Assembly: GCA_046346695.1 (NCBI GenBank)
Contig: JAXMHS010000004.1
Location: 98,085 to 162,084, forward strand
DNA: 64,000 nucleotides
Source of the DNA: Verrucomicrobiaceae bacterium
GTDB lineage: Bacteria > Verrucomicrobiota > Verrucomicrobiia > Verrucomicrobiales > Verrucomicrobiaceae
Direction of reading: 5' to 3'
Made by a program: the position numbers and the translations under genes
The notes under the pieces: generated by a model
Database searches by the model: none
What the model was told of the DNA's origin: nothing
The model's input: only the letters and a program-made list of their open reading frames with translations
Shown here: one piece after another, positions 1-64,000 of the stretch
How positions within the stretch are numbered: position 1 is the stretch's first letter
How the letters are laid out: the number at the start of each line of letters is the position of its first letter

Positions 1-424
1 CGCAGCCGATCAAATCATCACAGGCCGTGGCTTCAATACGGCTGTTGGTCACGTTGACCGGGAAGTTCCATGTCGCGATCTGTCCCTTCGCTTTGCGCAG
101 ACCTTTCTTCACCGCGGCATCGATGGATTCCTGAGGGATGCCACCGGCGCCGAGAAAATCCCACTCATCACGCTTCTTGCTGCCCGTGGGTTTGACGAAG
201 CCCGGATGGTCCATGTGCGCGGCAAACACCCAGGTGGGCTTGCTCTTGGCCTTGCCGTTCTTGTAAGTGGCCAGGAGATTGCCGAACTTGTCACGCTTCA
301 ACTTCACGTGACGGCAGCCTTTCAGCAGCGACTCGATCTCCGCGCGCACGTGATATTCATGAAACGGCGCCGTGGGCTGCTTGAGGAGTCGCTTGAGAAT
401 GTTGTTGAGGTTGGGCGATGCCAT
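1..424 (-). CDS. M42/M20/M28-like metallopeptidase, 5' part (runs off window start)
   Basis: Manual translation from ATG at 424: MASPNLNNILKRLLKQPTAPFHE...RDKFGNLLATYK...VFAAHMDHPGF...ACDDLIGC; AHMDH and DD metal-binding motifs; not in ORF track because partial. Confidence 0.75.
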   Translation of the reverse strand, partial: MASPNLNNILKRLLKQPTAPFHEYHVRAEIESLLKGCRHVKLKRDKFGNLLATYKNGKAKSKPTWVFAAHMDHPGFVKPTGSKKRDEWDFLGAGGIPQESIDAAVKKGLRKAKGQIATWNFPVNVTNSRIEATACDDLIGC

Positions 425-464
425 GCGCCATCGTAACTCGATTTTCGCAAACACCAAACGCCTC

Positions 465-1484
465 GTGAAGAAGCTTCGATATTTCTTTGAGACCCTCGTG
501 ATTCGATTCGCCGTCTGGCTCCTTCCGCGGCTGCCACGGTGGTTCATCATGGCCTTGTCGCGTTGGAGCGGCTCCATCGCCTACTGGTGTGACCAGCGCG
601 GACGCAGCACCGCGCTGGAAAATCTATATTACGCCTTCGGTGACCGCCACACACTCGCGGAACGAAAGCTCATTGCCCGCCGCTCTTATCAAGTGTTCGC
701 CCGCACATTTTTGGATCTGTTCTGGTCGTCTTACCTTTCGCCTGACAACTGGCAGCAATACTTCAGCGTCCGTTTGCACGATTCGCAGGTTGAAGAGGAG
801 GCACGGCGGAAAGGCGGCATTTGGGTGACACCGCATTTCGGCAATTTTGAATTCGTGAGTTTGGGTTGGGGATTTCGCGGCCTGCCTTTCACGGTGGTGG
901 CGCAAAACTTCAAGAATCCCGCCCTCACTCCCATTTTCAGCCGCCTGCGCAGTCATTCGGGCCAGTTCGTGATTCCCCAGGAATCCGCCATGATCAAAGT
1001 GATGAAACACCTGAAACGTGGCGGCTATGTTGGCATGCTCGTGGATTTGAACATCCCGCCCGGCAACACGTCCGCGGCGGTGAAGTGCTTCGGCATGTGG
1101 AACTCCGTGCCCACCCTGCACGTGCAGCTTGCCCAGCGCCTGGGGCTTCCAATCATCCCGCTCGTGTGCCTGCCGCTGCCGGACGGCCGCTATGAATTGC
1201 GCACACTGGCGGACTTTCATCCAAAGCCCGACGATGACATCCAAGATCTGACACAACGTGTGTGGAACCACTGTGAAATGGCGATCCGCGAGCATCCTGA
1301 ATGCTGGATGTGGATGTACAAGCACTGGCGTTTCCGGCCCGTGGGCAAACCCGGTGTGAAGCACCCGGATTATCCCTCCTATTCGAACCTTTCCTGGGAT
1401 CTGTGGGACATCATCCCCGAGCCGTTGCGACCTGAGAAGCCGGAACCCCGAAAAAAGAAAAACAAGGGCGTCCCAACCAACTGA
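465..1484 (+). CDS. Lipid A lauroyl/lysophospholipid acyltransferase (LpxL/HtrB family)
   Basis: TPHFGNFE (HxxxxE/D), LVDLN, PECWMWMYKHWR motifs; GTG 465 chosen because the ORF-track start overlaps the divergent peptidase gene. Confidence 0.85.
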   Translation: MKKLRYFFETLVIRFAVWLLPRLPRWFIMALSRWSGSIAYWCDQRGRSTALENLYYAFGDRHTLAERKLIARRSYQVFARTFLDLFWSSYLSPDNWQQYFSVRLHDSQVEEEARRKGGIWVTPHFGNFEFVSLGWGFRGLPFTVVAQNFKNPALTPIFSRLRSHSGQFVIPQESAMIKVMKHLKRGGYVGMLVDLNIPPGNTSAAVKCFGMWNSVPTLHVQLAQRLGLPIIPLVCLPLPDGRYELRTLADFHPKPDDDIQDLTQRVWNHCEMAIREHPECWMWMYKHWRFRPVGKPGVKHPDYPSYSNLSWDLWDIIPEPLRPEKPEPRKKKNKGVPTN

Positions 1485-1570
1485 AAGACCGGCCCTCACG
1501 TGCCAGTTTTTTCATTGCCCCACGAGTCCTGCGCACGTAAACCTCACGCCTTCCAAAAAAACACCCGCCA

Positions 1571-3001
1571 ATGTCCATCCCGCATCTTCCCGCCCTCCGC
1601 AAAGGCCGTCCTTATGAGTCGCTCGACAAGGTTCAGGTCAAAGACCACAAAACGGGCGAAGTCTGCGCCGAAGTCAGCCAGGTGAACGCCGGCATCGTGC
1701 GCAAGGATCTGGCGAAGATCGGCGAAGCACGCGCGGCGCTGAAGAAATTCACGGTGGAGCAACTCATCGAGATCACCGCGAAGGCGGGAGACTTTTTCCT
1801 CAATGGCACGCTGCCGCTCGGTGACAAAGGTCACACGCAGTCGCCGCAGGAGTACATCGCCACGCTTTCCCGCACCAGCGGCCTGCCGCACATCATGGTG
1901 AAGCGCAACATGACGAAGATTCACTTCGCCATGACCAACATGAAGATGATCCTCAACGGCCTCTCCCGCGGCCTGGACCTGAGCGTCATCGACCGCGGCT
2001 TCGGCACGCAGGCCGGCTGCCCTGTGGCGTATTTCCCGACCACGAAGTCCCTGGGCCTCGTGATGCCGAGCAACTCCCCCGCGGTGAACTCCCTCTGGCT
2101 TCCGTCCATCGCGTTGAAGATTCCCGTCGTGATCAAGCCGGGACGCGAGGAGCCATGGACGCCCTTCCGTCTTATTCAGGCATTCATCGCCGCCGGTGCG
2201 CCTGCGGAGGCGTTTGGCTTCTACCCCACCGACCACGAAGGCAGCGGCGAAGTCATCAAGCTCAGCGGCCGCAATCTCGTCTTTGGTGATGTCAACATCG
2301 CCAAGATGTATGAGAACAACCCCGCCGTTCAGGTTCACGGTCCAGGCTGGAGCAAGATCATCATCGGTGAAGACAAGATCGAAAACTGGAAGGAATACAT
2401 CGACGTCATCGTCAGCTCCATCAGCGACAACGGTGGCCGTTCCTGCATCAACGCCTCCGCCGTCATCGTGCCAAAGTATGGCAAGGAAATTGCCACCGCC
2501 ATCGCCGAGCGTCTCGGCCCGGTGAAGCCCACCACAGCAGACGACGACAACGCGCGCCTCTCTGGTTTCGCGAACGTGAAGATGGCCGACTACATCGACA
2601 GCGCCATCGACAACGATCTCAAGACGCCCGGCGCCGAGGACGTCACCGCCAAGTTCCGCGACGGCCCGCGCAAGGTCGAGTTTGAAGGCGGTACCTTCCT
2701 GCGCCCCACCATCATCTGGTGCTCCGACAACAAGCATCCGCTCGCCAACCGCGAGTTCCTCTGCCCTTACGCCAGCGTTTTGGAAGTTCCGCAGAGCGAA
2801 GTGCTCGGCCGCATCGGCTACTCGCTCATCGTCACCGCCATCACGCAGGATCCCGCCTTCATCAATGACCTGCTCGAATGCGGCGACATCGACCGTCTCA
2901 ATATCGGGCCGATCAGCACGATGAAGATCAGTTGGGACCAGCCGCACGAAGGAAACATGTTCGAGTTCCTCTACAAGCGCCGCTCCATCGACTGCGCGTG
3001 A
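1571..3001 (+). CDS. Aldehyde dehydrogenase-superfamily protein (atypical, acyl-reductase-like)
   Basis: MPSNSPAVN, KPGREEP, GPGWSK, catalytic GGRSCINAS, EFLCPY; typical host codon usage. Confidence 0.8.
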   Translation: MSIPHLPALRKGRPYESLDKVQVKDHKTGEVCAEVSQVNAGIVRKDLAKIGEARAALKKFTVEQLIEITAKAGDFFLNGTLPLGDKGHTQSPQEYIATLSRTSGLPHIMVKRNMTKIHFAMTNMKMILNGLSRGLDLSVIDRGFGTQAGCPVAYFPTTKSLGLVMPSNSPAVNSLWLPSIALKIPVVIKPGREEPWTPFRLIQAFIAAGAPAEAFGFYPTDHEGSGEVIKLSGRNLVFGDVNIAKMYENNPAVQVHGPGWSKIIIGEDKIENWKEYIDVIVSSISDNGGRSCINASAVIVPKYGKEIATAIAERLGPVKPTTADDDNARLSGFANVKMADYIDSAIDNDLKTPGAEDVTAKFRDGPRKVEFEGGTFLRPTIIWCSDNKHPLANREFLCPYASVLEVPQSEVLGRIGYSLIVTAITQDPAFINDLLECGDIDRLNIGPISTMKISWDQPHEGNMFEFLYKRRSIDCA

Positions 3002-3019
3002 CCTGAACTCGCACACGTC

Positions 3020-3553
3020 ATGGGCTACTTGGTCAAAGCATCGTTCAATACGGAACCCCGGTCATATGCACTGGAGGGCATCAAGACAGATGTTCAGGCC
3101 AAAATACTCGTACCGACCGCGTTGGTTCGTCATGAGAAGCAGGACTTCTGGTATTCCGTCAGCGAGTTGATTGGCGAATCTCCGACGCCATCGTTTCGGT
3201 ACCTGTGCGAGCATTGCAAAAGTTGGATTGTCGGCCGCAAGATTGATGTGGGCCTTCAAATCAAGTGTGGCAAATGCGGGCAGATGTCCGACATCCCCGA
3301 CATTGAGGCCCGCCAGCGGGCCGTTCAGAATCACGACGCACCCAAACAGGCGAAGTCATTGATGATCGCCGGTGTCGTGGTTGCGTCGTTTGGAATCCTT
3401 TCGACGGTTGCGAGCTATTTCTCGGCCATGCAACCGGGCGGCAGGGCTTATGCCATTTTTTCCGGGCTGATCATCTTGGGGCTCGGAACATTTCATCAAG
3501 GCTGGAGCCGGTCTGCTCAAATCCGACGCAAAACGTCTTCCGACAAAAAATAA
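3020..3553 (+). CDS. Hypothetical membrane protein with zinc-ribbon (CEHC..CGKC) and two C-terminal TM helices
   Basis: ORF fills the gap between ALDH and ADH; its TAA overlaps the next ATG (TAATG); atypical codon usage. Confidence 0.6.
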   Translation: MGYLVKASFNTEPRSYALEGIKTDVQAKILVPTALVRHEKQDFWYSVSELIGESPTPSFRYLCEHCKSWIVGRKIDVGLQIKCGKCGQMSDIPDIEARQRAVQNHDAPKQAKSLMIAGVVVASFGILSTVASYFSAMQPGGRAYAIFSGLIILGLGTFHQGWSRSAQIRRKTSSDKK

Positions 3554-4671
3554 TGTCCCTCGCCCCCTTCGATCACCAGCCCCGCACCCGACTCGTTTAT
3601 GGCAACGGTACGCTGGCTCGTGTCGGTGAGCTGGCGCGTGAGATTGGCGGCACACGGGCGCTGGTGGTGAGTGATCCCGGCATCGTCGGCGCGGGTTACG
3701 TGACGCGTGCGGTCAGCTTCCTCGTCGAGACCGGACTGCAGGCGCGTGTGTTTGGCGAGGTGCGCGAGAATCCCAGCACGGAGGATGTGGATGCTTGCGT
3801 CGCAGCAGCGCGTGAGTTTGGCGCTGATCTCATCATCGGTCTCGGCGGCGGCAGCAGCATGGACACCGCGAAGGGCTGCAACTTCATCCTCACCAACGGC
3901 GGACGCATGCACGACTACTGGGGTGTCGGCAAGGCCACGAAACCCATGCTGCCGCTCATCGCCATTCCCACCACCGCTGGAACTGGCAGCGAGTGCCAGA
4001 GCTTTGCGCTCATCTCCGATCCCGAGACGCACGTGAAGATGGCCTGTGGTGATCCCAAGGCCGCTGCGAAGGTCGCCATCCTCGATCCCGAGCTCACCAT
4101 CTCCCAGCCGCAGCGTGTCACCGTCTGCACCGGCATCGACGCGCTCTCGCACGCGCTCGAAACCGCCGTCACGAAGAAGCGTAACGCGCTCTCATCCCTT
4201 TACTCCCGCGAAGGCTTCCGCCTCTGCCACTCCGGCTTCAGCCGCGTCCTGCGCGATCCGAAGGATGTCGAAGCCCGCGGCATGATGCTCCTCGGCGCCG
4301 CCTACGCCGGAGTCGCCATCGAGAACAGCATGCTCGGCGCCGCACACTCCTGCGCCAATCCCCTCACCGCCTTCTTTCACACCGTGCATGGAGAGGCCGT
4401 CGGCGTCATGCTGCCCCACGTCATCCGCTTCAACTCCGCGTTGCCCGAAATCGCCGCCATCTACGAAAGCTACTTCGACGGCGACCTCGCCGACCGCGTC
4501 AGCGAACTTCTCTGGGAAGCCAAGATGCCCCGCACCATCACCGAGCACGGTGCCAAGGAGGAAAACCTCCGCGAACTCGCCGAACTCGCCGCCAAACAGT
4601 GGACCGCCCAGTTCAATCCTCGGGAACCCAGTGTGGAAGACTTTGTCGAGATGTATCGCGCGGCGTTGTGA
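3553..4671 (+). CDS. Iron-containing alcohol dehydrogenase
   Basis: GLGGGSSMDTAK, IPTTAGTGSE, GIDALSHALE, AHSCAN, HGEAV motifs. Confidence 0.93.
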   Translation: MSLAPFDHQPRTRLVYGNGTLARVGELAREIGGTRALVVSDPGIVGAGYVTRAVSFLVETGLQARVFGEVRENPSTEDVDACVAAAREFGADLIIGLGGGSSMDTAKGCNFILTNGGRMHDYWGVGKATKPMLPLIAIPTTAGTGSECQSFALISDPETHVKMACGDPKAAAKVAILDPELTISQPQRVTVCTGIDALSHALETAVTKKRNALSSLYSREGFRLCHSGFSRVLRDPKDVEARGMMLLGAAYAGVAIENSMLGAAHSCANPLTAFFHTVHGEAVGVMLPHVIRFNSALPEIAAIYESYFDGDLADRVSELLWEAKMPRTITEHGAKEENLRELAELAAKQWTAQFNPREPSVEDFVEMYRAAL

Positions 4672-5648
4672 GCCCTGTTGAACAACTTGATGCGCTGCTC
4701 GCACGGCCCGAGCCGCTGCTGGCGCTGGCACCAATGCAGGATGTCACCGATCTGGGCTTCTGGCGGCTGATGACGCGTTATGGCGGAGCGGATGTGTATT
4801 ACACGGAGTACTTTCGCGTGCATCCTGACTCGCATTTGGAAAAGCCGATCCTGGCATCGATCACGGAGAATCCGACGGGGCGTCCGGTGGTGGCGCAGAT
4901 GATCGGCAATGATGTCCCATCCCTCGTGCGCAATGCGAAGGAACTGCAGCAGCATGCGGTGGCGGCGATTGATCTAAATCTCGGCTGTCCGGCACCGGTG
5001 GTTTACAAGAAGTGCGCGGGTGGCGGCCTGCTGCGTGATGTGCCGCGCATCGAGTGCATCCTCGGCACGTTGCGGGAGGCGGTGGAGATCAAGTTCACGG
5101 TGAAGACACGGCTGGGGTTCGATGACACGGAGACGCTCGACACGTTGGTGCCGCTGTTTGCGAAGCACGGCGTCGATCTGGTCACGATTCATGGCCGCAC
5201 GGTCATGCAGATGTATCGCGATGGGGTGCGCTACGATTTGATCGGCCAGGCGAGGTCAAACCTCCCCTGCCCTGTGCTGGCGAACGGCAACGTGGGATCG
5301 CACGGCGATGCGGCATCGATCGTGATGCAGACAGGCGTGCATGGTCTGATGATTGGCCGCGGGGCGATTCGCAATCCGTGGTTGTTTGACCAGATTCGCC
5401 AGCACTGGCGCGGCGAGACGGTGTTCCAACCGACCGGCGAGGACCGGATGGCGTATGTGGAGGCGCTGTATGACGCGGTGACGACACCCTGCACGCGCGA
5501 ACTCGACCAGGTGAACCGCCTCAAGAAGCATCTGAACTTCTTCGGCCCCGATGTGACGGGCGCGGAGGGCTTTCTGCATGACATGCGCCGCAGCACGACG
5601 CGTGCGGGGCTGATGGAGGTGTGTTCACGGTATTTCGGCGTAGGCTAG
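4668..5648 (+). CDS. tRNA-dihydrouridine synthase (Dus family)
   Basis: LAPMQDVTD, IDLNLGCP, GGGLL, VTIHGRT, ANGNV, MIGRGA; GTG at 4668 overlaps the ADH stop (GTGA). Confidence 0.9.
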   Translation: MSPVEQLDALLARPEPLLALAPMQDVTDLGFWRLMTRYGGADVYYTEYFRVHPDSHLEKPILASITENPTGRPVVAQMIGNDVPSLVRNAKELQQHAVAAIDLNLGCPAPVVYKKCAGGGLLRDVPRIECILGTLREAVEIKFTVKTRLGFDDTETLDTLVPLFAKHGVDLVTIHGRTVMQMYRDGVRYDLIGQARSNLPCPVLANGNVGSHGDAASIVMQTGVHGLMIGRGAIRNPWLFDQIRQHWRGETVFQPTGEDRMAYVEALYDAVTTPCTRELDQVNRLKKHLNFFGPDVTGAEGFLHDMRRSTTRAGLMEVCSRYFGVG

Positions 5649-6349
5649 GGTGATTGCTTTTTATTCTTGTCAAAAAGCCTTTGGAAAAACGACTTTTTAT
5701 CTTTGAAGTCAGGTTGGGGGTTCGGTTTAGGCAGCAAGGCGGGTGGTACTCCAGAGGTGTCCATGCCCCGGGGAACCGAACCGAAGAAATTTAGAATGCG
5801 TTTGCCTGTCTCATCAAAATAAACTGAGCCAACTTCACCGCCAGCGCCTTCGAACAACTGCTTGCAGCGAATAATTCCATTCGGCTTACGCCACTGCTGA
5901 ATTTTCCAAGCTCCAGCTTCATCGTAAATGCTCTCAAGCGAGTAGATCAGCACGCCTGATGAAAAGTACTGGCCCGTCCAGACCTCCCGACCGCGGTCAT
6001 CGTAACGATGGAGATCCACCAACCAAGGCACGATATCGCTCTTGTCGTTTGGGACTGCTGGCAAGCCATTGTCCCTGTAATAAATCTCGGACAATCGGCG
6101 GCCTCGCGGATCAAACGAGGACCGTGTTGCGACAACGCCAATTGGAGATGGCCAGGGGTAGATTTCCAGCTTCCCAGACTCCGCCTGGTCAAAGGCAGCA
6201 GCCAGTTCGCTTGATCTTATCATGTAACGTTTGCGTATTCCGTGATCGCTCTGGGACAGCAGTTCCGGCAAACCCGCTTCCTCGTCGAAGAACGCCTCTG
6301 GCTCACTCGCATTGTTTTGCGGCACCATCTTCAGTTTACCCACACTCAT
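5645..6349 (-). CDS. Hypothetical protein with repeated YD/YwqK-like beta-hairpin motifs
   Basis: RYDDRGREV..QYFSSG, IYDEAG..QWRKPNG, YFDETGKRI; AT-richer than flanks; start uncertain (ORF open to 6586). Confidence 0.55.
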   Translation of the reverse strand: MSVGKLKMVPQNNASEPEAFFDEEAGLPELLSQSDHGIRKRYMIRSSELAAAFDQAESGKLEIYPWPSPIGVVATRSSFDPRGRRLSEIYYRDNGLPAVPNDKSDIVPWLVDLHRYDDRGREVWTGQYFSSGVLIYSLESIYDEAGAWKIQQWRKPNGIIRCKQLFEGAGGEVGSVYFDETGKRILNFFGSVPRGMDTSGVPPALLPKPNPQPDFKDKKSFFQRLFDKNKKQSP

Positions 6350-6748
6350 TTGGGGTGACGCCTGAGTCTTTGCCACATCCAACCCACGGGTCTCGCACAA
6401 CGAGTGAAAAAACTGGGGGACGAATCCATTGATACAAGCCACCTCGGCGGGAATGGCCATGAGCCCCATCATGATGATCAGCCAGCTTTGTTTGAAGCGT
6501 CGATTTGCTGGTGCCCGTGACGCTGTGTGTTCAAGCGCTCCGCTGGGCAAATCGCAACCTGATCTGTTCACAAGCCAATTTGACATATTGAGGATTCTTC
6601 ACAAGGGCATCCAGTGATGTTTCATGAGCAAATGCTTTCCCCTTTGGGGCTTGCGCCTAAAGCAGGACCAAGAGGGCGATTTCACTGTCTGTCCTGCTGC
6701 TTTTCCCGCATTGGACATCCCCCAAAGCCTATGCTATTCGCAGGCCCC

Positions 6749-8473
6749 ATGTCACTCGCACGAACCCTTGTCTCCACCTTTGCCCTGGCTCCCGCGCTGC
6801 TCGGCGCCGCGGAGAAGATTGATTTCAACAAGCAGATCAAACCATTGCTCGAAGGTGCCTGCACGCACTGCCACGGCGCGAAGGAGGACAAGGGCGACTT
6901 CCGCATGCACACGCTGGAAGACATCAAGAAGGGCAACGAAAATGGCCCCGGCCTCACTCCCGGCGATCTGAAGAAGAGCTCGATCTACACGACGTTGCTG
7001 CTGGCACCGGATGAAGACACGGCAATGCCGCCGAAGAAGGAAGGCATGCTGGAGAAGAGCCAGATCGAGGTGATCAAGACCTGGATCGAACAAGGTGCCG
7101 AATGGCCCGGCGGCGTGGTGCTGGAACAGACGCCGCGCATCAAGTTCGAGAAGCACATCCAGCCGATTTTGGAGCAGAACTGCGTGTCCTGTCACAATCC
7201 CGACAAGTCGAAGGGCGACTGGATCATCACGACGAAGAAGGAAGCCTTCACCACAGGCGAGAACGCACCGAACATCGTGCCGTTCGACCTCAAGAAGAGC
7301 GCGATTTATCACCTGACCACGCTGGCAGCGGATGAGGACGATCTGATGCCGCCGAAGAAGAGCGGCGGGCCTTTGAGCAAGGAGGACGTCAATTACCTCA
7401 AGCTGTGGATCGAACAGGGCGCTCCGTGGCCGGATAATCTGAAGCTGACCGCGAAGGAGAAGAAGGGGCCGGCTTCCAACAACCCGGATACCCTGGAACT
7501 GGTGAAAAAGATTCACGCATTCATCGTGAAGACCTCGCAGGAGAAAAAGGAGGCGGACATGAAGCCTTACGACGCGAAGGTGCCGAAGACGGGCGCGCCG
7601 TTCAGCATGGTGGTGATCAAGAGCGGTGAGTTCATGATGGGCAGCCCGGACAGCGAGGCGAATCGCGGCGATGACGAAGGCCCGCAGGTGAAAAAGACCA
7701 TCAAGCCCTTCTGGATGGGCAAATACGAAATCACATGGGATGAATACGAGCCCTTCCAGCTCACCAGCGAAGGCCGCAACAAGGACGGCTCCCGCCAGGT
7801 GTGGAAGCCGACCGACAAACCGGAAGATCTGATCTCGCAACCGACGCCACCTTATCAGCCGATGGACTTCGGCATGGGCCGCGAGCGTTTCCCCGCGATC
7901 TGCATGACACAGCATGCCGCGAACAAGTACTGCCAGTGGCTGAGCGCGCAAACCGGTCACTTCTACCGCCTGCCGACCGAAGCCGAGTGGGAATACGCCG
8001 CCCGCGCCGGCACGAAGACCGCGTATTTCTTTGGCGACGATGCCGCGCAGCTCAAGGACTACGCGTGGTACTTCGACAACGCGCCGAACTTCCAATATGC
8101 GAAGGTGGGCGGCAAGAAGCCGAACCCATGGGGCCTTTACGACATCTACGGCAACGTGTGCGAGTGGTGCCTCGACCAATACACACCCACCACGCCTGCG
8201 GCTTCGATCCTCGGCAGCGACTGGGTGCGCTCGAAGACGCCGTATCCGCACGTCGCCCGCGGCGGCACCTATGACGATGATGCTGAGATGTGCCGCAGTG
8301 CCGCACGCAAGGCCTCCGATCCGCTTTGGAAGCAGCAGGACCCGCAGTTGCCAAAGAGCATCTGGTATCTGACCGATGCGACGTGGCTCGGCTTCCGCAT
8401 CGTGCGTCCGCTCGAGATTCCGACGGTGGAGGAAATGTTCGCCGCCTGGAACAACGGCGTGGCGAAGGAGTAA
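6749..8473 (+). CDS. Secreted SUMF1/EgtB/PvdO (FGE-fold) protein with two N-terminal planctomycete-type cytochrome c domains
   Basis: Signal peptide; CTHCH and CVSCH heme motifs each followed by a MPP..IxxWIEQGA tail; FMMGSP, RLPTEAEWEYAARAG, NPWGLYDIYGNVCEW, LGFR. Confidence 0.9.
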   Translation: MSLARTLVSTFALAPALLGAAEKIDFNKQIKPLLEGACTHCHGAKEDKGDFRMHTLEDIKKGNENGPGLTPGDLKKSSIYTTLLLAPDEDTAMPPKKEGMLEKSQIEVIKTWIEQGAEWPGGVVLEQTPRIKFEKHIQPILEQNCVSCHNPDKSKGDWIITTKKEAFTTGENAPNIVPFDLKKSAIYHLTTLAADEDDLMPPKKSGGPLSKEDVNYLKLWIEQGAPWPDNLKLTAKEKKGPASNNPDTLELVKKIHAFIVKTSQEKKEADMKPYDAKVPKTGAPFSMVVIKSGEFMMGSPDSEANRGDDEGPQVKKTIKPFWMGKYEITWDEYEPFQLTSEGRNKDGSRQVWKPTDKPEDLISQPTPPYQPMDFGMGRERFPAICMTQHAANKYCQWLSAQTGHFYRLPTEAEWEYAARAGTKTAYFFGDDAAQLKDYAWYFDNAPNFQYAKVGGKKPNPWGLYDIYGNVCEWCLDQYTPTTPAASILGSDWVRSKTPYPHVARGGTYDDDAEMCRSAARKASDPLWKQQDPQLPKSIWYLTDATWLGFRIVRPLEIPTVEEMFAAWNNGVAKE

Positions 8474-8498
8474 TGCCGCACATCCTCACCCAACCTCG

Positions 8499-8530
8499 AC
8501 GGGCCGCTGATCACTGCGGCCCGTTTTTTT
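8499..8530 (+). terminator. Rho-independent terminator
   Basis: ACGGGCCGC/GCGGCCCGT stem followed by a T-run. Confidence 0.8.
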
Positions 8531-8590
8531 GCTCGCCATCGAGGTAGAACCACGCTCAAGCTGCCGTTCCCACCCGCTCACTTTCCAATC

Positions 8591-10126
8591 ATGACGCAAT
8601 CCAACTCCTCCCGCGGCGCTGTGGCCGCCCTGGTCGCCGCCTTTCTTGGCTGGCTTTTCGACGGCTTCGAAATGGGTTTGTTCCCGCTGATTGGAAAACC
8701 TGCGTTGCAGGACTTGCTGCCCGGAGCGACTGCCAAGGCGCATGTGGACTGGTTCACGGTGATCATCGCCGTCTTCCTCGTCGGCGCGGCGACCGGCGGC
8801 GTGCTGTTTGGCTGGTTGGGTGACAAGCTGGGTCGCGTGAAGGCGATGACGCTGGCGATCTTCACGTATGCGATCTTCAGCGGCCTCTGCGCCTTCGTGA
8901 CGGAAGCATGGCACTTCGCGGGACTGCGTTTCATCGCTTCACTCGGCATGGGCGGTGAGTGGGCGCTTGGCGTGGCCTTGGTGAATGAGATCTGGGGAGG
9001 AAAAAATCGCGCGTGGATCGCTGGCATGATTGGAGCGGCCTCGAACATCGGCTTCCTGCTCACGGGGCTCATCAGCTGGCAGCTCAATGCGAGCTTGGAG
9101 ATCGTTACCGGCTGGATTCACGCGATGGGATTGTCACCGGAGAACACGGATTACCTGCTGCACAACCGCGCCTGGCGTTTCATTGCGGTGAGCAGCGCCT
9201 TGCCCGCCTTGATCAACTTCTTCATCCTGGTCTTCGTGCCCGAGTCCCACAAATGGGAGGAGGAGAAGAAGTCAGGAGGCACGTCTCATTGGGCCACGAT
9301 GGACCTCGTGGGCGTCTTGATAGCCTGCCTCGCCGCTTTGACGATCATCTATGTCTGGTCTCCGCTGTGCGATTGGGGCAATGCGATCGCTGCGGTCGTG
9401 ACAGTCGCAGGACTCGGCATCGCTCTCTGGGGCTATTTGCATCCTGTGCGCCAGTACATGGCACGCTCGGTGGCCGCCGGGGGCACCCAGTCAGGTGATC
9501 ATGGAACCATCATGCGCAATCTGCTTGTCGGGGCCGGACTGGCGGCGGTGGCCTTGCTCGGCACGTGGGGCTCCGCACAGCAGGCAGCGCGCTGGTCGTC
9601 GGACCTTGCTCCGAAGGGTGTTTCGCTTCCGATCATCGATTACGTGGTCATCTCCACGGCGCTGGGCGCCATTTTGGTCACGCTCATCACTCCCTTGGTG
9701 GCGGACAAGCTGGGACGCCGCGTGACCTATACGCTGCTCTGTGTTGCAAGTCTGGCGGTCTCGCTTGGGTTCTTCCAGACAAACGCACCTTTCACCGGAG
9801 ACAGCATTCCGTCCTCCCTGGTGATCAGCGCATTCCTGCTGGGGGGTATCACCGCCTCCTTCTATGGCTTTTTCCCGCTCTACTTCCCCGAGTTGTTCCC
9901 CACCAGCGTGCGTGCGACCGGCCAAGGCTTCTGCTTCAACTTTGGCCGTCTGATCGCCGCCATCGGTGCGCTGCAACTGGGCAATCTGATGACACTCTTC
10001 ACAGGCGAAAAGACCACCGCGCTGCAATCTGCCGCCAATGCCTACTCCGTTCTGTCCTGCATTTATGTCATTGGCATGATTGTGGTGTGGTTCGCCCCCG
10101 AGACCAAAGGACGGGCGCTACAATAA
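8591..10126 (+). CDS. MFS transporter (aromatic acid/sugar-like)
   Basis: GWLFDGFE, GWLGDKLGRV, GMGGEW, ADKLGRR, PELFPTSVRATGQG, PETKGR; about 12+ TM. Confidence 0.92.
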   Translation: MTQSNSSRGAVAALVAAFLGWLFDGFEMGLFPLIGKPALQDLLPGATAKAHVDWFTVIIAVFLVGAATGGVLFGWLGDKLGRVKAMTLAIFTYAIFSGLCAFVTEAWHFAGLRFIASLGMGGEWALGVALVNEIWGGKNRAWIAGMIGAASNIGFLLTGLISWQLNASLEIVTGWIHAMGLSPENTDYLLHNRAWRFIAVSSALPALINFFILVFVPESHKWEEEKKSGGTSHWATMDLVGVLIACLAALTIIYVWSPLCDWGNAIAAVVTVAGLGIALWGYLHPVRQYMARSVAAGGTQSGDHGTIMRNLLVGAGLAAVALLGTWGSAQQAARWSSDLAPKGVSLPIIDYVVISTALGAILVTLITPLVADKLGRRVTYTLLCVASLAVSLGFFQTNAPFTGDSIPSSLVISAFLLGGITASFYGFFPLYFPELFPTSVRATGQGFCFNFGRLIAAIGALQLGNLMTLFTGEKTTALQSAANAYSVLSCIYVIGMIVVWFAPETKGRALQ

Positions 10127-10278
10127 GCTCCCGCCATCAACCACGGGTTGGAGCAGGACTTTGTTTCTTTTCTTGCCACGGCGCCCTTCATAGATAATAA
10201 TTCACCCATATTAATTTCTCAGAAATAAGAAGCTCTTTACACCCACGGGTAAAAATTTATAGCTTCTATGATTTTATC

Positions 10279-10307
10279 TTGATCCTATCTTCGGAAGTTG
10301 TTACATT
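10279..10307 (+). promoter_or_regulatory. Sigma70-like promoter of marR with a palindrome in the spacer
   Basis: TTGATC-N17-TACATT; CTTCGGAAG inverted repeat inside the spacer; AT-rich intergenic region. Confidence 0.55.
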
Positions 10308-10352
10308 ACCCAGAATTCGAGATTTTCTCGGAACCCATAGCTCTAAGGAACC

Positions 10353-10805
10353 ATGTCCATGATCACCGGAACCAAACAACCAGCCAAAGACCACGCCAAA
10401 CTGGCAGATTTCATTCTGTTCAGCCAGCGTGAGTTCCTGCTGAATCTCTCCCGCGAGCTGAACCGAGACAACATCTCCTTCGCTCAGTTTTTCCTCCTCA
10501 GTTACCTCGCCACATCGAAGGAACTGACCATGACGGACATCGCACGCAAAATGGGCCACTCCACCGCCGCCGCCACGGGGCTCGTCGACCGCCTCGAAAA
10601 GCTCGGCTACATGGAGCGCACCCATGCTATCGACGATCGCCGCAAGGTGCTCGTCCGCATCACCTCCCGAGGCATTGAGCTCGTCAGCCGCCTGCGTGAC
10701 GAACTGCAAAATCAGATCGCCGATGCGATGAGCGAAACATCCTCCGAGGATGCCGCCAGCTTCATGAGTTCGTATCGTACGCTGGACACGGCGATGTCTC
10801 GCTAA
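10353..10805 (+). CDS. MarR-family transcriptional regulator
   Basis: ISFAQFFLL, TMTDIARKMG, ATGLVDRLEKLGYMER, DDRRKVLVRIT. Confidence 0.92.
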   Translation: MSMITGTKQPAKDHAKLADFILFSQREFLLNLSRELNRDNISFAQFFLLSYLATSKELTMTDIARKMGHSTAAATGLVDRLEKLGYMERTHAIDDRRKVLVRITSRGIELVSRLRDELQNQIADAMSETSSEDAASFMSSYRTLDTAMSR

Positions 10806-10832
10806 GCCAGCATTCTTCGTTTTTTTACTGGA

Positions 10833-10866
10833 GGCGCACGGTTTGTCCGTGCGCCTTTTTGTTTTT
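10833..10866 (+). terminator. Rho-independent terminator
   Basis: GGCGCACGG/CCGTGCGCC stem plus T-rich tail. Confidence 0.7.
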
Positions 10867-10883
10867 GATGGCAAACAAAGCCA

Positions 10884-11549
10884 ATGGAAGCAGCGCCCCT
10901 CTGGATGTCTTTTCCCGCCCTCGAAGCCCTTCCTGGCTTCGTCCATCGTTTTACGCTGCGCCATCCAGACATCGACGTGGACGAGGAGCGTGCCGTGGTG
11001 GTGGAACGCCTTTGGAACTGGCATCGTGAGCAGGTGGCCGAGCTGGGATTTGCCGGTCAGGCCCTTTGCATTGCACAGCAGGTGCATGGCGCGGATGTCG
11101 CCGTGGTGAGCGAGCCGCCTGCCGGGGTCATTTCGAATGTCGATGGCATCGTGAGCAACGCTCGTGGCCTCGTCATCGGCATCTATGTGGCCGATTGCTG
11201 CGCCGTGTATCTGGCGGACACTGGGACGGGAGCCTTCGGTGTGGTGCATTCAGGAAAGAAGGGCTCTGAACTCGGCATCACCACAAACGCGATTGCAAAG
11301 CTGCGCCGGGCCTTTGGCACCGATCCTGCCGATCTGCATGTGCAACTCAGCCCCTGCATCCGTCCCCCCGCCTACGAGGTCGACTTTGCAGCGCAGATTC
11401 GCCAGCAGGCGCTCGATGCGGGGGTTCCCGCCTCGCAGGTGCATGACACGGGCATCTGCACCTCTTCCGATTTGCGACGCTTCTATTCCTACCGCATGGA
11501 AAAAGGCCGCACAGGCCGCATGCTGGCCCTGCTCGGTCGCAAAAGCTGA
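10884..11549 (+). CDS. pgeF: Polyphenol oxidase-like / purine nucleoside phosphorylase YfiH (PgeF) family
   Basis: QQVHG, VADCCAV, VHSGKKG, SPCIRPPAYEV, ICTS..FYSYR..GRM. Confidence 0.85.
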   Translation: MEAAPLWMSFPALEALPGFVHRFTLRHPDIDVDEERAVVVERLWNWHREQVAELGFAGQALCIAQQVHGADVAVVSEPPAGVISNVDGIVSNARGLVIGIYVADCCAVYLADTGTGAFGVVHSGKKGSELGITTNAIAKLRRAFGTDPADLHVQLSPCIRPPAYEVDFAAQIRQQALDAGVPASQVHDTGICTSSDLRRFYSYRMEKGRTGRMLALLGRKS

Positions 11550-11558
11550 TCATCCACG

Positions 11559-12401
11559 ATGACCTTTCATTCTCCCGCCAAAATCAACCTCTGGCTGCGT
11601 GTCCTCGGCAAGCGCAACGACGGCTTCCATGAGGTGCAGACACGTCTCTGCCGGCTTGCATTGGGCGACACTGTCGAGATCGAGCATCGGGGCAAAGGCA
11701 TGCAAGTGGACCTCACGTGCTCCGACCCCACGGTGCCCTTGGACGAGTCAAATCTCGCCATGAAAGCCCTGCGGGCCTTCGAGAACCGCACAGGAAAGCA
11801 ATCCTCCTGGCGCTTGCATTTGGAGAAAAAAATTCCTGCTGGTGCCGGCCTCGGTGGAGGCAGCAGCAATGCAGCCACCGTGCTCCGCGCCTGCAACGAA
11901 CTCACCGGCAAGTCGCTCTCACAGACACAACTGATCGAACTTGGTGCACAGATTGGTTCCGACGTTCCCTGCTTCCTGCTCGACACACCCGCCGCTGATG
12001 GCGCGGGACGTGGCGAGCAGGTCACGCCTGCTGAATTCCCCTGGCAACTGCCCCTCGTGCTCATCAAGCCACCCTTTCCCATCCCCACGCCTTGGGCCTA
12101 CAAGCGCTGGGCAGGCGCAAAGGAAATCCCTGGCATCCTCTACGCTCCGCAGCTCTGCGAATGGGGCGCGATGGTGAATGACCTCGAACGCCCGGTGTTC
12201 GAAAAGTTCATCCTCCTGCCCACGCTCAAGATGTGGCTGCTCGAACAGGGGGAAGTCCGCGCCGCGCTCATGTCCGGCTCCGGCAGCACCATGTTCGCCA
12301 TCACCGACAATGCAGCGCAAACCACCGACCTTGTCGAAAGGGCGCGCGTCTGGTGCGGAGAGACCTCGTGGATTCAGGCCACCACCACGGCCGCAGCGTA
12401 A
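11559..12401 (+). CDS. ispE: 4-diphosphocytidyl-2-C-methyl-D-erythritol kinase
   Basis: PAKINLWLRVLGKRNDGFHE, KKIPAGAGLGGGSSNAA, IGSDVP, NDLE, MSGSGST. Confidence 0.95.
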   Translation: MTFHSPAKINLWLRVLGKRNDGFHEVQTRLCRLALGDTVEIEHRGKGMQVDLTCSDPTVPLDESNLAMKALRAFENRTGKQSSWRLHLEKKIPAGAGLGGGSSNAATVLRACNELTGKSLSQTQLIELGAQIGSDVPCFLLDTPAADGAGRGEQVTPAEFPWQLPLVLIKPPFPIPTPWAYKRWAGAKEIPGILYAPQLCEWGAMVNDLERPVFEKFILLPTLKMWLLEQGEVRAALMSGSGSTMFAITDNAAQTTDLVERARVWCGETSWIQATTTAAA

Positions 12402-12433
12402 GCTTTTGCCTGAAAAAGTTCGGGGCCGGACGG

Positions 12434-12594
12434 CTCCCGATTCCGTCCGGCCCCTGGTTTGATCAACCTCAACTTAGACCTGCGGTGAAGCAGGGTTTCA
12501 GTTAACAACCAATCACTCTCAAGACCCAGTCTATGGAGGGCTTTTTAGTTCCCCGCATGAACTGTTGAGTGCTTAGTCACGGAGGCTCCGGAAG
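12434..12594 (-). ncRNA. Candidate 6S RNA-like structured RNA
   Basis: Manual folding gives end-to-end pairing (UCCGG/CCGGA, CUCAAC/GUUGAG, UGCGG.GAA/UUC.CCGCA) with a central A-rich bubble; followed by an alternative terminator hairpin and U-run; no CDS here. Confidence 0.55.
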
Positions 12595-12667
12595 TGTTGA
12601 AAAAAGTTGGCGAAAAGTTTTGCTCAAGGCCGGTTCCCCTCCCCCGTTTCCTTTTCCGTCCCGCTCC

Positions 12668-13420
12668 ATGCCTGATCTTCACGACCTTACAGCCGAAGAA
12701 CGAGCCATCTACGAATGGCAGATGTGGGTGCCTGGTGTCGGCGAAGAAGGCCAGCGCAAGCTGAAAGCCACCTCTGTTCTCGTCTCCCGTGTCGGCGGCT
12801 TGGGCGGTCTTGTGGCGCTGGAACTTGCCGCCGCTGGCGTCGGCCGCCTCATTCTCGCTCATGCAGGCGACTTGCAGCCTTCCGATCTCAACCGTCAGCT
12901 TCTGCAAACCCACGACCACATCGGCAAGCCACGCATCGACTCCATCGTCCGCCGCCTGCGCGATCTCAATCCGCGCTGCGACATCATCGGCATCCCGGAA
13001 AACGTCAGCGACGCGAATGCCGACGCTCTTGTCGCGCAGGCCGACTACATCGTCGATGCCGCACCGCTGTTCCAAGAGCGGCTTGCGCTCAATGCTGCCG
13101 CCTTCCGCGCCCGCAAGCCCATGGTCGAGTGCGCCATGCACACACTGGAAGCCAGCGTCACCACCTTCGTTCCCGGAGAAACCGGCTGCCTCGCCTGCTA
13201 CGTCCCCGAAGTGCCCTCTTCGTGGAAGCGACAGTTCCCCGTCTTCGGTGCTGTTTCCGGCACGGCCGCCTGCATCGGCGCGATGGAGGTCATCAAGCTC
13301 ATCACCGGTATCGGCAACACCTTGAAGGGTGAGTTGCTATCGATCGACCTCGCCTCCATGCAGTTTCGCAAAGTCCGCCTCCCAAAGCGTGCTGGTTGCC
13401 CTGTCTGCGGCCAGATTTGA
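12668..13420 (+). CDS. HesA/MoeB/ThiF-family E1-like protein (degenerate nucleotide-binding loop)
   Basis: GEEGQRKLK, SRVGGLGG, SDLNRQLL, CLAC and C-terminal CPVCG zinc pairs. Confidence 0.85.
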   Translation: MPDLHDLTAEERAIYEWQMWVPGVGEEGQRKLKATSVLVSRVGGLGGLVALELAAAGVGRLILAHAGDLQPSDLNRQLLQTHDHIGKPRIDSIVRRLRDLNPRCDIIGIPENVSDANADALVAQADYIVDAAPLFQERLALNAAAFRARKPMVECAMHTLEASVTTFVPGETGCLACYVPEVPSSWKRQFPVFGAVSGTAACIGAMEVIKLITGIGNTLKGELLSIDLASMQFRKVRLPKRAGCPVCGQI

Positions 13421-13437
13421 AAGCAGAAGGGTGGCCG

Positions 13438-14394
13438 CTATGGCGGGGCGAACTTCACGGTGACACCCCGCAGTTTCGTCGCCGTGGCTTCTCCGCGTTC
13501 CTTGCCAAGCACACACATGGCTGTGGCCAGCGCATCGCTGGTGGTACAATCTGGGGCGATGACCGTGCAGGCGATGCGTTCTGTGAGCCCAAGACCGGTC
13601 TTTGGAGAAACAATGTGGGAGTAACGCGAGCCGTCGATCTCGACGAACTGATACAAATCACCCGAGGTTGAGACGCCACAGTTCTTCAAGCGTCTCGTCT
13701 CCAAGGGTTCAGTGCCATCGGACGACGAATGCTGGAAGGTGCGCAGTTTGACCTCCCAGGTGTCTTCGTCGGGTGGTGGGTCGCCGATGGCGATGTCACC
13801 ACCTGCGATGACAAGAGCGCGAGTGATGCCGCGCTCGCCCAAAATGTGCAGCGCGGCATCGGCAGCATAACCTTTGGCGATGCCACCCAGGTCGATGAGC
13901 ATGCCGGGTTTGGTGAGCATGATGGTTTGCGTTTGTGAATCGAGTTGAACACCGCGCCATCCAGTGGCGGCGATGGCCTGCTGAAGACGGTCAGCGGGCG
14001 GCAGTCGCTTTACACGCTTTGTGTGACGCCAGAGGCGCGTGAGGTTGCCACAGGTCGGATCGAATGCGCCTTCAGTAACGCGGGCGAGATCCAACGCACG
14101 TGACATGATGTCAAAAAGCGCCGGACTGGCCTTGAAGGGCACGTTGGGACCAGCGTTGCAGAGCCGCATGACTTCGCTGTTCGGTTCGTAGTCGGAAAAA
14201 GCCGCGTTGAGTTCGCCAATGCGTTTGAAGGCGGCATCAGCGGCAGCTTCCGCTGTCATCTTTGAGTCTGCATGCAATGCGATGTGAAACGTGGTGGCCA
14301 TCAACGGCGCGGTGAAGTCAAACCGCTCCAGCGCATGTGCGGCTGGCGCCCAAGTGCAAAACCAGAGCAAGACACGAAGCATCACAGCCCTCAT
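13438..14394 (-). CDS. apbE: FAD:protein FMN transferase ApbE
   Basis: LMATTF, FSDYEPNSEV, GAFDPT, IDLGGIAKGYA, STSGD, SHIVSPKTG, SDALATA. Confidence 0.92.
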   Translation of the reverse strand: MRAVMLRVLLWFCTWAPAAHALERFDFTAPLMATTFHIALHADSKMTAEAAADAAFKRIGELNAAFSDYEPNSEVMRLCNAGPNVPFKASPALFDIMSRALDLARVTEGAFDPTCGNLTRLWRHTKRVKRLPPADRLQQAIAATGWRGVQLDSQTQTIMLTKPGMLIDLGGIAKGYAADAALHILGERGITRALVIAGGDIAIGDPPPDEDTWEVKLRTFQHSSSDGTEPLETRRLKNCGVSTSGDLYQFVEIDGSRYSHIVSPKTGLGLTERIACTVIAPDCTTSDALATAMCVLGKERGEATATKLRGVTVKFAPP

Positions 14395-15401
14395 CGTGCC
14401 GCCTTCACCTGATCCCAGACTTTCGTGTACTTCGCGAGGTCTGTGCCAAGATCCTCAATGACCTCACATTTGGCCTGGATGTCGGCTGGAATGGTGACTG
14501 CAGGATTCTTCAAAAATTCAGGACTGACCTTCTCAAGCGCAGGTTTGTTGGGGCAGTAGTAACCCATCCACTCCATGTTTTCAGCGGCGACGACCGGATC
14601 GAGGACGAAATTGATGAAGGCGTGGGCGAGATCAGCCTGCTTCGAGGTCTTGGGGATGACCATTTCGTCACAGCCAATGGTCACGCCTTCCCGCGGCACA
14701 AGAATCTCAACCTTCGGGTTTTCCATCTGCACTTGAAAAAGGTCGCCACTGTAACCGTGAACAAGGAGAAATTCCGCCGAATCGATCCCGGTCTTGTAGC
14801 CTTCGTTGTCGAAGCGGGCGATGTTTTTCTTCCAGCGAATAAGCACGTCACGCGCGGCGGCAAGTTGGGCGTCGTCACGGGTGTTGATGCTGTGGCCGAG
14901 AAACTTAAGCGCGGCACCAATGCTTTCGCGCATATCATCGAGTAGCGTGACGCGACCTGCGAGCGCGGCGCGGTCAAACATCGCCCAGCTTGGCTCAGCA
15001 CCCTTCACTTTGTCTTTGCGCACCGCGATCACGGCATAACCCAGCGTGTACGGCACGCTATGCTCCATGGTTTTGTCCGCCACCTTCGCCAGCACGGCAG
15101 GGTCGATATTGGGCAGGTTGGGAATCTTTGAATGATCGAGCATGGCGAGCATTCCCTGCGCACGCATGACCTGGATCATGTAAGCGGTGGGAAACACGAG
15201 ATCATAACCGGTGGCGCCTGCCTTGAACTTGGCGAACATGCTCTCGTTCGAGTCAAAGGTGTCGATCACCACCTCGCAGCGATGCTGCTTCTCGAACTTT
15301 TTGACCACATCGGGGCTGATGTAGTCCGCCCAGGTGTAAACGTGCAGGGTTTCTGCGCGAGCAGCGACAGCAAGCAAGCAGAGGAGGAAGATCGTCTTCA
15401 T
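14391..15401 (-). CDS. potD: Spermidine/putrescine ABC transporter substrate-binding protein (PotD/PotF-like)
   Basis: LHVYTWADYI, DTFDSNESM, GYDLVFPTAY, LLDDMRE, PREG. Confidence 0.85.
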   Translation of the reverse strand: MKTIFLLCLLAVAARAETLHVYTWADYISPDVVKKFEKQHRCEVVIDTFDSNESMFAKFKAGATGYDLVFPTAYMIQVMRAQGMLAMLDHSKIPNLPNIDPAVLAKVADKTMEHSVPYTLGYAVIAVRKDKVKGAEPSWAMFDRAALAGRVTLLDDMRESIGAALKFLGHSINTRDDAQLAAARDVLIRWKKNIARFDNEGYKTGIDSAEFLLVHGYSGDLFQVQMENPKVEILVPREGVTIGCDEMVIPKTSKQADLAHAFINFVLDPVVAAENMEWMGYYCPNKPALEKVSPEFLKNPAVTIPADIQAKCEVIEDLGTDLAKYTKVWDQVKAAR

Positions 15402-15994
15402 GCAACAGCAGGTTGAAGCATCGGGATGCCCGCTTGGCGGCGGCAGGCGGCCTCAGTGTTATAAGCCGCGAGCAGCAAGCAGGAGAAAACGAGATCACTG
15501 ATCAGCGATTGGCGCAAAAACCAGGTGGTGGGCGGCATGCCTGGCAGGCCCACACCTGTGGTCAGCGCTCTCACCCAGCCCGCAAGATTCTTCGCGTAAG
15601 CGGGATCGGCGAGCCATGACACGGTGTTCGTCACGAGGTAAAAGCCGATCGAGCAGCTTATGACACCAAGCAATCCCCCCACCAGCCCGACTTTCCCCCG
15701 GCAACGGGCCGCCATCCAAGCCGCCAGGCCGAAGCAACCATAAACGGCCACTGCTTCCCAGTGCAGCACGTCCTTCATACTTGTGGCCAGAATGCCAATG
15801 AGGACAAGCAAGCCCGGGATAATCAGGAATGACACACGCTTCGGGAACACCAGCGTGCCAGTAAATGCCAGCGCCATCCACGGCGTGAAATTCTCAAGCA
15901 TCGCGAAGTGCAGATGTCCTGCGAGTTTGGCATAACGGAACGCTGCGGCAGCAAGCACCAGGAGGATGGGCAGAACGATGGAACGTGAGTTCAT
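15398..15994 (-). CDS. Integral membrane protein, DUF6580-like putative transporter component
   Basis: NFTPWMALAF, FYLVTNTVSW, Y...GWV..LT.G, SDLVF pattern; about 5-6 TM; alternative start 16006. Confidence 0.6.
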   Translation of the reverse strand: MNSRSIVLPILLVLAAAAFRYAKLAGHLHFAMLENFTPWMALAFTGTLVFPKRVSFLIIPGLLVLIGILATSMKDVLHWEAVAVYGCFGLAAWMAARCRGKVGLVGGLLGVISCSIGFYLVTNTVSWLADPAYAKNLAGWVRALTTGVGLPGMPPTTWFLRQSLISDLVFSCLLLAAYNTEAACRRQAGIPMLQPAVA

Positions 15995-16042
15995 GGGAAA
16001 AATCATGTAAATGGGAGTGCCCCTCGGAGCGAACAGTGAGGA

Positions 16043-16147
16043 ATGACGGTGTTCGAAGGACTAATGAAGTCCAAATCGCAAATGTCGAATCCCATTGCGG
16101 CAGCTTTGGTTACTCTGACTCTCATTCATTCGTCATTCTGGATTCAG
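16043..16147. repeat. GAATGAC/GTCATTC intergenic inverted-repeat element (degenerate copy)
   Basis: Contains CATTCATTCGTCATTCTG (16123-16140), identical to 29209-29226. Confidence 0.6.
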
Positions 16148-16189
16148 TAAACGTCGTCGAAAAAGCCGTTAGCACAGGCAGCATGAAAA

Positions 16190-16438
16190 TCACACGGCCA
16201 CGCCCTTTTTCCGCAAAAACGGCACCAGCTCATCCACTCCAAAGTCCGCAAGCACTTCGCCGTCCCAATCCATCGTCGGAGCCTTGGACTGGCCGCTGAG
16301 GTCGATCATGGCCTGCATGGCCTCGCGGTTGCCGCTGACGACCACTTTCTCATGGGGGATGCGCCGGGCGTCGAGGTAGTCGAGCACCTCCTCACACCAC
16401 GGGCAGCCGGTTTTGACATAAAGCACGGGTTTGCTCAT
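16190..16438 (-). CDS. Glutaredoxin-family protein
   Basis: LYVKTGCPWC, SGQSKAPTM. Confidence 0.9.
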   Translation of the reverse strand: MSKPVLYVKTGCPWCEEVLDYLDARRIPHEKVVVSGNREAMQAMIDLSGQSKAPTMDWDGEVLADFGVDELVPFLRKKGVAV

Positions 16439-16494
16439 GCGGGGATGATGCCGCAGCGACGACGAAGAGCAAGAATCGCGTCAGGGATTCGCGG

Positions 16495-16523
16495 TTGACC
16501 ATCCCGGCTGCGGCGATTAGGGT
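16495..16523 (+). promoter_or_regulatory. Sigma70-like promoter upstream of the RRM gene
   Basis: TTGACC-N17-TAGGGT, about 380 nt upstream of the likely ATG. Confidence 0.5.
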
Positions 16524-16903
16524 CAATGCGCAGTTTTCTGAGCGTCTCATCGTTGCTCCGACTCTCTGTCCTCCGACCGCCATCCTCGAATGCGCCATCT
16601 CCAACCCAAGACTGTGCCAAGGGAGCCGTTCCAACGGACGGAAGAAGGAACAAGACGCCTGAAAGTGACCTCCAGTGTGGCTTCAGTGCCCGCTGTTGAG
16701 TCCTTTGAGCCAGCCGTGCTGTCGCAGCCCGGCTTCGAAAACTGCAGCAGCCCGTGGTGGTGCTGTGGCAGACCGCATGTGCGGTCCGCCCCGCGCCGCG
16801 GAGCCGTGGAAGAGGCACGCCGCCCGCTCCCGCCCGCCGCCATCTCCAGCACCCCGGCCTGCTTGAACACGCAAACGCCCAACACCCACGCACAAACATC
16901 CGC

Positions 16904-17479
16904 ATGTCTGAATCCTCAAACCGCAACCGACGCCGCCGCAATCGCAACCGTGGCCCGCGTCCCAACCGCGATCAGCGCGACACCCGTCAACCCACCGGCC
17001 CGTCCGGCCTGCAGAAATTCCTGAACGTCATCAGCTTCGGCCTTCTGGGCGGTGGCAAGAAAGCCAGCCCCAAACCCCAGGCACGTCCTGCTGCCATCGA
17101 ATCCGCGCCGCGCCCGCAGCGTGAGCCGCGCCCGCGTCGTGAAGCAGCGGTCAATCCTGCCGAGATCACAACCGAACGCCTCTACGTCGGCAATCTCTCC
17201 TATGACGCCACCGAGAGCGACTTGTTTGAGTTGTTCAACGGTGTCGGCAACGTGCGTAACGCCGAAGTGGTCGTCAACAGCCGCACCCAGCGCTCCAAAG
17301 GTTTTGCCTTTGTGACGATGGGTGGCATCGACGAGGCCCGCCGCGCCGTGCAGGAACTCAATGGCAAGGACTTTATGGGCCGCCCGCTGCAACTTAGCGG
17401 TGCAAAGCCGAACACTCGCGGTGGTGGCGATTCCCCCTCTACGGAGGAGTCTCAGCCAGAAGAAAAAGCCGCCGCCTGA
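16904..17479 (+). CDS. RNA-binding protein (RRM) with Arg-rich N-terminus
   Basis: RNP2 LYVGNLSY, RNP1 KGFAFVTM. Confidence 0.9.
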   Translation: MSESSNRNRRRRNRNRGPRPNRDQRDTRQPTGPSGLQKFLNVISFGLLGGGKKASPKPQARPAAIESAPRPQREPRPRREAAVNPAEITTERLYVGNLSYDATESDLFELFNGVGNVRNAEVVVNSRTQRSKGFAFVTMGGIDEARRAVQELNGKDFMGRPLQLSGAKPNTRGGGDSPSTEESQPEEKAAA

Positions 17480-17497
17480 TCCGCTCATCTTATTCGC

Positions 17498-17540
17498 GAC
17501 GCCCGCAGGCTTGTCATGATCCTGCGGGCGTCTTTTTTTT
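17498..17540 (+). terminator. Rho-independent terminator
   Basis: GACGCCCGCAGG/CCTGCGGGCGTC stem plus T8. Confidence 0.85.
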
Positions 17541-17616
17541 GCCGCAGGAAAGAAAAAATGTGTCGGACAGTGAACAAAAGCTTGTTGTGTGACTTCCAAT
17601 ACCCCCGAAACCCACC

Positions 17617-18462
17617 ATGCCTGCTTCCCCTTTGCTAGACCGGGAACCCGAACCCGGCAATGCGATGACCAGCGCTCCTGTCGTCCAAGTCACTCCCGAA
17701 GAAGTCCGAGCGGACGAGCATTTTTGCAGCCTGTTGGATGATCGCGCGCTGCTCAGCGGTCCGAACCGCCGTCTGCTCGACCTGCGGCTGCTTTACAGCG
17801 TTGCGAGGGATTTCATGCGAGGCTTCCGAGCCCTGCATTTCGTGGGGCCGTGCATCACGATGTTTGGTTCGGCGAGATTCGATGAAAACCACCGCTACTA
17901 CCGGCTGGCGCGGCAGATGGGCGCGGCCGTCGCGAAGATGGGCTTCACGGTGATGACTGGAGGAGGTCCTGGCATCATGGAGGCCGGCAATCGTGGCGCC
18001 AAAGAAGCAGGAGGACGCAGCGTTGGCTGCAACATCCGCCTGGCATTCGAGCAAAATCCCAATCCTTACCTCGACCGCTGGGTGACGATGGAGCACTTCT
18101 TCGTGCGCAAAACACTGCTCATCAAATACAGCTATGGCTTTGTCATCATGCCCGGCGGGTTTGGCACGATGGATGAAATGTTCGAAGCCCTGACTTTGAT
18201 CCAGACCCGCAAAATCAAAAGCTTCCCCATCGTCATCATGGGAGGCGACTACTGGCCGGAGATGCGCCAGTTCATGGAACACATGCTTGCAGGCGGTACT
18301 ATCAGCCCTGAGGACCTGGATCTGATCCGCTGGACCGACTCCGTGGACGAGGCGGTGGCTCACCTGCAGGAAAAAGCCGTGCGACAGTTTGGACTGCGCC
18401 ACCCACGTGTGCCGCAGCACAATCGGTGGCTGGGTGAGAAGGCACTTGAAGGCGCGCATTGA
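17617..18462 (+). CDS. LOG / TIGR00730 family Rossmann-fold protein
   Basis: TMFGSAR, TGGGPGIMEAGNRGA, HFFVRK, PGGFGTMDE. Confidence 0.92.
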   Translation: MPASPLLDREPEPGNAMTSAPVVQVTPEEVRADEHFCSLLDDRALLSGPNRRLLDLRLLYSVARDFMRGFRALHFVGPCITMFGSARFDENHRYYRLARQMGAAVAKMGFTVMTGGGPGIMEAGNRGAKEAGGRSVGCNIRLAFEQNPNPYLDRWVTMEHFFVRKTLLIKYSYGFVIMPGGFGTMDEMFEALTLIQTRKIKSFPIVIMGGDYWPEMRQFMEHMLAGGTISPEDLDLIRWTDSVDEAVAHLQEKAVRQFGLRHPRVPQHNRWLGEKALEGAH

Positions 18463-18483
18463 AACGTCACACTTCGCGCCCAG

Positions 18484-19437
18484 ATGGCTGAACACACCTT
18501 CACGCTCTCGAATGGTCTCAAGCTCGGCTATGCCGAATATGGTGACCCGCGTGGAGAGGTCATGTTTTATTTTCACGGCTGGCCATCCTCTCACGTGCAG
18601 GGGGCATTGTTTGACGAGCCGGCCAAAAAACATCGCATCCGGCTCATCTGCCCTGACAGGCCTGGGATCGGCCTTTCCGACTTGCAGCCGGGCCGGACCC
18701 TCTCTGACTGGCCGGACACGCTTGCGCAGCTCGCGGCGCATGTCGGCGCGGATAATTACCACGTGCTCGGCTGGAGCGGCGGCGGGCCGTATGTGCTCAT
18801 CACAGCACTGAAAATGCCCAAACGGCTCCTTTCCGCCTCAATCGTATGCGGAGCGCCTCCACTGAAGTTCCTCGGCGATCGTGAAATGTTCTGGCTCTAT
18901 CGTGTCATGATTCAGTTGCGCCACTACTTTCCAACCGTGCTTGGCACGGTGCTGCGTCTTGGAGGAATGATCGCGAAAGGCTCGCCCGCCAAAGCACCGC
19001 TGCGCTGGCTGATGAAGCTGCTCGGCCCCGAGGATCGTCGTGTGTTGTTGCTGCCGGGCATCTACGACGTGGTGCGCGAGGCGACACTCGGTGCGCTGAA
19101 TCGTGGTCCGCAAAGTGTGATCGCCGATGCAGACATTTATTTGAGCGAATGGGGTTTTGAAGTGAGCCAGATCGCATTCCCCATTCATTTCTGGCATGGC
19201 AAACAGGATCGCAACATTGCGTGGACTTACACCGAGCGAATCGCGTCACTGATTCCGAAGGCAACCACCGTCTGGTCGGAGATCGATGGCCACTACTCGA
19301 TGCCCATCACGCACGCCGAGCAAGTCCTCGTCAAGGCCGTCCATGGCCACCAAGACTCATCGGTTGGGCAGAAGGATCGGAATGCCGTCGTCGATCACGA
19401 AAATCTGGCTTCCATCCTGCGTCGCCAGAGCTTCTGA
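18484..19437 (+). CDS. Alpha/beta hydrolase
   Basis: YAEYGDPRG, FHGWPSS, PDRPGIGLS, GWSGGG, WHGKQD, GHY. Confidence 0.88.
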   Translation: MAEHTFTLSNGLKLGYAEYGDPRGEVMFYFHGWPSSHVQGALFDEPAKKHRIRLICPDRPGIGLSDLQPGRTLSDWPDTLAQLAAHVGADNYHVLGWSGGGPYVLITALKMPKRLLSASIVCGAPPLKFLGDREMFWLYRVMIQLRHYFPTVLGTVLRLGGMIAKGSPAKAPLRWLMKLLGPEDRRVLLLPGIYDVVREATLGALNRGPQSVIADADIYLSEWGFEVSQIAFPIHFWHGKQDRNIAWTYTERIASLIPKATTVWSEIDGHYSMPITHAEQVLVKAVHGHQDSSVGQKDRNAVVDHENLASILRRQSF

Positions 19438-19554
19438 GACACCATGCACGGCGCACTCCTCTGCCGTGGCACGACGCAGCGGCTGATGTGTGTCCGGACA
19501 GCGCATCACAGACAGGAATTCATCCAACCAGGCAGTGTTATTCTCGGCACTCAT
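19357..19554 (-). CDS. Trm112/YcaR-family small protein
   Basis: MRCPDTHQPL...FVIDDGIPILL; start overlaps the moeB stop. Confidence 0.75.
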   Translation of the reverse strand: MSAENNTAWLDEFLSVMRCPDTHQPLRRATAEECAVHGVSEALATQDGSQIFVIDDGIPILLPNR

Positions 19555-20699
19555 CAGTATTCTGACATGGACGGATCAATCTCGCGCGCCCAGGCAATGA
19601 TGCCGCCGGAAACATTCCAGACATTCTCGAAACCGAGTTCGCGCAGTTTGCTGACCGCGCGGGCGCTGCGTCCGCCGCTTTTGCAGTGCACGAGGATGCG
19701 CTTGTCACGTGGCAGCTCACCAGTGCGGTTTTCGAGCTCGCCGAGCGGGATGAGCTTGGCGCCGTCAATGCGGCAGATGGCCTGCTCATGCGGTTCGCGC
19801 ACATCGAGGAGGAAATGGTTGTCTCCGGCATCGCGGAGTTCTTTGAGTTCGTGAACAGTCATGGCTGGAACGTCGGGAGCCGTCGCGGCGGAGTTGGGAA
19901 TGCCGCAGAAGCCCTCATAGTCGATGGGTTGGGTGATGGTGGGTTTCTCGCCACACACCGGGCAGTCCGGATCGCGGCGTAGTGTGAGCGTGCGGAAGCG
20001 CATGCTCAGCGTGTCGAGGTGGAGAAGTTTGCCGAGCAATGGCTGGCCGATTCCGGTGATCAGTTTGATCGCTTCGAGCGCCTGCAGGGTGCCGATGAGG
20101 CCCGGCAGCACGCCGAGCACGCCACCTTCCGCGCACGATGGCACAAGGCCGGGCGGTGGCGGCTGCGGGCACATGCAGCGGTAGCACGGTGCTCCGAGAT
20201 GTGGAGCGAAGACGCCCACCTGCCCGTCAAAGCGCAGGATGCTGCCGTACACGTTCGGCTTCTTCAGCCACACAGCCACGTCGTTGCTCAGGTAGCGCGT
20301 GGGGAAATTGTCCGTACCGTCGATGATAACGTCATAATCAGCGGCGATGCGCATCGCGTTCGCGGCGGTGAAGCGCTCGGCGTAAACCTGCACGTTGAGA
20401 TGCGGATTGATGTCCAGCAGGTGCTCGCGGGCCGCGTCGAGCTTCTTCCGGCCGAGGTCTTTCTGCCCAAAGAGGATCTGGCGCTGCAAATTCGTGACCT
20501 CGACTACATCGGGGTCCACGAGGCCAAGCCCGCCGATGCCTGCCGCCGCCAGATACATCGTGATCGGCGACCCCAAACCGCCCGCGCCGATGCACAGCAC
20601 CCGTGCTGCCTTCAGCCGACGCTGCCCCTCGATCCCAAATTCGGGAATCGCGAGGTGACGCGCATAGCGGCGCAGTTCTTCAGGGGAAAGGTCGGACAT
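19554..20699 (-). CDS. moeB: Molybdopterin-synthase adenylyltransferase MoeB with rhodanese domain (MoeZ-like)
   Basis: RYARHL, IGAGGLGSP, TNLQRQIL, DGTDNFPTRY, PCYRC, SCAEGGVLG, DVREP, HCKSGGRS. Confidence 0.93.
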   Translation of the reverse strand: MSDLSPEELRRYARHLAIPEFGIEGQRRLKAARVLCIGAGGLGSPITMYLAAAGIGGLGLVDPDVVEVTNLQRQILFGQKDLGRKKLDAAREHLLDINPHLNVQVYAERFTAANAMRIAADYDVIIDGTDNFPTRYLSNDVAVWLKKPNVYGSILRFDGQVGVFAPHLGAPCYRCMCPQPPPPGLVPSCAEGGVLGVLPGLIGTLQALEAIKLITGIGQPLLGKLLHLDTLSMRFRTLTLRRDPDCPVCGEKPTITQPIDYEGFCGIPNSAATAPDVPAMTVHELKELRDAGDNHFLLDVREPHEQAICRIDGAKLIPLGELENRTGELPRDKRILVHCKSGGRSARAVSKLRELGFENVWNVSGGIIAWAREIDPSMSEY

Positions 20700-20781
20700 G
20701 AGCCGATAAAATGGCGCGATGACACACACGTGCAACGATTCCAGCGGTTGCGAGCACAAATGCTTGGCCTAAGCTCTGGTC

Positions 20782-21060
20782 ATGCCTGATTGGACTCCCC
20801 CAACCTCCGTCAATCTGGTCGATCTCAGCTTCATGGACTCGCGTTCGAAGCTCATCGACCTCGCCGCCTTCCTCGACCGCGTCCAAAAAGCCGGTCAGGA
20901 CGGCGACTTCCGCGTCCAGGCCCTCAAAAACGCTCTCACGCTGCTCTCCCAAGACAAACCGCAGCGTGCGAAGGATGTGCTGCTGAGCTTCAGCGACCCC
21001 AGTGTGGAGCCCATCGCCAAAGCGACGATGCAAGGCGCCATCGGAGCCCACAAAGCCTGA
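20782..21060 (+). CDS. Small hypothetical helical protein (RSKLIDLAAFLDRV motif)
   Basis: Host-like codon usage; co-oriented with the TatD-like gene. Confidence 0.7.
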   Translation: MPDWTPPTSVNLVDLSFMDSRSKLIDLAAFLDRVQKAGQDGDFRVQALKNALTLLSQDKPQRAKDVLLSFSDPSVEPIAKATMQGAIGAHKA

Positions 21061-21092
21061 ACCAAGAACCACGAACGAGGAACCAGGAACTT
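21058..21092. repeat. Short GAACC-type low-complexity intergenic repeat
   Basis: aaccaagaaccacgaacgaggaaccaggaac, about 7-nt periodicity. Confidence 0.4.
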
Positions 21093-21097
21093 CAACG

Positions 21098-21898
21098 ATG
21101 AACTACATCGAACCCCACGGCCACATGGTCAGCCGCACCACGGACTGCTACGAGCGCATGGCGCTCGCCGGCTGCCAGGCCATCTGCGAGCCCGCGTTCT
21201 GGGCCGGTTTCGACCGCGCCAGCGCAGACGGCTTCTACGACTACTTCCGCCAGATCACCGAGTATGAACCGAAGCGCGCCGCGAAGTTCGGCATCAAGCA
21301 CTTCTGCTGGCTCTGCATCAACCCGAAGGAAGCCGAGGACCTCGAGCTCGCAGAGGACGTCATCGCCCTCATCCCGCAGTTCATCGACAAACCCGGCGTC
21401 CTCGGCATCGGCGAGATCGGCCTCAACAAAAACAGCCGTAACGAGCTCGCCATCTTCGAGCGGCATCTCCAGGTCGCGCAGGATTATGACCAGCTCGTGC
21501 TCATTCACACCCCGCACCTCGAGGACAAGCTCAAAGGCACACGCCTCATCGTCCAGGCGCTGAAAAACTTCTCCAAGATCAAGTCCGAGCGCGTCATCAT
21601 CGACCACGTCGAGGAGCACACCATCGACCATGTGCTCGACCACGGCTTCTGGGCCGGCATCACGCTCTATCCCGAGAGCAAATGCACCCCGCATCGCGCC
21701 ATCGACATGCTGGAGCACCGCCACGCCGAGCGCATTTGGATGAACAGCGCCTGCGACTGGGGCATCAGCGATCCCCTCGCTGTCCCCAAGACCATGCAAG
21801 CCATGCGCCAGCGCGGCTGGAGCACCGAAATGATCCAACGCGTCGCGTGGGACAATCCCCGCGCCTTCATGAGCCAGTGCGCGAAGTTCACGCTCTGA
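21098..21898 (+). CDS. TatD-family metallohydrolase, EboB-like
   Basis: IEPHGHMVSRTT, EPAFW, NPKEA, IGEIG, IHTPH, DWGISDPLAVPKT, which match EboB-type motifs as recalled. Confidence 0.85.
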   Translation: MNYIEPHGHMVSRTTDCYERMALAGCQAICEPAFWAGFDRASADGFYDYFRQITEYEPKRAAKFGIKHFCWLCINPKEAEDLELAEDVIALIPQFIDKPGVLGIGEIGLNKNSRNELAIFERHLQVAQDYDQLVLIHTPHLEDKLKGTRLIVQALKNFSKIKSERVIIDHVEEHTIDHVLDHGFWAGITLYPESKCTPHRAIDMLEHRHAERIWMNSACDWGISDPLAVPKTMQAMRQRGWSTEMIQRVAWDNPRAFMSQCAKFTL

Positions 21899-21980
21899 TC
21901 TCATAGTTCCGGCCTGCGGGGCAACCATCTAGTTGAAGAAGGGGATGCCAGCATCCATCATGAGGCCAGCTGCCCAAAGA

Positions 21981-22799
21981 ATGACCGTCCCAAATCTCGA
22001 CTCCATCGCTCTCATTGCCGGAAACGGTCTCTATCCAGAGACCTTTGTCACGGCGGCGCGAAAGGCGGGGGTGAAGAAACTCGTCGTGGCGGCGTTCACG
22101 AACGAGACCAAGCCGGAACTCGCCAGCATGGTGGATTCCATTGAGTGGTTCCGTGTCGGCCAACTCGGCAAAATGATCTCCTTTTTCAAAAGGGAAGGCG
22201 TGAACCAGGCTGTCATGGTCGGCCAGATCGCACCCAAAAACCTATTTGACCTGCGCCCGGACCTCCGCGCGCTCTTCATTTTGGCAAAACTTAAGCGGCG
22301 GAACGCGGAGACGTTGTTTGGAGCCGTGGGCGATGAACTGGCCAACGAGGGCATCACCCTCCTTCCCGCCACGACCTTCCTCGAGGACCTCATGCCCGGC
22401 CCGGGGCATGTCGCCGGACCGCACATCAAGAAGCGGCGGCAGGAAGACGCCGAATACGGTTTCAAAATCGCCAAGGAAAGCAGCCGGCTCGACATTGGAC
22501 AGACCGTGGTGGTGAAGAATGGCACGGTGCTGGCCGTGGAGGCATTTGAAGGCACGAACGAGGCCGTGAAACGAGGCGGCGCTCTCGGTCGTGGAGGTGC
22601 GACGATGGTCAAGGTTTCCAAGCCCAATCACGACATGCGGTTCGATGTGCCCGTCGTAGGCCCCGAAACGATCCGCACCGCGAAGGGAGCGGGGGTCGAT
22701 TTGATCACCGTGGAGGCCGGCAAAACGTTGATTTTAGGCAAAGAAGAGGTGTTTCGCCTGTGCCAGGAGGCCAAGGTCACCCTCATCGCGCTGGCGTGA
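21981..22799 (+). CDS. lpxI: UDP-2,3-diacylglucosamine diphosphatase LpxI
   Basis: LIAGNGLYP, DIGQTVVV, AVEAFEGT, KVSKPNHDMRFDVPVVG. Confidence 0.92.
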   Translation: MTVPNLDSIALIAGNGLYPETFVTAARKAGVKKLVVAAFTNETKPELASMVDSIEWFRVGQLGKMISFFKREGVNQAVMVGQIAPKNLFDLRPDLRALFILAKLKRRNAETLFGAVGDELANEGITLLPATTFLEDLMPGPGHVAGPHIKKRRQEDAEYGFKIAKESSRLDIGQTVVVKNGTVLAVEAFEGTNEAVKRGGALGRGGATMVKVSKPNHDMRFDVPVVGPETIRTAKGAGVDLITVEAGKTLILGKEEVFRLCQEAKVTLIALA

Positions 22800-22843
22800 T
22801 TCTTTCTACGACTGCCGCCGTGTCTTGGATGGCTGAATTCTTG

Positions 22844-22920
22844 TCTCGTATTTCAGCCCCTGTTTGGGTCTAATTGGGGTGGATAGCGGCATACTCCGTT
22901 ATCCACATAACATAATAACC
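22844..22920 (+). promoter_or_regulatory. Conserved promoter box and leader hairpin, pilin-like gene 1
   Basis: TCTCGTA..N..GGTCTAAT, 28-nt hairpin 22879-22906, then ATAACATAATAACC; shared with 23923-23997. Confidence 0.6.
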
Positions 22921-22933
22921 AAACGATAAATAA

Positions 22934-23782
22934 ATGAAAACGAAACGAAACCACGCCTTCACTCTGATCGAGTTGTTGGTGGTAATCACGATCATCGCGA
23001 TTCTCGCGAGCCTGGCCGTGCCCACCTACACCCTCATTCAGAGGATGGCCAATCAGATAAGAGGCGTCAACAACGCCAAACAGATCATCGTCTCGATGAA
23101 GCTGTTCGCGAAGGAACACAACAGCCAGTATCCTGACTCAGTGCCCAATCCGCTCACAGGCAGTTCTGCACAGACCGCCAATGACGCATTCCGGTACATG
23201 ATTCAGGAAAAGTTCGCGACGGATGAGCGCATCTTCGGCTGCCCCGCCGGTCTCAACCCGGATTCCAACATCGGTCAGGGCCCCAGCTATGGCTATGCTT
23301 TGATGCCTGGTGAAAACCATTGGGCGATGACTGGCAACCAGACGGACGCCACGGAGGGCAACATGCCCCTCGTGTTTGAAAACCCAGCCACCCCCAGCTG
23401 GCCTCCGCTCTGGAATGCCAATGTGGCAGGTCAGGTCGCTCCTGGCCGCACCTGGCCTGGTGGCAAGGTCATCATTGGTCGCAATGACGGCAGCGCCGCC
23501 GTGGAAACTCTGGCTGGCAGCAGCGGTATGGTTGGTCCCCGAGTCATGGCCGGTGGCTCGAACATGTTCACCCAAGCCTCCCAAGGCATGTCACTGCGCG
23601 TTTTGCCGGTGGTTTATGGCAATGTCGGCGTTGCTGATCCAGCAACGCTCGCTCGCAGCCTTCCCCCTCCCGTCCCTGGTCCCCTCTCTACTGGAGTGCC
23701 CGGCACTACTCCGGCTTCTGAGGGTGTTGCCAGTGCTTCAGCAGCTCCCGTCGGCCTGCCGCCTTCGGTTTTAAAACAGTAA
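22934..23782 (+). CDS. Prepilin-type N-terminal cleavage/methylation protein (pilin/pseudopilin-like), paralog 1
   Basis: MKTKRNHA|FTLIELLVVITIIAILASLAVP; Pro-rich C-terminal tail. Confidence 0.9.
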   Translation: MKTKRNHAFTLIELLVVITIIAILASLAVPTYTLIQRMANQIRGVNNAKQIIVSMKLFAKEHNSQYPDSVPNPLTGSSAQTANDAFRYMIQEKFATDERIFGCPAGLNPDSNIGQGPSYGYALMPGENHWAMTGNQTDATEGNMPLVFENPATPSWPPLWNANVAGQVAPGRTWPGGKVIIGRNDGSAAVETLAGSSGMVGPRVMAGGSNMFTQASQGMSLRVLPVVYGNVGVADPATLARSLPPPVPGPLSTGVPGTTPASEGVASASAAPVGLPPSVLKQ

Positions 23783-23804
23783 TCTAGCCTGAAGGCAATC
23801 CACG

Positions 23805-23836
23805 CCGCCGGATGCACGCCATCCGGCGGTTTTTTT
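23805..23836 (+). terminator. Rho-independent terminator
   Basis: CCGCCGGATG/CATCCGGCGG stem plus T7. Confidence 0.8.
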
Positions 23837-23922
23837 GTGCTTTGGTGTGCGGGCAGCTAACTGACCTTTTCCCTGTCATTTTCGATGACTTTACCCCCAT
23901 GCCCCTGATGCGAACATTTTTT

Positions 23923-23997
23923 TCTCGCATTATAGAACTCGGTTCGGTCTAATCAGTGGGTGCCGGATTAATTCGGAGCCCACATAACATCATAACC
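23923..23997 (+). promoter_or_regulatory. Conserved promoter box and leader hairpin, pilin-like gene 2
   Basis: TCTCGCA..N..GGTCTAAT with the same spacing as copy 1, 28-nt hairpin 23956-23983, then ATAACATCATAACC. Confidence 0.6.
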
Positions 23998-24019
23998 AAC
24001 CCACAAACGCACTCATAAA

Positions 24020-24910
24020 ATGAAAACGAAACGAACCCACGCCTTCACTCTAATCGAGCTGTTGGTGGTGATCACAATCATCGCGATTCTCGCGAGCTTG
24101 GCCGTGCCCGCCTACAACGGCATTCAGCGCATGGGCAACCAGACCAAAGGGGTCAACAACTGCAAGCAGATCATCCTCTCGCTCAAGCAGTTCTCCAAGG
24201 ACAACAACAGCCAGTATCCGGACTCCGTACCCAATACGACGACCGGAGGAGGCGTTGCTGCCACGTCGAATGACGCCTTCCGCTTCCTGATTCAGGAGCA
24301 GATCGTTCAGGACGAGCGCATCTTTGGCTGTCCGGCTGGCTACAATCCCGATGGAAACATTGGCACCGCACCCAGTTACGGCATGTCACTCACACCGAAC
24401 GAAAACCACTGGGCCATGACGGCCGGTCAGACTGATGCCACCCAAGGCAACATGCCCATCGTGTTCGAAAACTCGGTGACCTCTGGCTGGCCTCCGCAGT
24501 GGAATGCGGATGTTGCTGGTCAGATCCGTCCAGGCCGTACCTGGCCCGGAGGCGAAATCATCATCGGTCGTAACGACGGCAGCGTCCAAGTGGAGAAACT
24601 GAATGGCAAACGTGGTACCGTCGGCCCGAAGGCCATGGCCGGAGGCATGGATTCCTTCACCCAAGCTTCCCAAGGTGTGCCGCAACGCGTGCTCAATGCA
24701 GTCATTGCTGGAGGTGGGCAAATGCAGGGCATTAACACCAACATGCCAGGTGGCCTAGGTTTCCCTGGCCAGCCGGGTTTGCCTGGTGGGCTTCCGGGTC
24801 AGCCGGGTCTCCCCGGAGGTCTTCCGGGTCAGCCGGGTCTCCCCGGAGGTCTTCCGGGTCAGCCGGGTCTCCCTGGAGGCCTTCCTGGTGGTCTTCCACC
24901 GAATCAGTGA
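24020..24910 (+). CDS. Prepilin-type N-terminal cleavage/methylation protein, paralog 2, with C-terminal GLPGGLPGQP repeats
   Basis: MKTKRTHA|FTLIELLVV; aligns along its length with paralog 1. Confidence 0.9.
   Translation: MKTKRTHAFTLIELLVVITIIAILASLAVPAYNGIQRMGNQTKGVNNCKQIILSLKQFSKDNNSQYPDSVPNTTTGGGVAATSNDAFRFLIQEQIVQDERIFGCPAGYNPDGNIGTAPSYGMSLTPNENHWAMTAGQTDATQGNMPIVFENSVTSGWPPQWNADVAGQIRPGRTWPGGEIIIGRNDGSVQVEKLNGKRGTVGPKAMAGGMDSFTQASQGVPQRVLNAVIAGGGQMQGINTNMPGGLGFPGQPGLPGGLPGQPGLPGGLPGQPGLPGGLPGQPGLPGGLPGGLPPNQ
24761..24895 (+). repeat. 30-bp coding tandem repeat (about 4.5 units)
   Basis: cttccgggtcagccgggtctccccggaggt exact at 24791 and 24821, near-exact at 24851, degenerate at 24761. 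Confidence 0.95.
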
Positions 24911-24933
24911 TGCCTTGAAGTAACCGTCCTTGC

Positions 24934-24970
24934 GCCGCCGGGTGTGCCTCATGCCCGGCGGCATTTTTTT
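24934..24970 (+). terminator. Rho-independent terminator
   Basis: GCCGCCGGG/CCCGGCGGC stem plus T7. Confidence 0.75.
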
Positions 24971-25084
24971 GACAACTGCACTGGTTTGCAGGCAAAAAAC
25001 TTGACCCTGCGGAGGCTTCTTCGATTACTGTTTCATTGAGATTCTGCGCTTGATCTCTCCTGCTCGTATTTCATTTCAAAAAGC

Positions 25085-25723
25085 ATGCCTGTCTCTTTTC
25101 ACAGCCCTTTTGTCCGCTCATGCCGCAACGCCGTGGCAGTCCTTTGTGCTGCTGCACTTCTGGGATTTGTCCCGGCTGTGTCCCAAGCTTTCGACACGGT
25201 CATTCTGGATCCAGGGCATGGCGCCCACGACCGCGGGGCGGCGATCGGTTATGTGTATGAAAAGCACCTCGCGCTCGACACTGCGCGACGAGTGGAGCAG
25301 TTGCTCAAGAAGGAAGGATTGAAGGTCATCATGTCGCGCAGCCGTGATGTGTTCATTCCGCTCCAAGACCGCTCAGCGCTGGGTAACAGCCGCCGTGGCG
25401 CCATTTTCGTCAGCATTCATTACAACTACAATCGTGGCGGCAGTGGAGCCGGTGCGGAGACCTACTACCACTTTTCCTCCAGCTACATGCTCGCCGCCTA
25501 CATCCAGGCCTATCTGGTGCAGCGCACCCACATGAGCAACCGGGGCGTCAAAAGCGCCAACTTCCACGTCATCCGCGCCACCAACAAAAACCCGGCCGTG
25601 CTGGTCGAATGCGGATTCGTCAGCAACTCCAGCGAACGTGCGCGCATGATGACCGGAGAATTCCGGGCGGGCATTGCCGAGGGCATTGCACAGGGCATAG
25701 TGGCCTACCGCAAATCCAGGTGA
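25085..25723 (+). CDS. N-acetylmuramoyl-L-alanine amidase (Amidase_3)
   Basis: ILDPGHGAHD, EKHLAL, FVSIHYN, PAVLVECGF. Confidence 0.93.
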   Translation: MPVSFHSPFVRSCRNAVAVLCAAALLGFVPAVSQAFDTVILDPGHGAHDRGAAIGYVYEKHLALDTARRVEQLLKKEGLKVIMSRSRDVFIPLQDRSALGNSRRGAIFVSIHYNYNRGGSGAGAETYYHFSSSYMLAAYIQAYLVQRTHMSNRGVKSANFHVIRATNKNPAVLVECGFVSNSSERARMMTGEFRAGIAEGIAQGIVAYRKSR

Positions 25724-25733
25724 ATGGAGTTTC

Positions 25734-27776
25734 TCAAGGTGTGGCCGCAGCCTGCGCTCCGCTGTCAGAAGACGCTGTTTTTTTCCTGCTTTCACTCCAC
25801 GCCAGGAACACGCCATAGGCCAGCAGAACGAGCTGGCTGATCCAGAAGGCATAGATCTTCGGCCACGTTCCGTCCGTGAAGCCGTACGCGTGCAGACCGA
25901 CGCCGAGTTGGTTCACACCGAACCATGAGAAGATCACGATGCAACCCAGCACAAGGTTGCAGCAGTGCAGTCCGACTTCGCGGATGTAACCACCGAGACG
26001 CGCGTGCAGAATGACGAGGCACATGAGCACGATCATCAGCGCGCCATTTTCCTTCGGATCCCAACCCCAGAAACGCCCCCAGCTGTAATTCGCCCAGATG
26101 CCGCCTAAAACGGTGCCCACGAGCGAGAGGAACAAGCCCGCGGCAATGAAACCGTATGCCACACGCGTCATGAACCGCGCCTGATCCGAGCCGGTGGTGA
26201 CCACTTCGCCACCTCGCCTGCCTTGCAGGCTGGAGACAAAGCGCATGAGGAAGTAAAACATCGAGATCAGCGCCGCCACCATGCATGCGGCGTAGCCGAG
26301 ATTGATCATCGGCACATGGGTGGAGAGCCAGAAATTGGTGATCAGCACGGCCTGGAGCTGTTGCATGGTGTCTGTGGCCTCAGATGCCTCGAACTGGATG
26401 GCCAGGAACATGCACGCCGTGCCGCCAACGGCTGCCACCAGCAGTCCCAAGCCGCGCTTCGTAATCCACTCGGCGATCAGCCCGAACAAAGCGCAGGCTG
26501 AGCCGATGAAGATGATTGTCTCGTAGAGCGTCGTGATCGGAGGACGTTGCATGATGATGCAGCGAATCACCACGCCTGTCACTGCAAGCACCGTGGCCAT
26601 AACCAGAAACGTCCAGGCACATGCTCGCGTGATCGTGCCAAACCGGGAGGCGGCCGATACCCACGTAAGCGCCACGCCAACGAAGCCGACAAGGAACAGC
26701 CATTGCGCGTAGAAGAAGTAGTCCGCCTTCATGGAATGGCGTTCCAGGGCGATGAACTGCCCTTCACCGCGCGCTTTCGCAGCGTCCTGAATCTTCGCCA
26801 GCAGACTCTTTGAGGCAGCTTTGAATTTCGCCGCATCAGGCAGAGCCAGATACACATCTTCATAGGCTGCCAGCCAGGCGAGTTGCGCTGCGTCTGCCTC
26901 ATGCTCGCCATTGATGGCTCCGAAGATGATGTCACCGGGCCCGTGCCACACGTCCTCCGCGCCAGGCGCCGGCGGGAACAAACGCAGTTGCTGCTCGGAG
27001 TTGCCGCTCATCATCGCACCAAGCGCAGCTTTCCCAAAGTCGCGGAACCACGGGATCTGCATCGGTGGACCGCCGCTGGAATGAACAGCCTGGGCGAATT
27101 GCTTGAGGCTCTTCGAGAGGCGCACGGGCTTTTCGATGCCTGCGGGCAGTTGATCAACTTTGTCACCCACCGGCGAGCGGATGAAGTCGAAATGACCGGT
27201 GATCATCTCGTAATCGAGGAAGTTCGCGGCGAGCTGGACGATCATGCGTTGCTCCGGCGTCTGCTTCTTCGCGGGAAGTTCGCGATACGTGTTCATCTTC
27301 TCCATCAGCATCTGACGCGCGGGCTCAATCTCAGCAAAAGTGTATTGATCGCGCTTCGCTTTGGCTTTCAGGCCGAGTTCTTCGATCGCGGAGGAATTGT
27401 CCACCTTGAACAAGGGCACGAGCCTGGCGATGTCCGGCCGGAACCAGCTCATGAGAAGCCATTCGGTGGCGCTGAGCTTCACCGGCTTCTCCCCTTCTTT
27501 GACGATGGGCTTCTGCGTGGCGGGATCGACAAGCGGCTTGCCACCCATCTCGCCATTTTCGGTCAGCCAGATGCTCCGGCGTGCGCGAAAACGCAGCAGC
27601 CGGTAGCTGGCCAGATTTTCGAGTGGTTTGATGCGCCCGGATTCCTGCACCGGCATCGCCGCGAAGGTTTCCACGACTTCCTTGTCGCGGAACAGGTCGA
27701 GCGGCGCCAGTTCGGCGGCAGCGGCGAAGCTGGAGGCTCCTGCGAGCACGGCCAGTGTGAAAAGAAGGGTTTTCAT
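25734..27776 (-). CDS. ccsA: Cytochrome c biogenesis protein CcsA (system II) with large N-terminal periplasmic domain
   Basis: GRIKPL, PPITTLYE, WLSTHV, WANYSWGRFWGWDPKE (WWD domain), GLHAYG. Confidence 0.92.
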   Translation of the reverse strand: MKTLLFTLAVLAGASSFAAAAELAPLDLFRDKEVVETFAAMPVQESGRIKPLENLASYRLLRFRARRSIWLTENGEMGGKPLVDPATQKPIVKEGEKPVKLSATEWLLMSWFRPDIARLVPLFKVDNSSAIEELGLKAKAKRDQYTFAEIEPARQMLMEKMNTYRELPAKKQTPEQRMIVQLAANFLDYEMITGHFDFIRSPVGDKVDQLPAGIEKPVRLSKSLKQFAQAVHSSGGPPMQIPWFRDFGKAALGAMMSGNSEQQLRLFPPAPGAEDVWHGPGDIIFGAINGEHEADAAQLAWLAAYEDVYLALPDAAKFKAASKSLLAKIQDAAKARGEGQFIALERHSMKADYFFYAQWLFLVGFVGVALTWVSAASRFGTITRACAWTFLVMATVLAVTGVVIRCIIMQRPPITTLYETIIFIGSACALFGLIAEWITKRGLGLLVAAVGGTACMFLAIQFEASEATDTMQQLQAVLITNFWLSTHVPMINLGYAACMVAALISMFYFLMRFVSSLQGRRGGEVVTTGSDQARFMTRVAYGFIAAGLFLSLVGTVLGGIWANYSWGRFWGWDPKENGALMIVLMCLVILHARLGGYIREVGLHCCNLVLGCIVIFSWFGVNQLGVGLHAYGFTDGTWPKIYAFWISQLVLLAYGVFLAWSESRKKTASSDSGAQAAATP

Positions 27777-27823
27777 GCAAAGGATACGTTGGGTCGGAGT
27801 TCCTCGTGTCAGTTCGTTGGGCA

Positions 27824-29122
27824 TCAAAGCAGCTTCCAGATGGCCAGTCCAAACGCGGCATTGAACGCCGCGATGAGGCCCAGTGAGAACGTCCAGGGAT
27901 TCACCTGAATGTAGCGGGCCAGCATCATGAGGAAATGCAACAGCAAACCTTCGGCGACGATAATGCAGGAGATGAGCGGCCAGTGGTCGGAGGGGTTTTC
28001 CACGATTTGGAAGCCGCTGCTCTTCACACCCGTGCCACTGCGTGTTCCGTCATCAAAGGTTTGTTGGAAGACCGCATAGCCTTCGCTGCGAACGGGCTCG
28101 TTCATCGTAATGACGCGTTTTTCCTCGCGACCGTTTTCCAACTTGGTGACCCAGCTCGTGAAGCGGCGGGCACGCTCGGTGCCCGGATGTTTCTCCTGCT
28201 CTGTTTTGTCGAGCTTCATGGCAAACGGGAGCTTGTAACTGCGGTGAACGAGCGAGATCAGATACTTGTCGTTGCCGACTGTTGCGGTCCATGGTGCGGC
28301 AGCGAACTCCCACAGGATGCCTTTCTGTTCCTCACCGGTCTTTTTGTCCTTCACGATGGCGATGCACGCGCTGGCGAGCTGTTCATCAGCCATCGCGCCA
28401 CCGGACGCATCGAGCGTGTTAAGTTCCTGGATGTAATAACCGTCCACCGCATCGGAGCGGCTGCCCTCGCGGTCACGCTTGGGCTGTGCATGCTGCTTCC
28501 AGCCGGTGATCGTCAGATCGAACGAAAGGCTCTCATGCTTGAAGTTCCTCTTCGCATCCCCGAGTCCTTTGAATTCGGAATCCGCGATCACCAACACTGT
28601 CCGACGTGCTTTCTCGTCCGTCTGGACCTTTTCGATCTCGATCACGCGTTCGTGGAAACTGGAGAACTCGTCGCTCACCTCCCCTTCCCTCAAATTCATG
28701 CTGCCTTCCTTCGCAAAGTGATGGCTCACCGCCCCCGCGGCGATCATGAGCAGGATGGCAAAATGCGAAATCACCACGCCGATGGTGCGCGGTGACTTGC
28801 GGATGCGGATGATGCCGCCGAGCAGCATGTTCACAAACAGGATCGCCATCAGCAGGTAACCGCCTGGGATGATATACAGCGGCAGGGTGACGTCACCGAT
28901 GTCGGCGATCGCCAGTGCTCTCAGGCAGGCCCCGATGTCGATCCGGTCAATGAAGTACGATTCAAAATAGCGCGCCTGGCTCGCGACCAGACCATGTTCG
29001 GCCTGCTCCAACGTGCCCAGGAACGTCATGATCAGCAGCAGTGCCAGCATGACAGCGGCAAGCCCGTAGCTGGAGAGGAAGGCGATGAGGCGCGAAAGTA
29101 AGATGGAAGCGGAAGATGACAT
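27824..29122 (-). CDS. Cytochrome c biogenesis protein ResB/CcsB-like
   Basis: LSSYGLA, LTFLGTLEQ-like segment, HFAILL, LPFAMKL, MNEPVRSEGYAVFQ; stop overlaps the ccsA 5' region. Confidence 0.85.
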   Translation of the reverse strand: MSSSASILLSRLIAFLSSYGLAAVMLALLLIMTFLGTLEQAEHGLVASQARYFESYFIDRIDIGACLRALAIADIGDVTLPLYIIPGGYLLMAILFVNMLLGGIIRIRKSPRTIGVVISHFAILLMIAAGAVSHHFAKEGSMNLREGEVSDEFSSFHERVIEIEKVQTDEKARRTVLVIADSEFKGLGDAKRNFKHESLSFDLTITGWKQHAQPKRDREGSRSDAVDGYYIQELNTLDASGGAMADEQLASACIAIVKDKKTGEEQKGILWEFAAAPWTATVGNDKYLISLVHRSYKLPFAMKLDKTEQEKHPGTERARRFTSWVTKLENGREEKRVITMNEPVRSEGYAVFQQTFDDGTRSGTGVKSSGFQIVENPSDHWPLISCIIVAEGLLLHFLMMLARYIQVNPWTFSLGLIAAFNAAFGLAIWKLL

Positions 29123-29125
29123 GGA

Positions 29126-29243
29126 AATGACGAAATCAGAATGACGAATGATGAAGGAATGACGAAGCACGAATGACGATGAGCGCCTCTTCGGCCTTCG
29201 TCATTGGACATTCATTCGTCATTCTGATTTCTGGTTTCGTCAT
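29126..29243. repeat. GAATGAC/GTCATTC inverted-repeat element (complete copy)
   Basis: Several GAATGAC(GAA) units followed by their reverse complements; fills the whole intergenic space. Confidence 0.8.
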
Positions 29244-29908
29244 TGCTTTGGCAGGTTCGGCTTGATGGACTGGCAGAAGGCATCAAAGGCTGCGGCGTTC
29301 TGCTCCACGAGCCCCTTCGGACCGGTGAGTTTGACAAAAATGGTGGCCTGCTCAGCGGAATGAATGAGGCCGAGCAGGCGATAACCTGTTTTGGCCTGTT
29401 CCGCACCGAAGCCTTTGAAGTCGCCATCGAAGGCCACATACGTCGCCTCGCGATTGAAGAACGGCTTCTTTGGCAGTTTGGCGATTTCGTCAGGTGTGTA
29501 AGCTGCCTGCCCCATCTGCGTGCGCCAGCGGTTCACATTGGCATCCAGACCGCCCGCGGAGCCGGGCATGAGTGAGATGTAGCATTCGCCCTCTTGATTC
29601 GGGCCGAAGCGCAGGTCGAGCAGGCGCATGCCCATCGGATCAGGCGTTGCATTTTCACTCCAACCCTCGGGGACCGTCCACGTGAGCAGTTCACGGAAAT
29701 TCGGGCGCTGTGACTGCTGGTTGTCATCCGCATCATCAAAAAAGCGCGTGGCGCTCGGGATGTCGATGGCCGGCTTGCGTGCGTGGCTGGAAATCTCACG
29801 CGTCTCCGTGATGACAAAATCCTGCTGGCGTCCGCAGGACAGGAGAGTGAGGCTGCATGCGAGCAGCGCACAGCTAGTCGGGGGGGCTTTCATCGAAGGG
29901 GAACGCAT
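29240..29908 (-). CDS. Putative lipoprotein in the ccs operon
   Basis: Lipobox LLSC; WTVPEGW, GGLDANVNRWRTQMG, FVKLTGP. Confidence 0.75.
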   Translation of the reverse strand: MRSPSMKAPPTSCALLACSLTLLSCGRQQDFVITETREISSHARKPAIDIPSATRFFDDADDNQQSQRPNFRELLTWTVPEGWSENATPDPMGMRLLDLRFGPNQEGECYISLMPGSAGGLDANVNRWRTQMGQAAYTPDEIAKLPKKPFFNREATYVAFDGDFKGFGAEQAKTGYRLLGLIHSAEQATIFVKLTGPKGLVEQNAAAFDAFCQSIKPNLPKQ

Positions 29909-30070
29909 GAGAGGAGGGGATGTTTAGCAGCTTCCTTCGTGAGCGCCACGAAGAAGCATGTGCGCGCGGGGGAAAGACGAGCAGCGAAATAGAAGGGGCT
30001 CAGCCTCAGTGGAGCGCAGGCTGGAGACTGAGAACTGAGACACTTCACCACTTCATGCAGTGTCGGCCGA

Positions 30071-32080
30071 TCACGAACCCTTGTGATCCGTGTGGCAGGC
30101 TTTGCAGTTCACGGCAGCCTTGTATTCAGCCACGCCGGCGGCGTCCTTCGCTTGAACTTTTTTCACAGCACCGATCAGAGCCTGGCACTTTTTCACCCAG
30201 GCGGCCTTTTCACCCTTTGGCGGCATGGCGGCGCACATGTCTTGATAAGCTTTCAGGAGCGTTCCGAGTTCCGCATCACTCGCGGTGCCGCCGGAAACCT
30301 TCTTGCACAGCGCGTCATCCGGCTTGTGGTAAGTCTTCATGACCGTCTTGATGACGTCACTTCCACCTGCGGCGGGCTTAGCGTCGGCCTTTTTCGGCTC
30401 TTCCTTCTTCGCAGGAGCAGGCGGAGGCGCGGGCGGTGCGGGCGGCGGAGCGGTCAGCTTGGCGATTTCCGCCTCGCTGAGGCCGACATTGACCTTGAGA
30501 TCAGGACGCTGGCCTTCGAGAGCCTTCGCGCCATTCTGTGTCACGCCGGTCTGCCAGACAAAGAGCTTCTTGAGCCCCTTCGCCCCGGCCAGTTTGGCGA
30601 TTCCGCCATCCGTGACCTTGTTGCCGTAGAGATTGAGGTATTCGAGGTTTTGCAGCGCGGCGAGCTTGGCGAGACCAGCATCACTGAACTTGGTGTTTTC
30701 GAGGTGCAGGCGTTCCAAGTTGGTCATCTTCGCCAAGGAATCGGCCGCGGCATCCGTGATCTGGCTGCGCGCGAGATCAACCCACACGACCTGCTGGGCG
30801 ATGGGCTCCAGCATGGCGAGTTCCTTGTCGCCAAACTTGTCCGCGGCATTGATGACGCCGAGACGAAGCTGCTCGGTGTCCTGCGCCAGCGGCATGAGCG
30901 AGGCGTTCAACGCCTGCATCTTCGCGGTGATTTCGGCCACCTGCTTCTTCTCGGCGTCGGTAAGCGGCTTGGGTTTGGGCTTCTCCACCTTCACGACCGA
31001 GGCTTTCGGCAGGCCTTTGCTCAACATCGCGGCGAGGATGCCCTCGATGGCGGCATCCGGCTTCGCTGCAGCGACGGTCTGTGTGTCCGAGGCGCCGTTC
31101 TTGATCCACCACGTGATGATCTGGCACTCTTCCTTGGTGATCTGCGGCTCGTCGGACGGCGGCATGTGGTCGTCATCATCCTTGGGCAAAAGAACGCGCT
31201 TCAGCATGAGACTGTCGTCCGGCTTGCCAGCTATAACCGTCGTCGCACCGTCGCCACCACCTTTCATGATGGCGGCAAAATCGTGAAGCTGCAGCTTGCC
31301 CTTCTTCTTCTCGACGCCATGACAACTCGTGCACTTCGCTTCCATGATCGGAGCGATGACATCCCGGTAAACGATGGCCTTCGCTGCAATCGCCGCGTCG
31401 AGCTTGCCACCTGCGGCAGGTTTTGCAGCAGGAGCAGCCGGAGCCGCGGGTTTCGCAGGGGCGGTGGCAGGTGCCGGTGCTGCGGCAGGAGCAGCGGCCA
31501 CCACGGCGACAGGCTTCGCATCATCCTCGGCAGTCCAGCCGTTGTTGATGTGGGCGTTGGGCAGTTTGGCCTTCAGGGCGGCCACTCCGGCCTTCGTGAC
31601 ACCACTCTGCCAGAGGTAGAGGGCCTTCAGCTTGCCCATTGAAGCAAGCTTGGCGATTCCAGCGTCAGTGACTTTCGTGTTGTAGAGATTGAGGTATTCC
31701 AACTCGGAGAGGCCCTTGAGGTGATCCAACCCCGCGTCTCCAATGCCCGTGCCTTCGAGGTGCAGTTCCTTGAGACCTTTCATGCCTGCGAGCTTGGCCA
31801 GACCTGCGTCGGTGACCTTCGTGCGGGCGAGATCGAGGGAGGCGATCTTGTCGGCAATGGGCGCAAGTGCATCAAGTCCCGCATCGCCGAATTCCTTCGC
31901 GACATTCAGTGCGGTGAAGCGGTACGCCTTGGCGTCTGCGGCGACCGGCATGAGCGAGGCACCAGTGGCGTTCACCTTTTGCATCGCGGCCTCGACGGCG
32001 GGATCAGCGGCTTTTTTGTCATCGGCAGCATGCGCGGTGAATGCGAGCGCCAGGGCGAGGATGAGGGAGGTAGGTTTCAT
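30071..32080 (-). CDS. Secreted multi-domain c-type cytochrome: LRR - PSCyt1 - LRR - C-terminal heme domain
   Basis: Signal peptide; two homologous LRR blocks (LEYLNLY..KVTD.GIAKL); CTSCH; C-terminal CKACH; Pro/Ala linkers. Confidence 0.88.
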   Translation of the reverse strand: MKPTSLILALALAFTAHAADDKKAADPAVEAAMQKVNATGASLMPVAADAKAYRFTALNVAKEFGDAGLDALAPIADKIASLDLARTKVTDAGLAKLAGMKGLKELHLEGTGIGDAGLDHLKGLSELEYLNLYNTKVTDAGIAKLASMGKLKALYLWQSGVTKAGVAALKAKLPNAHINNGWTAEDDAKPVAVVAAAPAAAPAPATAPAKPAAPAAPAAKPAAGGKLDAAIAAKAIVYRDVIAPIMEAKCTSCHGVEKKKGKLQLHDFAAIMKGGGDGATTVIAGKPDDSLMLKRVLLPKDDDDHMPPSDEPQITKEECQIITWWIKNGASDTQTVAAAKPDAAIEGILAAMLSKGLPKASVVKVEKPKPKPLTDAEKKQVAEITAKMQALNASLMPLAQDTEQLRLGVINAADKFGDKELAMLEPIAQQVVWVDLARSQITDAAADSLAKMTNLERLHLENTKFSDAGLAKLAALQNLEYLNLYGNKVTDGGIAKLAGAKGLKKLFVWQTGVTQNGAKALEGQRPDLKVNVGLSEAEIAKLTAPPPAPPAPPPAPAKKEEPKKADAKPAAGGSDVIKTVMKTYHKPDDALCKKVSGGTASDAELGTLLKAYQDMCAAMPPKGEKAAWVKKCQALIGAVKKVQAKDAAGVAEYKAAVNCKACHTDHKGS

Positions 32081-32158
32081 GAAATCAATGAGCAGAGAGC
32101 GGTGACAAAAAACAAAGTCATCGGAAGAACGACTTTGGACTAAAAGTCGCAAGATGGA

Positions 32159-33319
32159 CTAACCTTTCACGATGCTGTCCACCGTGGGCTTGAGTTCGGG
32201 CGGGAAGGCGGCTTCACTGACCTTTTGCGTGCCACTGGCCCCCTGCTGCACCCACCACTTCAGCAGCTCTATTTCTTCCTTGCTGAGCTGATCCTTGCCT
32301 TCAGGCGGCATGTGTTCTCCCTCATCGTCATCGATGGGAAGCATGATTCGGGTGATGCTCAAGCTTTCCTCCGGCTTGCCTGCGACGAAATTGCTGCCGT
32401 TTTCGCCACCCTTCATCGCCAGGTCGTAGGTGTCCATGCGCAGGTCGCCCTTTGATTTCTCCTCGTTGTGGCACTTGTTGCACTTGGCGTCGAGAATTGG
32501 AAGAATCACATGCTGGAAGACGAGCTTGTCATCCCCGCCGGTTGCCGTGGAAGGCGAGCCTATCTGTGGGTTCGTGCCAGGCGGTGTATTCCCGGTGACC
32601 TTCGGCTCCACTTTGGGTGTTGCTTTCGGTTCAGGCTTGGGTGGTTCAGGAGTGACGACTGGTGTTTCTGGCGCAGGCTCGGGCTTTTCCACCAGATTGA
32701 GCATAAACTTTTCCATGGCGACCATCTTCTCCTTCATGAAGGGCGGAGCATGGTCGATGAGAAATTTGCTCCCGTGGCTGATGTTGCCGCCAAAGTGGGC
32801 ACCCAAGCCCAGGATACCGAAGCTCAGGAAATACAGCGCACGGTAGGCAGTGAGCAGTTCGAAGCTGCCTCGGCCCATCGCGGTGAGGCGCACTATCAAC
32901 GCCAGCAGCACCCCCACGGTGCCAATGAGGCCCATCGTCTGATGCAGCGTGAAGTTGCCGCCATCGTAACCGCCTTCGCGGGAAAGCATGATGCCCGCCA
33001 TCACTGCCAGCACCGCGCCAATCGCGCCCACCAGCAATATCAGCAGCGAGGAGCTTCCGTATTTATCCTCGCCCCGCCGGGTGCTGCAAAGAAGCTCAAA
33101 AAAGCAAAGCAAGCCCAGCACACCCACAGGAAGGTGCAGAAAGATTGGGTGGAAACGCCCGATAAACAGCACCATTTGCGACGGCTCAACGTCAGGTGCC
33201 TTGTAGAGCGGCGGGAAAATCAGCAGGCCGAGCACAAAGGCTCCAATGAGCAACATTGTGACTATCCAGGCGGGAGTGAGAGACGGAGGTTCGGCAGAAT
33301 CACGCTCGGGCGATGACAT
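32159..33319 (-). CDS. Membrane protein (DUF2231-like) fused to a PSCyt1 cytochrome c domain
   Basis: IGRFHPIFLHLPVG, HQTMG, GAHFGGNISHG, CNKCH, HMPPEGK, LKWWVQQGA. Confidence 0.85.
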   Translation of the reverse strand: MSSPERDSAEPPSLTPAWIVTMLLIGAFVLGLLIFPPLYKAPDVEPSQMVLFIGRFHPIFLHLPVGVLGLLCFFELLCSTRRGEDKYGSSSLLILLVGAIGAVLAVMAGIMLSREGGYDGGNFTLHQTMGLIGTVGVLLALIVRLTAMGRGSFELLTAYRALYFLSFGILGLGAHFGGNISHGSKFLIDHAPPFMKEKMVAMEKFMLNLVEKPEPAPETPVVTPEPPKPEPKATPKVEPKVTGNTPPGTNPQIGSPSTATGGDDKLVFQHVILPILDAKCNKCHNEEKSKGDLRMDTYDLAMKGGENGSNFVAGKPEESLSITRIMLPIDDDEGEHMPPEGKDQLSKEEIELLKWWVQQGASGTQKVSEAAFPPELKPTVDSIVKG

Positions 33320-33467
33320 GAGATGGAGGGGTTGGGGGAATGTCGCTGCTAATAACGCCGATTCAGTCCAATATTCATCAGGAACCTGATGGTCGTTTCT
33401 GCCTTGGTTTTGGCTTCATCTCTGATCGGCGGCCAGCCGTATCTTGTGCCTTCCTTCATTATTTTTC

Positions 33468-34859
33468 ATGCCCCGCACTGTCCTGCACTGGTTCCGCCGC
33501 GATCTCCGCCTCACCGACAACACCGCGCTGCATCACGCCACGAAGGACGCGGAGCAGGTCATGCCGGTCTATGTCCTGAGCGATTGGAAAAACAGCCACG
33601 GCTGGACCGGCCCGAACCGCCAGCAGTTCCTCTGTGGCAACCTCGAATCCCTCGCGAAAAACCTCGAAACCATCAGCAGCCGCCTCATCATTCGCTGTGG
33701 GAAGGCCGATGCCGAACTGGAGCGCCTCGTTCGCGAGACGCAGGCTGGAGCGATCTACTTCAACCGCGACTACGATCCCTTTGGCCGCGCCATGGAAAAT
33801 AAGATCGCCGCGCTTTGCACGCGTCTCGGCATCGAGTGCCATGCATTCGACGACAGCGTCATGCACGCGCCCGAAACCGTGCTCACCGGCACCGGTCAGC
33901 CGTATCGCGTTTACACGCCCTACTCGAAGAACTGGCTCAATCTCGACAAGGCGGCCCCCCTGCCCCGTGTGGCCAACTTGGGACCGAAAGCCGGTGAAAA
34001 AATCACCAGCCTGCCCCTTCCCACGCTCGCGCATTGGAATCTCCCTGAGCCCACGGCGAACATCGTCGCATCAGGCGAACGTGCCGCCCGCGACCGCATG
34101 AAGCACTTCATCGAAGGCGGCATCCTCCAAGGCTACACCGCGAATCGCAACACGCCGGTGGGTCAAACGACCTCCCTGCTCAGCCAGGATCTGCGCTACG
34201 GCCTCATCGGCATCCGCGAGCTGTATGCGCGATGCGCCGCCCTCGAAAAAGCCAGCACCTACATCAAGGAACTCGCGTGGCGGGAGTTCTACTTCGCCAT
34301 CCTGTGGTTCTACCCGGAGGTCTTCGAGCATGAGTTCGCTCCCGACTGGCGCGGCCTGTCCTGGCCCGGCACCGAGGCCGACTTCCAGCGCTGGGCCACC
34401 GGCACCACCGGCTTTCCCATCGTCGATGCTGGCATGCGCCAGCTCTTGCAGACCGGACTCATGCACAACCGCCTCCGCATGATCACCGCCATGTTCCTGA
34501 CCAAGGATCTGCACTGCGACTGGCGCATGGGCGAGGCCTTCTTCATGCAGCAACTCGTCGATGGCGAAAACGCCAGCAACAACGGCGGCTGGCAATGGTC
34601 CGCCGGCACCGGCGCCGATGCTGCTCCTTACTTCCGCATCCAGAATCCCTGGCTGCAAAGCGCCCGCTTCGATCCCGCGGGCACCTACATCAAGCAATGG
34701 GTGCCCGAACTCAAGGACGTCCCCGCCCCGCTCCTCCACGAGCCACCCAAGCCCGGTCTCCCGCTCGCCCAAGGTTACCCGCTCCCCATGGTCGATCACC
34801 ACACCGAACGCGACCGTTGCCTCGCCATCTTCGCGAAGCACAAGGCGGAGCGGAGTTGA
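33468..34859 (+). CDS. phrB: Deoxyribodipyrimidine photolyase
   Basis: WFRRDLRLTDN, YRVYTPY, TSLLSQDLRYG, ELAWREF, TGFPIVDAGMRQL, MHNRLRM, NNGGWQWSAG. Confidence 0.95.
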   Translation: MPRTVLHWFRRDLRLTDNTALHHATKDAEQVMPVYVLSDWKNSHGWTGPNRQQFLCGNLESLAKNLETISSRLIIRCGKADAELERLVRETQAGAIYFNRDYDPFGRAMENKIAALCTRLGIECHAFDDSVMHAPETVLTGTGQPYRVYTPYSKNWLNLDKAAPLPRVANLGPKAGEKITSLPLPTLAHWNLPEPTANIVASGERAARDRMKHFIEGGILQGYTANRNTPVGQTTSLLSQDLRYGLIGIRELYARCAALEKASTYIKELAWREFYFAILWFYPEVFEHEFAPDWRGLSWPGTEADFQRWATGTTGFPIVDAGMRQLLQTGLMHNRLRMITAMFLTKDLHCDWRMGEAFFMQQLVDGENASNNGGWQWSAGTGADAAPYFRIQNPWLQSARFDPAGTYIKQWVPELKDVPAPLLHEPPKPGLPLAQGYPLPMVDHHTERDRCLAIFAKHKAERS

Positions 34860-35194
34860 TCGGGGAATCCCAGTTATCAGATCGCGGTTCTTGTGGGTTC
34901 ATCAAACCTGCTGGGATGGCCCAATCAAACGGCTTGTCATCGTTGCGTCTAGGCATCCTCCGTTCTTGGGCTGCCGTGCTTCAGATGGACCGCTCTTCGA
35001 GTTTGGGTTCAGGTTTGGGAATCATTTTCACCTTCCAATATCCGCCCACAGCGCGTAAACTGACAATTTTGTTGCCTGAGTACGGCATAGGAGGGTAAAT
35101 CGACACCCATGAACGAGAAATCCTGTACTCAGGCAACAAAAGCACTGGCTATAAAGCTGCTGACAAACACACGAATCTGTTAACCATCCGTACT

Positions 35195-35201
35195 GTTCGC
35201 C
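35195..35201 (+). other. Integron-type R' recombination core (GTTCGCC) opening cassette 1; possible attI remnant upstream
   Basis: Exact complement of the R'' box GGCGAAC that closes cassette 1 at 35800. Confidence 0.65.
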
Positions 35202-35210
35202 TAACTCAAC

Positions 35211-35777
35211 ATGCTGTCAGTGATTCAAGATGCCCTACAACCGCTTGTCGCAGAGGGCTTGATGCCTGGCGTGAGCCTTTGGGGAGCCTCGTTCTCGCCA
35301 TTCGACAAGACCACCGAGTTCCAAGCCTTCCGTCTTCATGGATGGGAGGGAACAGAGCTTCAGATTGGCGCATCAGACGCTATAGATTTCAAGACTACAG
35401 TCCCTGCTTGGCAGTATGAGGAGGATGGCGTCACTTACGATGAGCCAGAGACCATTCAGGAGCACGTATTCCGGTTCCTCGCCATTGAGCCGTTGAACAG
35501 CCGCGACTTGACTATTGCTGCGACACATGAGGTAGCATTGGGCACCGTGGAGGGCATAGATCTCTTGTATGCCAGCTACGAGATTCCTTTCCCCACCGGA
35601 ACTGAGATTCGTCGAGCCGTTGCAGGCCTTCGAGTGCGGATGGCAGAGGGCTACCTCGGAGGACACGAAGCCTCATTTGCCATCATACAGAAGCGGCCTG
35701 ATCACAGGCTTCGTATAGGTCCAGCTAGTCAGATCATGAGTGATTTACCATCACATTTCGAGCCGATTTCCCCATGA
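35211..35777 (+). CDS. Gene cassette 1: hypothetical protein (188 aa)
   Basis: ATG 10 nt after the R' box, followed by attC; atypical codon usage. Confidence 0.75.
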   Translation: MLSVIQDALQPLVAEGLMPGVSLWGASFSPFDKTTEFQAFRLHGWEGTELQIGASDAIDFKTTVPAWQYEEDGVTYDEPETIQEHVFRFLAIEPLNSRDLTIAATHEVALGTVEGIDLLYASYEIPFPTGTEIRRAVAGLRVRMAEGYLGGHEASFAIIQKRPDHRLRIGPASQIMSDLPSHFEPISP

Positions 35778-35799
35778 GCACAACCACCGGACGACCAAC

Positions 35800-35892
35800 G
35801 GCGAACAAAACGGATGCAGGCAACGGCTCGAAGGCTATCTGTCGTGTCAGCAACGTCTCGCGCTCGCCGTCGCCTGATCCGAGACGTTCGCC
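35800..35892 (+). other. attC site 1 (93 bp)
   Basis: R'' GGCGAAC ... R' GTTCGCC; arms CGGAT[G]CAGGCAACGGC / GCCGTCGCCTGATCCG with an extrahelical G. Confidence 0.85.
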
Positions 35893-35909
35893 CAACTCAA
35901 CACGCCACT

Positions 35910-36836
35910 ATGGAGCAACCAGAGTCTTTGCCAGCTTTTGATCCGGTTGCCGCCGATGCGTTCTTTGCTGACCTGATTTCCCGCTATTCGAGTAGCGATG
36001 ACCAAATCATCAAAGATCTGGTGAGTTTTCACCCCCTTACACAGTTCGACGAGTCTGAGTATGTGAGACTACTGAATCTAAGTCTCTCGCTTGATGTCTC
36101 TGAGAAGAAGCGTGTGGTGGATGCCACCCCTACACTTTCGCAGTTTCAGATTGATGAGTTGCTCAAGGTTTTTCGAGAGGAACAGGAGCAGTTTGAGAGT
36201 CTGCGCCCCAAAGAGGGCGAAACCATTTCACAGCTTGAGGAACATAAGAAGACCGAGTGGGTAGCACTCAAGGAACTTTATATTGCAGAGCTCAAATCGA
36301 GGAGAGATGAGAATAGAAGGTCTGCGGAGTCTGCTCCAACAGATGCCGAGGTAAACACCATTCAGGCGTTTCTCAGCCCTTACAATGCTGAGATAGTTCG
36401 AGCATTGGCTCGACGTCCTGCGGACATTTACACACTAACGCCACGACAATTTGAGGTGCTAATGGCTGAGATTCTAAACGATTTGGGTTGGAGCATCGAA
36501 CTTACGCCAGAGTCTAAGGATGGAGGTCGAGATATTATTGCCACGATTCCTTTCGGCTCTTCGAAGCTTCTTGGATTAGTGGAGTGCAAGCGATATTCGC
36601 CCGATCATAAGGTGGGTTTAGAGATTGTTGAGAGATTTGCATATACTGTGAGAGACCGAGACAGGGCTAGCTTTGGCATGTTGGCTACATCATCCTACTT
36701 TACTCAAGGGGCGTGGAGTGCTGCACAACGCCACCAATGGCAGATGCAACTCCACGATTTCGATCACATTTGCCACCTTCTGAAGAATTATGGACATTAC
36801 AAACAAGATGCAAGGATGGCCTGCCCCCGGAAGTGA
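35910..36836 (+). CDS. Gene cassette 2: Mrr-like restriction endonuclease with helical N-terminal domain, 3' end clipped by IS
   Basis: RQFEVLMAEIL..LGW, SKDGGRDIIA, VECKRY (PD-(D/E)xK); the last residues MACPRK are IS-encoded. Confidence 0.85.
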   Translation: MEQPESLPAFDPVAADAFFADLISRYSSSDDQIIKDLVSFHPLTQFDESEYVRLLNLSLSLDVSEKKRVVDATPTLSQFQIDELLKVFREEQEQFESLRPKEGETISQLEEHKKTEWVALKELYIAELKSRRDENRRSAESAPTDAEVNTIQAFLSPYNAEIVRALARRPADIYTLTPRQFEVLMAEILNDLGWSIELTPESKDGGRDIIATIPFGSSKLLGLVECKRYSPDHKVGLEIVERFAYTVRDRDRASFGMLATSSYFTQGAWSAAQRHQWQMQLHDFDHICHLLKNYGHYKQDARMACPRK

Positions 36837-36841
36837 GACAG

Positions 36842-37777
36842 TCAAAAATGTAGTTTCAGCATCCTTGGTTTGTTGATGTTGGGTTTTTCTGTTGCGCTGT
36901 CAAACGCAGCGGAGGTCTCATCGAGCGTAGCGAGATGAGGCCGCAGCGAAGTTTGACAGCGTGCGGCCACCTCCGCCGGGGTTCGGTAGCCCAGCGAGCT
37001 GTGCGGCCGACATTCGTTGTACTCGTGCCGCCAGGCGTCGATGATCACCCTGGCTTCCGCCAGCGTGCCAAAGACTTCGCGGTTGAGGCACTCGTCGCGC
37101 AGCTTGTCGTGGAACGATTCGATATATGCGTTCTCCCACGGCGAGCCGGGCTTGATATAGAGCGTCTTGATGTGCTTCGCTGCGAGCCAGTCCTGGATGG
37201 CATACGCGACGAACTCCGGTCCGTTGTCACTGCGGATGTGCTCGGGCGTGCCGTGCTTGTGCATGGCCTGCTCCAGCACCATGAGCACATCCTGCGCACG
37301 GATCGACCACGCCACATGCGTGGCAAGGCATTGCCGCGTGTGCTCGTCGATGAGCGTCAGGATGCGGAACGCTCCTCCTGATTCGGTCTGGTCCATCACG
37401 AAGTCCCAGCTCCACACCTGGTTGCGCCGTGCGGCGCTCAGACGCTGTGCCTGGGATGGGCCAAGCCTGCGTGTGCGTCGCTGACGCTTGCGCACCTGCA
37501 GCCCTTCGGCACGTCTCACGCGTGCCACGCGCTTGGCGTTGATCCGCCTGCCTTCGCGTCTCAGCAGCGCGGTGATGCGCCGGTAGCCGTAGCGCGGATG
37601 CTGGCGGCTCAACTTCACGATGCGGTTGTTCATCCTCCGGCTGCCTTGACTCACTGCCTTCACGCGATAATAGCCCGAACGTGCCAGCCGCACCGCACGA
37701 CACGCCTGCGTGATCCTGCCAAGACCACTGTCCACCGCGCAGCGTGCCGCTTGGCGTTTGCTCGCCGGGCTCACCAT
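36842..37777 (-). CDS. IS3-family transposase OrfB (DDE integrase core)
   Basis: YGYRRI, WSWDF, IRSDNGPEF, PGSPWENAYIESF, EYNECRPHSSLG. Confidence 0.95.
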   Translation of the reverse strand: MVSPASKRQAARCAVDSGLGRITQACRAVRLARSGYYRVKAVSQGSRRMNNRIVKLSRQHPRYGYRRITALLRREGRRINAKRVARVRRAEGLQVRKRQRRTRRLGPSQAQRLSAARRNQVWSWDFVMDQTESGGAFRILTLIDEHTRQCLATHVAWSIRAQDVLMVLEQAMHKHGTPEHIRSDNGPEFVAYAIQDWLAAKHIKTLYIKPGSPWENAYIESFHDKLRDECLNREVFGTLAEARVIIDAWRHEYNECRPHSSLGYRTPAEVAARCQTSLRPHLATLDETSAAFDSATEKPNINKPRMLKLHF

Positions 37778-38037
37778 TTTTTTGCGTTCACGAACTTCAA
37801 GATGTCGATCTGCACGCTGAGGTCCGCGACGATGCGTTTGAGACGCGCGTTCTCTTCGGCAAGAGCACGCGCCTGCCTCAGCTCATCGACCTGCATCCCG
37901 CCGTATTTGCGCTTCCACCCGTAGTAGGTCTGCTCGCTGATGTTGTGCCGTGCGCACACCTCTTTGACCTTCATCCCACCCTGCGCTTCGCGCAGGATGC
38001 TCACGATCTTCTCCTCACTGTGTCTGCTCTTTTTCAT
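37771..38037 (-). CDS. IS3-family transposase OrfA (HTH)
   Basis: MKKSRHSEEKI..LRE..G..V..VC..H.IS..TYY.WKRKYGGM; joins OrfB by a -1 shift at GCA AAA AAA TGG. Confidence 0.95.
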   Translation of the reverse strand: MKKSRHSEEKIVSILREAQGGMKVKEVCARHNISEQTYYGWKRKYGGMQVDELRQARALAEENARLKRIVADLSVQIDILKFVNAKKW

Positions 38038-38156
38038 GTCGTTCTGTTCTCCTGGTTACGGAGCCAGAACTACATTTTACAACTGTCCTCTTTTCCGGGG
38101 GCAGGCCAAGGACGGGACTGTGGGTGTTTCCCAAGGGAGACATTGGCCATGAAAAG

Positions 38157-38346
38157 GGCGAACAAAGCGCTGGAGGCAACAGCGGGGGCTTGGGTGTCGG
38201 CGATGGTCTTCCGTAGCCCGACCGCAGGTGTCACACATCCTGCTGCCAGCCGCCTTCGCCCCCGGCAGGATGTGCGCCACCTGCTAGCGCCATCCCGTTT
38301 CCACGCTTTCCGCCGCCCCCGCCGTGCCTCAGCTTAATCGTTAGCC
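38157..38346 (+). other. attC site 2 (long, 190 bp)
   Basis: R'' GGCGAAC ... R' GTTAGCC; arms GCT[G]GAGGCAACAGCGGGGGC / GCCCCCGCCGTGCCTCAGC. Confidence 0.8.
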
Positions 38347-38356
38347 GTCACCACGC

Positions 38357-38758
38357 ATGTGGGGAGCACTCCAACACCCAAGACACGTCGAGTTCTATGA
38401 AGAGTTTCACGCTGGCAGGCAGAGTGACGACCAAGACTGGATGCCGATGGTCAGAGCAGTTCAGCATCTTCAGTCGCTTTCAGTCGCGCCCGGCCTTTAC
38501 GCATTCACTTCGCTCTGGCGGTTTCATCTCACGACCGCCCCGGCTTACCAGGAGTGCGACAGTCATTGTTCGGTCACTGTCATTTGGCGGTGGACCGACC
38601 GGCGTTTTCACATTGCGTTTGGTCGGCTCGCAGGCGGCTGGGTGGATGACCGACCACCGGAGCAGATTTGTGATGAATCTGGTTTTGCCGTTGTCATCGA
38701 GCCATTCATTCAGCGACTCTTGGCTTCGTCATCCGAGCATGGGAACCTAGACGGCTAA
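38357..38758 (+). CDS. Gene cassette 3: hypothetical protein (133 aa)
   Basis: ATG 10 nt after R' GTTAGCC; stop TAA lies inside R'' GGCTAAC. Confidence 0.75.
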   Translation: MWGALQHPRHVEFYEEFHAGRQSDDQDWMPMVRAVQHLQSLSVAPGLYAFTSLWRFHLTTAPAYQECDSHCSVTVIWRWTDRRFHIAFGRLAGGWVDDRPPEQICDESGFAVVIEPFIQRLLASSSEHGNLDG

Positions 38759-38814
38759 CCACGAGCGGCAGGCCGTCGCCGTTGCAATCCGACTTGTGGC
38801 CGCCTTCGTTGAGC
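38753..38814 (+). other. attC site 3 (short or degenerate, about 62 bp)
   Basis: R'' GGCTAAC ... R' GTTGAGC; GCGGC/GCCGC and GTCG/CGAC pairing. Confidence 0.55.
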
Positions 38815-38894
38815 TTGGACTTAAGTCAATCCCGTCACACACTGATCGCTCGAATGCTTGCCAGCGATGCCGGCGCGTGCGAGGGCGAATGTGC

Positions 38895-39791
38895 ATGATT
38901 TCTCGCTCTCTCATTGTTTTCGCCGTCGCTCTGATGTCCTCCAGCCTGTGCCCTGCGCAGATTCCCACGCACGAGAACGTCCCCTACGGCACGCATGAGA
39001 AGCAGGTGCTGGATTTCTGGCAGGCGAAGTCGGAGCAGGCGAAGACGCCGCTGCTGTTCTTCGTTCATGGCGGCGGGTGGTTGAACGGAGACAAGGCGAA
39101 TCCGGATTTTTTGGCGAAGTGCCTCGAAAACGGCATCTCGGTCGTCTCGATCAACTACCGCCTCATTTCGGACGCGCAGGCGGCGAAGATCGATCCGCCA
39201 GTGAAGGCGTGTCTGGACGATTCGGCGCGAGCGTTGCAGTTCGTGCGCAGCAAGGCGGACGAATGGCACATCGACAAGGAGCGCATCGGTGGCTGCGGGG
39301 GCTCGGCGGGTGGGTTCACGGTACTGTGGCTGGCGTTTTCACCCGACATGACCGATGCGAAGAGCGCGGACCCGGTTTCACGCGAATCGACCCGGTTGCG
39401 CTGCGTGATGGCCTTTGTGCCGCAGACCACGCTGGATCCGAAGCAGATGCAGGCGTGGATTCCGAACAACACGTATGGCAACCACGCCTTCGGTCTGCCG
39501 AGCATGGACGACTTCGTGGCGAAACGGGACGCGCTGCTGCCGTGGATCGAGCGTTTCTCGCCCTATGCACTCGCCTCGAATGACGATCCGCCGGTGCTGC
39601 TCTTCTACGACAACCCGCCGAACCTCGGCCAGCCCTACAAAGACCCGCCGCACAGCGGAAACTTCGGCGCGGGCATCGCGGAGAAGCTCAAGGCCGTCGG
39701 CATCGAGCACGAGATCAATTACAACAACGATTACGCGCACATGCGCTGGCCGGATTTGTTCGGCTTCATCGCGGAAAAGCTCAAGAAGTGA
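38895..39791 (+). CDS. Secreted alpha/beta hydrolase (esterase/lipase-like)
   Basis: Signal peptide; FVHGGGW, VSINYRL, GGSAGG. Confidence 0.88.
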   Translation: MISRSLIVFAVALMSSSLCPAQIPTHENVPYGTHEKQVLDFWQAKSEQAKTPLLFFVHGGGWLNGDKANPDFLAKCLENGISVVSINYRLISDAQAAKIDPPVKACLDDSARALQFVRSKADEWHIDKERIGGCGGSAGGFTVLWLAFSPDMTDAKSADPVSRESTRLRCVMAFVPQTTLDPKQMQAWIPNNTYGNHAFGLPSMDDFVAKRDALLPWIERFSPYALASNDDPPVLLFYDNPPNLGQPYKDPPHSGNFGAGIAEKLKAVGIEHEINYNNDYAHMRWPDLFGFIAEKLKK

Positions 39792-39987
39792 CGCAAAACG
39801 GGCCAAGATGGTTCCCCGCGAGGCTTTCGCCATCCCCGTCACGACTGACTGCAAGATGATGATCCGGCGGGGCGTTGTGCCCATCCCCCATTGATGCGAA
39901 TCACGCCTCCCTTGCGGACGCGATGAAAATCGCATTGAAGCATGTCAGGCTCTCACGATGTTCCTGCCGCACCCCAACTCCTTTTCC

Positions 39988-42276
39988 ATGCACACCCGAC
40001 CCTGTTCCTCCCTCGCCCTTTGGTTCGCCACTTCGCTGGCCCTGACCGGAATCACCACCGCCAATGACTGGACGAGCTGGCGCGGGCCGTTGCAGAACGG
40101 CGTAAGCCTGGAGCATTACAAGAGCGCGGGCAAGCTGTCTGAAACCCCGGCCTGGACCTATGCTGCCCGCGGGCGTGGCACGGCGGTGGTGTTTGACGGC
40201 AAAGTCATTTTGTGGGGCTACAAAGGCGAGACGACCGATCTGATCGAGCTGATCACCTGCATGGATGCCAAGACGGGCAAAAAGCTCTGGGAGCACGAAC
40301 TGCCGGATTACCTAAGCGACTCGATCTACAACCGCTATTCCATCGGCGCACCGACGGTCGATCCTGAAACGAAGCGCATCTACCTCGTGAGCAACGCCGG
40401 CACCTTTTATTGCTGGGAGATCGACGGCTCGAAGGTGTTTGAGCTGAGCCTCATGGAAGATTTGGGCCGCATGACCTTCCCGAACGCGCGCGTGGGCAGC
40501 CCGGTCATCGAGGGTGACTACGTGCTGACACATTTCATCTACTCGAACTGGGGCGCGGATGGCCCGGCGGCAGACCGCATCTACGGCTTCGACAAGAAGA
40601 CCGGCGAACTGGTCTGGTGGTCAATGCCCGGTGTGAATCCCCCCGTGGACAGCTCCTTCTCCACCCCCGTGCTGGAAACCCGTGACGGCAAACGCGTGGC
40701 CTACTTCACCACCGGCTGCGGTCACGTCGTGTGCGTGAACGCACGCAACGGCAAGCCTTACTGGAAGATGCCGATCTGCAAAAACGGCGTGAATCCGAGC
40801 GTCGTGCTGCACAAAGGCAACCTTATTGCCATCCACAACGACGAAAACGTGGACAGCTCCGAAAAGGGACGCCTCGTCTGCATCAAGCTGCCGGAAAAGC
40901 TCACCGCGGCCGTGCCGCCCGCGACGGATTCCACCGTGTTGGAGCCCAGCGCCGAGGTGTGGCGCAATCCGATCGGCGCGACGAGCAGTTCGCCCGTGCT
41001 GGTGGGCGATGTGGTTTACCAGCTCACTGACGGTGCGGAATTGTATGCCATCGACGCCAACACCGGCGCTGATCTTTGGAAGCTGAAGCTCAGCAATGCG
41101 AACCTCCATTCCTCCCCGCTCTATGCAGATGGCTTGCTTTACTGCCCGCTGATGGAAGGCAAGCTGTCGGTGGTGAAGCCGGGCGCGAAGTCTGGCGAGG
41201 TCGTGCAGGAGATCAAACTCGAAGGCGACTGCCTCGGCGCGCCGAGCATCTGCGACGGCATGGTGTATGTGACGACGACGGAGAAGTTTTACGCGTTCGC
41301 CATTCCGAACAAGGGCATCACAGTGGACGCCGCGCCGAAGCCAGTGATTCCGAAAACAGGCAAAGCGGTGGCCTTGCAGGCCATTCCTGCCGAGGTTGTC
41401 GTTCTTGCCGGTGACAAGCAGACCTTCCGCATCCGCAGTGTGGACGCGAACGGAATGGTGGTGAGCGACAACGTGAAAGGCGTGAAGTGGGAAAGCTTCA
41501 TCCCGCCGACTGCCAAGGTGAAGGCGACGATGGACGCGAAGTTCAACGATGCCGGGGAACTCGTCGTGGCACCCGATGCGAAGATCAGCGCAGGCGCGTT
41601 CAAAGGCACGGCTCCAGACGGGCTCTTCGGCACCATCCGCGGACGCACGCTCAAGAACCTGCCAATCACCGAGGATTTCGAAGGCTACAACCTGACGGAG
41701 GAGTTCGGCGCCGACCAGGTCAACCCGGCCTACAAGTTCGCCTATCCGCCGCTGCCGTGGATCGGTGCCCGCTTCAAGTTCCAGGTCATGGACAAAGACG
41801 GCAACAAGGTCTTCGGCAAGAGCTTTGACCGTCTGCTGTTCCAACGTGCCACGGTGTTCATCGCGCCGTCCCAATTGAAGAACTACACCATGCAGGCCGA
41901 TGTGATGACGGATGGCTCCGCACGCTCGAAATCAGACATCGGCCTCGTGAACCAACGCTACCTGATCTGCCTGCGCGGCAATGCTGGCAAATTGGAAGTC
42001 AGTTCCAACCTGGAGCGCCTGAAGCAGGAAGTTCCCTTCAAGCTGACCGCCAACAAGTGGTACACGCTCAAGACACGCGTGGATGTGGCTGACAACGGCA
42101 GCGGTGTGGTGAAGGCGAAAGTCTGGGAAAAAAGCGCCGCAGAGCCCGATGCCTGGACCATCGAGGTAAAGGTACCGCGTGCGCACAAGAACGGCTCGCC
42201 GGGCATCTTCGGTTTCACGCCTCTGAATCAGAAGCGTGTCTTCCTCGACAATTTGAGCATCACAGCGAACAAGTGA
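39988..42276 (+). CDS. PQQ-like beta-propeller repeat protein (BamB-like) with C-terminal Ig and beta-sandwich domains
   Basis: DWTSWRGP, repeated DAKTGKKLW / SSPV / SSPL motifs. Confidence 0.85.
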   Translation: MHTRPCSSLALWFATSLALTGITTANDWTSWRGPLQNGVSLEHYKSAGKLSETPAWTYAARGRGTAVVFDGKVILWGYKGETTDLIELITCMDAKTGKKLWEHELPDYLSDSIYNRYSIGAPTVDPETKRIYLVSNAGTFYCWEIDGSKVFELSLMEDLGRMTFPNARVGSPVIEGDYVLTHFIYSNWGADGPAADRIYGFDKKTGELVWWSMPGVNPPVDSSFSTPVLETRDGKRVAYFTTGCGHVVCVNARNGKPYWKMPICKNGVNPSVVLHKGNLIAIHNDENVDSSEKGRLVCIKLPEKLTAAVPPATDSTVLEPSAEVWRNPIGATSSSPVLVGDVVYQLTDGAELYAIDANTGADLWKLKLSNANLHSSPLYADGLLYCPLMEGKLSVVKPGAKSGEVVQEIKLEGDCLGAPSICDGMVYVTTTEKFYAFAIPNKGITVDAAPKPVIPKTGKAVALQAIPAEVVVLAGDKQTFRIRSVDANGMVVSDNVKGVKWESFIPPTAKVKATMDAKFNDAGELVVAPDAKISAGAFKGTAPDGLFGTIRGRTLKNLPITEDFEGYNLTEEFGADQVNPAYKFAYPPLPWIGARFKFQVMDKDGNKVFGKSFDRLLFQRATVFIAPSQLKNYTMQADVMTDGSARSKSDIGLVNQRYLICLRGNAGKLEVSSNLERLKQEVPFKLTANKWYTLKTRVDVADNGSGVVKAKVWEKSAAEPDAWTIEVKVPRAHKNGSPGIFGFTPLNQKRVFLDNLSITANK

Positions 42277-42321
42277 CCACCACCGGCCTCCGACCGCCCA
42301 ACCCCAACTCGAGTTTTACAC

Positions 42322-43959
42322 ATGACCACGAAAACCACCACACTCCTCCTCGCCGCGGTGCTCGCCGCCTCGGCCACGCTGCGTGCCGCTGATTACAGTC
42401 AGTGGGGCGGCGGCAACACCCGCAACATGGTGTCCGATGAAAAGGGCCTGCCCATCGACATTGATCCCGGCAAAAAATTCGGACCCAAGGCTGCGCCGAA
42501 AGCCGCTGGCCGCCTTCGCCCAAATGCCCAGGAAGCCAACAAGGCACCAGGAGCAGAGGACATCGACATGAGCACCACCAAGAACTGCCTCTGGGTGGCC
42601 AAGCTCGGCTCGCAGACCTACGGCACACCGATGATAGCCAACGGCAAGGTCTATGTCGGCACCAACAACGAATCACCGCGTGATCCGAAGCACACCGGCG
42701 ACCGCGGCATTGTGATGGTTTTTGACGAGTACACCGGTGAGTTCAAATGGCAGTTCGTGTCCCCCAAGATGGGCAGCGGCAAGGTGAATGACTGGGAGTA
42801 CCTCGGCATCTGTGCCAGCCCGACGATCGTCGGCGACAAGGCCTACGTGCCCAGCAATCGCTGCCAGATCGTCTGCCTCGACGTGAAGGGCCTTTCCGAT
42901 GGCAACCAGGGCATGCAGGACGAGGGCGCCTTCATGGCTCCGCTCGACAAGGATGGCAAACCAACCGCTCCCCTCACTCCTGGCGACACCGATGCGGACA
43001 TTCTTTGGGTTTACGACATGTACAAGGAACTCGGCGTGTTCCAGCACAACGCCACCGCCGGTTATCCGCTTGTGATCGACGGAAAGGTCTTTGTGCCGAC
43101 TTGCAATGGTGTGGACTGGACGCACACGAACATCCCGGCGCCGAATTCCCCGAGCTTCATCATGCTTGATGCGGAAACCGGCGCGCTGCTTGGCGAGCAA
43201 GATCACGTGGCCTCCGAACGCGTGCTCCACTGCTCATGGTCTTCGCCGAACTCGCTCGACGTGAACGGCAAGAAGCAGATCATCTTCGCCGCCGGTGACG
43301 GCTGGGTTTACTCGATGGCTCCCGAAACTCACAAGGATGCCGAGGACCTCGACATCCTGAATGAATTCTGGCGCTACGACGCCAATCCGCCCGAGTACCG
43401 CAAAAACTCCCAAGGCGAGCCGATCAAGTACGTCGAATACGACGGCCCGAGTGAAATCATCGCCACGCCCACCGTGGCTGACGGCCTCATCTACGTGAAC
43501 ATCGGACAGGATCCTGAGCACGGCGAAGGGGTCGGCTGCCTGAGCTGCCTTGATCCGAAGATGAGCGGTGACATTTCCGGCAAGGCTCTTTGGACCTTCA
43601 AGGACATCGAGCGCACCATCTCCACTCCTGCGGTGAAGGATGGACTCGTTTACGCCGCTGATTACACAGGCCGAGTGTTCTGCCTCGACGCCAAGACCGG
43701 CAAGCAATACTGGAAGTTCGACACCAAGGGCCACATCTGGGCCAGTCCGCTCGTCGCTGATGGCAAAGTCTGGATTGGCAACGAAGAAGGCGAACTCTTC
43801 ATCCTGGCCGAAGGCAAGGAGCTGAAGGAGATCAAGACCATCGAATTCCCCTCCCCGTTGCTCAGCTCGGTGGTCGCCGCCAACGGCGCCCTCTACATCA
43901 CCACCCACACGCACCTTTACTGCTTCAAGGAGGGCGCCAAGCCCGCCGCGGCGCAGTAA
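42322..43959 (+). CDS. PQQ-like beta-propeller repeat protein
   Basis: Signal peptide; YSQWGG, TYGTP, LDAKTGKQYW, WASPLVADG. Confidence 0.85.
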   Translation: MTTKTTTLLLAAVLAASATLRAADYSQWGGGNTRNMVSDEKGLPIDIDPGKKFGPKAAPKAAGRLRPNAQEANKAPGAEDIDMSTTKNCLWVAKLGSQTYGTPMIANGKVYVGTNNESPRDPKHTGDRGIVMVFDEYTGEFKWQFVSPKMGSGKVNDWEYLGICASPTIVGDKAYVPSNRCQIVCLDVKGLSDGNQGMQDEGAFMAPLDKDGKPTAPLTPGDTDADILWVYDMYKELGVFQHNATAGYPLVIDGKVFVPTCNGVDWTHTNIPAPNSPSFIMLDAETGALLGEQDHVASERVLHCSWSSPNSLDVNGKKQIIFAAGDGWVYSMAPETHKDAEDLDILNEFWRYDANPPEYRKNSQGEPIKYVEYDGPSEIIATPTVADGLIYVNIGQDPEHGEGVGCLSCLDPKMSGDISGKALWTFKDIERTISTPAVKDGLVYAADYTGRVFCLDAKTGKQYWKFDTKGHIWASPLVADGKVWIGNEEGELFILAEGKELKEIKTIEFPSPLLSSVVAANGALYITTHTHLYCFKEGAKPAAAQ

Positions 43960-44080
43960 GCCGCGAAGTGACTGCAACAAGCTGGTGTTGCCAATGGCAG
44001 AATTTCAACGCCGCGGAGGAAACTCCGCGGCGTTTTTCGTGCATGGCGCAACATCGAACGCAGGCAGACGTAATCGCTTC

Positions 44081-45004
44081 ATGACCTCGCGCCGCTCCTT
44101 CCTGTCCACCAGTCTCGCAGCCATCGCTTCCCGGAGTTTCGCGCAAAGTGATACCGTGGAGCCGATCATCGACATCCACCAGCACACGCACTATCACGGC
44201 CGGCTCGATGAGCATCTACTCGCGCATCAGAAGGCCATGGGCATCACCACGACCATTTTGCTGCCCGGCGGCACGTGGGTGGACAGGCCCTCCACTCACA
44301 ACGGCAAATCAAACGGCCTGGCTGCGCGCTGCGGCACCACCAAGGACGCGTATGAATTCGCGAAGGCCCATCCTGATGCCTACATCTGGGGCGCGAACGA
44401 AGTCACCGATCTCGACAACGCACCCGCGGAGATCGAAAAATGGCTCAAGATGGGCGCCTGCATCATTGGTGAGCAGAAGTTCAAGGTGGAATGTGATTCA
44501 CCCGAGAGCCAGAAGCTCTACGAACTGGCCGCTGCTTACAATGTGCCGATCCTTCTGCATTTCCAATTCCAGACGTACAACCTGGGCTACGAGCGCTTCC
44601 ACACGATGCTCGCCAAATACTCGAAGACGAACTTCATCGGCCATGCGCAGACATTCTGGGGCAACATCGACAAGATGCAGGAGCAGAAGAACCTGTATCC
44701 CAAGGGCAAGGTCACGCCCGGCGGCCTCACGGACCGTTATCTGGCCGATTATCCCAACATGTTCGCCGACATGTCCGCGGGTTCCGGTTTGAACGCGCTC
44801 ACCCGCGACGAGGAGCACACCACGAAGTTCTTCGAGCGGCATCAGGACAAGATTCTCTACGGCAGCGACTGCGCGGATCATCTTGGCCGCGGCCCCGGCT
44901 GCCAGGGTGCGGCCACCATCGCCGCCATCCGCAAGCTCGCGCCCAACAAGGCCGTCGAACGCAAAATCCTCTTTGAGAACTCGAAGAAGCTTTTCCGGCT
45001 CTGA
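44081..45004 (+). CDS. Tat-exported amidohydrolase_2-family protein
   Basis: SRRSFL Tat motif; IIDIHQH, ILLH, FIGHA, LYGSD. Confidence 0.85.
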   Translation: MTSRRSFLSTSLAAIASRSFAQSDTVEPIIDIHQHTHYHGRLDEHLLAHQKAMGITTTILLPGGTWVDRPSTHNGKSNGLAARCGTTKDAYEFAKAHPDAYIWGANEVTDLDNAPAEIEKWLKMGACIIGEQKFKVECDSPESQKLYELAAAYNVPILLHFQFQTYNLGYERFHTMLAKYSKTNFIGHAQTFWGNIDKMQEQKNLYPKGKVTPGGLTDRYLADYPNMFADMSAGSGLNALTRDEEHTTKFFERHQDKILYGSDCADHLGRGPGCQGAATIAAIRKLAPNKAVERKILFENSKKLFRL

Positions 45005-45020
45005 ATTTACTCGCAGACTT

Positions 45021-45189
45021 GGAGCGCGAGTGTGTCGGAGTGTGTCAAAGACCACTCGCCATTCTTATCTCCAGCCGCAGTCTGCTGCCCAAACGCAGCC
45101 ATCTGGCCAATGGAATCCCTCAGGCTACTCGCTGCTTGCCTCCATGGCACAGCCGCAGGAATGTCAGGCGAGTTGAAAACTCGCGCTCC
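45021..45189. repeat. REP doublet of a second class (GGAGCGCGAGT...ACTCGCGCTCC)
   Basis: The right REP reads GGAGCGCGAGTTTTCAACTCGC on the minus strand (GGAG plus hairpin); the left copy is degenerate. Confidence 0.6.
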
Positions 45190-45193
45190 CTCA

Positions 45194-45979
45194 ATGCTCA
45201 TCACCAGTTCCTCCAACGAACGTGTCAAACACGCCCGCCGCGTGCGGGATGGTCGTGAGCGCGATCTCATTTTCGTCGAAGGCGAGCGGCTCGTGGCCGA
45301 GTGCATCGCCTCGCAATTGAAGCAGCACGCCTGCTTCATCACCAGCGAGCCTTCTGCCTCACAGCAGGACTTGTTGCAAACCCTCACCTGCCCCGTGTTC
45401 GAGCTTTCCGGACAGGTGATCGAGTCACTGAGCGACACCATGTCCACGCAGGGCATCATCCTGATTGCGGAACGGCCGTTTCCCGAGGTGGATCGCTTCT
45501 TCGCAGCCTCGGCGCCATTGCTGCTCGGTCTGGACCGCGTTCAGGATCCTGGAAATCTTGGAACCCTCGTCCGCACCGCCGAAGCCGCGGGTGTGAGCGG
45601 TGTTTTCTCCTTCGCCGGCTCGGCCGATGCGTTTTCGCCGAAGGCTTTGCGCAGTTCCATGGGCTCGGCATTTCGCCTCCCCATCCTGCCGGAGGTTTCC
45701 GGGCTCGGCACGCTCACGACATGCCGGGAACGTGGCCTCAAATCCGTGGTGGCCACGGGCGATGCGGATCTGGCGCACTACGATTACGACTGGCGCCAGC
45801 CCACGCTGTTGATTCTCGGCAACGAAGGCCGCGGAGTAAGCACCGAGTTGCTCAGCGTGTGCGATGTTCGTGTGCGCATCCCGCTTCATCCGCCGGTCGA
45901 ATCTTTGAACGTCGCCGCCGCGGGTGCGGCGCTGTTGTTTGAGGCGGTGCGCCAGCGCACGTTGCGGGCTTCTGCCTGA
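45194..45979 (+). CDS. TrmH/SpoU-family RNA methyltransferase
   Basis: VEGERLV, LDRVQDPGNLGTL, ALRSSMG, LGNEGRG, ESLNVA. Confidence 0.92.
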   Translation: MLITSSSNERVKHARRVRDGRERDLIFVEGERLVAECIASQLKQHACFITSEPSASQQDLLQTLTCPVFELSGQVIESLSDTMSTQGIILIAERPFPEVDRFFAASAPLLLGLDRVQDPGNLGTLVRTAEAAGVSGVFSFAGSADAFSPKALRSSMGSAFRLPILPEVSGLGTLTTCRERGLKSVVATGDADLAHYDYDWRQPTLLILGNEGRGVSTELLSVCDVRVRIPLHPPVESLNVAAAGAALLFEAVRQRTLRASA

Positions 45980-46005
45980 GGCGCGGGCCGCTGCCGCAAG
46001 GAAAA

Positions 46006-46098
46006 TGGCGGAGAGAGAGGGATTCGAACCCTCGGTACGGCTTTTGACCGTACAACGCTTTAGCAAAGCGCCGCTTTCGACCACTCAGCCATCTCTCC
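46006..46098 (-). tRNA. tRNA-Ser(GCT)
   Basis: GGAGAGATGGCTGAGTGGTCGAAAGCGGCGCTTTGCTAAAGCG...GGTTCGAATCCC..CTCCGCCA; long variable arm; encoded CCA. Confidence 0.97.
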
Positions 46099-46186
46099 GT
46101 TGCTCGCCTGCCGGGTGGGCTTGCGAGGGGCGTATTTAGCGTGTTCCGAGGGATTGCGTCAAACGAAATTCACCCTCGCGCCGAAC

Positions 46187-46861
46187 TCATTTCACGAGGA
46201 GATCGGGACGGTTTGCCTGCGTTCGTTCCAGCGCCATCTGCGCCCGCCATTCGGCGATCTTGGCGTGATTGCCGCTGGTCAGCACCTCCGGCACCTGCAG
46301 GCCGCGATATTCGGCCGGTTTGGTGTATTGCGGAGCCTCCAGCAGGCCGCTGGCGCCGAAGCTTTCCTCCACCGCGCTCATCTCATCTCCGAGCACACCC
46401 GGCAGGAGGCGCACCACGGCATCCATGACCACCACGGCGGCAATCGCTCCATTGGTCAGCACATAATCGCCGATGCTGATCTCCTCATCCACCCAGTGGT
46501 CGATGATGCGCTGGTCCACGCCTTCATAGTGTCCGGACAGGAAGATCAGATGCGGTTCCGCGGCCAGCCGCTGCGCCGTGGCTTGATCAAATCGCTTTCC
46601 GGCCGGTGACAGGTAAATGATCCGCGCCTCGGGCGTGTCGATGCGGTCCAGCGCCTCGAACACCGGCTCAGGGCGGATCACCATCCCCTGCCCGCCTCCG
46701 TAGGGTGTGTCATCCACGTGACGGTGTTTTCCCAGCCCGTGCTCACGCAAATCATGCACGCGGAGGTCGAGGATGCCCTTTTCCTGCGCACGCCCCATGA
46801 TGCTCAGGCCCATCGGCACCGAGACAAGTTCCGGAAACAGCGTGACCACATCGATTCGCAT
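46187..46861 (-). CDS. trmD: tRNA (guanine-N1)-methyltransferase
   Basis: MRIDVVTLFPE, VDDTPYGGGQGM, GHYEGVDQR, ISIGDYVLTNG, PQYTKP. Confidence 0.96.
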   Translation of the reverse strand: MRIDVVTLFPELVSVPMGLSIMGRAQEKGILDLRVHDLREHGLGKHRHVDDTPYGGGQGMVIRPEPVFEALDRIDTPEARIIYLSPAGKRFDQATAQRLAAEPHLIFLSGHYEGVDQRIIDHWVDEEISIGDYVLTNGAIAAVVVMDAVVRLLPGVLGDEMSAVEESFGASGLLEAPQYTKPAEYRGLQVPEVLTSGNHAKIAEWRAQMALERTQANRPDLLVK

Positions 46862-46921
46862 GCCCGCGTTATGCCGCAGGCTGTCCGGCACGGCAAGCTC
46901 TGCATTCTTGGGGAATGAGCC

Positions 46922-46949
46922 TTGACGCTTCGGGCCGCGCTTCTACTAT
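46922..46949 (+). promoter_or_regulatory. sucC promoter
   Basis: TTGACG-N16-TACTAT. Confidence 0.65.
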
Positions 46950-46969
46950 CGCGCTCCCCTTTCTCCCCC

Positions 46970-48151
46970 ATGAACATCCACGAGTATCAGGCCAAGCAGT
47001 TGTTTGAAAAATTCGGCGTCGCCAGCCCCAAGGGCATCGTTGCCAGCACAGCGGAGGAAGCAGGCAGTGCCGCACGTGAGATCGGTGGCCCGGGCCTCGT
47101 GGTGAAGGCACAGATTCATGCCGGCGGTCGTGGCAAAGGCACCTTCAAAAATGGCTTCAAAGGCGGCGTTCATGTGGTGGACGCTCCCGAGCAGGCGAAG
47201 GACATCGCGGGCAAGATGCTCGGCCAGACGCTTGTCACGCATCAGACCGGCGCTGACGGCAAGCTGGTGAGCAAGGTCCTCATCGCAAAGGCCGTGGACA
47301 TCACGAAGGAATACTACTTCGCCATCCTGTTCGACCGCGGCAGCAGCGGCCACGCCATCATCGCCAGCACTGAGGGTGGCATGAACATCGAGGACGTGGC
47401 GGCAAAGACGCCGGAGAAGATCATCAAGGAGTTCATTCATCCGACCCTCGGCCTGCAGGGTTATCAGTGCCGCAAAATCGCGGCGGCGCTCGGTTTGCGC
47501 GGCGCCTTGATGAACCAGGCGGTGAAACTTTTCTCCGCCATGTGGAACCTGTATTCGAAGTGCGACTGCTCGCTCGTGGAGATCAACCCCCTGGCCGTCA
47601 CCACCGACAACCAGCTCGTGGCGCTGGATGCAAAGTTCAACTTCGACGACAACGCGCTTTACCGCCAGAAGGACATCGTGGCCATGCGTGACAAGAGCGA
47701 GGAAGACCCGCGCGAAGTCGCCGCCAGCGAATACGAGCTGAACTACATCGGCCTCGACGGCAACATCGCCTGCCTCGTCAACGGCGCGGGCCTCGCCATG
47801 TCCACGATGGACATCATCAAGTTCCACGGCGGCGAGCCCGCCAACTTCCTCGATGTTGGCGGCGGCGCGACGAAGGAACAGGTCACCGCGGCCTTCAAGA
47901 TCATCCTCGGCGATCCGAATGTGAAGGGTATCTTGGTGAACATCTTCGGCGGCATCATGGACTGCAACATCATCGCCACCGGCATCATCGCCGCAGCTCA
48001 GGAGACGCACCTGAACATCCCGCTCGTGGTCCGGCTCGAAGGCAACAACGTCGAGGCCGGCAAGGCCACCCTGGCCGCCAGCGGTCTGGCCATCACCAGC
48101 GCCAGCGACCTGACCGACGCGGCGAAGAAAATCGTCGCCGCAGTGAACTGA
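46970..48151 (+). CDS. sucC: Succinyl-CoA synthetase beta subunit
   Basis: [48 protein letters not shown]. Confidence 0.97.
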
Positions 48152-48211
48152 ACTGGAACGCAGCCTGTGCTGCCATTTCTTGTGTCGTGGCGCTTCTTAG
48201 GCCTTGCGCGG

Positions 48212-48994
48212 CTACCGCACCAGTCGGCGAAACTCGCTCAAAGCGAAATTGCCCAGCCGGTTCAGCCGGTTGCGCAGAATTTGCAGCGGCGTCTTGTCCA
48301 CGAAAAAGGTGAGCAGGATCGAGTCACGCGTCTGCACCTCGGGCCCCACGGTGTCCACTGAATGATACGTGTGCCGGTCCACCGCGAACGCATAGCCGGT
48401 GTTTGGCGAGAAGGACATCTGCGCGGCCCGCTCCAGGGCGTTCTCGCTGTTGATCTTGTAAAAGACGGTGCCCACATGCTCGATGGAACGATCCGGCGGC
48501 AGATAAAGCTGGATCGTCATGCCCTTCCAATGCGTGTCCGGATGAAGGCCAATGCTGTAACCCGGCACGTCCCTTGTCAGAATCGGAATGGGATACATGC
48601 GCACCCTCGTGTAGTCCGGCCCAAAACGCTTTTCGAGACCCGGCGCGAGCCGCTGCCGGAACGCCTCGCGAACTTCCTTCGAGCAGAGCACCTTGCCCAC
48701 CACCTCCCAGACTTCTCGCTTCTCCCGCGGCAGGCGCCGGATGTATTCCGGCAGCAGGTCGATCTTCGTGCGTGTGCCGCTCCCATCATTCGTCCGCGTG
48801 GATTTGGCAGCGCCGGACATCTGGCGATAGTCCCCCTTGACCGGCATCGCGCTCAACAAGGCCGCATACATGTCCGCCGGAAACACATCGACGAGCCGCA
48901 AATGAAAAAACGGCTCGTCACTCTGCTCCGCGGCGTGAATGGCGCCCACCACATGCTGGATGAGGTTCTGGATGTTGCTGCTCTTGTTCGTCAT
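48212..48994 (-). CDS. 2OG-Fe(II) oxygenase-family protein
   Basis: GYSIGLHPD (HxD), QLYLP, GTVFY, FSPNTGYAF, YHSV, RDSILL; start uncertain. Confidence 0.75.
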   Translation of the reverse strand: MTNKSSNIQNLIQHVVGAIHAAEQSDEPFFHLRLVDVFPADMYAALLSAMPVKGDYRQMSGAAKSTRTNDGSGTRTKIDLLPEYIRRLPREKREVWEVVGKVLCSKEVREAFRQRLAPGLEKRFGPDYTRVRMYPIPILTRDVPGYSIGLHPDTHWKGMTIQLYLPPDRSIEHVGTVFYKINSENALERAAQMSFSPNTGYAFAVDRHTYHSVDTVGPEVQTRDSILLTFFVDKTPLQILRNRLNRLGNFALSEFRRLVR

Positions 48995-49132
48995 TGGAAT
49001 CGCCGCTGCATGGCTTCCCCAGCCTGCCATGATCAGCTCGAAGGAGCAACGCTTCAATGACACATCAACTTCAACCAAAGAATCTCACAGACATCCACGC
49101 ACCCGCAAAGAACGCTCTTGACCAACCTCATG

Positions 49133-49165
49133 GACGTTGCGTTGCCTGCATCCGTTTTGTTCGTC
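49133..49165 (-). other. Decayed attC half-site, same family as attC1
   Basis: CGAACAAAACGGATGCAGGCAACG (24 nt) identical to 35802-35825, then GCAACGTC as in attC1 after an internal deletion. Confidence 0.7.
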
Positions 49166-49170
49166 CCGCA

Positions 49171-49370
49171 TCACTTGGATTTCTTGTCGGTTGCTTCCTT
49201 CGTCTCGAACCCCAAGAGTGTTTCTCGCTGTTTCGTACGAGGCATCACGCCAAACCATATGCTGGTGTTTGACCTGCTCCCGAAGGTTGAGCCAGACTTT
49301 ATGAGAGTCTGGAGGTGGCTGGCGGCTTGGTTTGAGTGTTGGGTTTGGGTGGGGGATTGCGTTGCCCAGC
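49171..49370 (-). pseudogene. 3' remnant of a cassette-like gene
   Basis: Reading frame ends ...EATDKKSK* just before the decayed attC; 5' part replaced by the IS3 relic. Confidence 0.4.
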
Positions 49371-49530
49371 ACTTTTGCCTCGGCCAGCGTGGCGAAGACT
49401 TCGAGGTCGAGCAGTTCATCGCGCAGGCGGCTGTTGAAGCTCTCGCTGCAGGCGTTCTGCAACGGGCTGCCTGGCTGGCGATCCATTCGCGCACGGCTTT
49501 GGCGATGAACTCCGGAACGTTGTCGCTGCA
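49371..49530 (-). pseudogene. IS3-family transposase fragment (frameshifted)
   Basis: CSDNVPEFIAKAVREWI then, in another frame, PGSPLQNACSESFNSRLRDELLDLEVFATLAEAKVL. Confidence 0.8.
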
Positions 49531-49584
49531 GATGAACTGGCTTTCGGCAGAGGATGCCTCAAATCGGCACGTCATGTCAAAACT
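49531..49584. repeat. 54-bp direct repeat, copy 1
   Basis: 48/54 identical to 50567-50620; minus strand carries TTGACA-N18-CATCCT. Confidence 0.85.
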
Positions 49585-49693
49585 CGGGAGGCTGGGTAGT
49601 GTCTTGGACACTACCGGCTGAGGAGCAGGCAACGAAAAGAATGCTTGGCAAAGAGGGGGGTGAATGGGTAACATCATCGTGTTCACCCCTCGA

Positions 49694-50374
49694 ATGTCCG
49701 ATGGATCCGAAGACCTTTGCAGAACAGATGCGTCAGGCACGCTTGAAGTCGCCCTTGCTCAAACGCGAGCAGGCGCTGAAGCAATTCGCCGAGGTGGAGG
49801 CCTATTTGGTTCGACACAGCTTGCGGCCGAATGCGAGGCTCTCCGCCAGTGGGCAGAAAGCGCGGGGTATTTGAGGAGCTTTGAAGAAACCGCCCGTCCT
49901 CCCGATGCCTTCGGGTATGAGCACGAGGTCTGGTTTCCTCCATCCGGCGAACAAAGCGGGCAGGTCATCAAGGCGACCTATGGAAACTGCTTTGGCCATC
50001 TGCCCGACGGCAGCGAGGCGACGCCTCTCGGCTACTTGGAGCGCCTGCGGCTGTGCAATGAAGTGCTGGGGGACCAAATTCGCCTGCTCGGCGTGGACGA
50101 GTTTCGCCCAGGCGTGATTCGCGTGATCACGAGCCAGCCCGCGATCGAAGGCCACCCAGCCGAGTCGGAGGAAGTCGTGCAGTTTTTTACCGGCTCTGGT
50201 TTTGAGAAACGCCGCTGGGGCGCGAACACCGTCTGGTTCCGTCCGGTGGACAATCTCGTCGCCTCGGACACGCATGGTGGGAATGTGCTGCGCACTGCCA
50301 GCGGCGCCTTGGTGGCCATTGATGTGCCGCTCATGATCTGGCATCCAGGCATGAAACCGCTCGATGCGGTGTAA
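49694..50374 (+). CDS. Stand-alone Kinase-PolyVal-like protein (kinase domain of polyvalent proteins)
   Basis: GYEHEVW, VIK, YLERLRLCNEVLGD, ITSQPAIEG, SDTHGGNVL..G.L..ID catalytic-loop pattern. Confidence 0.75.
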   Translation: MSDGSEDLCRTDASGTLEVALAQTRAGAEAIRRGGGLFGSTQLAAECEALRQWAESAGYLRSFEETARPPDAFGYEHEVWFPPSGEQSGQVIKATYGNCFGHLPDGSEATPLGYLERLRLCNEVLGDQIRLLGVDEFRPGVIRVITSQPAIEGHPAESEEVVQFFTGSGFEKRRWGANTVWFRPVDNLVASDTHGGNVLRTASGALVAIDVPLMIWHPGMKPLDAV

Positions 50375-50391
50375 CCCACGGAGCGCGGCAT

Positions 50392-50562
50392 TCATGCTGC
50401 CACCATGCTGAAACAGGACACGAAGTTCGCGACGATGTAGAACTGGCCGATCTCCTGCGGCAGCGCGTCCAAGATCGGCGGCGGTGCAGGCGCAGGCTCC
50501 TCAGCACGCAGCAGCAGGCAGGCGGAAAGGGGCAGCGTCAGGATGAGGTGTGGCGCATGCAT
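50392..50562 (-). pseudogene. Short or truncated secreted-protein gene
   Basis: Signal-peptide-like MHAPHLILTLPLSACLLLRA-EEPAP; only 56 aa; directly behind the promoter in repeat copy 2. Confidence 0.4.
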
Positions 50563-50566
50563 GGCG

Positions 50567-50620
50567 GATGAACTGGCTTTCCGCAGAGGATGCCTCAAAA
50601 CGCCTCGTCGTGTCAAGACT
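50567..50620. repeat. 54-bp direct repeat, copy 2
   Basis: See copy 1; 1036 bp apart. Confidence 0.85.
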
Positions 50621-50628
50621 GTGAGCCA

Positions 50629-50787
50629 GGAGCGCGGACTTCAGTCCGCAGCACTCCACCAGCATAACCAGTTCCGCGCTCGTCCTTCACCTCTGTTCCA
50701 CCGAGGATCACACTGCTTGCAGCATCGAACACTCGATTCGCTCCCGCCATTCGTGAACAACCTGCTGCGGACTAAAGTCCGCGCTCC
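50629..50787. repeat. 159-bp REP doublet (REPIN/BIME-like), left of RAYT
   Basis: GGAGCGCGGACTTCAGTCCGC ... GCGGACTAAAGTCCGCGCTCC. Confidence 0.9.
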
Positions 50788-50828
50788 TTTCGCTTGCGAC
50801 GCATCCGACGATTTGATTCCATGTTCGC

Positions 50829-51500
50829 ATGAGCGAACCGAATCCGCGCCGCCCAGGCCCACCACACCATCCCGAAGTGCGGGAAGTGGTGCGTCGGCAG
50901 CGTGAGGTGTCGCAGAATCCAACTCGCGAGGAGCAGAGGGCTGGCTTTCGCGGCTGGAACGAGCGTGGTTACGTCCCGCATCGCGATGAACCGGGCCTGA
51001 CGCAGTTCGTCACCTTCCGTCTGGCCGACAGCTTTCCCGCCGAGCTTCGCGATGAGTGGGAAAAGCTGTTAAAGATCGAGGACGATCGCGAACGCCGCAC
51101 GCAATTGGAGGCGTGGCTCGATCTCGGCCACGGCGTGTGTCATTTGAAGGATGTGCGGATCGCGCAGCTTGTGGCAGAAGCGCTGCGGAAGTTCGACAGC
51201 GAGCGTTACCGCCTGATCGCCTTCACGATCATGCCAAATCACGTGCATGTCTTGTTCGAGGTCGGCGAGACGCCGATGGCGAAGGTTGTGCGTGATTGGA
51301 AAGGCACGACGGCCCGCGCCGCGAACGCACTGTTGGGTCTGACCGGCTCGTTCTGGCAGCAGGATTATTGGGACACCTACATGCGCGATGTCGAACACGA
51401 GGAGCAGACGATTCGTTACATCCGGAACAATCCCGTGAAAGCCGGTTTGGTGAACGACTGGCAGCAATGGCCTTGGACCTACGTGCGCCCCAAGGATTGA
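50829..51500 (+). mobile_element. REP-associated tyrosine transposase (RAYT, HUH/Y1)
   Basis: RGYVPH, QFVTFRLADS, IMPNHVHVL (HUH), WKG.TA, FWQQDYWD, YIRNNPVKAGL; REP-flanked. Confidence 0.92.
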
Positions 51501-51659
51501 GGAGCGCGGACTTCAGTCCGCAGCACTCCGCAAGCACCTGTCACGCCGCCGCACCAATTTTCGCCCACCACACCGAGGATCACTCTGCTTGCGGCATCGC
51601 GTGCTCGAGTCGCTCCCGCCATTCGTGAGCAACCCGCTGCGGACTAAAGTCCGCGCTCC
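51501..51659. repeat. 159-bp REP doublet, right of RAYT
   Basis: Same ends, length and orientation as the left copy; the 3' part of the spacer is also conserved. Confidence 0.9.
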
Positions 51660-51846
51660 AGCCGGAACGAGCACGCCGGGAGGTCGGGGACGGGTGGCGC
51701 GAACAGGCGGAGCGATTGGGACGTGGCTGAGAGGAGATTGTCTGTCGCTGGTCAACTGGTTGTACCCTGGCGTCGCTTCCCTGAGAGTTATTGTTGGCTG
51801 CAGTCGCTATTGCTAAACAATGCCTTCGTTTTAGTTTCTAAGCGCG

Positions 51847-53973
51847 ATGAACTATAAATCAAAAAAATCCAGCTACGACAACAGCCTATTTACTCTGCGT
51901 TTCATGGGTGATGGTGGCCTGCCCCCGGAAGTGAGACAGTCAAAAATGTAGTTTCAGCATCCTTGGTTTGTTGATGTTGGGTTTTTCTGTTGCGCTGTCA
52001 AACGCAGCGGAGGTCTCATCGAGCGTAGCGAGATGAGGCCGCAGCGAAGTTTGACAGCGTGCGGCCACCTCCGCCGGGGTTCGGTAGCCCAGCGAGCTGT
52101 GCGGCCGACATTCGTTGTACTCGTGCCGCCAGGCGTCGATGATCACCCTGGCTTCCGCCAGCGTGCCAAAGACTTCGCGGTTGAGGCACTCGTCGCGCAG
52201 CTTGTCGTGGAACGATTCGATATATGCGTTCTCCCACGGCGAGCCGGGCTTGATATAGAGCGTCTTGATGTGCTTCGCTGCGAGCCAGTCCTGGATGGCA
52301 TACGCGACGAACTCCGGTCCGTTGTCACTGCGGATGTGCTCGGGCGTGCCGTGCTTGTGCATGGCCTGCTCCAGCACCATGAGCACATCCTGCGCACGGA
52401 TCACCACGCCACATGCGTGGCAAGGCATTGCCGCGTGTGCTCGTCGATGAGCGTCAGGATGCGGAACGCTCCTCCTGATTCGGTCTGGTCCATCACGAAG
52501 TCCCAGCTCCACACCTGGTTGCGCCGTGCGGCGCTCAGACGCTGTGCCTGATAATAAGCCTGCGTGTGCGTCGCTGACGCTTGCGCACCTGCAGCCCTTC
52601 GGCACGTCTCACGCGTGCCACGCGCTTGGCGTTGATCCGCCTGCCTTCGCGTCTCAGCAGCGCGGTGATGCGCCGGTAGCCGTAGCGCGGATGCTGGCGG
52701 CTCAACTTCACGATGCGGTTGTTCATCCTCCGGCTGCCTTGACTCACTGCCTTCACGCGATAATAGCCCGAACGTGCCAGCCGCACCGCACGACACGCCT
52801 GCGTGATCCTGCCAAGACCACTGTCCACCGCGCAGCGTGCCGCTTGGCGTTTGCTCGCCGGGCTCACCATTTTTTGCGTTCACGAACTTCAAGATGTCGA
52901 TCTGCACGCTGAGGTCCGCGACGATGCGTTTGAGACGCGCGTTCTCTTCGGCAAGAGCACGCGCCTGCCTCAGCTCATCGACCTGCATCCCGCCGTATTT
53001 GCGCTTCCACCCGTAGTAGGTCTGCTCGCTGATGTTGTGCCGTGCGCACACCTCTTTGACCTTCATCCCACCCTGCGCTTCGCGCAGGATGCTCACGATC
53101 TTCTCCTCACTGTGTCTGCTCTTTTTCATGTCGTTCTGTTCTCCTGGTTACGGAGCCAGAACTACATTTTACAACTGTCCTCTTTTCCGGGGGCAGGCCA
53201 ATGGCTTTGATTTGCACGGAGCAAGCATCTACGACTTGGGGATTGCTTTCATGACGTTCCAGAGATTGCTGAACAAGACCTTTCTCTTGACGCGAGATCG
53301 CTTGGAAAAAGGTGCTTTCCCAAAGCGAGACGAACGCCAGTTGTTGGCTCTACAGATCGGCGAAAGGCGGAAAGCTTCTGATGGATACGGCCTTCTGCCA
53401 TTGCTCACTGATCCGACAAATCTTCAGATTCTTCGCTTTGTCGGAGAACAACTAATGGCCGGACTCTTTGGCTATTATGTTCAGGACATCATGAAGCGTC
53501 TCAAACGTGAAGAGAACGACGAAAAGAGGTTCTTTATCGGCTCAATTCATGCAGAAGTTGTGAACATCGTCGGACGAATTGACGCGGCAGGAGGAATCGG
53601 GGCGCTCGAAATAGGTGCTCCTGGAATCAGCCATGCCAAGCCAGTGTTGTTCACAGAAGAAACAAAAAAGTACGTCAACAAGCTCTCCAAAGAACACTTT
53701 CTCGGCCCAAAGCAGACAATTCGTGGAAAACTTGTTAAACTATTGCCAGGGGCGGGCGTGATCGAAATTAACAGCCGTGGACGCGGCAAGGTAAAGGTTC
53801 ATGTAGACACCGAGATTTTCGATCGAGTCCGCTTCGATAAATCTCGATCTGACATGTTGGAGTTTGTGGGACGCCCCATTTTCCCGCTTGGAGCACAATC
53901 ACAGAAGGTTTACGAGTTAGAAGCCTCTGACGTGCGCGTACTTGAGCCAGACCCGACCGATGGAAATTGGTAA
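51847..53973 (+). pseudogene. Unknown 278-aa gene interrupted by IS copy 2
   Basis: Removing the IS and one ATGG TSD restores one frame: MNYKSKKSSYDNSLFTLRFMGDG-FDLHGASIYDLGIAF...PDPTDGNW* (837 nt). Confidence 0.85.
51915..53200 (-). mobile_element. IS3-family (IS407-group-like) copy 2, 1286 bp, frameshifted
   Basis: Same IRs; TSD ATGG (51911-14 / 53201-04); 6 nt shorter than copy 1 (A7 to A6, a 1-nt deletion, and a 10-to-6-nt replacement). Confidence 0.95.
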
Positions 53974-53985
53974 ATGGCTTAAACT

Positions 53986-56733
<2,748 letters not shown>

Positions 56734-56754
56734 GTGCAGGGGAAAAGGAGGCGG

Positions 56755-56782
56755 AGAGTAAAGAGGTGCTCCAAAGGGTCAA
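56755..56782 (-). promoter_or_regulatory. ileS promoter
   Basis: TTGACC-N16-TACTCT on the minus strand. Confidence 0.55.
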
Positions 56783-56870
56783 GGAGTGGTCAGGATGGCC
56801 ATGTGCAAGCCCCTGGACCACGGCTTTGCCGTGTGATTTTCAACCGACAAACCACCTCACCTGCGGGGCA

Positions 56871-57182
56871 TCACTCCGCTTTCTTCCACTGATGCACGAC
56901 GTAGGTCGATGCGGACGCGCCGAGCGCCGTGACGGCCTGCTCCTTGGTGAGACCGGCGGTGGTGGAAGTGACGGTGACCTTTTGCGTGCCGGGTTTGTCG
57001 CCAGGGACGATTTCGACCTTGGAGACTCCCTCAAGCTTGGTGAAGGACTCGGTCACATGCTGTTTGCAGCCGGCGCAGACCATGCCCGTCATCTCGGCCA
57101 CATAAGTCACAGCCTTGGTGTCTCCAGCAAAAGCATTGATGCTGAGAACGGCGGCAAGGATGAGGAAAAGAAAGGCTTTCAT
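56871..57182 (-). CDS. Exported heavy-metal-associated (HMA) domain protein
   Basis: Signal peptide MKAFLFLILAAVLSINAFA; GMVCAGC motif. Confidence 0.85.
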   Translation of the reverse strand: MKAFLFLILAAVLSINAFAGDTKAVTYVAEMTGMVCAGCKQHVTESFTKLEGVSKVEIVPGDKPGTQKVTVTSTTAGLTKEQAVTALGASASTYVVHQWKKAE

Positions 57183-57332
57183 GAGGGCTGTGAAGAGTGG
57201 ATCAATAACGCAAAAGCTCAACGAACCAAGCCCAAGTTTTTTGCAAAGCGAGACGTTGGTTGAAAAGAACTTCGCCGGCACGAGGTTTTTGCGCATCGTT
57301 CCGGACTCAGTTGTGTTTAGCCCACTTCAACC

Positions 57333-58442
57333 ATGAAACCCTCGCTTCTCCTCCCCATTTTGGCCACAGCGTTCACGGCTCACCTCGCCGCTCAAACGCC
57401 TGCAGCCGAACCAACGGCCCCAGCTCCGACCTCCCCTGCCCCGCAAGTCATCCTCACCCCAGCGCAAACGGCCAACATCCTGAAGCAACTGGAGCAGATC
57501 GAATCGCAAATCGGCCAGGGACGCACTTCCATCTTGAGCGCGGCGTTGACGAAATTCCGTGCTGCCATGGGAAGCGCCAACGACGCGCTGGGACTCTACC
57601 TCGACTGCATCAAGCTGGAGGATTTTGAGCGCAAGGATCTGAAGCAGACCGATTTCATGGACTGGCGAGATAAAAACGAAGCCCGGCTGAAGGATGAGGA
57701 CTTTACCACCGGATTGTTGCTGCAACTGGAATACCTCGTGATGACCATCCAGGCGCAGGATGTGAGCGAAATATCAAAGATGGGGCCCATGGTGACCGCC
57801 CTGCAGGCGTTCATTGCCAAGGAAATCGCTGCCATCCAAAACACCACAAAACACACGGCATCAGGCGCGGTAGAAGCCAAGGATAATGGCAAAGGAGGAG
57901 GTGGTGGTGGCGGACGCCAGGGTGGTGGGCGGCAAGGAGGAGGCGGTGGCGGCCCTGGCGGCCAGCTTGCCAGCATGTTACGCCAGTCCGTCAAAAACAC
58001 CGAGTTCAGCAAGGCATATCTGTTGGAAGATCATCTGACTCGAAGGGACTGGCAGTATGCCCCGCTGGATGTAGGCGGCATTTACTCGAGCATCATCTTT
58101 CCTTATTACTTGTCGGAGAAGCCAACGGAATTGGCCGCACAATGGGATGCGCGCATCAATGCCGACATGGCAATTCACAAGGCAATGCGTAGCGAGACAG
58201 AATTCGCGATCTACTTCAAAGAAGAAAACCCCCGCCTGCAGTGGGCCAAAAACAATTTCCTCGTCACCAACAACGTGAATGCAGTCAACGCACTGGCGGA
58301 TCTGCTCAAAGTCATTCGTGACAACCCGAGCCACCCGGATGCCGCGTCGTGGCTGAGTGATTTCCGCCAATTGGTGAAAAGTGCCTCCGAGCCCGAACCG
58401 GGACCGGTGCCAACCGAAAAGCCCATCGGCAGCCAGCAATAG
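57333..58442 (+). CDS. Secreted hypothetical helical protein with a Gly-rich insert
   Basis: Signal peptide; host-like codon usage. Confidence 0.75.
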   Translation: MKPSLLLPILATAFTAHLAAQTPAAEPTAPAPTSPAPQVILTPAQTANILKQLEQIESQIGQGRTSILSAALTKFRAAMGSANDALGLYLDCIKLEDFERKDLKQTDFMDWRDKNEARLKDEDFTTGLLLQLEYLVMTIQAQDVSEISKMGPMVTALQAFIAKEIAAIQNTTKHTASGAVEAKDNGKGGGGGGGRQGGGRQGGGGGGPGGQLASMLRQSVKNTEFSKAYLLEDHLTRRDWQYAPLDVGGIYSSIIFPYYLSEKPTELAAQWDARINADMAIHKAMRSETEFAIYFKEENPRLQWAKNNFLVTNNVNAVNALADLLKVIRDNPSHPDAASWLSDFRQLVKSASEPEPGPVPTEKPIGSQQ

Positions 58443-58454
58443 CCCCAGCGGCGC

Positions 58455-58823
58455 ATGTTCCGCTGGATTGCCACGATCTTCCGCAGTTTCGGCCCCGCCT
58501 GGTCCGGGCTGGCCTGGGCCATGCGGGAACAACGGAATCTCAGGGCACATGCCCTGTTTACTTCGTTGGCGATGGTTTTCGGCTGGTGGCTGCAAATCGA
58601 GGCATGGGAATGGTGTGCTGTGATGCTGGCATCTGGTTTGGTGTGGGTGGCCGAATTACTCAACACAGCGCTTGAGGTGCTGGCAGACCGCGTAAGCCGG
58701 GAACGCGAGGAGTCCATCCGACGAGTGAAGGATACTGCGGCTGCCGCGGTGCTGCTGGCGGCAGTCGCGGCGTTTATCGTCGGATTGATCATTTTTCTGC
58801 CCAAGCTCTGGCGATTGATTTGA
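58455..58823 (+). CDS. dgkA: Prokaryotic diacylglycerol/undecaprenol kinase
   Basis: EQRNLRAH, AELLNTALE..D, KDTAAAAV. Confidence 0.88.
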   Translation: MFRWIATIFRSFGPAWSGLAWAMREQRNLRAHALFTSLAMVFGWWLQIEAWEWCAVMLASGLVWVAELLNTALEVLADRVSREREESIRRVKDTAAAAVLLAAVAAFIVGLIIFLPKLWRLI

Positions 58824-58842
58824 GAATGTCCCGCCACCAACC

Positions 58843-58870
58843 TTGACGCCGCGATGCGCGCTCCTATGAT
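58843..58870 (+). promoter_or_regulatory. sucD promoter
   Basis: TTGACG-N16-TATGAT. Confidence 0.65.
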
Positions 58871-58911
58871 GCGCGCCTCTCCGCCCCCAAAACTTTCACT
58901 TCCTCTCCCCG

Positions 58912-59820
<909 letters not shown>

Positions 59821-59855
59821 TGCTGCGGATGACGCCCAAGAACGAGCGATAAGTT

Positions 59856-59889
59856 AAAAAAAGCCGGACTCAATCGAGTCCGGCTTTTT
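59856..59889. terminator. Bidirectional terminator
   Basis: A7-GCCGGACTC/GAGTCCGGC-T5 between convergent genes. Confidence 0.85.
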
Positions 59890-59919
59890 CGCGAACAGTA
59901 CACCTTGGAAAAAACCGCG

Positions 59920-60300
59920 TCAGCTCCAGAAATGAAACCATTGGTTCAGCCAGCCAACCACGGCGGCGATGGCACAAACGACAAAGATGCCCTCGGTGAA
60001 CAGGCGCAAACGCTCACCGCGTCGGGCACGCTGCTGGGCCATGGGCAGGCGGCGGGGATGGCGAACGGGTGACGGAAGTTCCATCGGCGGCACCATGTTC
60101 ACATTGGCCAGCCGATGCCGACGCTGAATTCCGGGGGCAGCCGTAATGAAGCACTCCAAACGGTGAATCTCGCTGCCCACTTCATCCGATTGCCTGGCAA
60201 GCTGACGCGACTTCGTGCGCGGCGACATCTCTTGTTGCATCTCCCGTACGGTTTTCGAGCGTCGGGAACGAATTTTTCGATTGCCGGAGAACAAGGACAT
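59920..60300 (-). CDS. Hypothetical protein, C-terminal TM anchor
   Basis: Basic N-terminal part and hydrophobic tail. Confidence 0.7.
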   Translation of the reverse strand: MSLFSGNRKIRSRRSKTVREMQQEMSPRTKSRQLARQSDEVGSEIHRLECFITAAPGIQRRHRLANVNMVPPMELPSPVRHPRRLPMAQQRARRGERLRLFTEGIFVVCAIAAVVGWLNQWFHFWS

Positions 60301-60334
60301 GGATGCGGAAGGGTGAACGGTTGACGATGGTGAA

Positions 60335-61018
60335 TCAGAACATCAGCCGGACCAGGACAATCGCGGCGAGCAAAGTGGCAATCAGCGGCAGCGTGAATGC
60401 AAATCCACGACGCATCCAAGCCCCCCAATCGTCAGTTTGCCCATTGAACATGGACAGCACTGACGCATCGGCGTCTTGCAGACTGATCGATCCTTGGTTG
60501 GCAGGCTCCTGCGGCTCCAGCGCCTGAATGCGTCGCACGCCCTTGTTAAAATCCCCTTCAGCATCATCAATGGCAGCCAGCGCGTGGTCGAGTTCCTGGT
60601 CCACTTGCGCACGATGCCAGCGCTCAGGTTGCAGGTTTTTCAGAATCTCCAGATGCTGGCGAAACTCGTCATGGGTGAGGCTGAGTTCCTCCACGCGTTT
60701 CTGCGCGTTGTAGAGCTCACGTTCGATGTGGCTGACCGAGCGCCCCAGTTTATCCAGTAGATCACGCTTCCCGGCGACAAACCGCTCCTGTTTGATGCGC
60801 AGCGCCTCGAGATGCTGCTTTTGACGCTCGATCTCCTCCTGCTGCATGCGAAGCTGGATCAACTGCTCCTGGGCGGCTTTGACCTTGAGATCCACATTGT
60901 CCAACGAGGCGCCATTGGCGGGCTCGTGTAGAAATTCCGGCGCTTCGTCGAAGACGAGGACATTTTCATCCAAACGACCGGTGGTCGGGGCCGGTGCAGA
61001 TGCTTTGCGGGTGATCAT
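60335..61018 (-). CDS. Hypothetical coiled-coil protein, C-terminal TM anchor
   Basis: Long heptad-rich region; tail FAFTLPLIATLLAAIVLVRLMF. Confidence 0.75.
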   Translation of the reverse strand: MITRKASAPAPTTGRLDENVLVFDEAPEFLHEPANGASLDNVDLKVKAAQEQLIQLRMQQEEIERQKQHLEALRIKQERFVAGKRDLLDKLGRSVSHIERELYNAQKRVEELSLTHDEFRQHLEILKNLQPERWHRAQVDQELDHALAAIDDAEGDFNKGVRRIQALEPQEPANQGSISLQDADASVLSMFNGQTDDWGAWMRRGFAFTLPLIATLLAAIVLVRLMF

Positions 61019-61051
61019 GGGAGTGCTGAAATTAATTACAGCCTCTAAATA

Positions 61052-62776
61052 CTACAGATCTCTTAAATATTCCAGATTTTTCGTGCGCTTCTTGGCAAAA
61101 AAGTACGGCACCCCCCCAAACACCACAGTAAGCACCGCCAGCGCTGCCAGACTGGCCAGTTCCCAGCGCCAGTCCGGCGTCTGCATCAGGGTGGCCTCCT
61201 GCTTCAAGTTCCCCCACGACGGAATAAGCGTAAACGCGGTTCCTCCCACGATGTAAACAAAACTCGCGATCAAGCACACCGTCCCTCCGAAGCCGGACAC
61301 GATCTTCGCCGGATTCGATTCACGGAAATTCGGCACCAGTGCCCCCAACGACAATGCCAGCGAGGTCAGACCGTAGCTTAACAGCAGTATCGCTGCGCTG
61401 AAGAACATAACACGCCTTACAGACAGCCCCAGCGACAGACCCGATACCACCACCAGCATCACCATCAACAGCGCCAGCACGCTGGCTGACAGACGCAGCT
61501 TCAAGGCGAGAACACGGTGCAGCGGCAGCGGGGAAAGTCCCAGCAACCACATGCGTCGTCCCTCCAGGCTGAACTGCGGATAGATGAAACGAGTCGTCAA
61601 CGTCGAGAGCGCCAGGCAACAGACCAGCAGGTTGAGATGACTCACCACCGTGATCCAGAATGGGCTTTGCAAATCGTAGCCCAGCTTGCGGAGATTCATC
61701 GAATACATCAGCAGCAGGCTGAAGATGATCGCGGTCTGACCCCACTGCACTGGCTCGCGCACAAAAGTGCGCGCGTCCTTCACCAGCAGCGCAAACGAGG
61801 CGCGGTCCAGTGCCAGCCACTTTCGGAGCTGGCTGGCCAGTTTTCCCGGTTGTTTGCTGAAAGCAGGCATTTCTTCGCCGCTTCCCGCTCCTGGATCAGC
61901 GCTCATCAACCGGTTCCACGCCGGCATGAAATGCACCGAGGCCACTCGCGTGGTGATTACGACGCTCATCGCCGCGTTCGCCAGCAGTACGAGGTTGAAA
62001 AACAACGCCCTCTCTCCAAGCCCGCGCCCCGCGGCCTGGATGGTCTCCGCCACCCACGCGCTCGGCAGCAGCGGGTGCATGCAAATCTCCGTGTGACGCA
62101 ATAGCTGGTTCAGGCTCGCTGTGAGGTCTCCGGAATTCCACGTCTCCAAGCCCGACTGCCACAAGGGCAGCGTCCTCGCCAACATGAATGCCAGCAGCAG
62201 CGCCAGCGGCTTCCACATCCACCGCCGCGCCCAGCGCACCAGCGCGATCAACAGCCACGTCGAAGCATTGGCTGCAATCATGACCAGCGACACAAGCGCC
62301 GGCACCACCATCGGCAGGAAGCCTGTCCGCCCCTCATACAGCATACGCGCCAAGGCCAGCAGGATCGGTGCGCTGAGCAGCAGCAGCCCCCAGCTTGCCA
62401 GCAGCATGCCTTCCAGCGTTTTCCACAACACCAGGCTTCGCGGCTGCAGCGGCAGCGCAACCTGCCACTCCATTTCCCTGCGTCGGAACAACCCCATCCC
62501 GGTGATCGTCGTGTTCGAGATCACCAGCATCACCAGGAAGAAGAAGAACAGCAGAAACACCAGCCGCTCTGTCAGCAGAGGGCCCACTAGCGGCAGCTTC
62601 ACGATGAATTCCAGCCCTCGTGCCACCAGCAGATAGGCCGCCACACTGTAAATGACGAGAAACAACGCCACCGTGGCACTCAGCAACCGGTTCTCGCGTA
62701 AACCCGTACGCATCTTGTGCCGCAGCATGCGCCAGTGCGCACGCCCGAGCAACGCAACAGCAGTGGCAGCAGTCAT
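61052..62776 (-). CDS. Putative ABC transporter permease subunit
   Basis: About 12 TM; LVKDARTFVREPVQW, RFIYPQFSLEG, PNFRESNPAKIVSGFGG; start uncertain. Confidence 0.8.
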   Translation of the reverse strand: MTAATAVALLGRAHWRMLRHKMRTGLRENRLLSATVALFLVIYSVAAYLLVARGLEFIVKLPLVGPLLTERLVFLLFFFFLVMLVISNTTITGMGLFRRREMEWQVALPLQPRSLVLWKTLEGMLLASWGLLLLSAPILLALARMLYEGRTGFLPMVVPALVSLVMIAANASTWLLIALVRWARRWMWKPLALLLAFMLARTLPLWQSGLETWNSGDLTASLNQLLRHTEICMHPLLPSAWVAETIQAAGRGLGERALFFNLVLLANAAMSVVITTRVASVHFMPAWNRLMSADPGAGSGEEMPAFSKQPGKLASQLRKWLALDRASFALLVKDARTFVREPVQWGQTAIIFSLLLMYSMNLRKLGYDLQSPFWITVVSHLNLLVCCLALSTLTTRFIYPQFSLEGRRMWLLGLSPLPLHRVLALKLRLSASVLALLMVMLVVVSGLSLGLSVRRVMFFSAAILLLSYGLTSLALSLGALVPNFRESNPAKIVSGFGGTVCLIASFVYIVGGTAFTLIPSWGNLKQEATLMQTPDWRWELASLAALAVLTVVFGGVPYFFAKKRTKNLEYLRDL

Positions 62777-62931
62777 CGGTTGGGACAAAAGAATGGTGAA
62801 ACTAGAGAGTCGGCGACACGGGTCAACATTCGCACACAAATCTTGCCGCACCACATGACGCTCGGAGTGCGCGGTCTGCCTGCCGGCATTATCTGCTTCC
62901 CAAATCTCCTGCGTCATTGGTACTATGGCGC

Positions 62932-63252
62932 ATGGAACCGCAGTCAGATCCGGCTGAGCAGCCGCACGCATGCACCTCGTCGTCCACTTGTGTTGGAACC
63001 TTTTCGCCGTCGGCGCCGGCAGAAAGCCCGCTCCGCAAGATGCTCATCTTCCTGCTCAAGGCGATCATCGTCGTTCCGCTGGGCGTTTCGGTCCTATGGA
63101 TGGAATACCAGGTCGGTGCGCTGGTGCTCGATGCGTTGATGGAAAAACCCTATGTGCTGACCGGAACCGAGCTGGGGTGGACCCGCAACGCCATGTGGAC
63201 CATCATCGTTCTCGGGTCAGTCTTTTACTGGAATCGCGTGAAGTTCGGCTAG
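62932..63252 (+). CDS. Small membrane hypothetical protein
   Basis: Two hydrophobic segments; start uncertain. Confidence 0.55.
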   Translation: MEPQSDPAEQPHACTSSSTCVGTFSPSAPAESPLRKMLIFLLKAIIVVPLGVSVLWMEYQVGALVLDALMEKPYVLTGTELGWTRNAMWTIIVLGSVFYWNRVKFG

Positions 63253-63307
63253 AACGACTGTTGACGCAGTTGCCGTCGTCCGTGAGTGGCGTATCGCTCC
63301 ACTCCCC

Positions 63308-64000
63308 ATGTTTTCGCACCGTTCCCTGCCTTTGGCATTGTTCCTTTCCCTCCCGCTGATCTCCCAGGCGCTGGAGGTGCGTGTTTCACCAACGCTCACG
63401 CTGCATCAGGCCGTTCAGCAAGTCCGTGATGAACGCAAAGCGGGAAACACGGAGCCTGCGACGATTGTTTTGCCGGAAGGCACCACGGAACTGCTGCAGC
63501 CGGTCATCTTGGAAGCGCAGGACTCGAATCTAAAGATCACTGGCACGAAGAGCACGCTGATCGGCGCACCGCTCGTCAAAGATTGGCAAAAGCATGATGG
63601 CCAGATCATCAAATCAGGTGTCTCGAAGCTGCTGCCGAAGGGCTTCGTGCCGAAACAACTCCTCTGCGACGGTGAACGCCAGATCCTTGCCCGCTACCCG
63701 AACTTCGACGCGAAGGACCCGCTTTACGGCGGCTGGGCCTTCGTTGCACCGTTTCCGCCCGCAGGTGCTCCTGAAGGCCATCTTTGGAAACGCACGCTCT
63801 TCGTGAAGCCGGAGGACGTGCGCCAGTGGGCGCATCCCGAGGACGTGGAGATTGACATCTTCGCTCAATACGGCTGGTGGAACTTCATTGAGCCCGTCGC
63901 ATCGCTCGATCCGGCCACGCGCTTGCTCACGCTGAAAAAAGACTGCGGATACGACCTCCACCCGCACAACCGCTACCACTTTCAAAACGCGCTCGAAGAG
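63308..64000 (+). CDS. Secreted right-handed beta-helix / GH141-like protein, 5' part (runs off window end)
   Basis: Manual translation MFSHRSLPLALFLSLPLISQA...LLCDGERQILARYPN...YGWWNF...NRYHFQNALEE. Confidence 0.75.
   Translation, partial: MFSHRSLPLALFLSLPLISQALEVRVSPTLTLHQAVQQVRDERKAGNTEPATIVLPEGTTELLQPVILEAQDSNLKITGTKSTLIGAPLVKDWQKHDGQIIKSGVSKLLPKGFVPKQLLCDGERQILARYPNFDAKDPLYGGWAFVAPFPPAGAPEGHLWKRTLFVKPEDVRQWAHPEDVEIDIFAQYGWWNFIEPVASLDPATRLLTLKKDCGYDLHPHNRYHFQNALEE

What the first reader, a model, noticed from the sequence alone, without database searches (positions are those of the whole stretch)
6749..14394. Di-heme FGE-fold protein with a DxxSxPT motif near apbE: possible non-canonical flavinylation-based redox system
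Seen: a secreted protein with two CxxCH domains fused to a SUMF1/FGE fold that lacks the two-Cys catalytic motif of true FGE. It contains an insert with DLISQPT (7826-7846). apbE lies 5 kb downstream, and I see no canonical FMN-binding or DUF2271 substrate in the window. Established: ApbE attaches FMN to Ser/Thr in Dxx[ST]GA[ST] motifs. Inference: DxxSQPT has the same D/S/T spacing and may be a variant acceptor site, which would make this a heme+FMN periplasmic electron-transfer protein built on an FGE scaffold.
Basis: inference. Interest (0 to 1): 0.68.

Follow-up and report, generated by a model that had tools for sequence, protein, structure and literature searches.

The report
Probable new flavin-tagged FGE-fold cytochrome
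A secreted two-heme protein of a wastewater Prosthecobacter carries, on an FGE-type fold, a loop that in relatives is an exact ApbE flavin-attachment site, so it is probably a new kind of covalent flavo-cytochrome that moves electrons in the periplasm.

Summary
Window 6749-8473(+) encodes a 574-aa secreted protein with two PSCyt1 c-heme domains and a PvdO-like FGE-fold domain. The domain lacks the FGE Cys pair and carries DLISQPT at 7826-7846. A true apbE lies at 13438-14394(-).

apbE is in another operon on the other strand, and synteny with the closest relatives stops just before it.

The interpretation nevertheless gains strong independent support:
- At the same aligned column, relatives carry the canonical ApbE motif (DAVSGAT, DAISGAT) or DAVSGPT.
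- In 146 diverse homologues the Pro is invariant and the acceptor is always Thr or Ser.
- apbE lies beside motif-bearing homologues in at least six gene orders, in 20 of 47 clusters at 70% identity.
- apbE is fused to the domain in seven protein clusters.
- FGE-family proteins without the loop have no such neighbours.
- The domain also occurs fused to NapC/NirT tetrahaem modules.
- It usually sits beside a Tat-exported Gfo/Idh/MocA dehydrogenase.

Most likely FMN is attached to Thr366, relaying electrons between a dehydrogenase and the haems. No experiment supports this yet. I found no report of it.

The parts
6749..8473 (+). Gene for the 574-aa secreted di-haem FGE-fold protein ('CytFGE')
   Evidence: ORF listing. 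Pfam PSCyt1 x2 plus FGE-sulfatase. Homologues of 574 aa match at 92% identity and 100% coverage, named Prosthecobacter sp. by NCBI.
6749..6817 (+). Predicted Sec signal peptide (about aa 1-23; cleavage site not determined)
   Evidence: Read from the sequence: hydrophobic N-terminus ending AAEK. c-type haem attachment requires export (established knowledge).
6860..7036 (+). PSCyt1 haem domain 1: CTHCH at aa 38-42 (nt 6860-6874); probable Met ligand in AMPP (aa 92-95)
   Evidence: C38, C41, H42, M93, P94 and P95 are invariant in 65 homologues. His/Met ligation is inferred.
7181..7360 (+). PSCyt1 haem domain 2: CVSCH at aa 145-149 (nt 7181-7195); probable Met ligand in LMPP (aa 199-202)
   Evidence: C145, C148, H149, M200, P201 and P202 are invariant.
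7604..8326 (+). FGE-fold (PvdO-like) domain, aa 286-526; the conserved C-terminal extension runs to about aa 560
   Evidence: Pfam PF03781, E 1.5e-43. AF2 pLDDT 88.7, pTM 0.89. Foldseek best match is PvdO 5hha, TM 0.68/0.80.
7826..7846 (+). DLISQPT, the proposed non-canonical ApbE acceptor motif; start of the conserved loop D-x-[VI]-[STA]-x-P-[TS]-x-P-Y-x-x-M-x-F-G-M-G (aa 360-377)
7844..7846 (+). Codon of Thr366, the predicted FMN attachment residue
   Evidence: Thr in 115 and Ser in 31 of 146 homologues. It aligns with the final Thr of DxxSGAT in relatives.
8498..8525 (+). Terminator-like hairpin (10-bp stem, T tail) 25 nt after the stop codon; the gene is probably monocistronic here
   Evidence: Metatranscriptome contigs end near 8490 (weak evidence).
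13438..14394 (-). apbE (FAD:protein FMN transferase), 318 aa with a signal peptide; the probable modifying enzyme
   Evidence: Pfam 236.5 bits. PDB ApbE hits at E 1e-33 to 1e-36. Among the ApbEs in hand, the nearest (55-57% identity) are those encoded immediately downstream of CytFGE orthologues in L021, L022, L024, L044 and L045.

Best explanation
The gene encodes a periplasmic flavo-cytochrome c of a kind I did not find described. After Sec export, two c-type haems are attached to the PSCyt1 domains. ApbE (here the product of 13438-14394) transfers FMN from FAD onto the hydroxyl of Thr366. Thr366 is the last residue of DLISQPT, in a flexible loop of the FGE-fold domain. The FGE fold is not a formylglycine-generating enzyme here. 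It serves as the scaffold that holds the covalent flavin.

The flavin converts two-electron (hydride) chemistry into one-electron steps, and the haems pass the electrons on. In most relatives the partner is a Tat-exported Gfo/Idh/MocA dehydrogenase encoded next door. That enzyme presumably oxidises a periplasmic sugar or cyclitol with tightly bound NAD(P). The proposed path is substrate -> NAD(P)H -> FMN on the FGE domain -> haems -> respiratory chain. In this genome the dehydrogenase partner is not in the window.

Shown:
- the domain make-up of the protein;
- conservation of the motif;
- the canonical motif at the homologous column in relatives;
- gene linkage and gene fusion with apbE;
- linkage with Tat-signal Gfo/Idh/MocA genes;
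- fusion of the domain to three different cytochrome modules.

Inferred:
- that FMN is really attached to the xP[TS] variant;
- the direction of electron flow;
- the identity of the substrate;
- that variant-motif proteins need a dedicated ApbE.
For: 1. **Homology to a real ApbE site.**
   - In an alignment anchored by the flanking PY..M.FGMG and PAI.M blocks, the window's DLISQPT column reads DAVSGAT in L093 and L094. It reads DAVAGAT in L107 and DAISGAT in P0242.
   - In NapC/NirT-fused proteins it reads DAI[ST]GAT or DGISGAT.
   - In L064 and others it reads DAVSGPT.
   - D-x-x-[S/T]-G-A-[S/T] is the published ApbE motif. G->A and A->V substitutions each still allow about 50% flavinylation (PMC12052999).
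2. **Hydroxyl kept.** Position 366 is Thr or Ser in 146 of 146 homologues, and P365 is kept in 146 of 146.
3. **Fusion.** ApbE-FGE fusion proteins form seven clusters, drawn from JGI, ENA, NCBI and Logan, with the motif DA[IV]TRPT.
4. **Linkage.**
   - 18 of 80 genome loci carry apbE within 3 kb, always on the same strand.
   - Across all loci, 35 of 117 xP-motif loci have apbE nearby. After thinning to 70%-identity clusters the figure is 20 of 47.
   - At least six different gene orders occur.
   - Among 29 loci whose FGE-family protein scores below the subfamily range or shows no motif in the alignment, one (L137, where the motif region is missing from the partial ORF) has apbE and GFO nearby and the rest have neither.
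5. **No rival substrate.** 0 of 55 neighbouring Gfo/Idh/MocA proteins carry the motif. Only two unrelated ORFs among 3709 in the 80 genome loci do.
6. **Redox context.**
   - The domain is fused to one PSCyt1, two PSCyt1 or a NapC/NirT tetrahaem module.
   - 51 of 55 Gfo partners carry a twin-arginine signal.
7. **The window's own ApbE.** It is nearest to the ApbEs encoded beside CytFGE orthologues.
8. **Transcription.** The gene is covered by contigs from sludge metatranscriptomes.
Against: - No biochemical data exist for any member of this family.
- The window's motif has Gln-Pro where all proven substrates have Gly-Ala. Pro before the acceptor has never been tested.
- In the window itself apbE is unlinked. 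It sits in a different operon and on the other strand, and synteny with relatives breaks before it. The closest relatives show no apbE within 10 kb.
- Canonical-motif relatives never have apbE adjacent, in 0 of 18 loci. The link between motif and apbE therefore rests on two different lines rather than one.
- ApbE in Planctomycetes is also fused to many unrelated periplasmic domains, including protease, NamZ, fucosidase, DUF1080 and PQQ. This lowers the specificity of the fusion argument.
- No Gfo/Idh/MocA gene lies in the 64-kb window.
- The counts of linked loci are not fully corrected for phylogeny.
Confidence: 0.62

Rival explanations
1. The FGE-fold domain is a PvdO-like or lectin-like catalytic or substrate-binding domain that passes electrons directly to its haems without any flavin. 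The conserved loop is structural or catalytic. apbE is nearby only because it matures some other protein of the same pathway.
For: - PvdO is the closest solved and named relative, and it is a flavin-free oxidation factor.
- The window gene is monocistronic and unlinked to apbE.
- ApbE of Planctomycetes is fused to many kinds of periplasmic domain.
Against: - PvdO lacks the P-[TS] loop.
- This reading does not explain an exact canonical ApbE heptad at the same column in several lineages.
- It does not explain the strict Thr/Ser alternation.
- It does not explain the ApbE-FGE fusions.
- No other motif-bearing protein was found in the linked loci.
Confidence: 0.18
2. Only relatives with the canonical GA motif are flavinylated. 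The xP[TS] forms, including the window protein, have lost covalent attachment. They bind FMN non-covalently or use the hydroxyl otherwise, and the neighbouring ApbE-family protein acts as an FAD pyrophosphatase or flavin supplier (Ftp-like).
For: - Pro before the acceptor is unprecedented among proven substrates (PMC12052999).
- Some ApbE/Ftp proteins hydrolyse FAD rather than transfer FMN (PMC4767422, abstract seen).
- Covalent and non-covalent flavoproteins interconvert in evolution (PMC11334425).
Against: - apbE linkage and fusion are found with the xP forms specifically. That is the opposite of what loss of the modification predicts.
- The acceptor hydroxyl and Asp360 are both retained.
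- GP intermediates exist.
Confidence: 0.13
3. It is a genuine formylglycine-generating enzyme (sulfatase maturase) that draws electrons from fused cytochromes.
For: Pfam FGE-sulfatase hit. JGI names homologues 'formylglycine-generating enzyme required for sulfatase activity'.
Against: - The C336 equivalent is Asp, and the C341 equivalent is not conserved.
- Scores lie far below every NCBIfam equivalog cut-off.
- No sulfatase gene lies beside it in the window.
- The conserved neighbours are Gfo/Idh/MocA and ApbE, not sulfatases.
Confidence: 0.02
4. There is no functional link. The motif resemblance and the apbE neighbourhoods are chance plus shared ancestry.
For: Proximity inside the window is indeed lineage-specific. 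The linked loci are phylogenetically related.
Against: - At least six different gene orders occur, plus fusions, across Verrucomicrobiota and Planctomycetota.
- The canonical heptad recurs in low-GC lineages.
- 20 of 47 thinned xP clusters have apbE nearby, against none among FGE-family proteins that demonstrably lack the loop.
Confidence: 0.05

Closest known systems
Known ApbE flavinylation substrates: FMN_bind (NqrC/RnfG/NosR/PceC/PplA), NqrB/RnfD, DUF2271, DUF3570, Flavodoxin_4, FMN_red (PMC8238504, PMC11334425, PMC12052999)
   Same: - Extracytosolic location.
- A seven-residue loop that starts with Asp and ends in Thr or Ser.
- Genes adjacent to apbE, and sometimes fused to it. That is the same kind of evidence that led to DUF2271.
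- A role in electron transfer, often interchangeable with or combined with cytochromes.
   Different: - The fold is FGE / C-type-lectin-like, which none of the listed substrates has.
- The window's motif has Q-P instead of G-A. In the family it is [RHQ]-P.
- The partner is a Tat-exported NAD(P) dehydrogenase, not a membrane complex.
- Flavinylation has not been demonstrated.
PvdO (dihydropyoverdine dehydrogenase factor; PDB 5HHA)
   Same: Closest solved structure and best NCBIfam name. Periplasmic FGE fold without the catalytic Cys pair. Involved in an oxidation.
   Different: About 30% identity. NCBIfam score is 130 against a cut-off of 500. PvdO has no haem domains, lacks the P-[TS]-x-P-Y...FGMG loop, and here there is no pyoverdine context.
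Formylglycine-generating enzyme (SUMF1/FGE)
   Same: Overall fold (Foldseek TM about 0.6) and the LPTEAEWEY core.
   Different: No Cu-binding Cys pair, no sulfatase context, an extra loop and a conserved C-terminal extension (W..QDPQLPKSIWY).
Flavocytochrome c enzymes such as Shewanella FccA, and the flavinylated Listeria fumarate reductase ('modular flavinylation/cytochrome usage', PMC8238504)
   Same: Flavin and c-haems combined in one periplasmic electron-transfer protein.
   Different: In those, the flavin sits in a classical FAD or FMN_bind domain and the catalytic site is in the same protein. Here the flavin carrier is an FGE fold, and catalysis is probably in a separate Gfo/Idh/MocA subunit.
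Periplasmic Gfo/Idh/MocA oxidoreductases with tightly bound NAD(P) (for example Zymomonas glucose-fructose oxidoreductase; from my own knowledge)
   Same: The neighbouring partner genes in relatives carry Tat signals, as GFOR does. They resemble inositol and glycoside 3-dehydrogenases weakly.
   Different: GFOR recycles its cofactor with a second sugar substrate. Here a dedicated flavo-cytochrome is proposed as the re-oxidant. No such partner is encoded in the window.

Membership tests
ApbE-flavinylated proteins | Extracytosolic location (signal peptide or lipoprotein) | tested here: met
   Hydrophobic N-terminal signal and two CxxCH motifs that need periplasmic maturation. Read from the sequence; no signal-peptide predictor was run.
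ApbE-flavinylated proteins | Acceptor motif D-x-x-[S/T]-G-A-[S/T] | tested here: not met
   The window has D-L-I-S-Q-P-T: Asp, Ser and Thr are in register but Q-P replaces G-A. The canonical heptad is present at the same column in relatives L093, L094, L107, P0242 and L126-L138.
ApbE-flavinylated proteins | Genomic association with apbE | tested here: met
   At family level: 35 of 117 xP loci, 20 of 47 thinned clusters, at least six gene orders and seven fusion clusters. In the window itself the association is weak: 5 kb away, other strand, not syntenic.
ApbE-flavinylated proteins | Covalent FMN on the acceptor Thr/Ser (+438 Da, UV-fluorescent band) | not testable with these tools
   Needs co-expression and mass spectrometry.
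Formylglycine-generating enzyme (FGE/SUMF1) | FGE fold | tested here: met
   Pfam PF03781 at E 1.5e-43. AF2 model and Foldseek hits to FGE structures.
Formylglycine-generating enzyme (FGE/SUMF1) | Two catalytic, Cu-binding cysteines (human C336/C341) | tested here: not met
   Asp510 aligns with C336. Cys515 aligns with C341 but is Leu in most homologues.
PvdO | Score above the NCBIfam equivalog cut-off; pyoverdine gene cluster | tested here: not met
   130 bits against a cut-off of 500. The neighbours are MFS, MarR, PgeF, IspE and ThiF.
PSCyt1 (Planctomycete cytochrome c) domain | CxxCH plus the conserved downstream Met-Pro-Pro; Pfam gathering score | tested here: met
   84.5 bits against 22, in two stretches. 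CxxCH and MPP are invariant.
ApbE (gene at 13438-14394) | ApbE family domain with the conserved GGIAKG / TSGD / YSHI.DP.TG blocks | tested here: met
   Pfam 236.5 bits against 25.6. Aligns end to end with TM1553 and V. cholerae ApbE. It lies below the E. coli-type equivalog cut-off (119 against 498).

The most novel reading that the evidence does not exclude
A large FGE-fold family is an undescribed class of ApbE substrates. It holds at least 8000 protein clusters in Verrucomicrobiota, Planctomycetota and low-GC lineages that I infer (untested) to be Bacteroidota. Part of it uses a non-canonical acceptor, D-x-x-[STA]-x-P-[TS], served by dedicated, co-located or fused ApbE paralogues. The family is the missing electron outlet that couples Tat-exported NAD(P)-bound Gfo/Idh/MocA dehydrogenases to cytochromes or the quinone pool.
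Probability: 0.55. Interest if true: 0.85.

Novelty: new variant of a known kind. Interest (0 to 1): 0.8.

Why it matters
- **Substrates of ApbE.** It would add a sixth, structurally unrelated fold to the known ApbE substrates. It would also widen the recognition motif beyond G-A. That bears on the remaining 'orphan apbE' genomes (4% in PMC8238504). It also bears on flavin-tag protein engineering, where a second, orthogonal ApbE/motif pair would be useful.
- **PSCyt1 proteins.** It would give a first concrete function to one architecture of the abundant 'Planctomycete-specific cytochrome c' proteins, about which 'nothing is known' (bioRxiv 10.1101/150078).
- **Periplasmic dehydrogenases.** It suggests how the many periplasmic Gfo/Idh/MocA dehydrogenases of polysaccharide-degrading PVC bacteria (and, as I infer from composition, Bacteroidota) feed electrons into respiration.
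- **Testability.** The hypothesis can be tested within days by co-expression, in-gel fluorescence and mass spectrometry.

Tried and rejected
- **First AF2 run.** The full-length protein with 65 homologues at 65% identity or more gave a poor FGE domain, with pLDDT below 50 over aa 369-385 and 421-470. It was discarded. A 146-sequence alignment of the FGE domain alone worked.
- **Model coordinates.** They are not exposed to scripts. Burial of Thr366, a flavin pocket and the haem-flavin distance could not be measured.
- **True FGE or PvdO.** Both rejected on the Cys pair and on family cut-offs.
- **Gfo/Idh/MocA neighbour as the ApbE substrate.** Rejected, because 0 of 55 carry the motif.
- **Another canonical substrate.** Searched for in the window and in the 80 genome loci. 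Only wrong-frame or unrelated hits appeared.
- **Window-level synteny as evidence.** Rejected, because collinearity with relatives stops at 13410.
- **Reverse look-ups from three ApbE-only proteins.** One sat beside FGE and Gfo genes and two did not. Not every ApbE of this clade is dedicated to the system.
- **Literature.** Searches combined ApbE or flavinylation with FGE, SUMF1, Gfo/Idh/MocA, NapC/NirT and PSCyt1. I also searched the stored supplements of two flavinylation surveys. No prior description turned up. The library is incomplete and one supplement was truncated.
- **Crude ORF calling.** In these high-GC loci it produced antisense artefacts, such as the 499-aa ORF at 6752-8251(-). 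These were ignored.

Full report
**1. What is in the window**

The ORF 6614-8473(+) is best read from the ATG at 6749. The product is 574 aa with a hydrophobic signal peptide. Homologues of exactly this length match at up to 92% identity over 100% of the query. NCBI names them 'SUMF1/EgtB/PvdO family nonheme iron enzyme [Prosthecobacter sp.]'.

- Pfam finds two PSCyt1 cytochrome c domains, with CTHCH at aa 38 and CVSCH at aa 145. It also finds an FGE-sulfatase domain at aa 286-526.
- The best solved relative is PvdO (5HHA, E 7e-25). The best NCBIfam hit is also PvdO, but at 130 bits against a cut-off of 500.
- Against human FGE, catalytic C336 aligns with Asp510. C341 aligns with Cys515, which most homologues replace with Leu. 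The copper site of true FGE is therefore absent.
- DLISQPT is at nt 7826-7846.
- A strong terminator-like hairpin at 8498-8525 follows the stop codon.
- Downstream lie an MFS transporter, MarR, PgeF/YfiH, IspE and ThiF/MoeB. Next comes a minus-strand operon of DUF6580, a PotD-like binding protein and ApbE (13438-14394), with 4-bp overlaps between the genes.
- The ApbE is genuine: Pfam 236 bits, and E 2e-33 to V. cholerae ApbE.
- No canonical ApbE substrate motif occurs in any plausible ORF of the window. No Gfo/Idh/MocA gene occurs either.

**2.

Nucleotide collinearity with ten close relatives (about 78-80% identity) runs from about 6700 to 13410. It stops exactly at the ThiF/ApbE boundary. 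Those relatives have no apbE within 10 kb. The 5-kb proximity in this window is lineage-specific and is not evidence by itself.

In more distant relatives the picture reverses. Of 80 genome loci, one per species at 50-93% identity, 18 carry apbE within 3 kb. All 18 have it on the same strand, and 13 have it immediately downstream. Among the ApbEs in hand, the nearest to the window's ApbE (55-57% identity) are exactly those encoded next to CytFGE orthologues in other Verrucomicrobiaceae. This suggests an ancestral pair separated by rearrangement in this lineage.

**3. Motif conservation**

In 120 close homologues S363, P365, T366, P368, Y369, M372, F374, G375 and G377 are invariant, whereas D360 varies slightly.

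An unbiased HMMER search of 1.84 billion representatives and a profile search gave a diverse set. In 146 sequences at 51-95% identity:
- D360 is kept in 142 of 146;
- position 363 is Ser in 60, Thr in 60 and Ala in 26;
- position 364 is variable (R, H or Q);
- P365 is kept in 146 of 146;
- position 366 is Thr in 115 and Ser in 31;
- Y369 is kept in 146 of 146.

A position that tolerates only Thr and Ser points to a required hydroxyl. The family motif is D-x-[VI]-[STA]-x-P-[TS]-x-P-Y-x-[DE]-M-[ST]-F-G-M-G.

**4. The decisive comparison**

A metagenome scan seeded with a haem-less class returned FGE-family loci across a gradient of similarity. I aligned them to a family HMM. The flanking PY..M.FGMG and PAI.M blocks make the register unambiguous. 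At the window's DLISQPT column, relatives read as follows:

| Relative | Sequence at the column |
|---|---|
| L093, L094 | DAVSGAT |
| L107 | DAVAGAT |
| P0242 | DAISGAT |
| Class of about 515 aa (L126-L140) | DAI[ST]GAT, DGISGAT or DAISGPT |
| L064 (Pirellulales, two-haem) | DAVSGPT |

D-x-x-[S/T]-G-A-[S/T] is the published ApbE motif. FMN goes on the last residue. G->A and A->V substitutions still allow about half-maximal modification, and D->A has little effect (PMC12052999). The window's heptad is thus the homologue of a textbook flavinylation site. GA, GP and xP forms make a continuum.

**5. Linkage and fusion with apbE**

Pfam scanning of representatives showed that P0195 is an ApbE-FGE fusion. 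Six further fusion clusters (59-64% identity; JGI, ENA, NCBI, Logan) carry DA[IV]TRPT.

Context look-ups and locus analysis found these gene orders:
- FGE->ApbE;
- ApbE->FGE->Gfo;
- ApbE(-)|FGE->Gfo;
- FGE->Gfo->ApbE;
- FGE->Gfo with a convergent ApbE;
- the ApbE-FGE fusion.

Over the 165 loci then in hand (80 genome loci, 5 look-up loci, 80 metagenome loci):

| Motif class | Loci | apbE within 3.5 kb | Gfo/Idh/MocA within 2 kb |
|---|---|---|---|
| xP | 117 | 35 | 44 |
| GA or GP | 18 | 0 | 16 |
| Low-scoring outgroup, or no motif in the alignment | 29 | 1 (L137, a partial ORF whose motif region is missing) | 1 (the same L137) |

One further locus (L122, DAVTRAT, class xA) has neither neighbour.

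After thinning to 70%-identity clusters, 20 of 47 xP clusters have apbE nearby against 0 of 10 GA/GP clusters (Fisher p = 0.010). That p-value is not corrected for phylogeny.

None of 55 neighbouring Gfo proteins has the motif, and 51 carry a twin-arginine signal. No other motif-bearing protein lies in the linked genome loci. The FGE-fold protein is therefore the best candidate substrate.

apbE is adjacent only for the variant motif. This suggests, as inference only, that GA forms use the cell's general ApbE while xP forms need a dedicated one.

**6. Redox context**

The same FGE-fold domain occurs in several architectures:
- alone;
- behind one PSCyt1 domain;
- behind two PSCyt1 domains;
- behind a membrane-anchored NapC/NirT tetrahaem module (PF03264; low-GC contigs, which I infer to be Bacteroidota);
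- behind an FG-GAP-type N-terminal region (the ~720-aa class, with an invariant Ser acceptor);
- behind ApbE.

In L127 the order is NapC/NirT-FGE, then Tat-Gfo, then a xylose-isomerase-like TIM barrel. That set is typical of keto-sugar pathways. The Gfo partners resemble inositol 2-dehydrogenase, glycoside 3-dehydrogenase and levoglucosan dehydrogenase, but only below the cut-offs.

Fusion to three unrelated cytochrome modules argues that the domain is an electron-transfer element. A flavin is the natural adaptor between hydride chemistry and one-electron haems.

**7. Structure**

With the deep alignment, the FGE domain folds confidently (pLDDT 88.7, pTM 0.89). The motif loop has lower confidence (61-78) and no regular secondary structure. 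That fits a mobile loop an enzyme could reach, but exposure was not computed. Foldseek finds PvdO, a Treponema variable protein, FGEs, ToxD, PorK and EgtB, and no flavoprotein. The flavin-carrier role would therefore be new for this fold.

**8. Expression and habitat**

The gene is near-identical in wastewater and activated-sludge metagenomes. Contigs from four sludge metatranscriptomes cover 7020-8490 in patches, including the motif, and end before the terminator. This is weak evidence, because the data are contigs and DNA carry-over is possible.

**9. Comparison with the known, and verdict**

The published substrate lists name FMN_bind, NqrB/RnfD, DUF2271, DUF3570, Flavodoxin_4 and FMN_red. 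They do not name an FGE fold (PMC8238504, PMC11334425, PMC12052999). DUF2271 was recognised through the same combination of apbE neighbourhood, occasional fusion and a conserved motif. My searches found no paper that links ApbE with FGE-like, PSCyt1 or Gfo/Idh/MocA proteins. PSCyt proteins are described as functionally unknown.

I conclude that the window protein is most likely a covalent flavo-dihaem cytochrome on an FGE scaffold, flavinylated at Thr366 (confidence about 0.6). It is a new variant of a known kind of system. The main uncertainty is whether the Q-P variant is really accepted by ApbE, and only an experiment can settle that.

Noticed in passing
window 13438-16006 (-): apbE is the last gene of a tight minus-strand operon: DUF6580 membrane protein (15398-16006), a PotD/PotF-like periplasmic binding protein (14391-15401) and ApbE, with 4-bp overlaps. 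The block is absent from the syntenic position in close relatives. It might be a flavin or FAD supply system, but that is untested.
   Followed up: partly
window 30074-32158 (-): A second PSCyt1-containing protein, 695 aa, with leucine-rich repeats. It has no FGE domain.
   Followed up: no
window 8591-10126 (+): The MFS transporter directly downstream is conserved in this position in 17 loci. A related MFS gene recurs a few kb from the target's homologues in L041, L062 and L066, and another MFS sugar-transporter gene lies near the fusion in L082. It may import the product of the periplasmic oxidation.
   Followed up: partly
P0290, P0297, P0315, P0327, P0333, P0342, P0355, P0375, P0379, P0382, P0384, P0387: Planctomycete ApbE domains are fused to many other periplasmic modules: S1-C protease, laminin-G, cyclophilin, RND exporter, NamZ/beta-lactamase, alpha-L-fucosidase, DUF1080 (3-keto-disaccharide hydrolase) and PQQ propeller. 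Some of these could be further unrecognised substrates.
   Followed up: no
L126-L140 (e.g. L127 7422-8945): NapC/NirT tetrahaem + FGE-fold fusion proteins with a canonical DxxSGAT motif, always followed by a Tat-Gfo/Idh/MocA gene, on low-GC contigs. They suggest a quinone-linked version of the same system.
   Followed up: partly
P0411, P0444 and others (alignment A4); L084 7001-9163: A ~720-aa haem-less class with an N-terminal FG-GAP-like region has an invariant Ser, not Thr, at the acceptor position (DAVTHPSKPY). In L084 it is followed by Gfo and ApbE genes.
   Followed up: partly
window 5645-6586 (-): A 313-aa ORF with no family hit in Pfam or NCBIfam lies just upstream, divergent from the target. 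It is missing from the otherwise collinear relatives.
   Followed up: no
window 6752-8251 (-): A 499-aa antisense ORF overlaps the target gene. It is an artefact of high GC content, and similar antisense ORFs appear in related loci.
   Followed up: yes
window aa 527-555 of the target (nt ~8327-8413): A conserved C-terminal extension, W-K-x-Q-D-P-Q-L-P-K-S-I-W-Y-x-T-D-A, together with an Asp-rich GG[ST][YW]DD stretch, is near-invariant in the subfamily. Neither was seen in the alignments to PvdO or FGE. They are candidates for flavin or partner contacts.
   Followed up: no

Follow-up and report, generated by a model that had tools for sequence, protein, structure and literature searches.

The window analysed here, a stretch of 64,000 nucleotides, comes from a Prosthecobacter genome of 6.47 Mb that is 95.8% complete. 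Five co-oriented open reading frames lie on its minus strand between positions 25734 and 33319, in the order g1 > g2 > g3 > g4 > g5. The preliminary description of this DNA had given the same row, and searches of the reading frames and their domains confirm both its order and its coordinates. The genes encode, in turn, a DUF2231 domain joined to a PSCyt1 cytochrome domain; a signal peptide followed by LRR, PSCyt1, a second LRR block and a helical domain; a lipoprotein; ResB/CcsB; and CcsA.

32159-33319, minus: g1, predicted inner-membrane cytochrome of 386 aa (PF09990 + PF07635)
30071-32080, minus: g2, secreted protein of 669 aa (Pfam LRR_4/6/8 + PSCyt1 above cut-off)
29240-29908, minus: g3, lipoprotein of 222 aa (lipobox LLSC, Cys25 at 29834-29836)
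27824-29170, minus: g4, ResB/CcsB, System II membrane protein (likely true start ATG 29122)
25734-27827, minus: g5, CcsA (likely start ATG 27776, own signal peptide)

Long plus-strand frames also cross the genes (e.g., 30083-31642). Since the genes on the minus strand are backed by family matches and by conserved orthologues, these frames were taken to be shadows that arise from the high GC content. A sigma-70 promoter scan of the row performed no better than shuffles. The row is best explained as two juxtaposed modules, A (g3-resB-ccsA) and B (g1 and g2), which are probably co-transcribed; we place the probability of this two-module explanation as a whole at about 0.6.

The cytochrome maturation genes and their lipoprotein partner

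The g4 protein matches PF05140 at 56.7 bits (cut-off 24.6), the sole ResB match in the genome. Its gene is immediately upstream of g5, with an overlap of 4 nt. The g5 protein carries an N-terminal periplasmic extension of roughly 370 aa and a C-terminal 8-TM haem-handling domain. It matches PF01578 at 84.3 bits (cut-off 29.9) and TIGR03144 at 128.7 bits, which is below the cut-off of 187.6 and so identifies it at the level of the family, not the equivalog.

26049-26096, minus: WWD motif of g5 (residues 578-593), WANYSWGRFWGWDPKE

This motif fits the published CcsA consensus, WAxx(A/S)WGx(F/Y)WxWDxKE (PMC4222556). System II consists of CcsB/ResB and CcsA/ResC with CcdA/DsbD and ResA/CcsX, and is found in Bacillus, cyanobacteria and anammox Planctomycetes (PMC4222556); DsbD/CcdA is encoded elsewhere in the present genome. 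A second PF01578 gene was considered as a second CcsA and rejected, since its 297-aa product is HemX-like and it lies directly upstream of hemA. The 95.8%-complete genome gave no CcmC/CcmF-type matches that would indicate System I. PSCyt1 matches above cut-off number 84 genome-wide. The g3-resB-ccsA set is the only System II in the cell, a housekeeping set that serves the whole cell, and its single ResB-CcsA pair must mature the 84 PSCyt1 domains and other cytochromes. CcsA, through its WWD domain, and ResB would export haem and attach it to the CxxCH motifs of these proteins.

The lipoprotein g3 is the most novel element of the row. It is a conserved upstream partner of ResB-CcsA, a relationship that the preliminary description missed. 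Of 73 informative loci, which include Planctomycetota, Hydrogenedentota and Nitrospirales MAGs, 72 have ResB as the next gene downstream of g3. In 22 of 23 Verrucomicrobiota genomes, CcsA follows g3 on the same strand at a distance of 2-3 kb. Module A as a whole is conserved in Verrucomicrobiota, Planctomycetota, Hydrogenedentota and Nitrospirales. Two motifs stand out in the lipoprotein, an invariant Glu-Cys pair and ANVNRWR.

29582-29587, minus: Glu108-Cys109 of g3
29522-29539, minus: NVNRWR of g3

Searches with g3 gave no match in Pfam or NCBIfam and nothing significant among PDB sequences. Its AF2 model (pLDDT 84.5, with a core above 90) shows a PsbP/LpqN/DcrB-like alpha/beta domain. Foldseek returned 29 PDB matches for this model at E<=1e-3, led by CyanoP (2lnj, E=1.7e-5), PsbP, LpqN, MTC28 and Tsi3, and DcrB was also matched. 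Proteins with the PsbP fold commonly help membrane complexes to assemble or serve them as adaptors. The most likely role of g3 would be that of a chaperone or adaptor that serves either the apocytochrome or the large domains that ResB/CcsA have in the periplasm, and it might act as a periplasmic chaperone of apocytochrome or haem through the surface bearing the invariant Glu-Cys and ANVNRWR. A family of about 10,900 cluster representatives, nearly always found before ResB-CcsA across several phyla, is a concrete new candidate for an unrecognised System II accessory factor.

The predicted anchored and secreted cytochromes of module B

Module B comprises the following features within and between its two genes.

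about 32765-33271, minus: DUF2231 domain of g1, 5-TM, followed by a Pro-rich linker and then PSCyt1
about 32210-32524, minus: PSCyt1 of g1, periplasmic (CNKCH 32468-32482; HMPP 32303-32314)
32081-32158, minus: g1-g2 spacer, in frame with both genes, with no stop beyond TAG 32159-32161
32027-32080, minus: signal peptide of g2, MKPTSLILALALAFTAHA
about 31535-32005, minus: LRR block 1 of g2 (LRR profiles above cut-off when the block is searched alone)
about 31088-31378, minus: PSCyt1 of g2 (CTSCH 31319-31333; HMPP 31157-31168)
about 30479-30961, minus: LRR block 2 of g2 (LRR_4, LRR_6 and LRR_8 above cut-off), followed by a Pro/Ala linker and then the C-terminal domain
30074-30367, minus: C-terminal helical cytochrome-like domain of g2, 98 aa (invariant Met10; CKACH 30092-30106)

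In Pfam searches, g1 matches PSCyt1 (PF07635) at 52.7 bits against a cut-off of 22 and DUF2231 (PF09990) with a marginal pass, 29.3 bits against 26.4. Beyond this marginal match, Pfam, NCBIfam and PDB searches gave no significant sequence-level identification of the TM domain. A solved structural relative of the DUF2231 family was not found, and the literature yielded a single incidental mention of it. In an alignment of diverse homologues, His57, His62, His126, His175 and His182 of the TM domain are invariant and sit at the periplasmic ends of helices; the CxxCH and MPP motifs of module B are likewise invariant across divergent homologues. Most likely, the g1 protein would hold a redox cofactor on its five periplasm-facing histidines in addition to a His/Met c-haem. 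The preliminary description had envisaged a haem wire from membrane to periplasm, but the invariant histidines are all on one membrane face, which makes a true transmembrane wire unlikely.

The g2 frame spans 30071-32152, and the ATG at 32080 is probably the real start, giving the signal peptide listed above. Its PSCyt1 domain scores 49.2 bits (PF07635, cut-off 22) and is 46% identical to that of g1 over 106 aa (E=7e-37). The two LRR blocks are real internal duplicates, as had been proposed, with 47% identity over 171 aa (E=6e-48). The duplication extends further: residues 241-559 of g2 match the g1 cytochrome domain joined to the first LRR block of g2 at 39.6% identity over 351 aa (E=5e-64), which indicates that the entire (cyt-LRR) unit is repeated. 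The order TM-(cyt-LRR)-(cyt-LRR)-cyt, read across both genes, is correct. A secreted PSCyt1-LRR paralogue is encoded elsewhere in the genome, where Ser/Thr kinases also end in the same LRR type.

The two genes of module B share one reading frame, with one TAG and 26 sense codons between them. Orthologues have one or two stops in the spacer and g2 always has its own signal peptide; with at least one stop and a separate signal peptide in every case, g1 and g2 are two genes. Read-through of the TAG and a pseudogene were both rejected, given the one or two stops of the orthologues, the differing frames in several species and the fresh signal peptide that is always present. A terminator-like scan found a 10-bp hairpin followed by a T-run at 32113-32137. 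This was counted against the two-module, co-transcription explanation; the hairpin is not kept in orthologues, and a conserved terminator or attenuator between the genes was rejected.

Single-polypeptide versions bear out the proposal that one unit was split by a new signal peptide. In Phragmitibacter, module B is a single open frame of 960 aa, TM-cyt-LRR-cyt-LRR, and genome G159 has the same order in one polypeptide. In other families TM-cyt-LRR(-cyt) is likewise a single protein, and in Prosthecobacter the module is always split in two genes. Module B is a Verrucomicrobiales-specific family, DUF2231-PSCyt1-LRR(-PSCyt1-LRR), whose members vary between one and two cyt-LRR units, with or without a c556-like domain. 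The g1-type TM domain was found in 25 of 201 Verrucomicrobiota genomes. The system had been called undescribed, but PSCyt1 joined to protein-interaction domains has already been described (PMC3542564, PMC5615132), and g1 orthologues are already catalogued with PF07635 and PF09990 under the name "c-type cytochrome domain-containing protein," with PF09990 precomputed on all 120 of those listed.

The C-terminal domain of g2, with CKACH seven residues from the C terminus, had been likened to class II cytochromes, a likeness that is weakly supported. Its AF2 model is an all-helical bundle (pLDDT 94.7), and the nearest PDB folds in Foldseek are b562 (BRIL), cytochrome c' and Kuenenia Kusta0087/88, all of them weak matches with E of 0.2-1.5 and TM of 0.4-0.57. 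The profiles PF01322 and PF07361 did not match even at E<=10, nothing significant appeared in Pfam or NCBIfam, and a PDB sequence search gave no match. A stand-alone paralogue of 121 aa, which one source calls "cytochrome c556," shares 67% identity with the domain, and 8 of 23 congeners lack the domain altogether. It joined g2 recently, through fusion of a c556/b562-like cytochrome that had stood alone.

Linkage of the modules and competing explanations

The linkage of g1 and g2 to ccsBA is confined to a lineage: module B is upstream of g3 in 44 of 45 close relatives, in 2 of 5 intermediate loci and in 2 of 13 distant ones. Two genomes (G010 and G023) keep g3-ResB-CcsA together and have g1-g2 on another contig. 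Among 24 genomes that were re-searched, CcsA was found in all 24 and the g1-type TM domain was unlinked from it in 22, as it was in two Prosthecobacter species. Module B lies beside module A in at least two families, an arrangement that could mean that it works in maturation and not as an independent relay.

Under the two-module explanation, module B was once one polypeptide, DUF2231 TM-PSCyt1-LRR-PSCyt1-LRR, a predicted membrane-anchored cytochrome. Gene fission in Prosthecobacter separated an anchored TM-cytochrome (g1) from a secreted LRR-cytochrome-LRR protein (g2), and in this species g2 later acquired its c556/b562-like haem domain by fusion. The LRRs of g2 may dock back onto g1 or onto other partners, and g2 would extend a short periplasmic electron relay by two more c-haems. 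The clean fission predicts a stable two-protein complex. PVC bacteria have dozens of PSCyt1 cytochromes of unknown function; the form that is anchored by TM helices and interleaved with LRRs is both small and cleanly split, and so it should offer a tractable entry to the role of the PSCyt1 haem domain and the ligand of DUF2231.

The DUF2231-PSCyt1-LRR proteins of Verrucomicrobiaceae may be a redox or adaptor partner recruited into the g3-ResB-CcsA operon. A more ambitious version joins this recruitment to the proposal that g3 is a so far unrecognised fifth System II component, which Verrucomicrobiota, Planctomycetota, Hydrogenedentota and Nitrospirota would use together with the CcsA type that has a long N terminus. 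We hold this joint version tentatively, at somewhat below even odds.

The neighbourhood could instead be a coincidence, with module B an unrelated envelope sensor or adhesin-like protein inserted upstream of a housekeeping operon in the Verrucomicrobiaceae ancestor; its haem domains would sense redox state or gas, and its LRRs would bind a non-redox ligand. PSCyt1 usually forms the N-terminal module of large proteins with many domains and no known role (PMC3542564, PMC5615132), the kinases noted above share the LRR type, and linkage is patchy beyond one family. The adjacency nevertheless persists from 82% to about 37% g3 identity (L027, L028, L101 and L102), the haem ligand residues are invariant, and the haem domains have been multiplied, not lost, all of which makes coincidence unlikely.

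Somewhat more doubtful is a single extended maturation machine, in which g1 and g2 are System II accessory factors, neither clients nor an independent relay. They might, for example, protect exported haem or the thiols of apocytochromes from oxidation, or their LRRs might hold apocytochromes at CcsBA. This would account for the DUF2231-PSCyt1(-LRR) genes that directly precede g3-ResB-CcsA in Prosthecobacter, Brevifollis, Phragmitibacter and G159, and in the same position in family f4 (L027 and L028) and two MAGs (L101 and L102). It also suits a weak DUF2231-like match directly downstream of CcsA in genome G041 and histidines that face the periplasm, where haem emerges. It is harder to reconcile with a TM domain so much rarer than CcsA and so often unlinked from it, with domain numbers that vary freely, and with the secreted paralogue encoded elsewhere.

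That ccsBA is dedicated to the two LRR-cytochromes of its own operon, as the preliminary description had suggested, is refuted by copy number, on a condition that the description itself had set. Co-orientation, short spacers and adjacency kept within the genus speak for it. Against it, ccsA/resB is the sole System II pair of this 95.8%-complete genome: one ResB and one functional CcsA, in a cell where System I was not found, have to serve 84 PSCyt1 domains and other cytochromes as well. In most lineages, moreover, g3-ResB-CcsA stands in the genome with no g1/g2 beside it. The operon is not a private maturation system, and the reading of two modules side by side remains the preferred one.

Comparison with known systems

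The C-terminal domain of g2 resembles class II cytochromes (c' and c556, four-helix bundles), b562 and Kusta0087/88 in that it is small, is modelled as all-helical and carries CxxCH close to its C terminus, and its invariant first-helix Met is also seen in His/Met c556 and b562. It differs from class II in being only about 98 aa, in an extra short helix and in its fusion to an LRR protein.

Known PSCyt1 architectures include PSCyt1/PSCyt2/PSD1 and PSCyt1/WD40 (Studholme 2004, as cited in PMC3542564; PMC5615132), and the function of PSCyt1 proteins has not yet been demonstrated (PMC5615132). Module B has the same haem domain, in which MPP follows CxxCH, and likewise joins it to modules for protein-protein interaction, and the 84 copies in this genome agree with the abundance of PSCyt1 in PVC genomes. 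Unlike the known proteins, module B has a DUF2231 5-TM anchor and cytochrome domains that alternate with LRR blocks in a repeated unit; it has no PSCyt2, PSD1 or DUF1501 partner and is encoded by two genes in Prosthecobacter.

The alpha-beta-alpha sandwich of g3 is that of the PsbP/CyanoP/LpqN/DcrB/Mog1 fold (Foldseek probability 1.0, E about 1e-5), and CyanoP, LpqN and DcrB are, like g3, periplasm-facing lipoproteins. At only 8-15% identity, there is no relationship to this fold family at the sequence level. The g3 family has its own E-C and ANVNRWR signature, is often a tandem duplicate inside one protein and is specifically associated in genomes with ResB-CcsA.

The usual description of System II has two parts, CcsB/CcsA and an arm for thiol reduction. 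The present set resembles it in its adjacent ResB and CcsA genes, the WWD consensus, DsbD/CcdA encoded elsewhere and its place as the sole pathway. It departs from the known systems in the N-terminal extension of g5 (roughly 370 aa), which has no family match, and in the PsbP-fold lipoprotein g3, which is not among the listed components and nearly always precedes ResB in these lineages.

Gene order and the two modules

The source genome, a Prosthecobacter by the names of its homologues (6.47 Mb, 8 contigs), encodes the row of five genes listed here.

25734-33319, minus strand: five open reading frames in the same orientation
32159-33319, minus strand: g1, DUF2231 membrane domain (PF09990) and PSCyt1 cytochrome domain (PF07635), with CNKCH
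30071-32080, minus strand: g2, LRR1, PSCyt1 with CTSCH, LRR2 and a C-terminal domain with CKACH
29240-29908, minus strand: g3, lipoprotein
27824-29170, minus strand: g4, ResB (PF05140 match)
25734-27827, minus strand: g5, CcsA (PF01578 match)

Both Pfam domains of g1, and PSCyt1 and several LRR families in g2, score over cut-off, and the WWD motif of g5, WANYSWGRFWGWDPKE, agrees with the published CcsA consensus (PMC4222556). The cyt-LRR unit of g1/g2 is duplicated as a whole: LRR1 and LRR2 of g2 share 47% identity (E=6e-48), and the PSCyt1 domains of g1 and g2 share 46% (E=7e-37). Family matches, motifs and self-comparison confirm the preliminary description of the five genes, their domains and the internal duplicates. 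A sigma-70 promoter scan of the locus did no better than shuffled sequence. Assigned by reading the translation only, the borders are a divergent DNA photolyase gene (33444-34859, plus strand) and a convergent N-acetylmuramoyl-L-alanine amidase-like gene (25085-25723, plus strand).

The favored reading, at a probability of about 0.6, is a housekeeping g3-ResB-CcsA system preceded by a lineage-specific split cytochrome, with g1 as anchor and g2 for docking. Synteny was followed in 40 relatives, 20 extracted regions and 80 loci located with a g3 profile. Of 73 informative loci, 72 have ResB as the next gene downstream of g3; L106, whose genes overlap by 3 nt, is counted as adjacent, and L110 is the sole true exception. 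Some of the loci come from MAGs labelled Planctomycetota, Hydrogenedentota and Nitrospirales. Across the phylum, 62 of 201 sampled Verrucomicrobiota genomes have g3. Where both g3 and CcsA were located (23 genomes), g3 is 2-3 kb upstream on the same strand in all but one. In two Prosthecobacter genomes (G010, G023), g1-g2 are on a different contig while g3-ResB-CcsA is undisturbed. The three genes are the invariant core of the row.

The g1/g2 module has a much narrower distribution. Among close relatives (g3 identity at least 70%), 44 of 45 carry it immediately ahead of g3, as do 2 of 5 intermediate loci and 2 of 13 distant ones, and the g1-type membrane domain occurs in only 25 of the 201 Verrucomicrobiota genomes. 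In 24 of those 25 genomes, re-searched for CcsA, this domain adjoins it only in G159 and in a weak, reversed case, G041, a distant member of the Verrucomicrobiota where a weak DUF2231-like ORF (E=5.6e-7; G041:C17:25059-27004) is directly downstream of CcsA. An unlikely reading of the locus is that the two modules are juxtaposed without functional meaning, g1/g2 being sensory or adhesive. Somewhat less probable still is that g1/g2 is an accessory to maturation itself.

A split LRR-cytochrome

The preliminary description also proposed a TM-(cyt-LRR)-(cyt-LRR)-cyt order split by a new signal peptide, and this part stands. In Phragmitibacter (L091), TM-cyt-LRR-cyt-LRR is one 960-aa open frame, and the G159 protein is probably also fused, since its g1-type TM match sits inside a 1028-aa open frame. 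Other arrangements are TM-cyt-LRR-cyt (family f5; L029, L030), TM-cyt-LRR (families f4 and f6, MAG loci L101 and L102) and TM-cyt alone (L028). In Prosthecobacter and Brevifollis the split always follows the first cytochrome, with one or two stops and then a new signal peptide. The split is a gene fission and, by implication, g1 and g2 continue to function as a pair. The 78-nt spacer between them contains a 10-bp hairpin and then TTTTTT (32113-32137, minus strand), which may be a partial terminator setting the g1:g2 stoichiometry but is not shared by six orthologous spacers.

Divergent homologues keep invariant the CxxCH, a downstream M-P-P, whose Met is a candidate haem ligand, other PSCyt1 residues, and membrane-domain histidines H57, H62, H126, H175 and H182. 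With topology assigned by the positive-inside rule and by the c-haem domain having to be periplasmic, all five histidines are predicted where TM2, TM4 and TM5 reach the periplasm, which suggests an outer-face cofactor site, not a transmembrane two-haem wire. In the likeliest scheme g1 would anchor a redox site, plus a single c-haem, on the outer side of the membrane, and g2 would dock via its LRRs and contribute two further haems. Haem loading, electron transfer and docking are inferred here, as is what g3 does.

Fusions of PSCyt1 to interaction domains (WD40, Big_2) have already been described (PMC3542564, PMC5615132), and the LRR-cytochromes are a new form within this known kind. Orthologues in public records carry PF07635 and PF09990 under the names "c-type cytochrome domain-containing protein" or "uncharacterized membrane protein." On contig C2 of the source genome there is a secreted PSCyt1-LRR paralogue of ~320 aa without a membrane anchor (C2:1429057-1430064). 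Two Ser/Thr kinases (C2:~1255000, C2:~724000) end in the same LRR type, so this type is commonly reused in the lineage.

Of 23 scorable congeneric orthologues of g2, 15 carry the C-terminal CKACH domain and 8 lack it, so the domain is a recent fusion. It shares 67% identity with a 121-aa secreted paralogue on contig C5, its likely donor. That stand-alone, c556/b562-like cytochrome (C5:415499-415948) has no Pfam match and is found in nearly all congeners. In the fused domain, Met10 and the C-terminal CxxCH are invariant (alignment A1), and the AF2 model is all-helical (pLDDT 94.7). The PDB folds nearest to it, each at E>0.2 with a TM of 0.4-0.57, are cytochrome b562 (BRIL fusions), cytochrome c', engineered cb562 and Kuenenia Kusta0087/88. 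The class II topology suggested earlier has a helical model and weak b562/c' neighbours in its favour, and no match to Pfam class II cytochrome models against it. The domain probably acts like a c556/b562-type His/Met helical bundle, but its membership of the class II family is tentative.

Cytochrome c maturation in the genome

Whole-genome search found one ResB and two PF01578 genes. The second was rejected as a cytochrome synthase; it has a HemX arrangement instead, encoding 297 aa directly upstream of hemA (glutamyl-tRNA reductase).

C2:504220-505113 (L002 1489-2382): HemX-like PF01578 gene

No CcmC/CcmF-type match was found in the genome, so System II is its sole maturation pathway; DsbD/CcdA is encoded on another contig. 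PSCyt1 matches over cut-off number 84 genome-wide, only two of them within the locus. With a single ResB, a HemX-like second PF01578 gene, no CcmC/CcmF and this many PSCyt1 domains, ccsBA at the locus is the housekeeping system. The preliminary description had ccsBA dedicated to the LRR-cytochromes, a very improbable reading that these counts refute; ccsA as simply the only housekeeping copy, which it named as the contrary outcome, is what was found.

The lipoprotein ahead of ResB

The g3 protein has no Pfam or NCBIfam match and no PDB sequence relative, and none of the proteins aligned with it matches Pfam significantly (lowest E=0.0088, in one of them). A diverse alignment (A3) shows invariant P80, W83, R95, C109, G119, A123, N124, R127, W128, Q131, G180, F191, F208 and S214, with the signature E-C-Y...G.AGG.EANVNRWR.QMG. 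The AF2 model (pLDDT 84.5; core >90) matches CyanoP/PsbP, LpqN, MTC28, Tsi3 and DcrB in Foldseek (probability 1.0, E ~1e-5); the modelled fold is PsbP-like.

Among 1.84 billion representatives searched by profile, 10,918 match at E<=1e-3, and 8,340 still do so at E<=1e-10; the domain is doubled or tripled in many of these proteins. Tandem two-domain g3 is common in the Planctomycetota, Hydrogenedentota and Nitrospirales-labelled loci. In seven Planctomycetota/Hydrogenedentota MAG loci (L099, L104, L105, L106, L108, L111, L115) the tandem domains form one 370-400 aa lipoprotein upstream of ResB, and three-domain versions of 480-600 aa occur in the representative library.

Residues 1-370 of g5 are a ~370-aa N-terminal periplasmic extension of CcsA that carries a signal peptide of its own and matches no family. 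All g3-ResB-CcsA loci retain it at 25-45% identity, those of Verrucomicrobiota as well as those of Planctomycetota and Hydrogenedentota, so it may co-vary with g3.

A g3-like gene is absent from the account in the anammox System II paper (PMC4222556), and a literature search on such a lipoprotein found nothing. On our reading g3 is probably an accessory factor, so far overlooked, in this form of System II. Within the locus, novelty and testability are both greatest for this conserved lipoprotein of predicted PsbP fold ahead of ResB-CcsA. Many proteins of the fold, PsbP, LpqN and DcrB being examples, help membrane complexes to assemble or serve them as adaptors, and by analogy g3 may be likened to them.

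Follow-up and report, generated by a model that had tools for sequence, protein, structure and literature searches.

A probable chromosomal integron remnant beside phrB in a Verrucomicrobial genome, with attI and three cassettes retained and most of intI deleted

Downstream of the photolyase gene phrB, the window analysed here (a 64,000-nucleotide stretch of a Verrucomicrobiaceae genome) carries the beginning of an integron integrase gene, an attI-type region and three cassettes, followed by an esterase gene. The features are listed below with positions counted from the first letter of the window.

33444-34859, plus strand: phrB, deoxyribodipyrimidine photolyase (Pfam FAD_binding_7 4e-76, DNA_photolyase 3e-49), the integrase-side chromosomal flank
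34860-34980, no strand: spacer between phrB and the intI stub, 81% identical to relative L134, with no recognisable integrase coding
34981-35025, minus strand: intI stub, the first 12 codons of an integron integrase gene, the rest deleted
35026-35201, plus strand: attI/promoter region, ending in the crossover box G/TTCGCC (35195-35201; the slash marks the crossover point)
35196-35886, plus strand: cassette 1, ORF1 (35211-35777; 188 aa, no family match) and attC site 1
35800-35892, plus strand: attC site 1, recognised by covariance model R1 and by its DNA fold
35887-38340, plus strand: cassette 2, ORF2 (35910-36816, resuming at 38113-38216) and attC site 2
36817-38108, minus strand: IS3-family element of 1292 bp inside cassette 2
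38157-38346, plus strand: attC site 2, 190 nt, with homologues in arrays
38341-38826, plus strand: cassette 3, ORF3 (38357-38758; 133 aa, unknown function) and decayed attC site 3 (38753-38826)
38898-39791, plus strand: esterase (BD-FAE/alpha-beta hydrolase; Pfam BD-FAE 2e-24), the far-end chromosomal flank

The three ORFs picked out by the first-pass annotation (35211-35777, 35910-36836 and 38357-38758) are indeed co-oriented and richer in AT than their surroundings, with a GC content of 0.47-0.56 versus 0.60-0.65 in the flanks. Both outer limits had to be redrawn: the feature had been drawn from 35195 to 38814, but it starts earlier because the attI region and intI stub occupy 34981-35201, and it ends near 38826 since the R' box of site 3 lies at 38820-38826. 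Of the three cargo proteins, two have no known function and one has an Mrr-like nuclease domain; there are no resistance genes. ORF1 has only 4 homologues among 5.8 billion proteins and no exact-sequence match on record, while ORF3 has 64 homologues and a predicted structure (pLDDT 90.8) for which no significant match was found in the PDB (best E 0.18, a Vibrio cassette protein). ORF2 encodes an Mrr-type restriction-endonuclease-domain protein (Pfam Mrr_cat 7e-22) that matches a type IV methyl-directed REase in PADLOC (3e-10), which makes it a candidate phage-defence gene. Phage-defence genes have been reported in integron cassettes, and an Mrr-like cargo fits this pattern.

ORF2 is split by the IS3-family element, which was absent from the earlier description of the locus. 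The element carries orfA (38037-37771) and orfB (37777-36842) between 21-nt inverted repeats (TGGCC...GGCCA), with Pfam matches to HTH_Tnp_1 and rve and an NCBIfam IS3 transposase score of 254 bits against a cutoff of 160. It is flanked by a 4-bp target duplication, AGGA, at 36813-36816 and 38109-38112. The reading frame across the element is fixed by an ORF2 homologue, P0070, which ends ...KTGLWVFPKA, and this C-terminus also led us to reject target duplications of 3 or 5 bp; no recognisable cassette was found in the context of P0070 itself. In the metagenomes, for which the evidence consists of assembled contigs of the runs that hold the locus, the depth of the element is 2-3x.

The six recombination boxes lie where they had been placed: GTTCGCC at 35195, GGCGAAC at 35800, GTTCGCC at 35886, GGCGAAC at 38157, GTTAGCC at 38340 and GGCTAAC at 38753, the last two sequences occurring once each in the 64 kb. 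Each cassette opens at a G/TT crossover box and closes in its own attC, and in all three the R'' box is complementary to the box that opens the same cassette, a register characteristic of circular cassettes inserted by IntI. The rule extends to arrays elsewhere: of 34 adjacent pairs, 23 have an R''(n) that is the reverse complement of R'(n-1), where random pairing gives 13.1 +/- 2.6. It also survives base changes, as two relatives of the locus (L130 and L135) keep the register with a covarying base, GTTCGGC pairing with GCCGAAC. R'' covaries with the preceding R' box and not with its own.

An attC architecture had been proposed for all three palindromes, and the fold bears it out for two of them. 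Sites 1 and 2 fold as expected, an R stem of 7 bp being followed by a 4x4 internal loop and then by an L stem in which one base is bulged (z -2.7/-2.9 for site 1 and -3.65 for site 2), while site 3 (z about 0) folds no better than shuffled sequence. Site 1 runs R'' GGCGAAC, spacer AAAA, L'' CGGAT[G]CAGGC ... L' GCCTGATCCG, spacer AGAC, R' GTTCGCC, and site 2 runs R'' GGCGAAC, L'' CGCTG[G]AGGCA[A]CAGCGGGGGC ... L' GCCCCCGCCGTGCCTCAGC, R' GTTAGCC, with an extra inner hairpin of ~63 nt at 38224-38284. The extrahelical G ascribed to both sites is correct as a single-base bulge, but the G is on the top strand only, and the recombining bottom strand thus carries C. The usual bottom-strand base is G, although natural and engineered T-N6-C sites do recombine (PMC3053210).

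Site 2 shares 84% identity (E 5e-52) with an array-borne sequence, L027:809-990, and 129-nt relatives, L021:7528-7656 (3' of an IntI) and one in L030, have compensatory changes in their L boxes. Site 2 belongs to a second family of attCs, with compensatory stem changes, that also occurs in such arrays. The ORF3 stop codon, TAA, sits within the R'' box of site 3, and in the ORF3 cassettes of L124, L125 and L122 the homology starts exactly at a GTTAGCC-type box, 10 nt 5' of the ATG, and extends through a common attC. Alignment with these relatives identifies site 3 as a degraded version of the attC found with ORF3 homologues elsewhere, without 13 nt of L'' that a variant in run X21 retains. The R' box previously assigned to it, GTTGAGC at 38808, turned out by alignment with intact relatives to be part of L', and the true box is the degenerate CTTAAGT at 38820-38826. 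Sites 1, 2 and the decayed site 3 are clustered within about 4 kb, and what defines an integron cassette array or CALIN (cluster of attC sites lacking an integron integrase) is at least two such imperfect palindromes, with AAC/GTT triplets, extrahelical bases and a central spacer left unpaired.

Independent support for site 1 comes from a covariance model, R1, built from 92 copies elsewhere with the window left out. On the window, R1 scores site 1 at 127 bits on the plus strand (E 3e-30) and at 31 bits on the minus strand; being family-specific, it misses sites 2 and 3, and it finds no attC around the ORF1 homologue (L120) or the ORF3 homologues (L121-L126) except for a weak match in L124. A half attC lies at 49136-49166, 14 kb from the array. 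The family of site 1 is ~93 nt long and highly conserved (about 85% mean column identity), with 219 copies in 117 loci of Verrucomicrobiota MAGs (783 kb). In all 41 multi-copy loci the copies are on one strand, with a median spacing of 630 nt. Genes beside these attCs pass the NCBIfam model for integron integrases, TIGR02249 (311-412 bits against a cutoff of 265); in 17 loci such an IntI gene is found 0.5-3.7 kb away from attCs of the family, in 15 of them oriented divergently to the array, and the IntI proteins show 41-55% identity to IntI1.

What the window keeps of such an integrase is confined to its N-terminus. The stub starts with an ATG at 35025, reads MIPKPEPKLEER, and then continues with SI and a stop; it aligns with the IntI N-termini of two loci, L026 (NIPNPQPKLEERLRGV...) and L033, and the 18-nt core of this alignment outscored all 500 shuffles. 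Past the 12 codons, similarity to IntI-bearing loci was not significant (local alignment, 52/1000 shuffles), and tblastn with nine IntIs gave no sign of a more extensive intI pseudogene in the stretch from phrB to the stub. The statement that no integrase lies nearby is borne out across the 64-kb window, which gave zero tblastn matches to IntI1 and eight Verrucomicrobial IntIs, leaving the 12-codon stub as the only trace. Stub and cassettes are divergently transcribed, which is the canonical arrangement of an integron. Next to it, 35026-35201 is 70-88% identical to the intergenic region between intI and the first cassette of 10 MAG loci and three metagenome relatives, and this attI-type region adjoins intI in L026 and L033. 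Conservation ends at the crossover box, just past GTTCGCCCAAC. Compared with a complete integron, then, attI stands at the start of the array (35026-35201), and in place of a functional intI adjoining it there is a gene cut to 12 codons (35025-34990). No strict sigma-70 consensus promoter directed into the cassettes was found; a conserved block, GGCTATAAAGCTGCTGACAAAC, at 35147-35168 in the attI region is a candidate promoter (Pc) element. A strong hairpin at 35067-35141 was dropped as a functional element, as it is not kept in other attI regions.

Taken together, the region 34981-38826 is very probably the remnant of a sedentary chromosomal integron, 3' of phrB in a Verrucomicrobial genome. 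It keeps its insertion site and three captured cassettes and has lost intI except for the first 12 codons; with attI region and stub both remaining at the locus, it is a decapitated integron and not a displaced cassette block, the integrase having been deleted where it stood. The first-pass annotation was thus essentially right in seeing a real, once-active integron-type array, given the covariance-model support and the variable cassettes at the phrB-side locus described below, and of the two fates it offered for the integrase, elsewhere or lost, loss applies to this locus. We propose that an IntI inserted the cassettes by attI x attC recombination through the bottom strand in its folded form (the minus strand in this case, with its extrahelical C), and that the cassettes are transcribed from a promoter within the attI region. 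An IS3-family element later struck cassette 2, and in the third attC 13 nt of the L'' arm and the G of the R' box are gone. With most of intI deleted, the array would be unable to rearrange on its own.

The surroundings of the array are shared with relatives while its contents vary. The gene order LRR-PSCyt-phrB is kept in metagenome relatives L130-L148, and the esterase has an orthologue (87% identity) that stands behind a different cassette set in L130. At the phrB-side locus of the syntenic relatives L130, L134 and L135, phrB is again followed by an attI without integrase, yet the cassettes behind it differ. In the window and in L134 intI ends at one and the same deletion junction, while the first cassettes are different ones, joined exactly at G/TT; L130 and L135 likewise share a common junction and differ in first cassettes joined at G/TT. 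Junction type does not track phrB similarity, as L130 is closest to the window in phrB yet has the other junction. In runs X21, X22 and X24, where coverage is thin, cassette 3 occurs without detectable cassettes 1 and 2. Apparent joints from 35896 to 35800 and from 35896 to 38159 were rejected as cassette-deletion variants, since they are other repeat copies assembled head to tail.

Because loci with the same deletion junction differ in their first cassette, joined at G/TT, the locus may conceivably be no fossil, its orphan attI still gaining and losing cassettes by means of an IntI that acts in trans from another place in the genome. We hold this to be possible but doubtful. By the same argument, the integrase-less attI platform fixed behind phrB in several Verrucomicrobiaceae lineages might be a docking site, a satellite integron that persists with no recombinase of its own and is serviced in trans by IntI, a proposal that we make only tentatively. 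Sites 1 and 2 are structurally intact and, from their sequences, look usable as substrates for an IntI supplied from elsewhere, and the attC family of site 1 occurs in abundance in these samples. Against ongoing exchange, site 3 is decayed and does not look usable, the IS in cassette 2 has not been purged, and the mismatch between junction type and phrB similarity means that homologous recombination could have spread deletion alleles onto already diverged arrays.

Far less probable is that the locus is a true CALIN that never had an integrase, the block having arrived through rearrangement, IS activity or insertion at a secondary site, with its parent integron elsewhere. IS3-family elements and fragments occur in and near the region, the half attC lies well away from the array, and most CALINs lack nearby intI pseudogenes (Cury et al., PMC4889954). 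Such pseudogenes were found near only 15 of 279 CALINs in that survey, but its search required more than 50% profile coverage, so a stub like the one in the window would have gone uncounted. The moved-block account is hard to reconcile with the complete attI region and the 12 initial intI codons that precede the array in the canonical divergent orientation, or with the same attI behind phrB in three syntenic relatives. Finally, although site 1 is present in high copy in wastewater metagenomes, where its depth is about 50-100x that of the flanks, and some contigs carry two copies head to tail, as in REP clusters, it is highly improbable that the palindromes are REP/MITE-like repeats or transcription terminators in an ordinary genomic island with box complementarity by chance, as the copies are not dispersed, in either orientation and unlinked to a recombinase but clustered in same-strand arrays at cassette spacing beside bona fide integron integrases, the homology of related cassettes starts exactly at the GTT box, R'' follows the preceding R' box, and no T-tract terminators were found.

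Read as a decapitated integron, the locus is a documented case of decay from an under-sampled phylum, combining integrase deletion, IS insertion and attC erosion in one chromosomal integron. It also provides a defined Verrucomicrobial attC family and attI region that can be used for mining cassettes in wastewater and freshwater metagenomes. Should servicing in trans prove true, orphan attI sites would stay functional without a resident integrase, which bears on the origin and persistence of CALINs.

The locus is an ordinary, real example among elements of known type: integrons in Verrucomicrobia, CALINs and decayed chromosomal integrases are already described (PMC4889954; Xanthomonas work as cited in bioRxiv 10.1101/2025.06.18.660453). 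It resembles a CALIN as defined by IntegronFinder (Cury et al. 2016, PMC4889954) in having at least two attC sites within 4 kb and no intI nearby, and in its small array of three cassettes of mostly unknown function without resistance genes, but unlike a CALIN it retains a recognisable attI and a 5' intI stub. The integron downstream of ilvD in Xanthomonas, with its inactivated intI (Gillings et al. 2005, as summarised in bioRxiv 10.1101/2025.06.18.660453), is according to that summary likewise sedentary at a fixed chromosomal locus in related species, with intI destroyed by large deletions and with arrays that vary by lineage and carry mostly unknown cargo. The two differ in phylum (here Verrucomicrobiota), anchor gene (here phrB) and attC family, and, as summarised there, the same intI lesion in Xanthomonas usually goes with identical arrays, whereas here the same deletion junction is found with different first cassettes. 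The lineage-wide conserved attC family (~93 nt here) and its long same-strand arrays recall the VCRs of the Vibrio cholerae superintegron; the window, in contrast, holds one family copy, two attCs of other families and no integrase, and its bottom-strand extrahelical base is C, not G. The arrangement of a divergent intI, an attI ending in GTTRRRY and then cassettes is that of the class 1 integron 5' conserved segment (intI1-attI1-Pc), from which the locus differs in that its intI is deleted, its attI is unrelated to attI1 and the element is not on a transposon.

The three co-oriented ORFs reported by the first-pass annotation do lie between phrB and an esterase gene, and the six 7-mer boxes it assigned to their recombination sites are found, to the nucleotide, where it placed them, GTTAGCC and GGCTAAC each occurring only once within the 64-kb window. 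The cassette ORFs are also richer in AT, as it had claimed (GC 0.47-0.56 versus 0.60-0.65 in the flanks).

Features of the array and its flanks
33444-34859: phrB, flank on the cassette 1 side
35063-35205: attI-type element, the 143 nt before cassette 1
35025, minus strand: start codon of the intI stub
35211-35777: ORF1, first cassette ORF
35800-35892: site 1, attC closing cassette 1
35910-36836: ORF2 as it presently reads, second cassette ORF
36817-38108: IS3-family element inside cassette 2 (21-nt terminal inverted repeats; HTH_Tnp_1 and rve domains; NCBIfam IS3 transposase, 254 bits)
38157-38346: site 2, attC closing cassette 2
38357-38758: ORF3, third cassette ORF
38820-38826: R' box of site 3, attC closing cassette 3
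38898-39791: esterase gene, flank at the other end of the array

Folded as single-stranded DNA, site 1 has an R stem of 7 bp and, beyond a 4x4 internal loop, an L stem with one single-base bulge (z -2.7/-2.9). It coincides with a high-copy repeat, as the depth of metagenome contigs aligned to the window is ~400-1000 over 35796-35897 versus ~9 over the adjoining ORFs, and the other copies have flanks that differ from those in the window. Its 23-nt core occurs at no fewer than 117 loci of the genome collection, almost all in Verrucomicrobiota MAGs (Verrucomicrobiaceae/Prosthecobacter, Akkermansiaceae, Chthoniobacterales), with a few labelled Planctomycetota. These loci hold 219 family copies in 783 kb at a median spacing of 630 nt, and the copies lie on one strand in 41/41 loci with two or more. 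Full-length relatives of IntI1 (41-55% identity) adjoin the repeats in a tblastn search used as a lead only; all five genes scanned passed the NCBIfam integron integrase model TIGR02249 (311-412 bits, cutoff 265), and array and integrase gene are divergently oriented in 15 of 17 loci, with the nearest attC copy 0.5-3.7 kb away. The proposed covariance-model check, run with our own model of this 93-nt family (R1, built from A1, an alignment of 92 distinct copies with the window left out), upheld site 1 with a score of 127 bits (E 3e-30, plus strand) versus 31 bits on the minus strand and gave no convincing score elsewhere in the window. Site 1 is a genuine attC.

In wastewater and activated-sludge metagenomes (runs X1-X4) the depth of this family is about 50-100 times that of the surrounding unique sequence, and some contigs carry head-to-tail attC pairs with only CAAC in common (joints 35896->35800 and 35896->38159), which would be cassettes of little beyond an attC. 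Exact core matches also occur in environmental bins labelled Pirellulaceae, Gemmatales, Victivallales or 'Akkermansia muciniphila' (loci L040, L066, L100, L022, L024, L047 and L055), reflecting either cassette transfer between taxa or short array contigs that were mis-binned or mislabelled.

RNAalifold leaves the R boxes of the family unpaired, as expected because each R' box is that of the next cassette. The register rule proposed for the window, that a closing R'' complements the box opening its cassette, is kept there three times, and in arrays elsewhere R'' is the exact complement of the preceding R' in 23 of 34 adjacent pairs versus 13.1 +/- 2.6 by random pairing. Two loci that share the phrB gene order, L130 and L135, have GTTCGGC as their attI junction box and GCCGAAC at the start of the first attC; one base therefore covaries as the rule predicts.

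Site 2 has the same 7-bp R stem and 4x4 internal loop, with single-base bulges in its L stem (z -3.65). An element between family attCs in locus L027 is 84% identical to it over 182 nt, and compensatory changes preserve the stems in 129-nt relatives from L021 (7528-7656, downstream of an IntI) and L030 (CAGCGGGGGC/GCCCCCGCCG versus CCGCCGGGGC/GCCCCGGCGG; CGCTG/CAGC versus CACTG/CAGT); an extra inner hairpin of ~63 nt is found in the window and L027 copies. The IS3-family element within cassette 2 had been overlooked. P0070, a 73% identical ORF2 homologue, ends in ...YKQNAKTGLWVFPKA, which fits the window only once a 4-bp duplication, AGGA, is removed, and thus, before the insertion, ORF2 began at 35910 and continued across 38113-38216 into site 2. 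The insertion is downstream of the Mrr_cat domain of ORF2 (E 7e-22), and PADLOC returned weak matches to methyl-directed restriction enzymes. In runs X1-X4 the insertion sequence is 2-3 times as deep as its flanks, and the X3 assembly joins it to another right flank; it therefore has multiple copies and is probably an active element in the population.

The top strand of the site 1 family has the bulged G without exception, so the bottom strand has C, in its 3' half; the position is canonical, with T-N5/6-C geometry when counting starts at the TTTT spacer. Site 1 folds more stably on the minus strand (-25.9 versus -22.7 kcal/mol on the plus strand), and the minus-strand fold of site 2 has a G-T pair whose counterpart on the opposite strand would be an A-C mismatch. 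As natural attCs with C at the extrahelical position have been reported and T-N6-C sites are efficient IntI1 substrates (Larouche and Roy, PMC3053210), the C found here is a variant within the known range.

Site 3 folds no better than shuffled sequence. ORF3 has 64 homologues. The match between the window and L124, L125/L126 or L122/L123 starts precisely at a box of GTTAGCC type, 10 nt 5' of the ATG, and continues past the ORF to a common attC (R'' GGCTAAC, L'' GCT[G]CAGCGA[A]CCCGGCG; R' GTTAGGC in L124), while the sequences upstream of the box are unrelated. This start is direct evidence of the cassette boundary, and site 3 of the window is a decayed copy of that attC. The R' box first proposed, GTTGAGC (38808), occupies the L' position; the actual R' is CTTAAGT. 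Site 3 lacks 13 nt of L'' held by a variant in metagenome run X21, where a contig 99.7% identical to cassette 3 has GCGGCAGCAAACG added after 38764, restoring the arm; in the window form, slippage between GCGGCAG repeats seems to have deleted these nucleotides. Cassettes 1 and 2 went undetected in X21.

ORF1 and ORF3 have no match in Pfam, NCBIfam or PADLOC, and a PDB search with the confident predicted structure of ORF3 (pLDDT 90.8) gave no significant neighbour. In two NCBI Verrucomicrobia MAGs (L122:5001-5402, L123:3019-3420) a lone ORF3 homologue, together with an attC of its own (R'' GGATAAC ... R' GTTACCG), lies between SNF2 helicase and PHP-domain genes and looks like a single cassette at a secondary site. 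In L121 (1439-8381) a homologue lies among ~15 small co-oriented ORFs without recognisable attCs, with T6SS_Tdi1_C and DMP19 domains among them; this run may be an immunity-gene cluster, a hint of a possible immunity-like role for the ORF3 protein.

The attI region and intI stub upstream of cassette 1 had also been missed. Ten MAG loci contain elements matching 35063-35205, each separated from the first family attC downstream by the length of one cassette and, in L026 and L033, abutting intI. Across eleven aligned attI-type regions, strong conservation ends just past GTTCGCCCAAC, as would be expected for an attI crossover. In line with the first-pass annotation, no IntI was detected across the 64 kb; the minus strand has an ATG at 35025 and from there reads MIPKPEPKLEER, then SI and a stop, which matches the N-terminus of the L026 IntI (NIPNPQPKLEERLRGV...), with an 18-nt core scoring above 500/500 shuffles and no significant similarity to IntI past the stub. 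Stubs of about 25, 30 and 38 codons occur in L041, L022 and L078, respectively, and thus intI has repeatedly been cut down to a short stub in this group, with varied endpoints. Within the attI region (35091-35183), AGGAGG is followed 12 nt on by a 24-codon ORF (ATG 35109 to TAA 35183), its length and frame kept in most of the eleven aligned regions and its ATG absent in three. Class 1 integrons have ORF-11, and this ORF could be a comparable leader peptide or a coincidence. A 22-bp near-perfect hairpin at 35067-35141 (z -4.4 to -4.8) is particular to the window and the L134 lineage, the other attI regions being only partly complementary there.

A PhrB scan of metagenomes recovered contigs with the identical LRR-PSCyt-phrB gene order, allowing the suggested comparison of the phrB-to-esterase locus. 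L130 (PhrB 91%) has attI, a 103-aa ORF, a family attC (114 bits), a 172-aa ORF and an esterase 87% identical to that of the window; L134 and L135 (PhrB 84% each) have attI and first cassettes unlike the window's. None of these three contains ORF1, ORF2, ORF3 or IntI, and L131-L133 have no attI. The whole phrB-spacer-stub-attI junction is common to the window and L134, and a second, shorter junction to L130 and L135. Since junctions are shared and cassettes are not, the platform is old and fixed at the locus and its cassette content is variable. Spread of the deletion alleles by homologous recombination and cassette turnover after integrase loss, with IntI acting in trans, could each have produced this pattern; junction type is out of step with PhrB similarity, and the two are therefore inseparable. 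In L130 (9480-9790), a block of imperfect tandem repeats (units such as GGGTTGATGGGCAAACCCAGCCGGGTTTGCTGGCAC) separates the esterase from the last cassette ORF, and the window has no such block.

Some 10 kb from the array, on the minus strand at 49136-49166, half an attC of the site 1 family (GACGAACAAAACGGATGCAGGCAACG, then unrelated sequence) has a TGA stop a few nt upstream on the same strand and adjoins an IS3-type transposase fragment (49400-49486, ...ESFNSRLRDELLDLEVF...); this could be another cassette remnant, in a more advanced state of decay. An ORF at 50829-51500 with the motif PNHVHVL resembles, by eye, IS200/REP-associated tyrosine transposases.

The original observation is thus borne out, with corrections at the site 3 R' box, the strand of the bulged G, the upstream attI and stub, and the insertion sequence, and its reading as an integron-derived array is supported by the site 1 model, the register rule, the attI and stub, and the relatives. 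By definition the element is a CALIN, an attC cluster without an integron integrase, and the one feature of a complete integron that it demonstrably lacks is intI. Integrons in Verrucomicrobia, CALINs and the idea of their origin by integrase loss are covered by Cury et al. 2016 (PMC4889954), and the window holds a further example of a known element type. It most resembles the integron found downstream of ilvD in Xanthomonas, in which intI has often been lost to frameshifts, stops or large deletions (bioRxiv 10.1101/2025.06.18.660453).

Follow-up and report, generated by a model that had tools for sequence, protein, structure and literature searches.

An integron-type cassette joining a helical module to an Mrr-type nuclease domain, interrupted by an IS3-family element in a verrucomicrobium

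The window analysed here, a 64,000-nucleotide stretch of DNA from a Verrucomicrobiaceae bacterium, contains an integron-type cassette with a single gene, the predicted product of which is a whole small helical protein fused in front of an Mrr_cat nuclease domain (Table 1). The nuclease, the insertion sequence that interrupts the gene and the cassette are each ordinary, and the novelty lies in the front half of the protein. From its domain composition, the gene has a reasonable, moderately probable claim to encode a self-contained nuclease effector of defence or abortive infection, which would be controlled by the helical module and which sits in a cassette hit by an insertion sequence. On this effector reading, the protein would not be a classical modification-reading Type IV enzyme. 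We infer nuclease activity, regulation by the module and loss of function from the sequence, and a defence role of the nuclease from domain associations.

Table 1. Coordinates of the features in the window
Feature	Position	Strand	Basis or content
attC1, 93 nt, attC of the upstream cassette	35800..35892	+	fold, repeats in genome
Mrr-like gene cassette	35887..38340	+	one ORF and its own attC2; 5'/R'' complementarity
Nuclease gene, 5' part	35910..36816	+	codons 1-302 and first base of codon 303; same gene call as P0001
Helical module, aa 30-140	35997..36329	+	profile search and AF2 model
Mrr_cat PD-(D/E)xK domain, aa 174-291	36429..36782	+	PF04471; E182, D204, D208, E225-C-K227
AGGA TSD, left copy	36813..36816		direct repeat
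IS3-family insertion sequence, 1292 bp	36817..38108	-	NF033516, rve and HTH_Tnp_1, IRs, TSD
orfB of the IS	36842-37777	-	rve/rve_3
orfA of the IS	37771-38037	-	HTH_Tnp_1
A7 slippery run (frameshift site)	37777-37783		orfA/orfB overlap
AGGA TSD, right copy	38109..38112		direct repeat
Displaced 3' gene end	38113..38216	+	rest of codon 303 to codon 336 and TAG stop
attC2, 190 nt, the cassette's own	38157..38346	+	R'' GGCGAAC 38157-63, R' GTTAGCC 38340-46

The restored gene and its insertion sequence

The interrupted gene is present in the list of open reading frames as 35910-36836 (+), and the corresponding gene call in the database, P0001 with 308 aa, starts at the same ATG; the alignment of the homologue P0002 to this ORF likewise begins at residue 1. 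A longer reading of 340 aa from 35814 is unlikely, as its start would fall within attC1, and was set aside. When the flanks are rejoined by taking out the insertion sequence and one TSD copy, they give exactly the 336-aa frame of the original prediction, including a stop (38214-16) that does fall inside the mapped attC2 hairpin. The TGLWVFPK encoded after the insertion sequence equals the C-terminus of P0002 (..TGLWVFPKA, followed by the stop), and the tail motif (S/T)GLW(V/I)F is found again in P0004-P0007. Because this post-insertion sequence matches a conserved homologue C-terminus, the restored frame is far beyond chance. Beyond TGLWVFPK, the displaced 3' end is low-complexity read-through into attC2, and the native product would comprise 336 aa here, with relatives of about 313-350 aa.

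The interrupting element shows the hallmarks of the IS3 family, namely orfA and orfB with a -1 frameshift site, a DDE-type rve domain, terminal inverted repeats of the TG...CA type (TGGCCTGCCCCCGGAA..., 21 nt, 90%) and a short TSD, and its orfB scores 254 bits against the NCBIfam model transpos_IS3 (NF033516, cut-off 160). A second copy of the element, 100% identical, lies at C5:525423-526714 of the genome and a third, 99% identical, at 51915-53200 of the window; these two are flanked by the 4-bp duplications ATGG and ACCG, so that 4-bp TSDs accompany all three copies (3/3). To judge by the 100% identity between copies, the element has recently been active. It inserted 11 codons past the end of the catalytic Pfam domain, and the catalytic core is therefore intact, as had been predicted; the conserved subfamily tail, (S/T)GLW(V/I)FP, is replaced by MACPRK, contributed by the element together with a stop at 36834-36836.

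Since the conserved tail is replaced in this way, the clipped gene is probably attenuated or silent. The earlier suggestion that it may still function is weakened by the lost tail, by the frameshift in a second family member and by the integrase-less array, for which no promoter was found in a scan with an E. coli-type consensus, itself weak evidence in Verrucomicrobia. Two of about six family members are disrupted, namely this gene and, independently, P0003, with a frameshift within its nuclease core that is present in five contigs, so the gene could simply be decaying. The more radical alternative, in which a gene that burdened this host or brought it no benefit has been inactivated and encodes nothing functional now, is rather unlikely, though it draws on a good deal: the removal of the subfamily-conserved tail, an array without integrase or detected promoter, the frameshifted P0003 and the recent activity of the insertion sequence. 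Set against these observations are the 302 native codons that remain open, with all catalytic residues intact and the full Pfam domain kept, and the recency of the insertion itself, on account of which decay would be invisible either way.

The C-terminal nuclease domain

The C-terminal half had been predicted to be an Mrr-type PD-(D/E)xK nuclease, and the profile search agrees, with PF04471 (Mrr_cat) matching over the full profile (E 8.8e-22; 77.8 bits, cut-off 21; positions 2-115 of 115). E182, D204/D208 and E225-C-K227 are invariant across the 23-sequence homologue alignment, and the domain is modelled with a pLDDT of about 90. An intact E...D...ExK site of this kind would enable the domain to cut DNA. 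The closest solved structures of the catalytic domain are those of the modification-dependent Type IIM/IV enzymes MspJI and AspBHI (4F0P, 4OC8), of which AspBHI is matched by profile (E 2.6e-4) and both are matched by Foldseek (E 5.5e-7). Among the PADLOC models, mREase_IV (2.5e-10) and mREase_II are the best matches, and PDC-S02 (2e-9) and the C-terminal Mrr-like nuclease of ZorD (1.4e-4) also match this domain; the PDC-S02 match is confined to residues 179-306 and to the C-terminal third of the model. The N-terminal parts of PDC-S02 and ZorD are unrelated to that of the cassette protein, and neither Zorya nor other partner genes are present. In a profile search of genome contigs, relatives were found for the C-terminal domain only, for example in Brevifollis.

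These matches would also fit an ordinary Mrr/MspJI-type Type IV endonuclease, whose N-terminal half would represent a novel domain for reading DNA or its modification. The likeness extends to E. coli Mrr, a Type IV enzyme with which the cassette protein shares the full-profile PD-(D/E)xK domain and the D...ExK residues, and to MspJI and AspBHI, which likewise combine an N-terminal reader with a C-terminal nuclease; moreover, plasmid homologues of the domain are annotated 'restriction endonuclease', and a single gene without a methyltransferase agrees with Type IV logic. However, all of the supporting matches cover the catalytic domain only. In contrast to Mrr, the cassette protein lacks the Mrr_N winged helix, no other DNA-binding family being found in Pfam either, with the whole protein or the N-terminal half alone as query at E<=10; what precedes its nuclease domain is an acidic, helical module unrelated to that of Mrr, and its subfamily has the extra conserved tail. 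MspJI and AspBHI flip 5mC with an N-terminal domain of SRA-like beta fold, whereas that of the cassette protein is modelled as all-alpha, has no structural match and gave no sign of an SRA-like beta domain by structure or profile. Furthermore, an acidic (pI 4.56), all-helical half is unfavourable for DNA binding, and the module also occurs in nuclease-free proteins, both STAND arrays and small stand-alone proteins. By profile and model, the N-terminal half corresponds to none of the domains with which known Type IV enzymes read DNA, and the Type IV reading as a whole is considered improbable.

A catalytically inactive REase fold serving as a nucleic-acid sensor, like the NACHT-associated NA-iREase1, is very improbable. 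The domain does score above the cut-off for NA-iREase1 (PF22722, 30.9 bits against 27), and there is the module's link to STAND proteins, but the score is far below the 77.8 bits of Mrr_cat, and the residues E182, D204, D208, E225 and K227 are kept throughout the 23 homologues. In addition, neither a NACHT nor a STAND gene lies adjacent, and no module-bearing gene of this type was found in the genome.

The N-terminal helical module and its relatives

The N-terminal half had been described as an acidic helical domain that could not be assigned. Its acidic character was confirmed by the pI and its helical character by the predicted models, in which the module consists of a head of three short helices, followed by a helix of about 60 residues (AF2, pLDDT 96.5); an acidic linker and an 'E.EIR...L' junction motif come before the nuclease domain. 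The sequence motif of the module is FDE..(F/Y)..LL..S.SL...EKK.V....P.LSQ.QIDEL..VF.EE., and no match to the module was found in Pfam (E<=10), NCBIfam, PHROGs or PADLOC. The Pfam models, none of which it matches, include those of EAD and death-like domains. Weak matches to Spindle_Spc25 and HamB were treated as noise. With Foldseek, the best hit among the PDB and BFVD structures had E=3, a search that the long helix may hamper. The domain is therefore unassignable in the sense that it has no named relative, and yet it is a member of a large unnamed family, as the profile search at E<=1e-3 retrieved 616 representatives at 50% clustering. This confidently modelled but unannotated family joins three settings that were previously unconnected: a conserved hypothetical protein with named members from Patescibacteria, the repeat region of giant STAND-FGS-SIR2 conflict proteins and a rare integron-borne Mrr nuclease.

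Most members of the family are small proteins that stand alone, hundreds in number; those with names are from Patescibacteria, and fusion to an effector domain is rare among small module proteins. In 27 large module proteins, the domains NB-ARC (15), FGE-sulfatase (15), SIR2_2 (8) and CHAT (2) are found, and the module protein P0030 from Sorangium is a 'SIR2 family protein'. In the NB-ARC STAND proteins, the module forms tandem arrays placed between the FGE-sulfatase sensor domain and the SIR2 effector domains. The giants with the module combine NB-ARC and FGE-sulfatase, some of them with SIR2, CHAT or TPR regions as well. STAND NTPase-FGS proteins have been described as counter-invader systems (eLife 2021, PMC8195603). 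The link of the module family to NB-ARC/FGE-sulfatase/SIR2 conflict proteins and to the small proteins gives indirect support to a regulatory or sensor role.

Because the module recurs in these arrays, it may act as a regulatory or assembly module of the effector nuclease. It could hold the nuclease inactive until the conserved head engages a partner; alternatively, the long helix could bring nuclease domains together on partner engagement. The head is very strongly conserved and the stand-alone form lies among housekeeping genes, a combination that fits better with a conserved cellular partner than with a fast-evolving phage trigger. A pattern scan of IMG/VR found no module in phage genomes. 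A more ambitious proposal, itself improbable, would regard the module as a previously undescribed but widely used domain that serves bacterial innate immunity for recognition or as bait, in which a conserved small protein, best represented in the CPR episymbionts Patescibacteria, was copied into tandem NB-ARC-FGE-sulfatase-SIR2 arrays and, as a whole, onto an Mrr nuclease to give a one-chain 'decoy-plus-nuclease'. Binding of an invader factor to the module would then release DNA cleavage, and the module copies in the receptor arrays would resemble the integrated decoys known from plant NLRs.

The arrangement of the proposed effector, with a small helical domain N-terminal to an REase, also recalls the effectors with effector-associated domains (EADs) of Kaur, Burroughs, Iyer and Aravind, and Mrr-clade REases are listed among the effectors of such systems (eLife 2020, PMC7159879, section 11). 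The module differs from EADs in that its tandem arrays follow FGS on the C-terminal side and do not stand at the N-terminus of an NTPase, and in that most module proteins are small and stand-alone. The same domain on an effector and on a core NTPase of its genome or neighbourhood was not found here, the single hint being DUF87: a DUF87 ATPase adjoins P0005, and P0025 is a DUF87-module fusion. The module occurs once in this genome, and an adaptor role would therefore be without a counterpart here. No NTPase or other neighbouring gene is conserved among the nuclease homologues, whose contexts differ; for instance, the ORF that follows the gene in the window has no relative in the ORFs downstream of P0002 and P0003. 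If the module does control the nuclease, this small single-gene cassette would make it practicable to find the module's ligand or signal, which would in turn shed light on what the far larger STAND proteins do.

Cassette boundaries, array and origin

The gene had been taken as cassette-borne, an assignment upheld by attC sites that fold as hairpins, by R boxes that are in register and by a sister genome in which other cassettes occupy this locus. The R' box of attC1 (35886-35892), in which a G is followed across the boundary by TTCGCC, fixes the 5' boundary of the cassette at 35886/35887; the cassette is now 2454 bp long, and 1158 bp long minus the insertion sequence and one TSD copy. The bottom strand of attC1 folds into an R box, a 3-4 nt spacer, an L box with one bulged base and a long stem, the bulged base and the longer spacer lying on the R''/L'' arm (-25.9 kcal/mol, z=-2.86, 0/200 shuffles as good), and about 18 related copies are clustered in the genome. 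The bottom strand of attC2 folds with -54.3 kcal/mol (z=-3.36, again 0/200 shuffles as good); this site is unique in the genome, and its 5' end equals attC1 in 14/16 nt. The first six bases of the cassette, TTCGCC, complement the R'' box of its own attC2. The same rule applies to cassette 1 (TTCGCC/GGCGAAC) and cassette 3 (TTAGCC/GGCTAAC), and thus to three consecutive cassettes, as well as to the sister genome L027 (TTATGC/GCATAAC). In sister genome G106, the photolyase and esterase genes that flank the locus enclose two different cassettes, one of which has a 94% identical attC1 and obeys the same 5'/R'' rule. Judged by these sequence features, the gene is a true integron-type cassette.

No intact integron integrase was found in the genome, where the best TIGR02249 match reaches 80 bits against a cut-off of 265, and an adjacent intI with attI is absent from this array; all that is left of intI is a stretch of about 50 aa at C4:62098-62244, next to a different attC cluster. 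In the terms of IntegronFinder, attC clusters without an integrase are CALINs, and the array is assigned to this class because an intact integrase is missing and only the remnant occurs elsewhere. Phage-defence genes in integron cassettes are established (bioRxiv 10.1101/2024.07.02.601719), and the present cassette resembles them in its single promoterless ORF with its own attC and in-register R boxes, in the lack of an adjacent intI and in a content that varies between sister genomes. It differs from them in its verrucomicrobial host, in its attC2, which is unusually long (190 nt) and unlike the resident attC family, and in its interruption by an insertion sequence. Beside P0002, the closest homologue, inspection by eye found no convincing R''/R' pair, and the nuclease family is therefore not always cassette-borne.

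The GC content of the ORF is 0.479, compared with 0.592 in the window, and 144 of 145 genomes of the family, like 400 of 401 of the phylum, lack the module. The low GC content and the near absence of the module from the family and phylum indicate that the cassette is foreign and horizontally acquired; as a single-gene cassette, it sits in the integrase-less attC array of a Prosthecobacter-like verrucomicrobium. The locus thereby records integron-type cassette turnover as well as insertion of an IS in such an array. Two further sites, attC0 (about 35131-35201) and attC3 (38753-38814), have R boxes that pair but hairpin energies that are not significant (z about -0.3 to -0.6), and were treated as weak or decayed attC sites.

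The interrupted cassette and its recombination sites

The gene under study lies in a stretch of lower G+C content (0.47-0.55 versus about 0.60 in the flanks) between a photolyase gene and an esterase gene, where one insertion sequence (IS) accompanies three short ORFs. Its start is backed by alignment from the first residues with P0002, the closest intact homologue (73% identity). When the flanks are joined without the IS, the 336-aa frame of the original prediction, with its stop at 38214-16, is recovered, and the TGLWVFPK encoded just past the IS is identical to the C-terminus of P0002 (...TGLWVFPKA*); a (S/T)GLW(V/I)F motif also stands at the C-terminal end of the related proteins P0004-P0007. 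The IS is inserted behind codon 302, which lies 11 codons past the end of the Pfam domain, and exchanges this conserved tail for MACPRK.

Features of the interrupted cassette locus, with positions in the window
Feature	Position	Description
Photolyase gene	33444-34859	
Stem-loop	35067-35141	just 3' of photolyase gene; 22-bp stem (91% complementary), 31-nt loop; TTTTGTTGCC...GGCAACAAAA, the reverse of the attC R''/R' order
Neighbouring cassette ORF	35211-35777	188 aa
attC1 (site of upstream cassette)	35800-35892	bottom strand; long imperfect hairpin; z = -2.86, 0/200 shuffles as good
Studied ORF	ATG 35910 to TGA 36834-36836	same 308 aa as public gene call P0001
AGGA duplication	36813-16 and 38109-12	flanks IS
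IS start	36817	21-nt terminal inverted repeats TGGCCTGCCCCCGGAA...
attC2 (Mrr cassette's own site)	38157-38346	bottom strand; long imperfect hairpin; z = -3.36, 0/200 shuffles as good
Neighbouring cassette ORF	38357-38758	133 aa
Esterase gene	about 38890-39791	
Cassette 1		5' end/own R'': TTCGCC/GGCGAAC
Mrr cassette		5' end/own R'': TTCGCC/GGCGAAC
Cassette 3		5' end/own R'': TTAGCC/GGCTAAC

The IS encodes orfA (HTH_Tnp_1) and orfB (rve/rve_3; 254 bits against NCBIfam transpos_IS3, cut-off 160), with an A7 slippery run where the two overlap. Two further copies in the genome, one 100% and one 99% identical, are each bordered by their own 4-bp duplication (ACCG and ATGG, respectively). This marks AGGA as a genuine target-site duplication and shows that the IS has transposed recently. 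The 100% copy is located at contig C5:525423-526714; the 99% copy, at window 51915-53200, lacks single nucleotides at two places and has a short indel when compared with the one in the Mrr gene, and its transposase is therefore probably defective.

The proposal that the gene is cassette-borne is supported by the folds of attC1 and attC2, between which it sits, and by the register of three cassettes. In attC1, 3-4 unpaired nt separate a 7-bp R box from an L box that contains a single bulged base, and the R''/L'' arm is the one with the extra bases, as in canonical attC sites; in the outer sites, attC0 and attC3, the R boxes pair and the folds are weak. Each cassette begins, after the G of the R' before it, with six bases that complement the R'' of the cassette's own downstream attC. 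This register is the product of excision and re-integration at G|TT and is the strongest evidence for a cassette. The cassette is foreign, since attC2 occurs once in the genome, the ORF has a G+C content of 48%, and its N-terminal module is present in at most 2/145 genomes of the family and 1/401 of the phylum. No intact IntI was found in the 96%-complete assembly (best 80 bits versus a cut-off of 265), so that the array is a cluster of attC sites lacking integrase (CALIN), and the gene is a bona fide integron-type cassette within it, struck by an IS3-family element. The two neighbouring cassette ORFs gave no matches in Pfam, NCBIfam, PADLOC or PHROGs.

The nuclease domain

The C-terminal half had been assigned to the Mrr_cat-type PD-(D/E)xK nucleases, and this domain is a member of Mrr_cat, with a Pfam match of 8.8e-22 that covers the whole profile. 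All 23 aligned homologues share E182, D204, G206, D208, E225, C226, K227 and R228, which, judged from the alignment, form the E...D...ExK pattern typical of active PD-(D/E)xK enzymes. NA-iREase1 also scored weakly above its cut-off; the cassette protein differs from that family in keeping the catalytic residues, so that the inactive-domain label was set aside and an inactive sensor REase is very improbable. The best PADLOC models (mREase_IV, mREase_II, PDC-S02 and the Mrr-like end of ZorD) were all limited to this domain, as was the coverage of tblastn relatives on plasmids and phages (residues about 155-294). One relative of the domain occurs in a Brevifollis MAG.

AspBHI was retrieved from the PDB by the family profile, and the Foldseek comparison proposed earlier placed AspBHI and MspJI nearest (E 5.5e-7) to an AF2 model of the domain (pLDDT about 90). 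The N-terminal domains of the full-length Mrr and MspJI families were looked for in the cassette protein and not found, so that it belongs to neither. A Type IV enzyme carrying a novel reader domain in their place is considered quite unlikely.

The N-terminal module and its proposed role

The N-terminal half is acidic (pI 4.56) and helical as described, and the statement that it could not be assigned holds for named families, with no matches in Pfam, NCBIfam, PHROGs or PADLOC, but not for families altogether. P0003, a close homologue, has the segment in duplicate, from which the unit can be set at about 95 aa. A profile of this module retrieved 616 hits at E<=1e-3 (250 at <=1e-10) from 1.84 billion representative proteins; IMG/VR viral contigs yielded none. 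A model from a 65-sequence alignment (pLDDT 96.5) predicts three short helices and then a long one of about 60 residues; no fold relatives of the module were detectable in PDB or BFVD. Nuclease, cassette and IS are each of an ordinary kind; what is new, as far as the libraries and literature at hand show, is the unnamed module together with its distribution over three settings, namely giant proteins, small proteins and rare Mrr fusions.

The giants (1000-2400 aa) carry 2-7 tandem modules, and 27 of them were scanned: NB-ARC was present in 15, FGE-sulfatase in 15, SIR2_2 in 8 and CHAT in 2, with TPR or HisKA in others. P0030, annotated as a "SIR2 family protein" from Sorangium, is arranged as NB-ARC, FGE-sulfatase, three modules and SIR2. 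STAND-NTPase-FGS proteins have been described as counter-invader systems (PMC8195603), and a list of effectors of related systems includes Mrr-clade REases (PMC7159879). The many small proteins (100-280 aa) have a low-complexity N-terminus and a single module, then an acidic coil and, at the C-terminus, a conserved ...EIRKxLGL, and are set among housekeeping genes (thyA, ligA, ribosomal proteins, MEP pathway); a second search gave 843 clusters, named solely as "hypothetical protein" from Patescibacteria, Gracilibacteria and Peregrinibacteria. In the Mrr fusions (P0001-P0005 and P0027), 'E.EIR.I..FL.P.N' is kept at the junction by eye, which indicates that an entire small protein was probably joined to the nuclease.

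A single Rosetta-stone hint links the module to ATPases: P0025 is a DUF87/HerA-type ATPase with the module fused at its C-terminal end, and this ATPase shares 36% identity with the one lying divergently beside the module-Mrr gene P0005. P0005 resides in a mobile element with Replic_Relax and a DnaG-type primase; with this ATPase on one side and a 1402-aa UvrD/AAA_11/AAA_12 helicase and an N6_N4 methyltransferase on the other, its surroundings may be a defence island.

As far as homology can tell, the gene encodes a cassette-borne two-domain protein that combines an apparently active Mrr-type nuclease with a module common to STAND conflict proteins. The preferred interpretation, considered moderately probable, is that the module serves to regulate or assemble the nuclease and that the protein is a single-gene defence or abortive-infection effector rather than a modification-reading enzyme. 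Control could be exerted by oligomerisation via the long helix or, alternatively, by binding of a partner to the conserved head. Against the preferred interpretation, no partner with the module was found in this genome and no conserved neighbours were found among the homologues. The head is very strongly conserved, also in the housekeeping-type small proteins (the named ones from Patescibacteria), so that what it binds is more likely to be a conserved component of the cell than a protein from a phage, which likewise counts against this interpretation. One domain on both the effector and the NTPase of a single genome, which defines an effector-associated domain, was not observed here.

The cassette, the Mrr-type nuclease and the sparing of the catalytic core by the IS all stand from the original prediction, but continued function is doubtful, because the subfamily-specific tail is lost, no promoter was found by a scan (weak evidence; the array also lacks an integrase-side promoter), and P0003 is frameshifted. 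The P0003 frameshift falls within the nuclease core and recurs with the same sequence in five contigs from several samples (L002/L003/L004 6001-7400), and its +2 frame carries on the family sequence to ...TGLWVYPGS*. That two of about six members were disrupted independently suggests a cost or relaxed selection. That the gene is now dead is accordingly possible, if on the unlikely side, the catalytic core being retained.

The array in this genome and a sister genome

A sister genome, whose photolyase and esterase are 89% and 88% identical, has two different, unrelated cassette ORFs between these genes (218 aa and about 235 aa; L027 1390-3715), neither of them assigned to a family. Downstream of one lies an attC with 94% identity to attC1, and the cassette of the other also follows the register rule (TTATGC/GCATAAC). 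The signal-peptide region of the esterase differs between the two genomes, so that the right end of the array extends into the esterase 5' end.

About 18 copies of the attC1 family occur in the genome itself in several clusters, including C4:63072-66521, C2:654253-656728, C1:1072147-1076560 and C4:389939-391300. An integron integrase fragment of about 50 aa (..NQALNALVFLCRQVL..RAKHHKRLPVVL), which passes into a repetitive frame, lies at C4:61525-62319 (-), 36 kb left of the window; it adjoins three attC1-family sites on the opposite strand and together with them looks like a decayed integron platform. A relic attC1 left arm (25/26 nt identical) is found at window 49140-49165 (-), directly after a stop codon.
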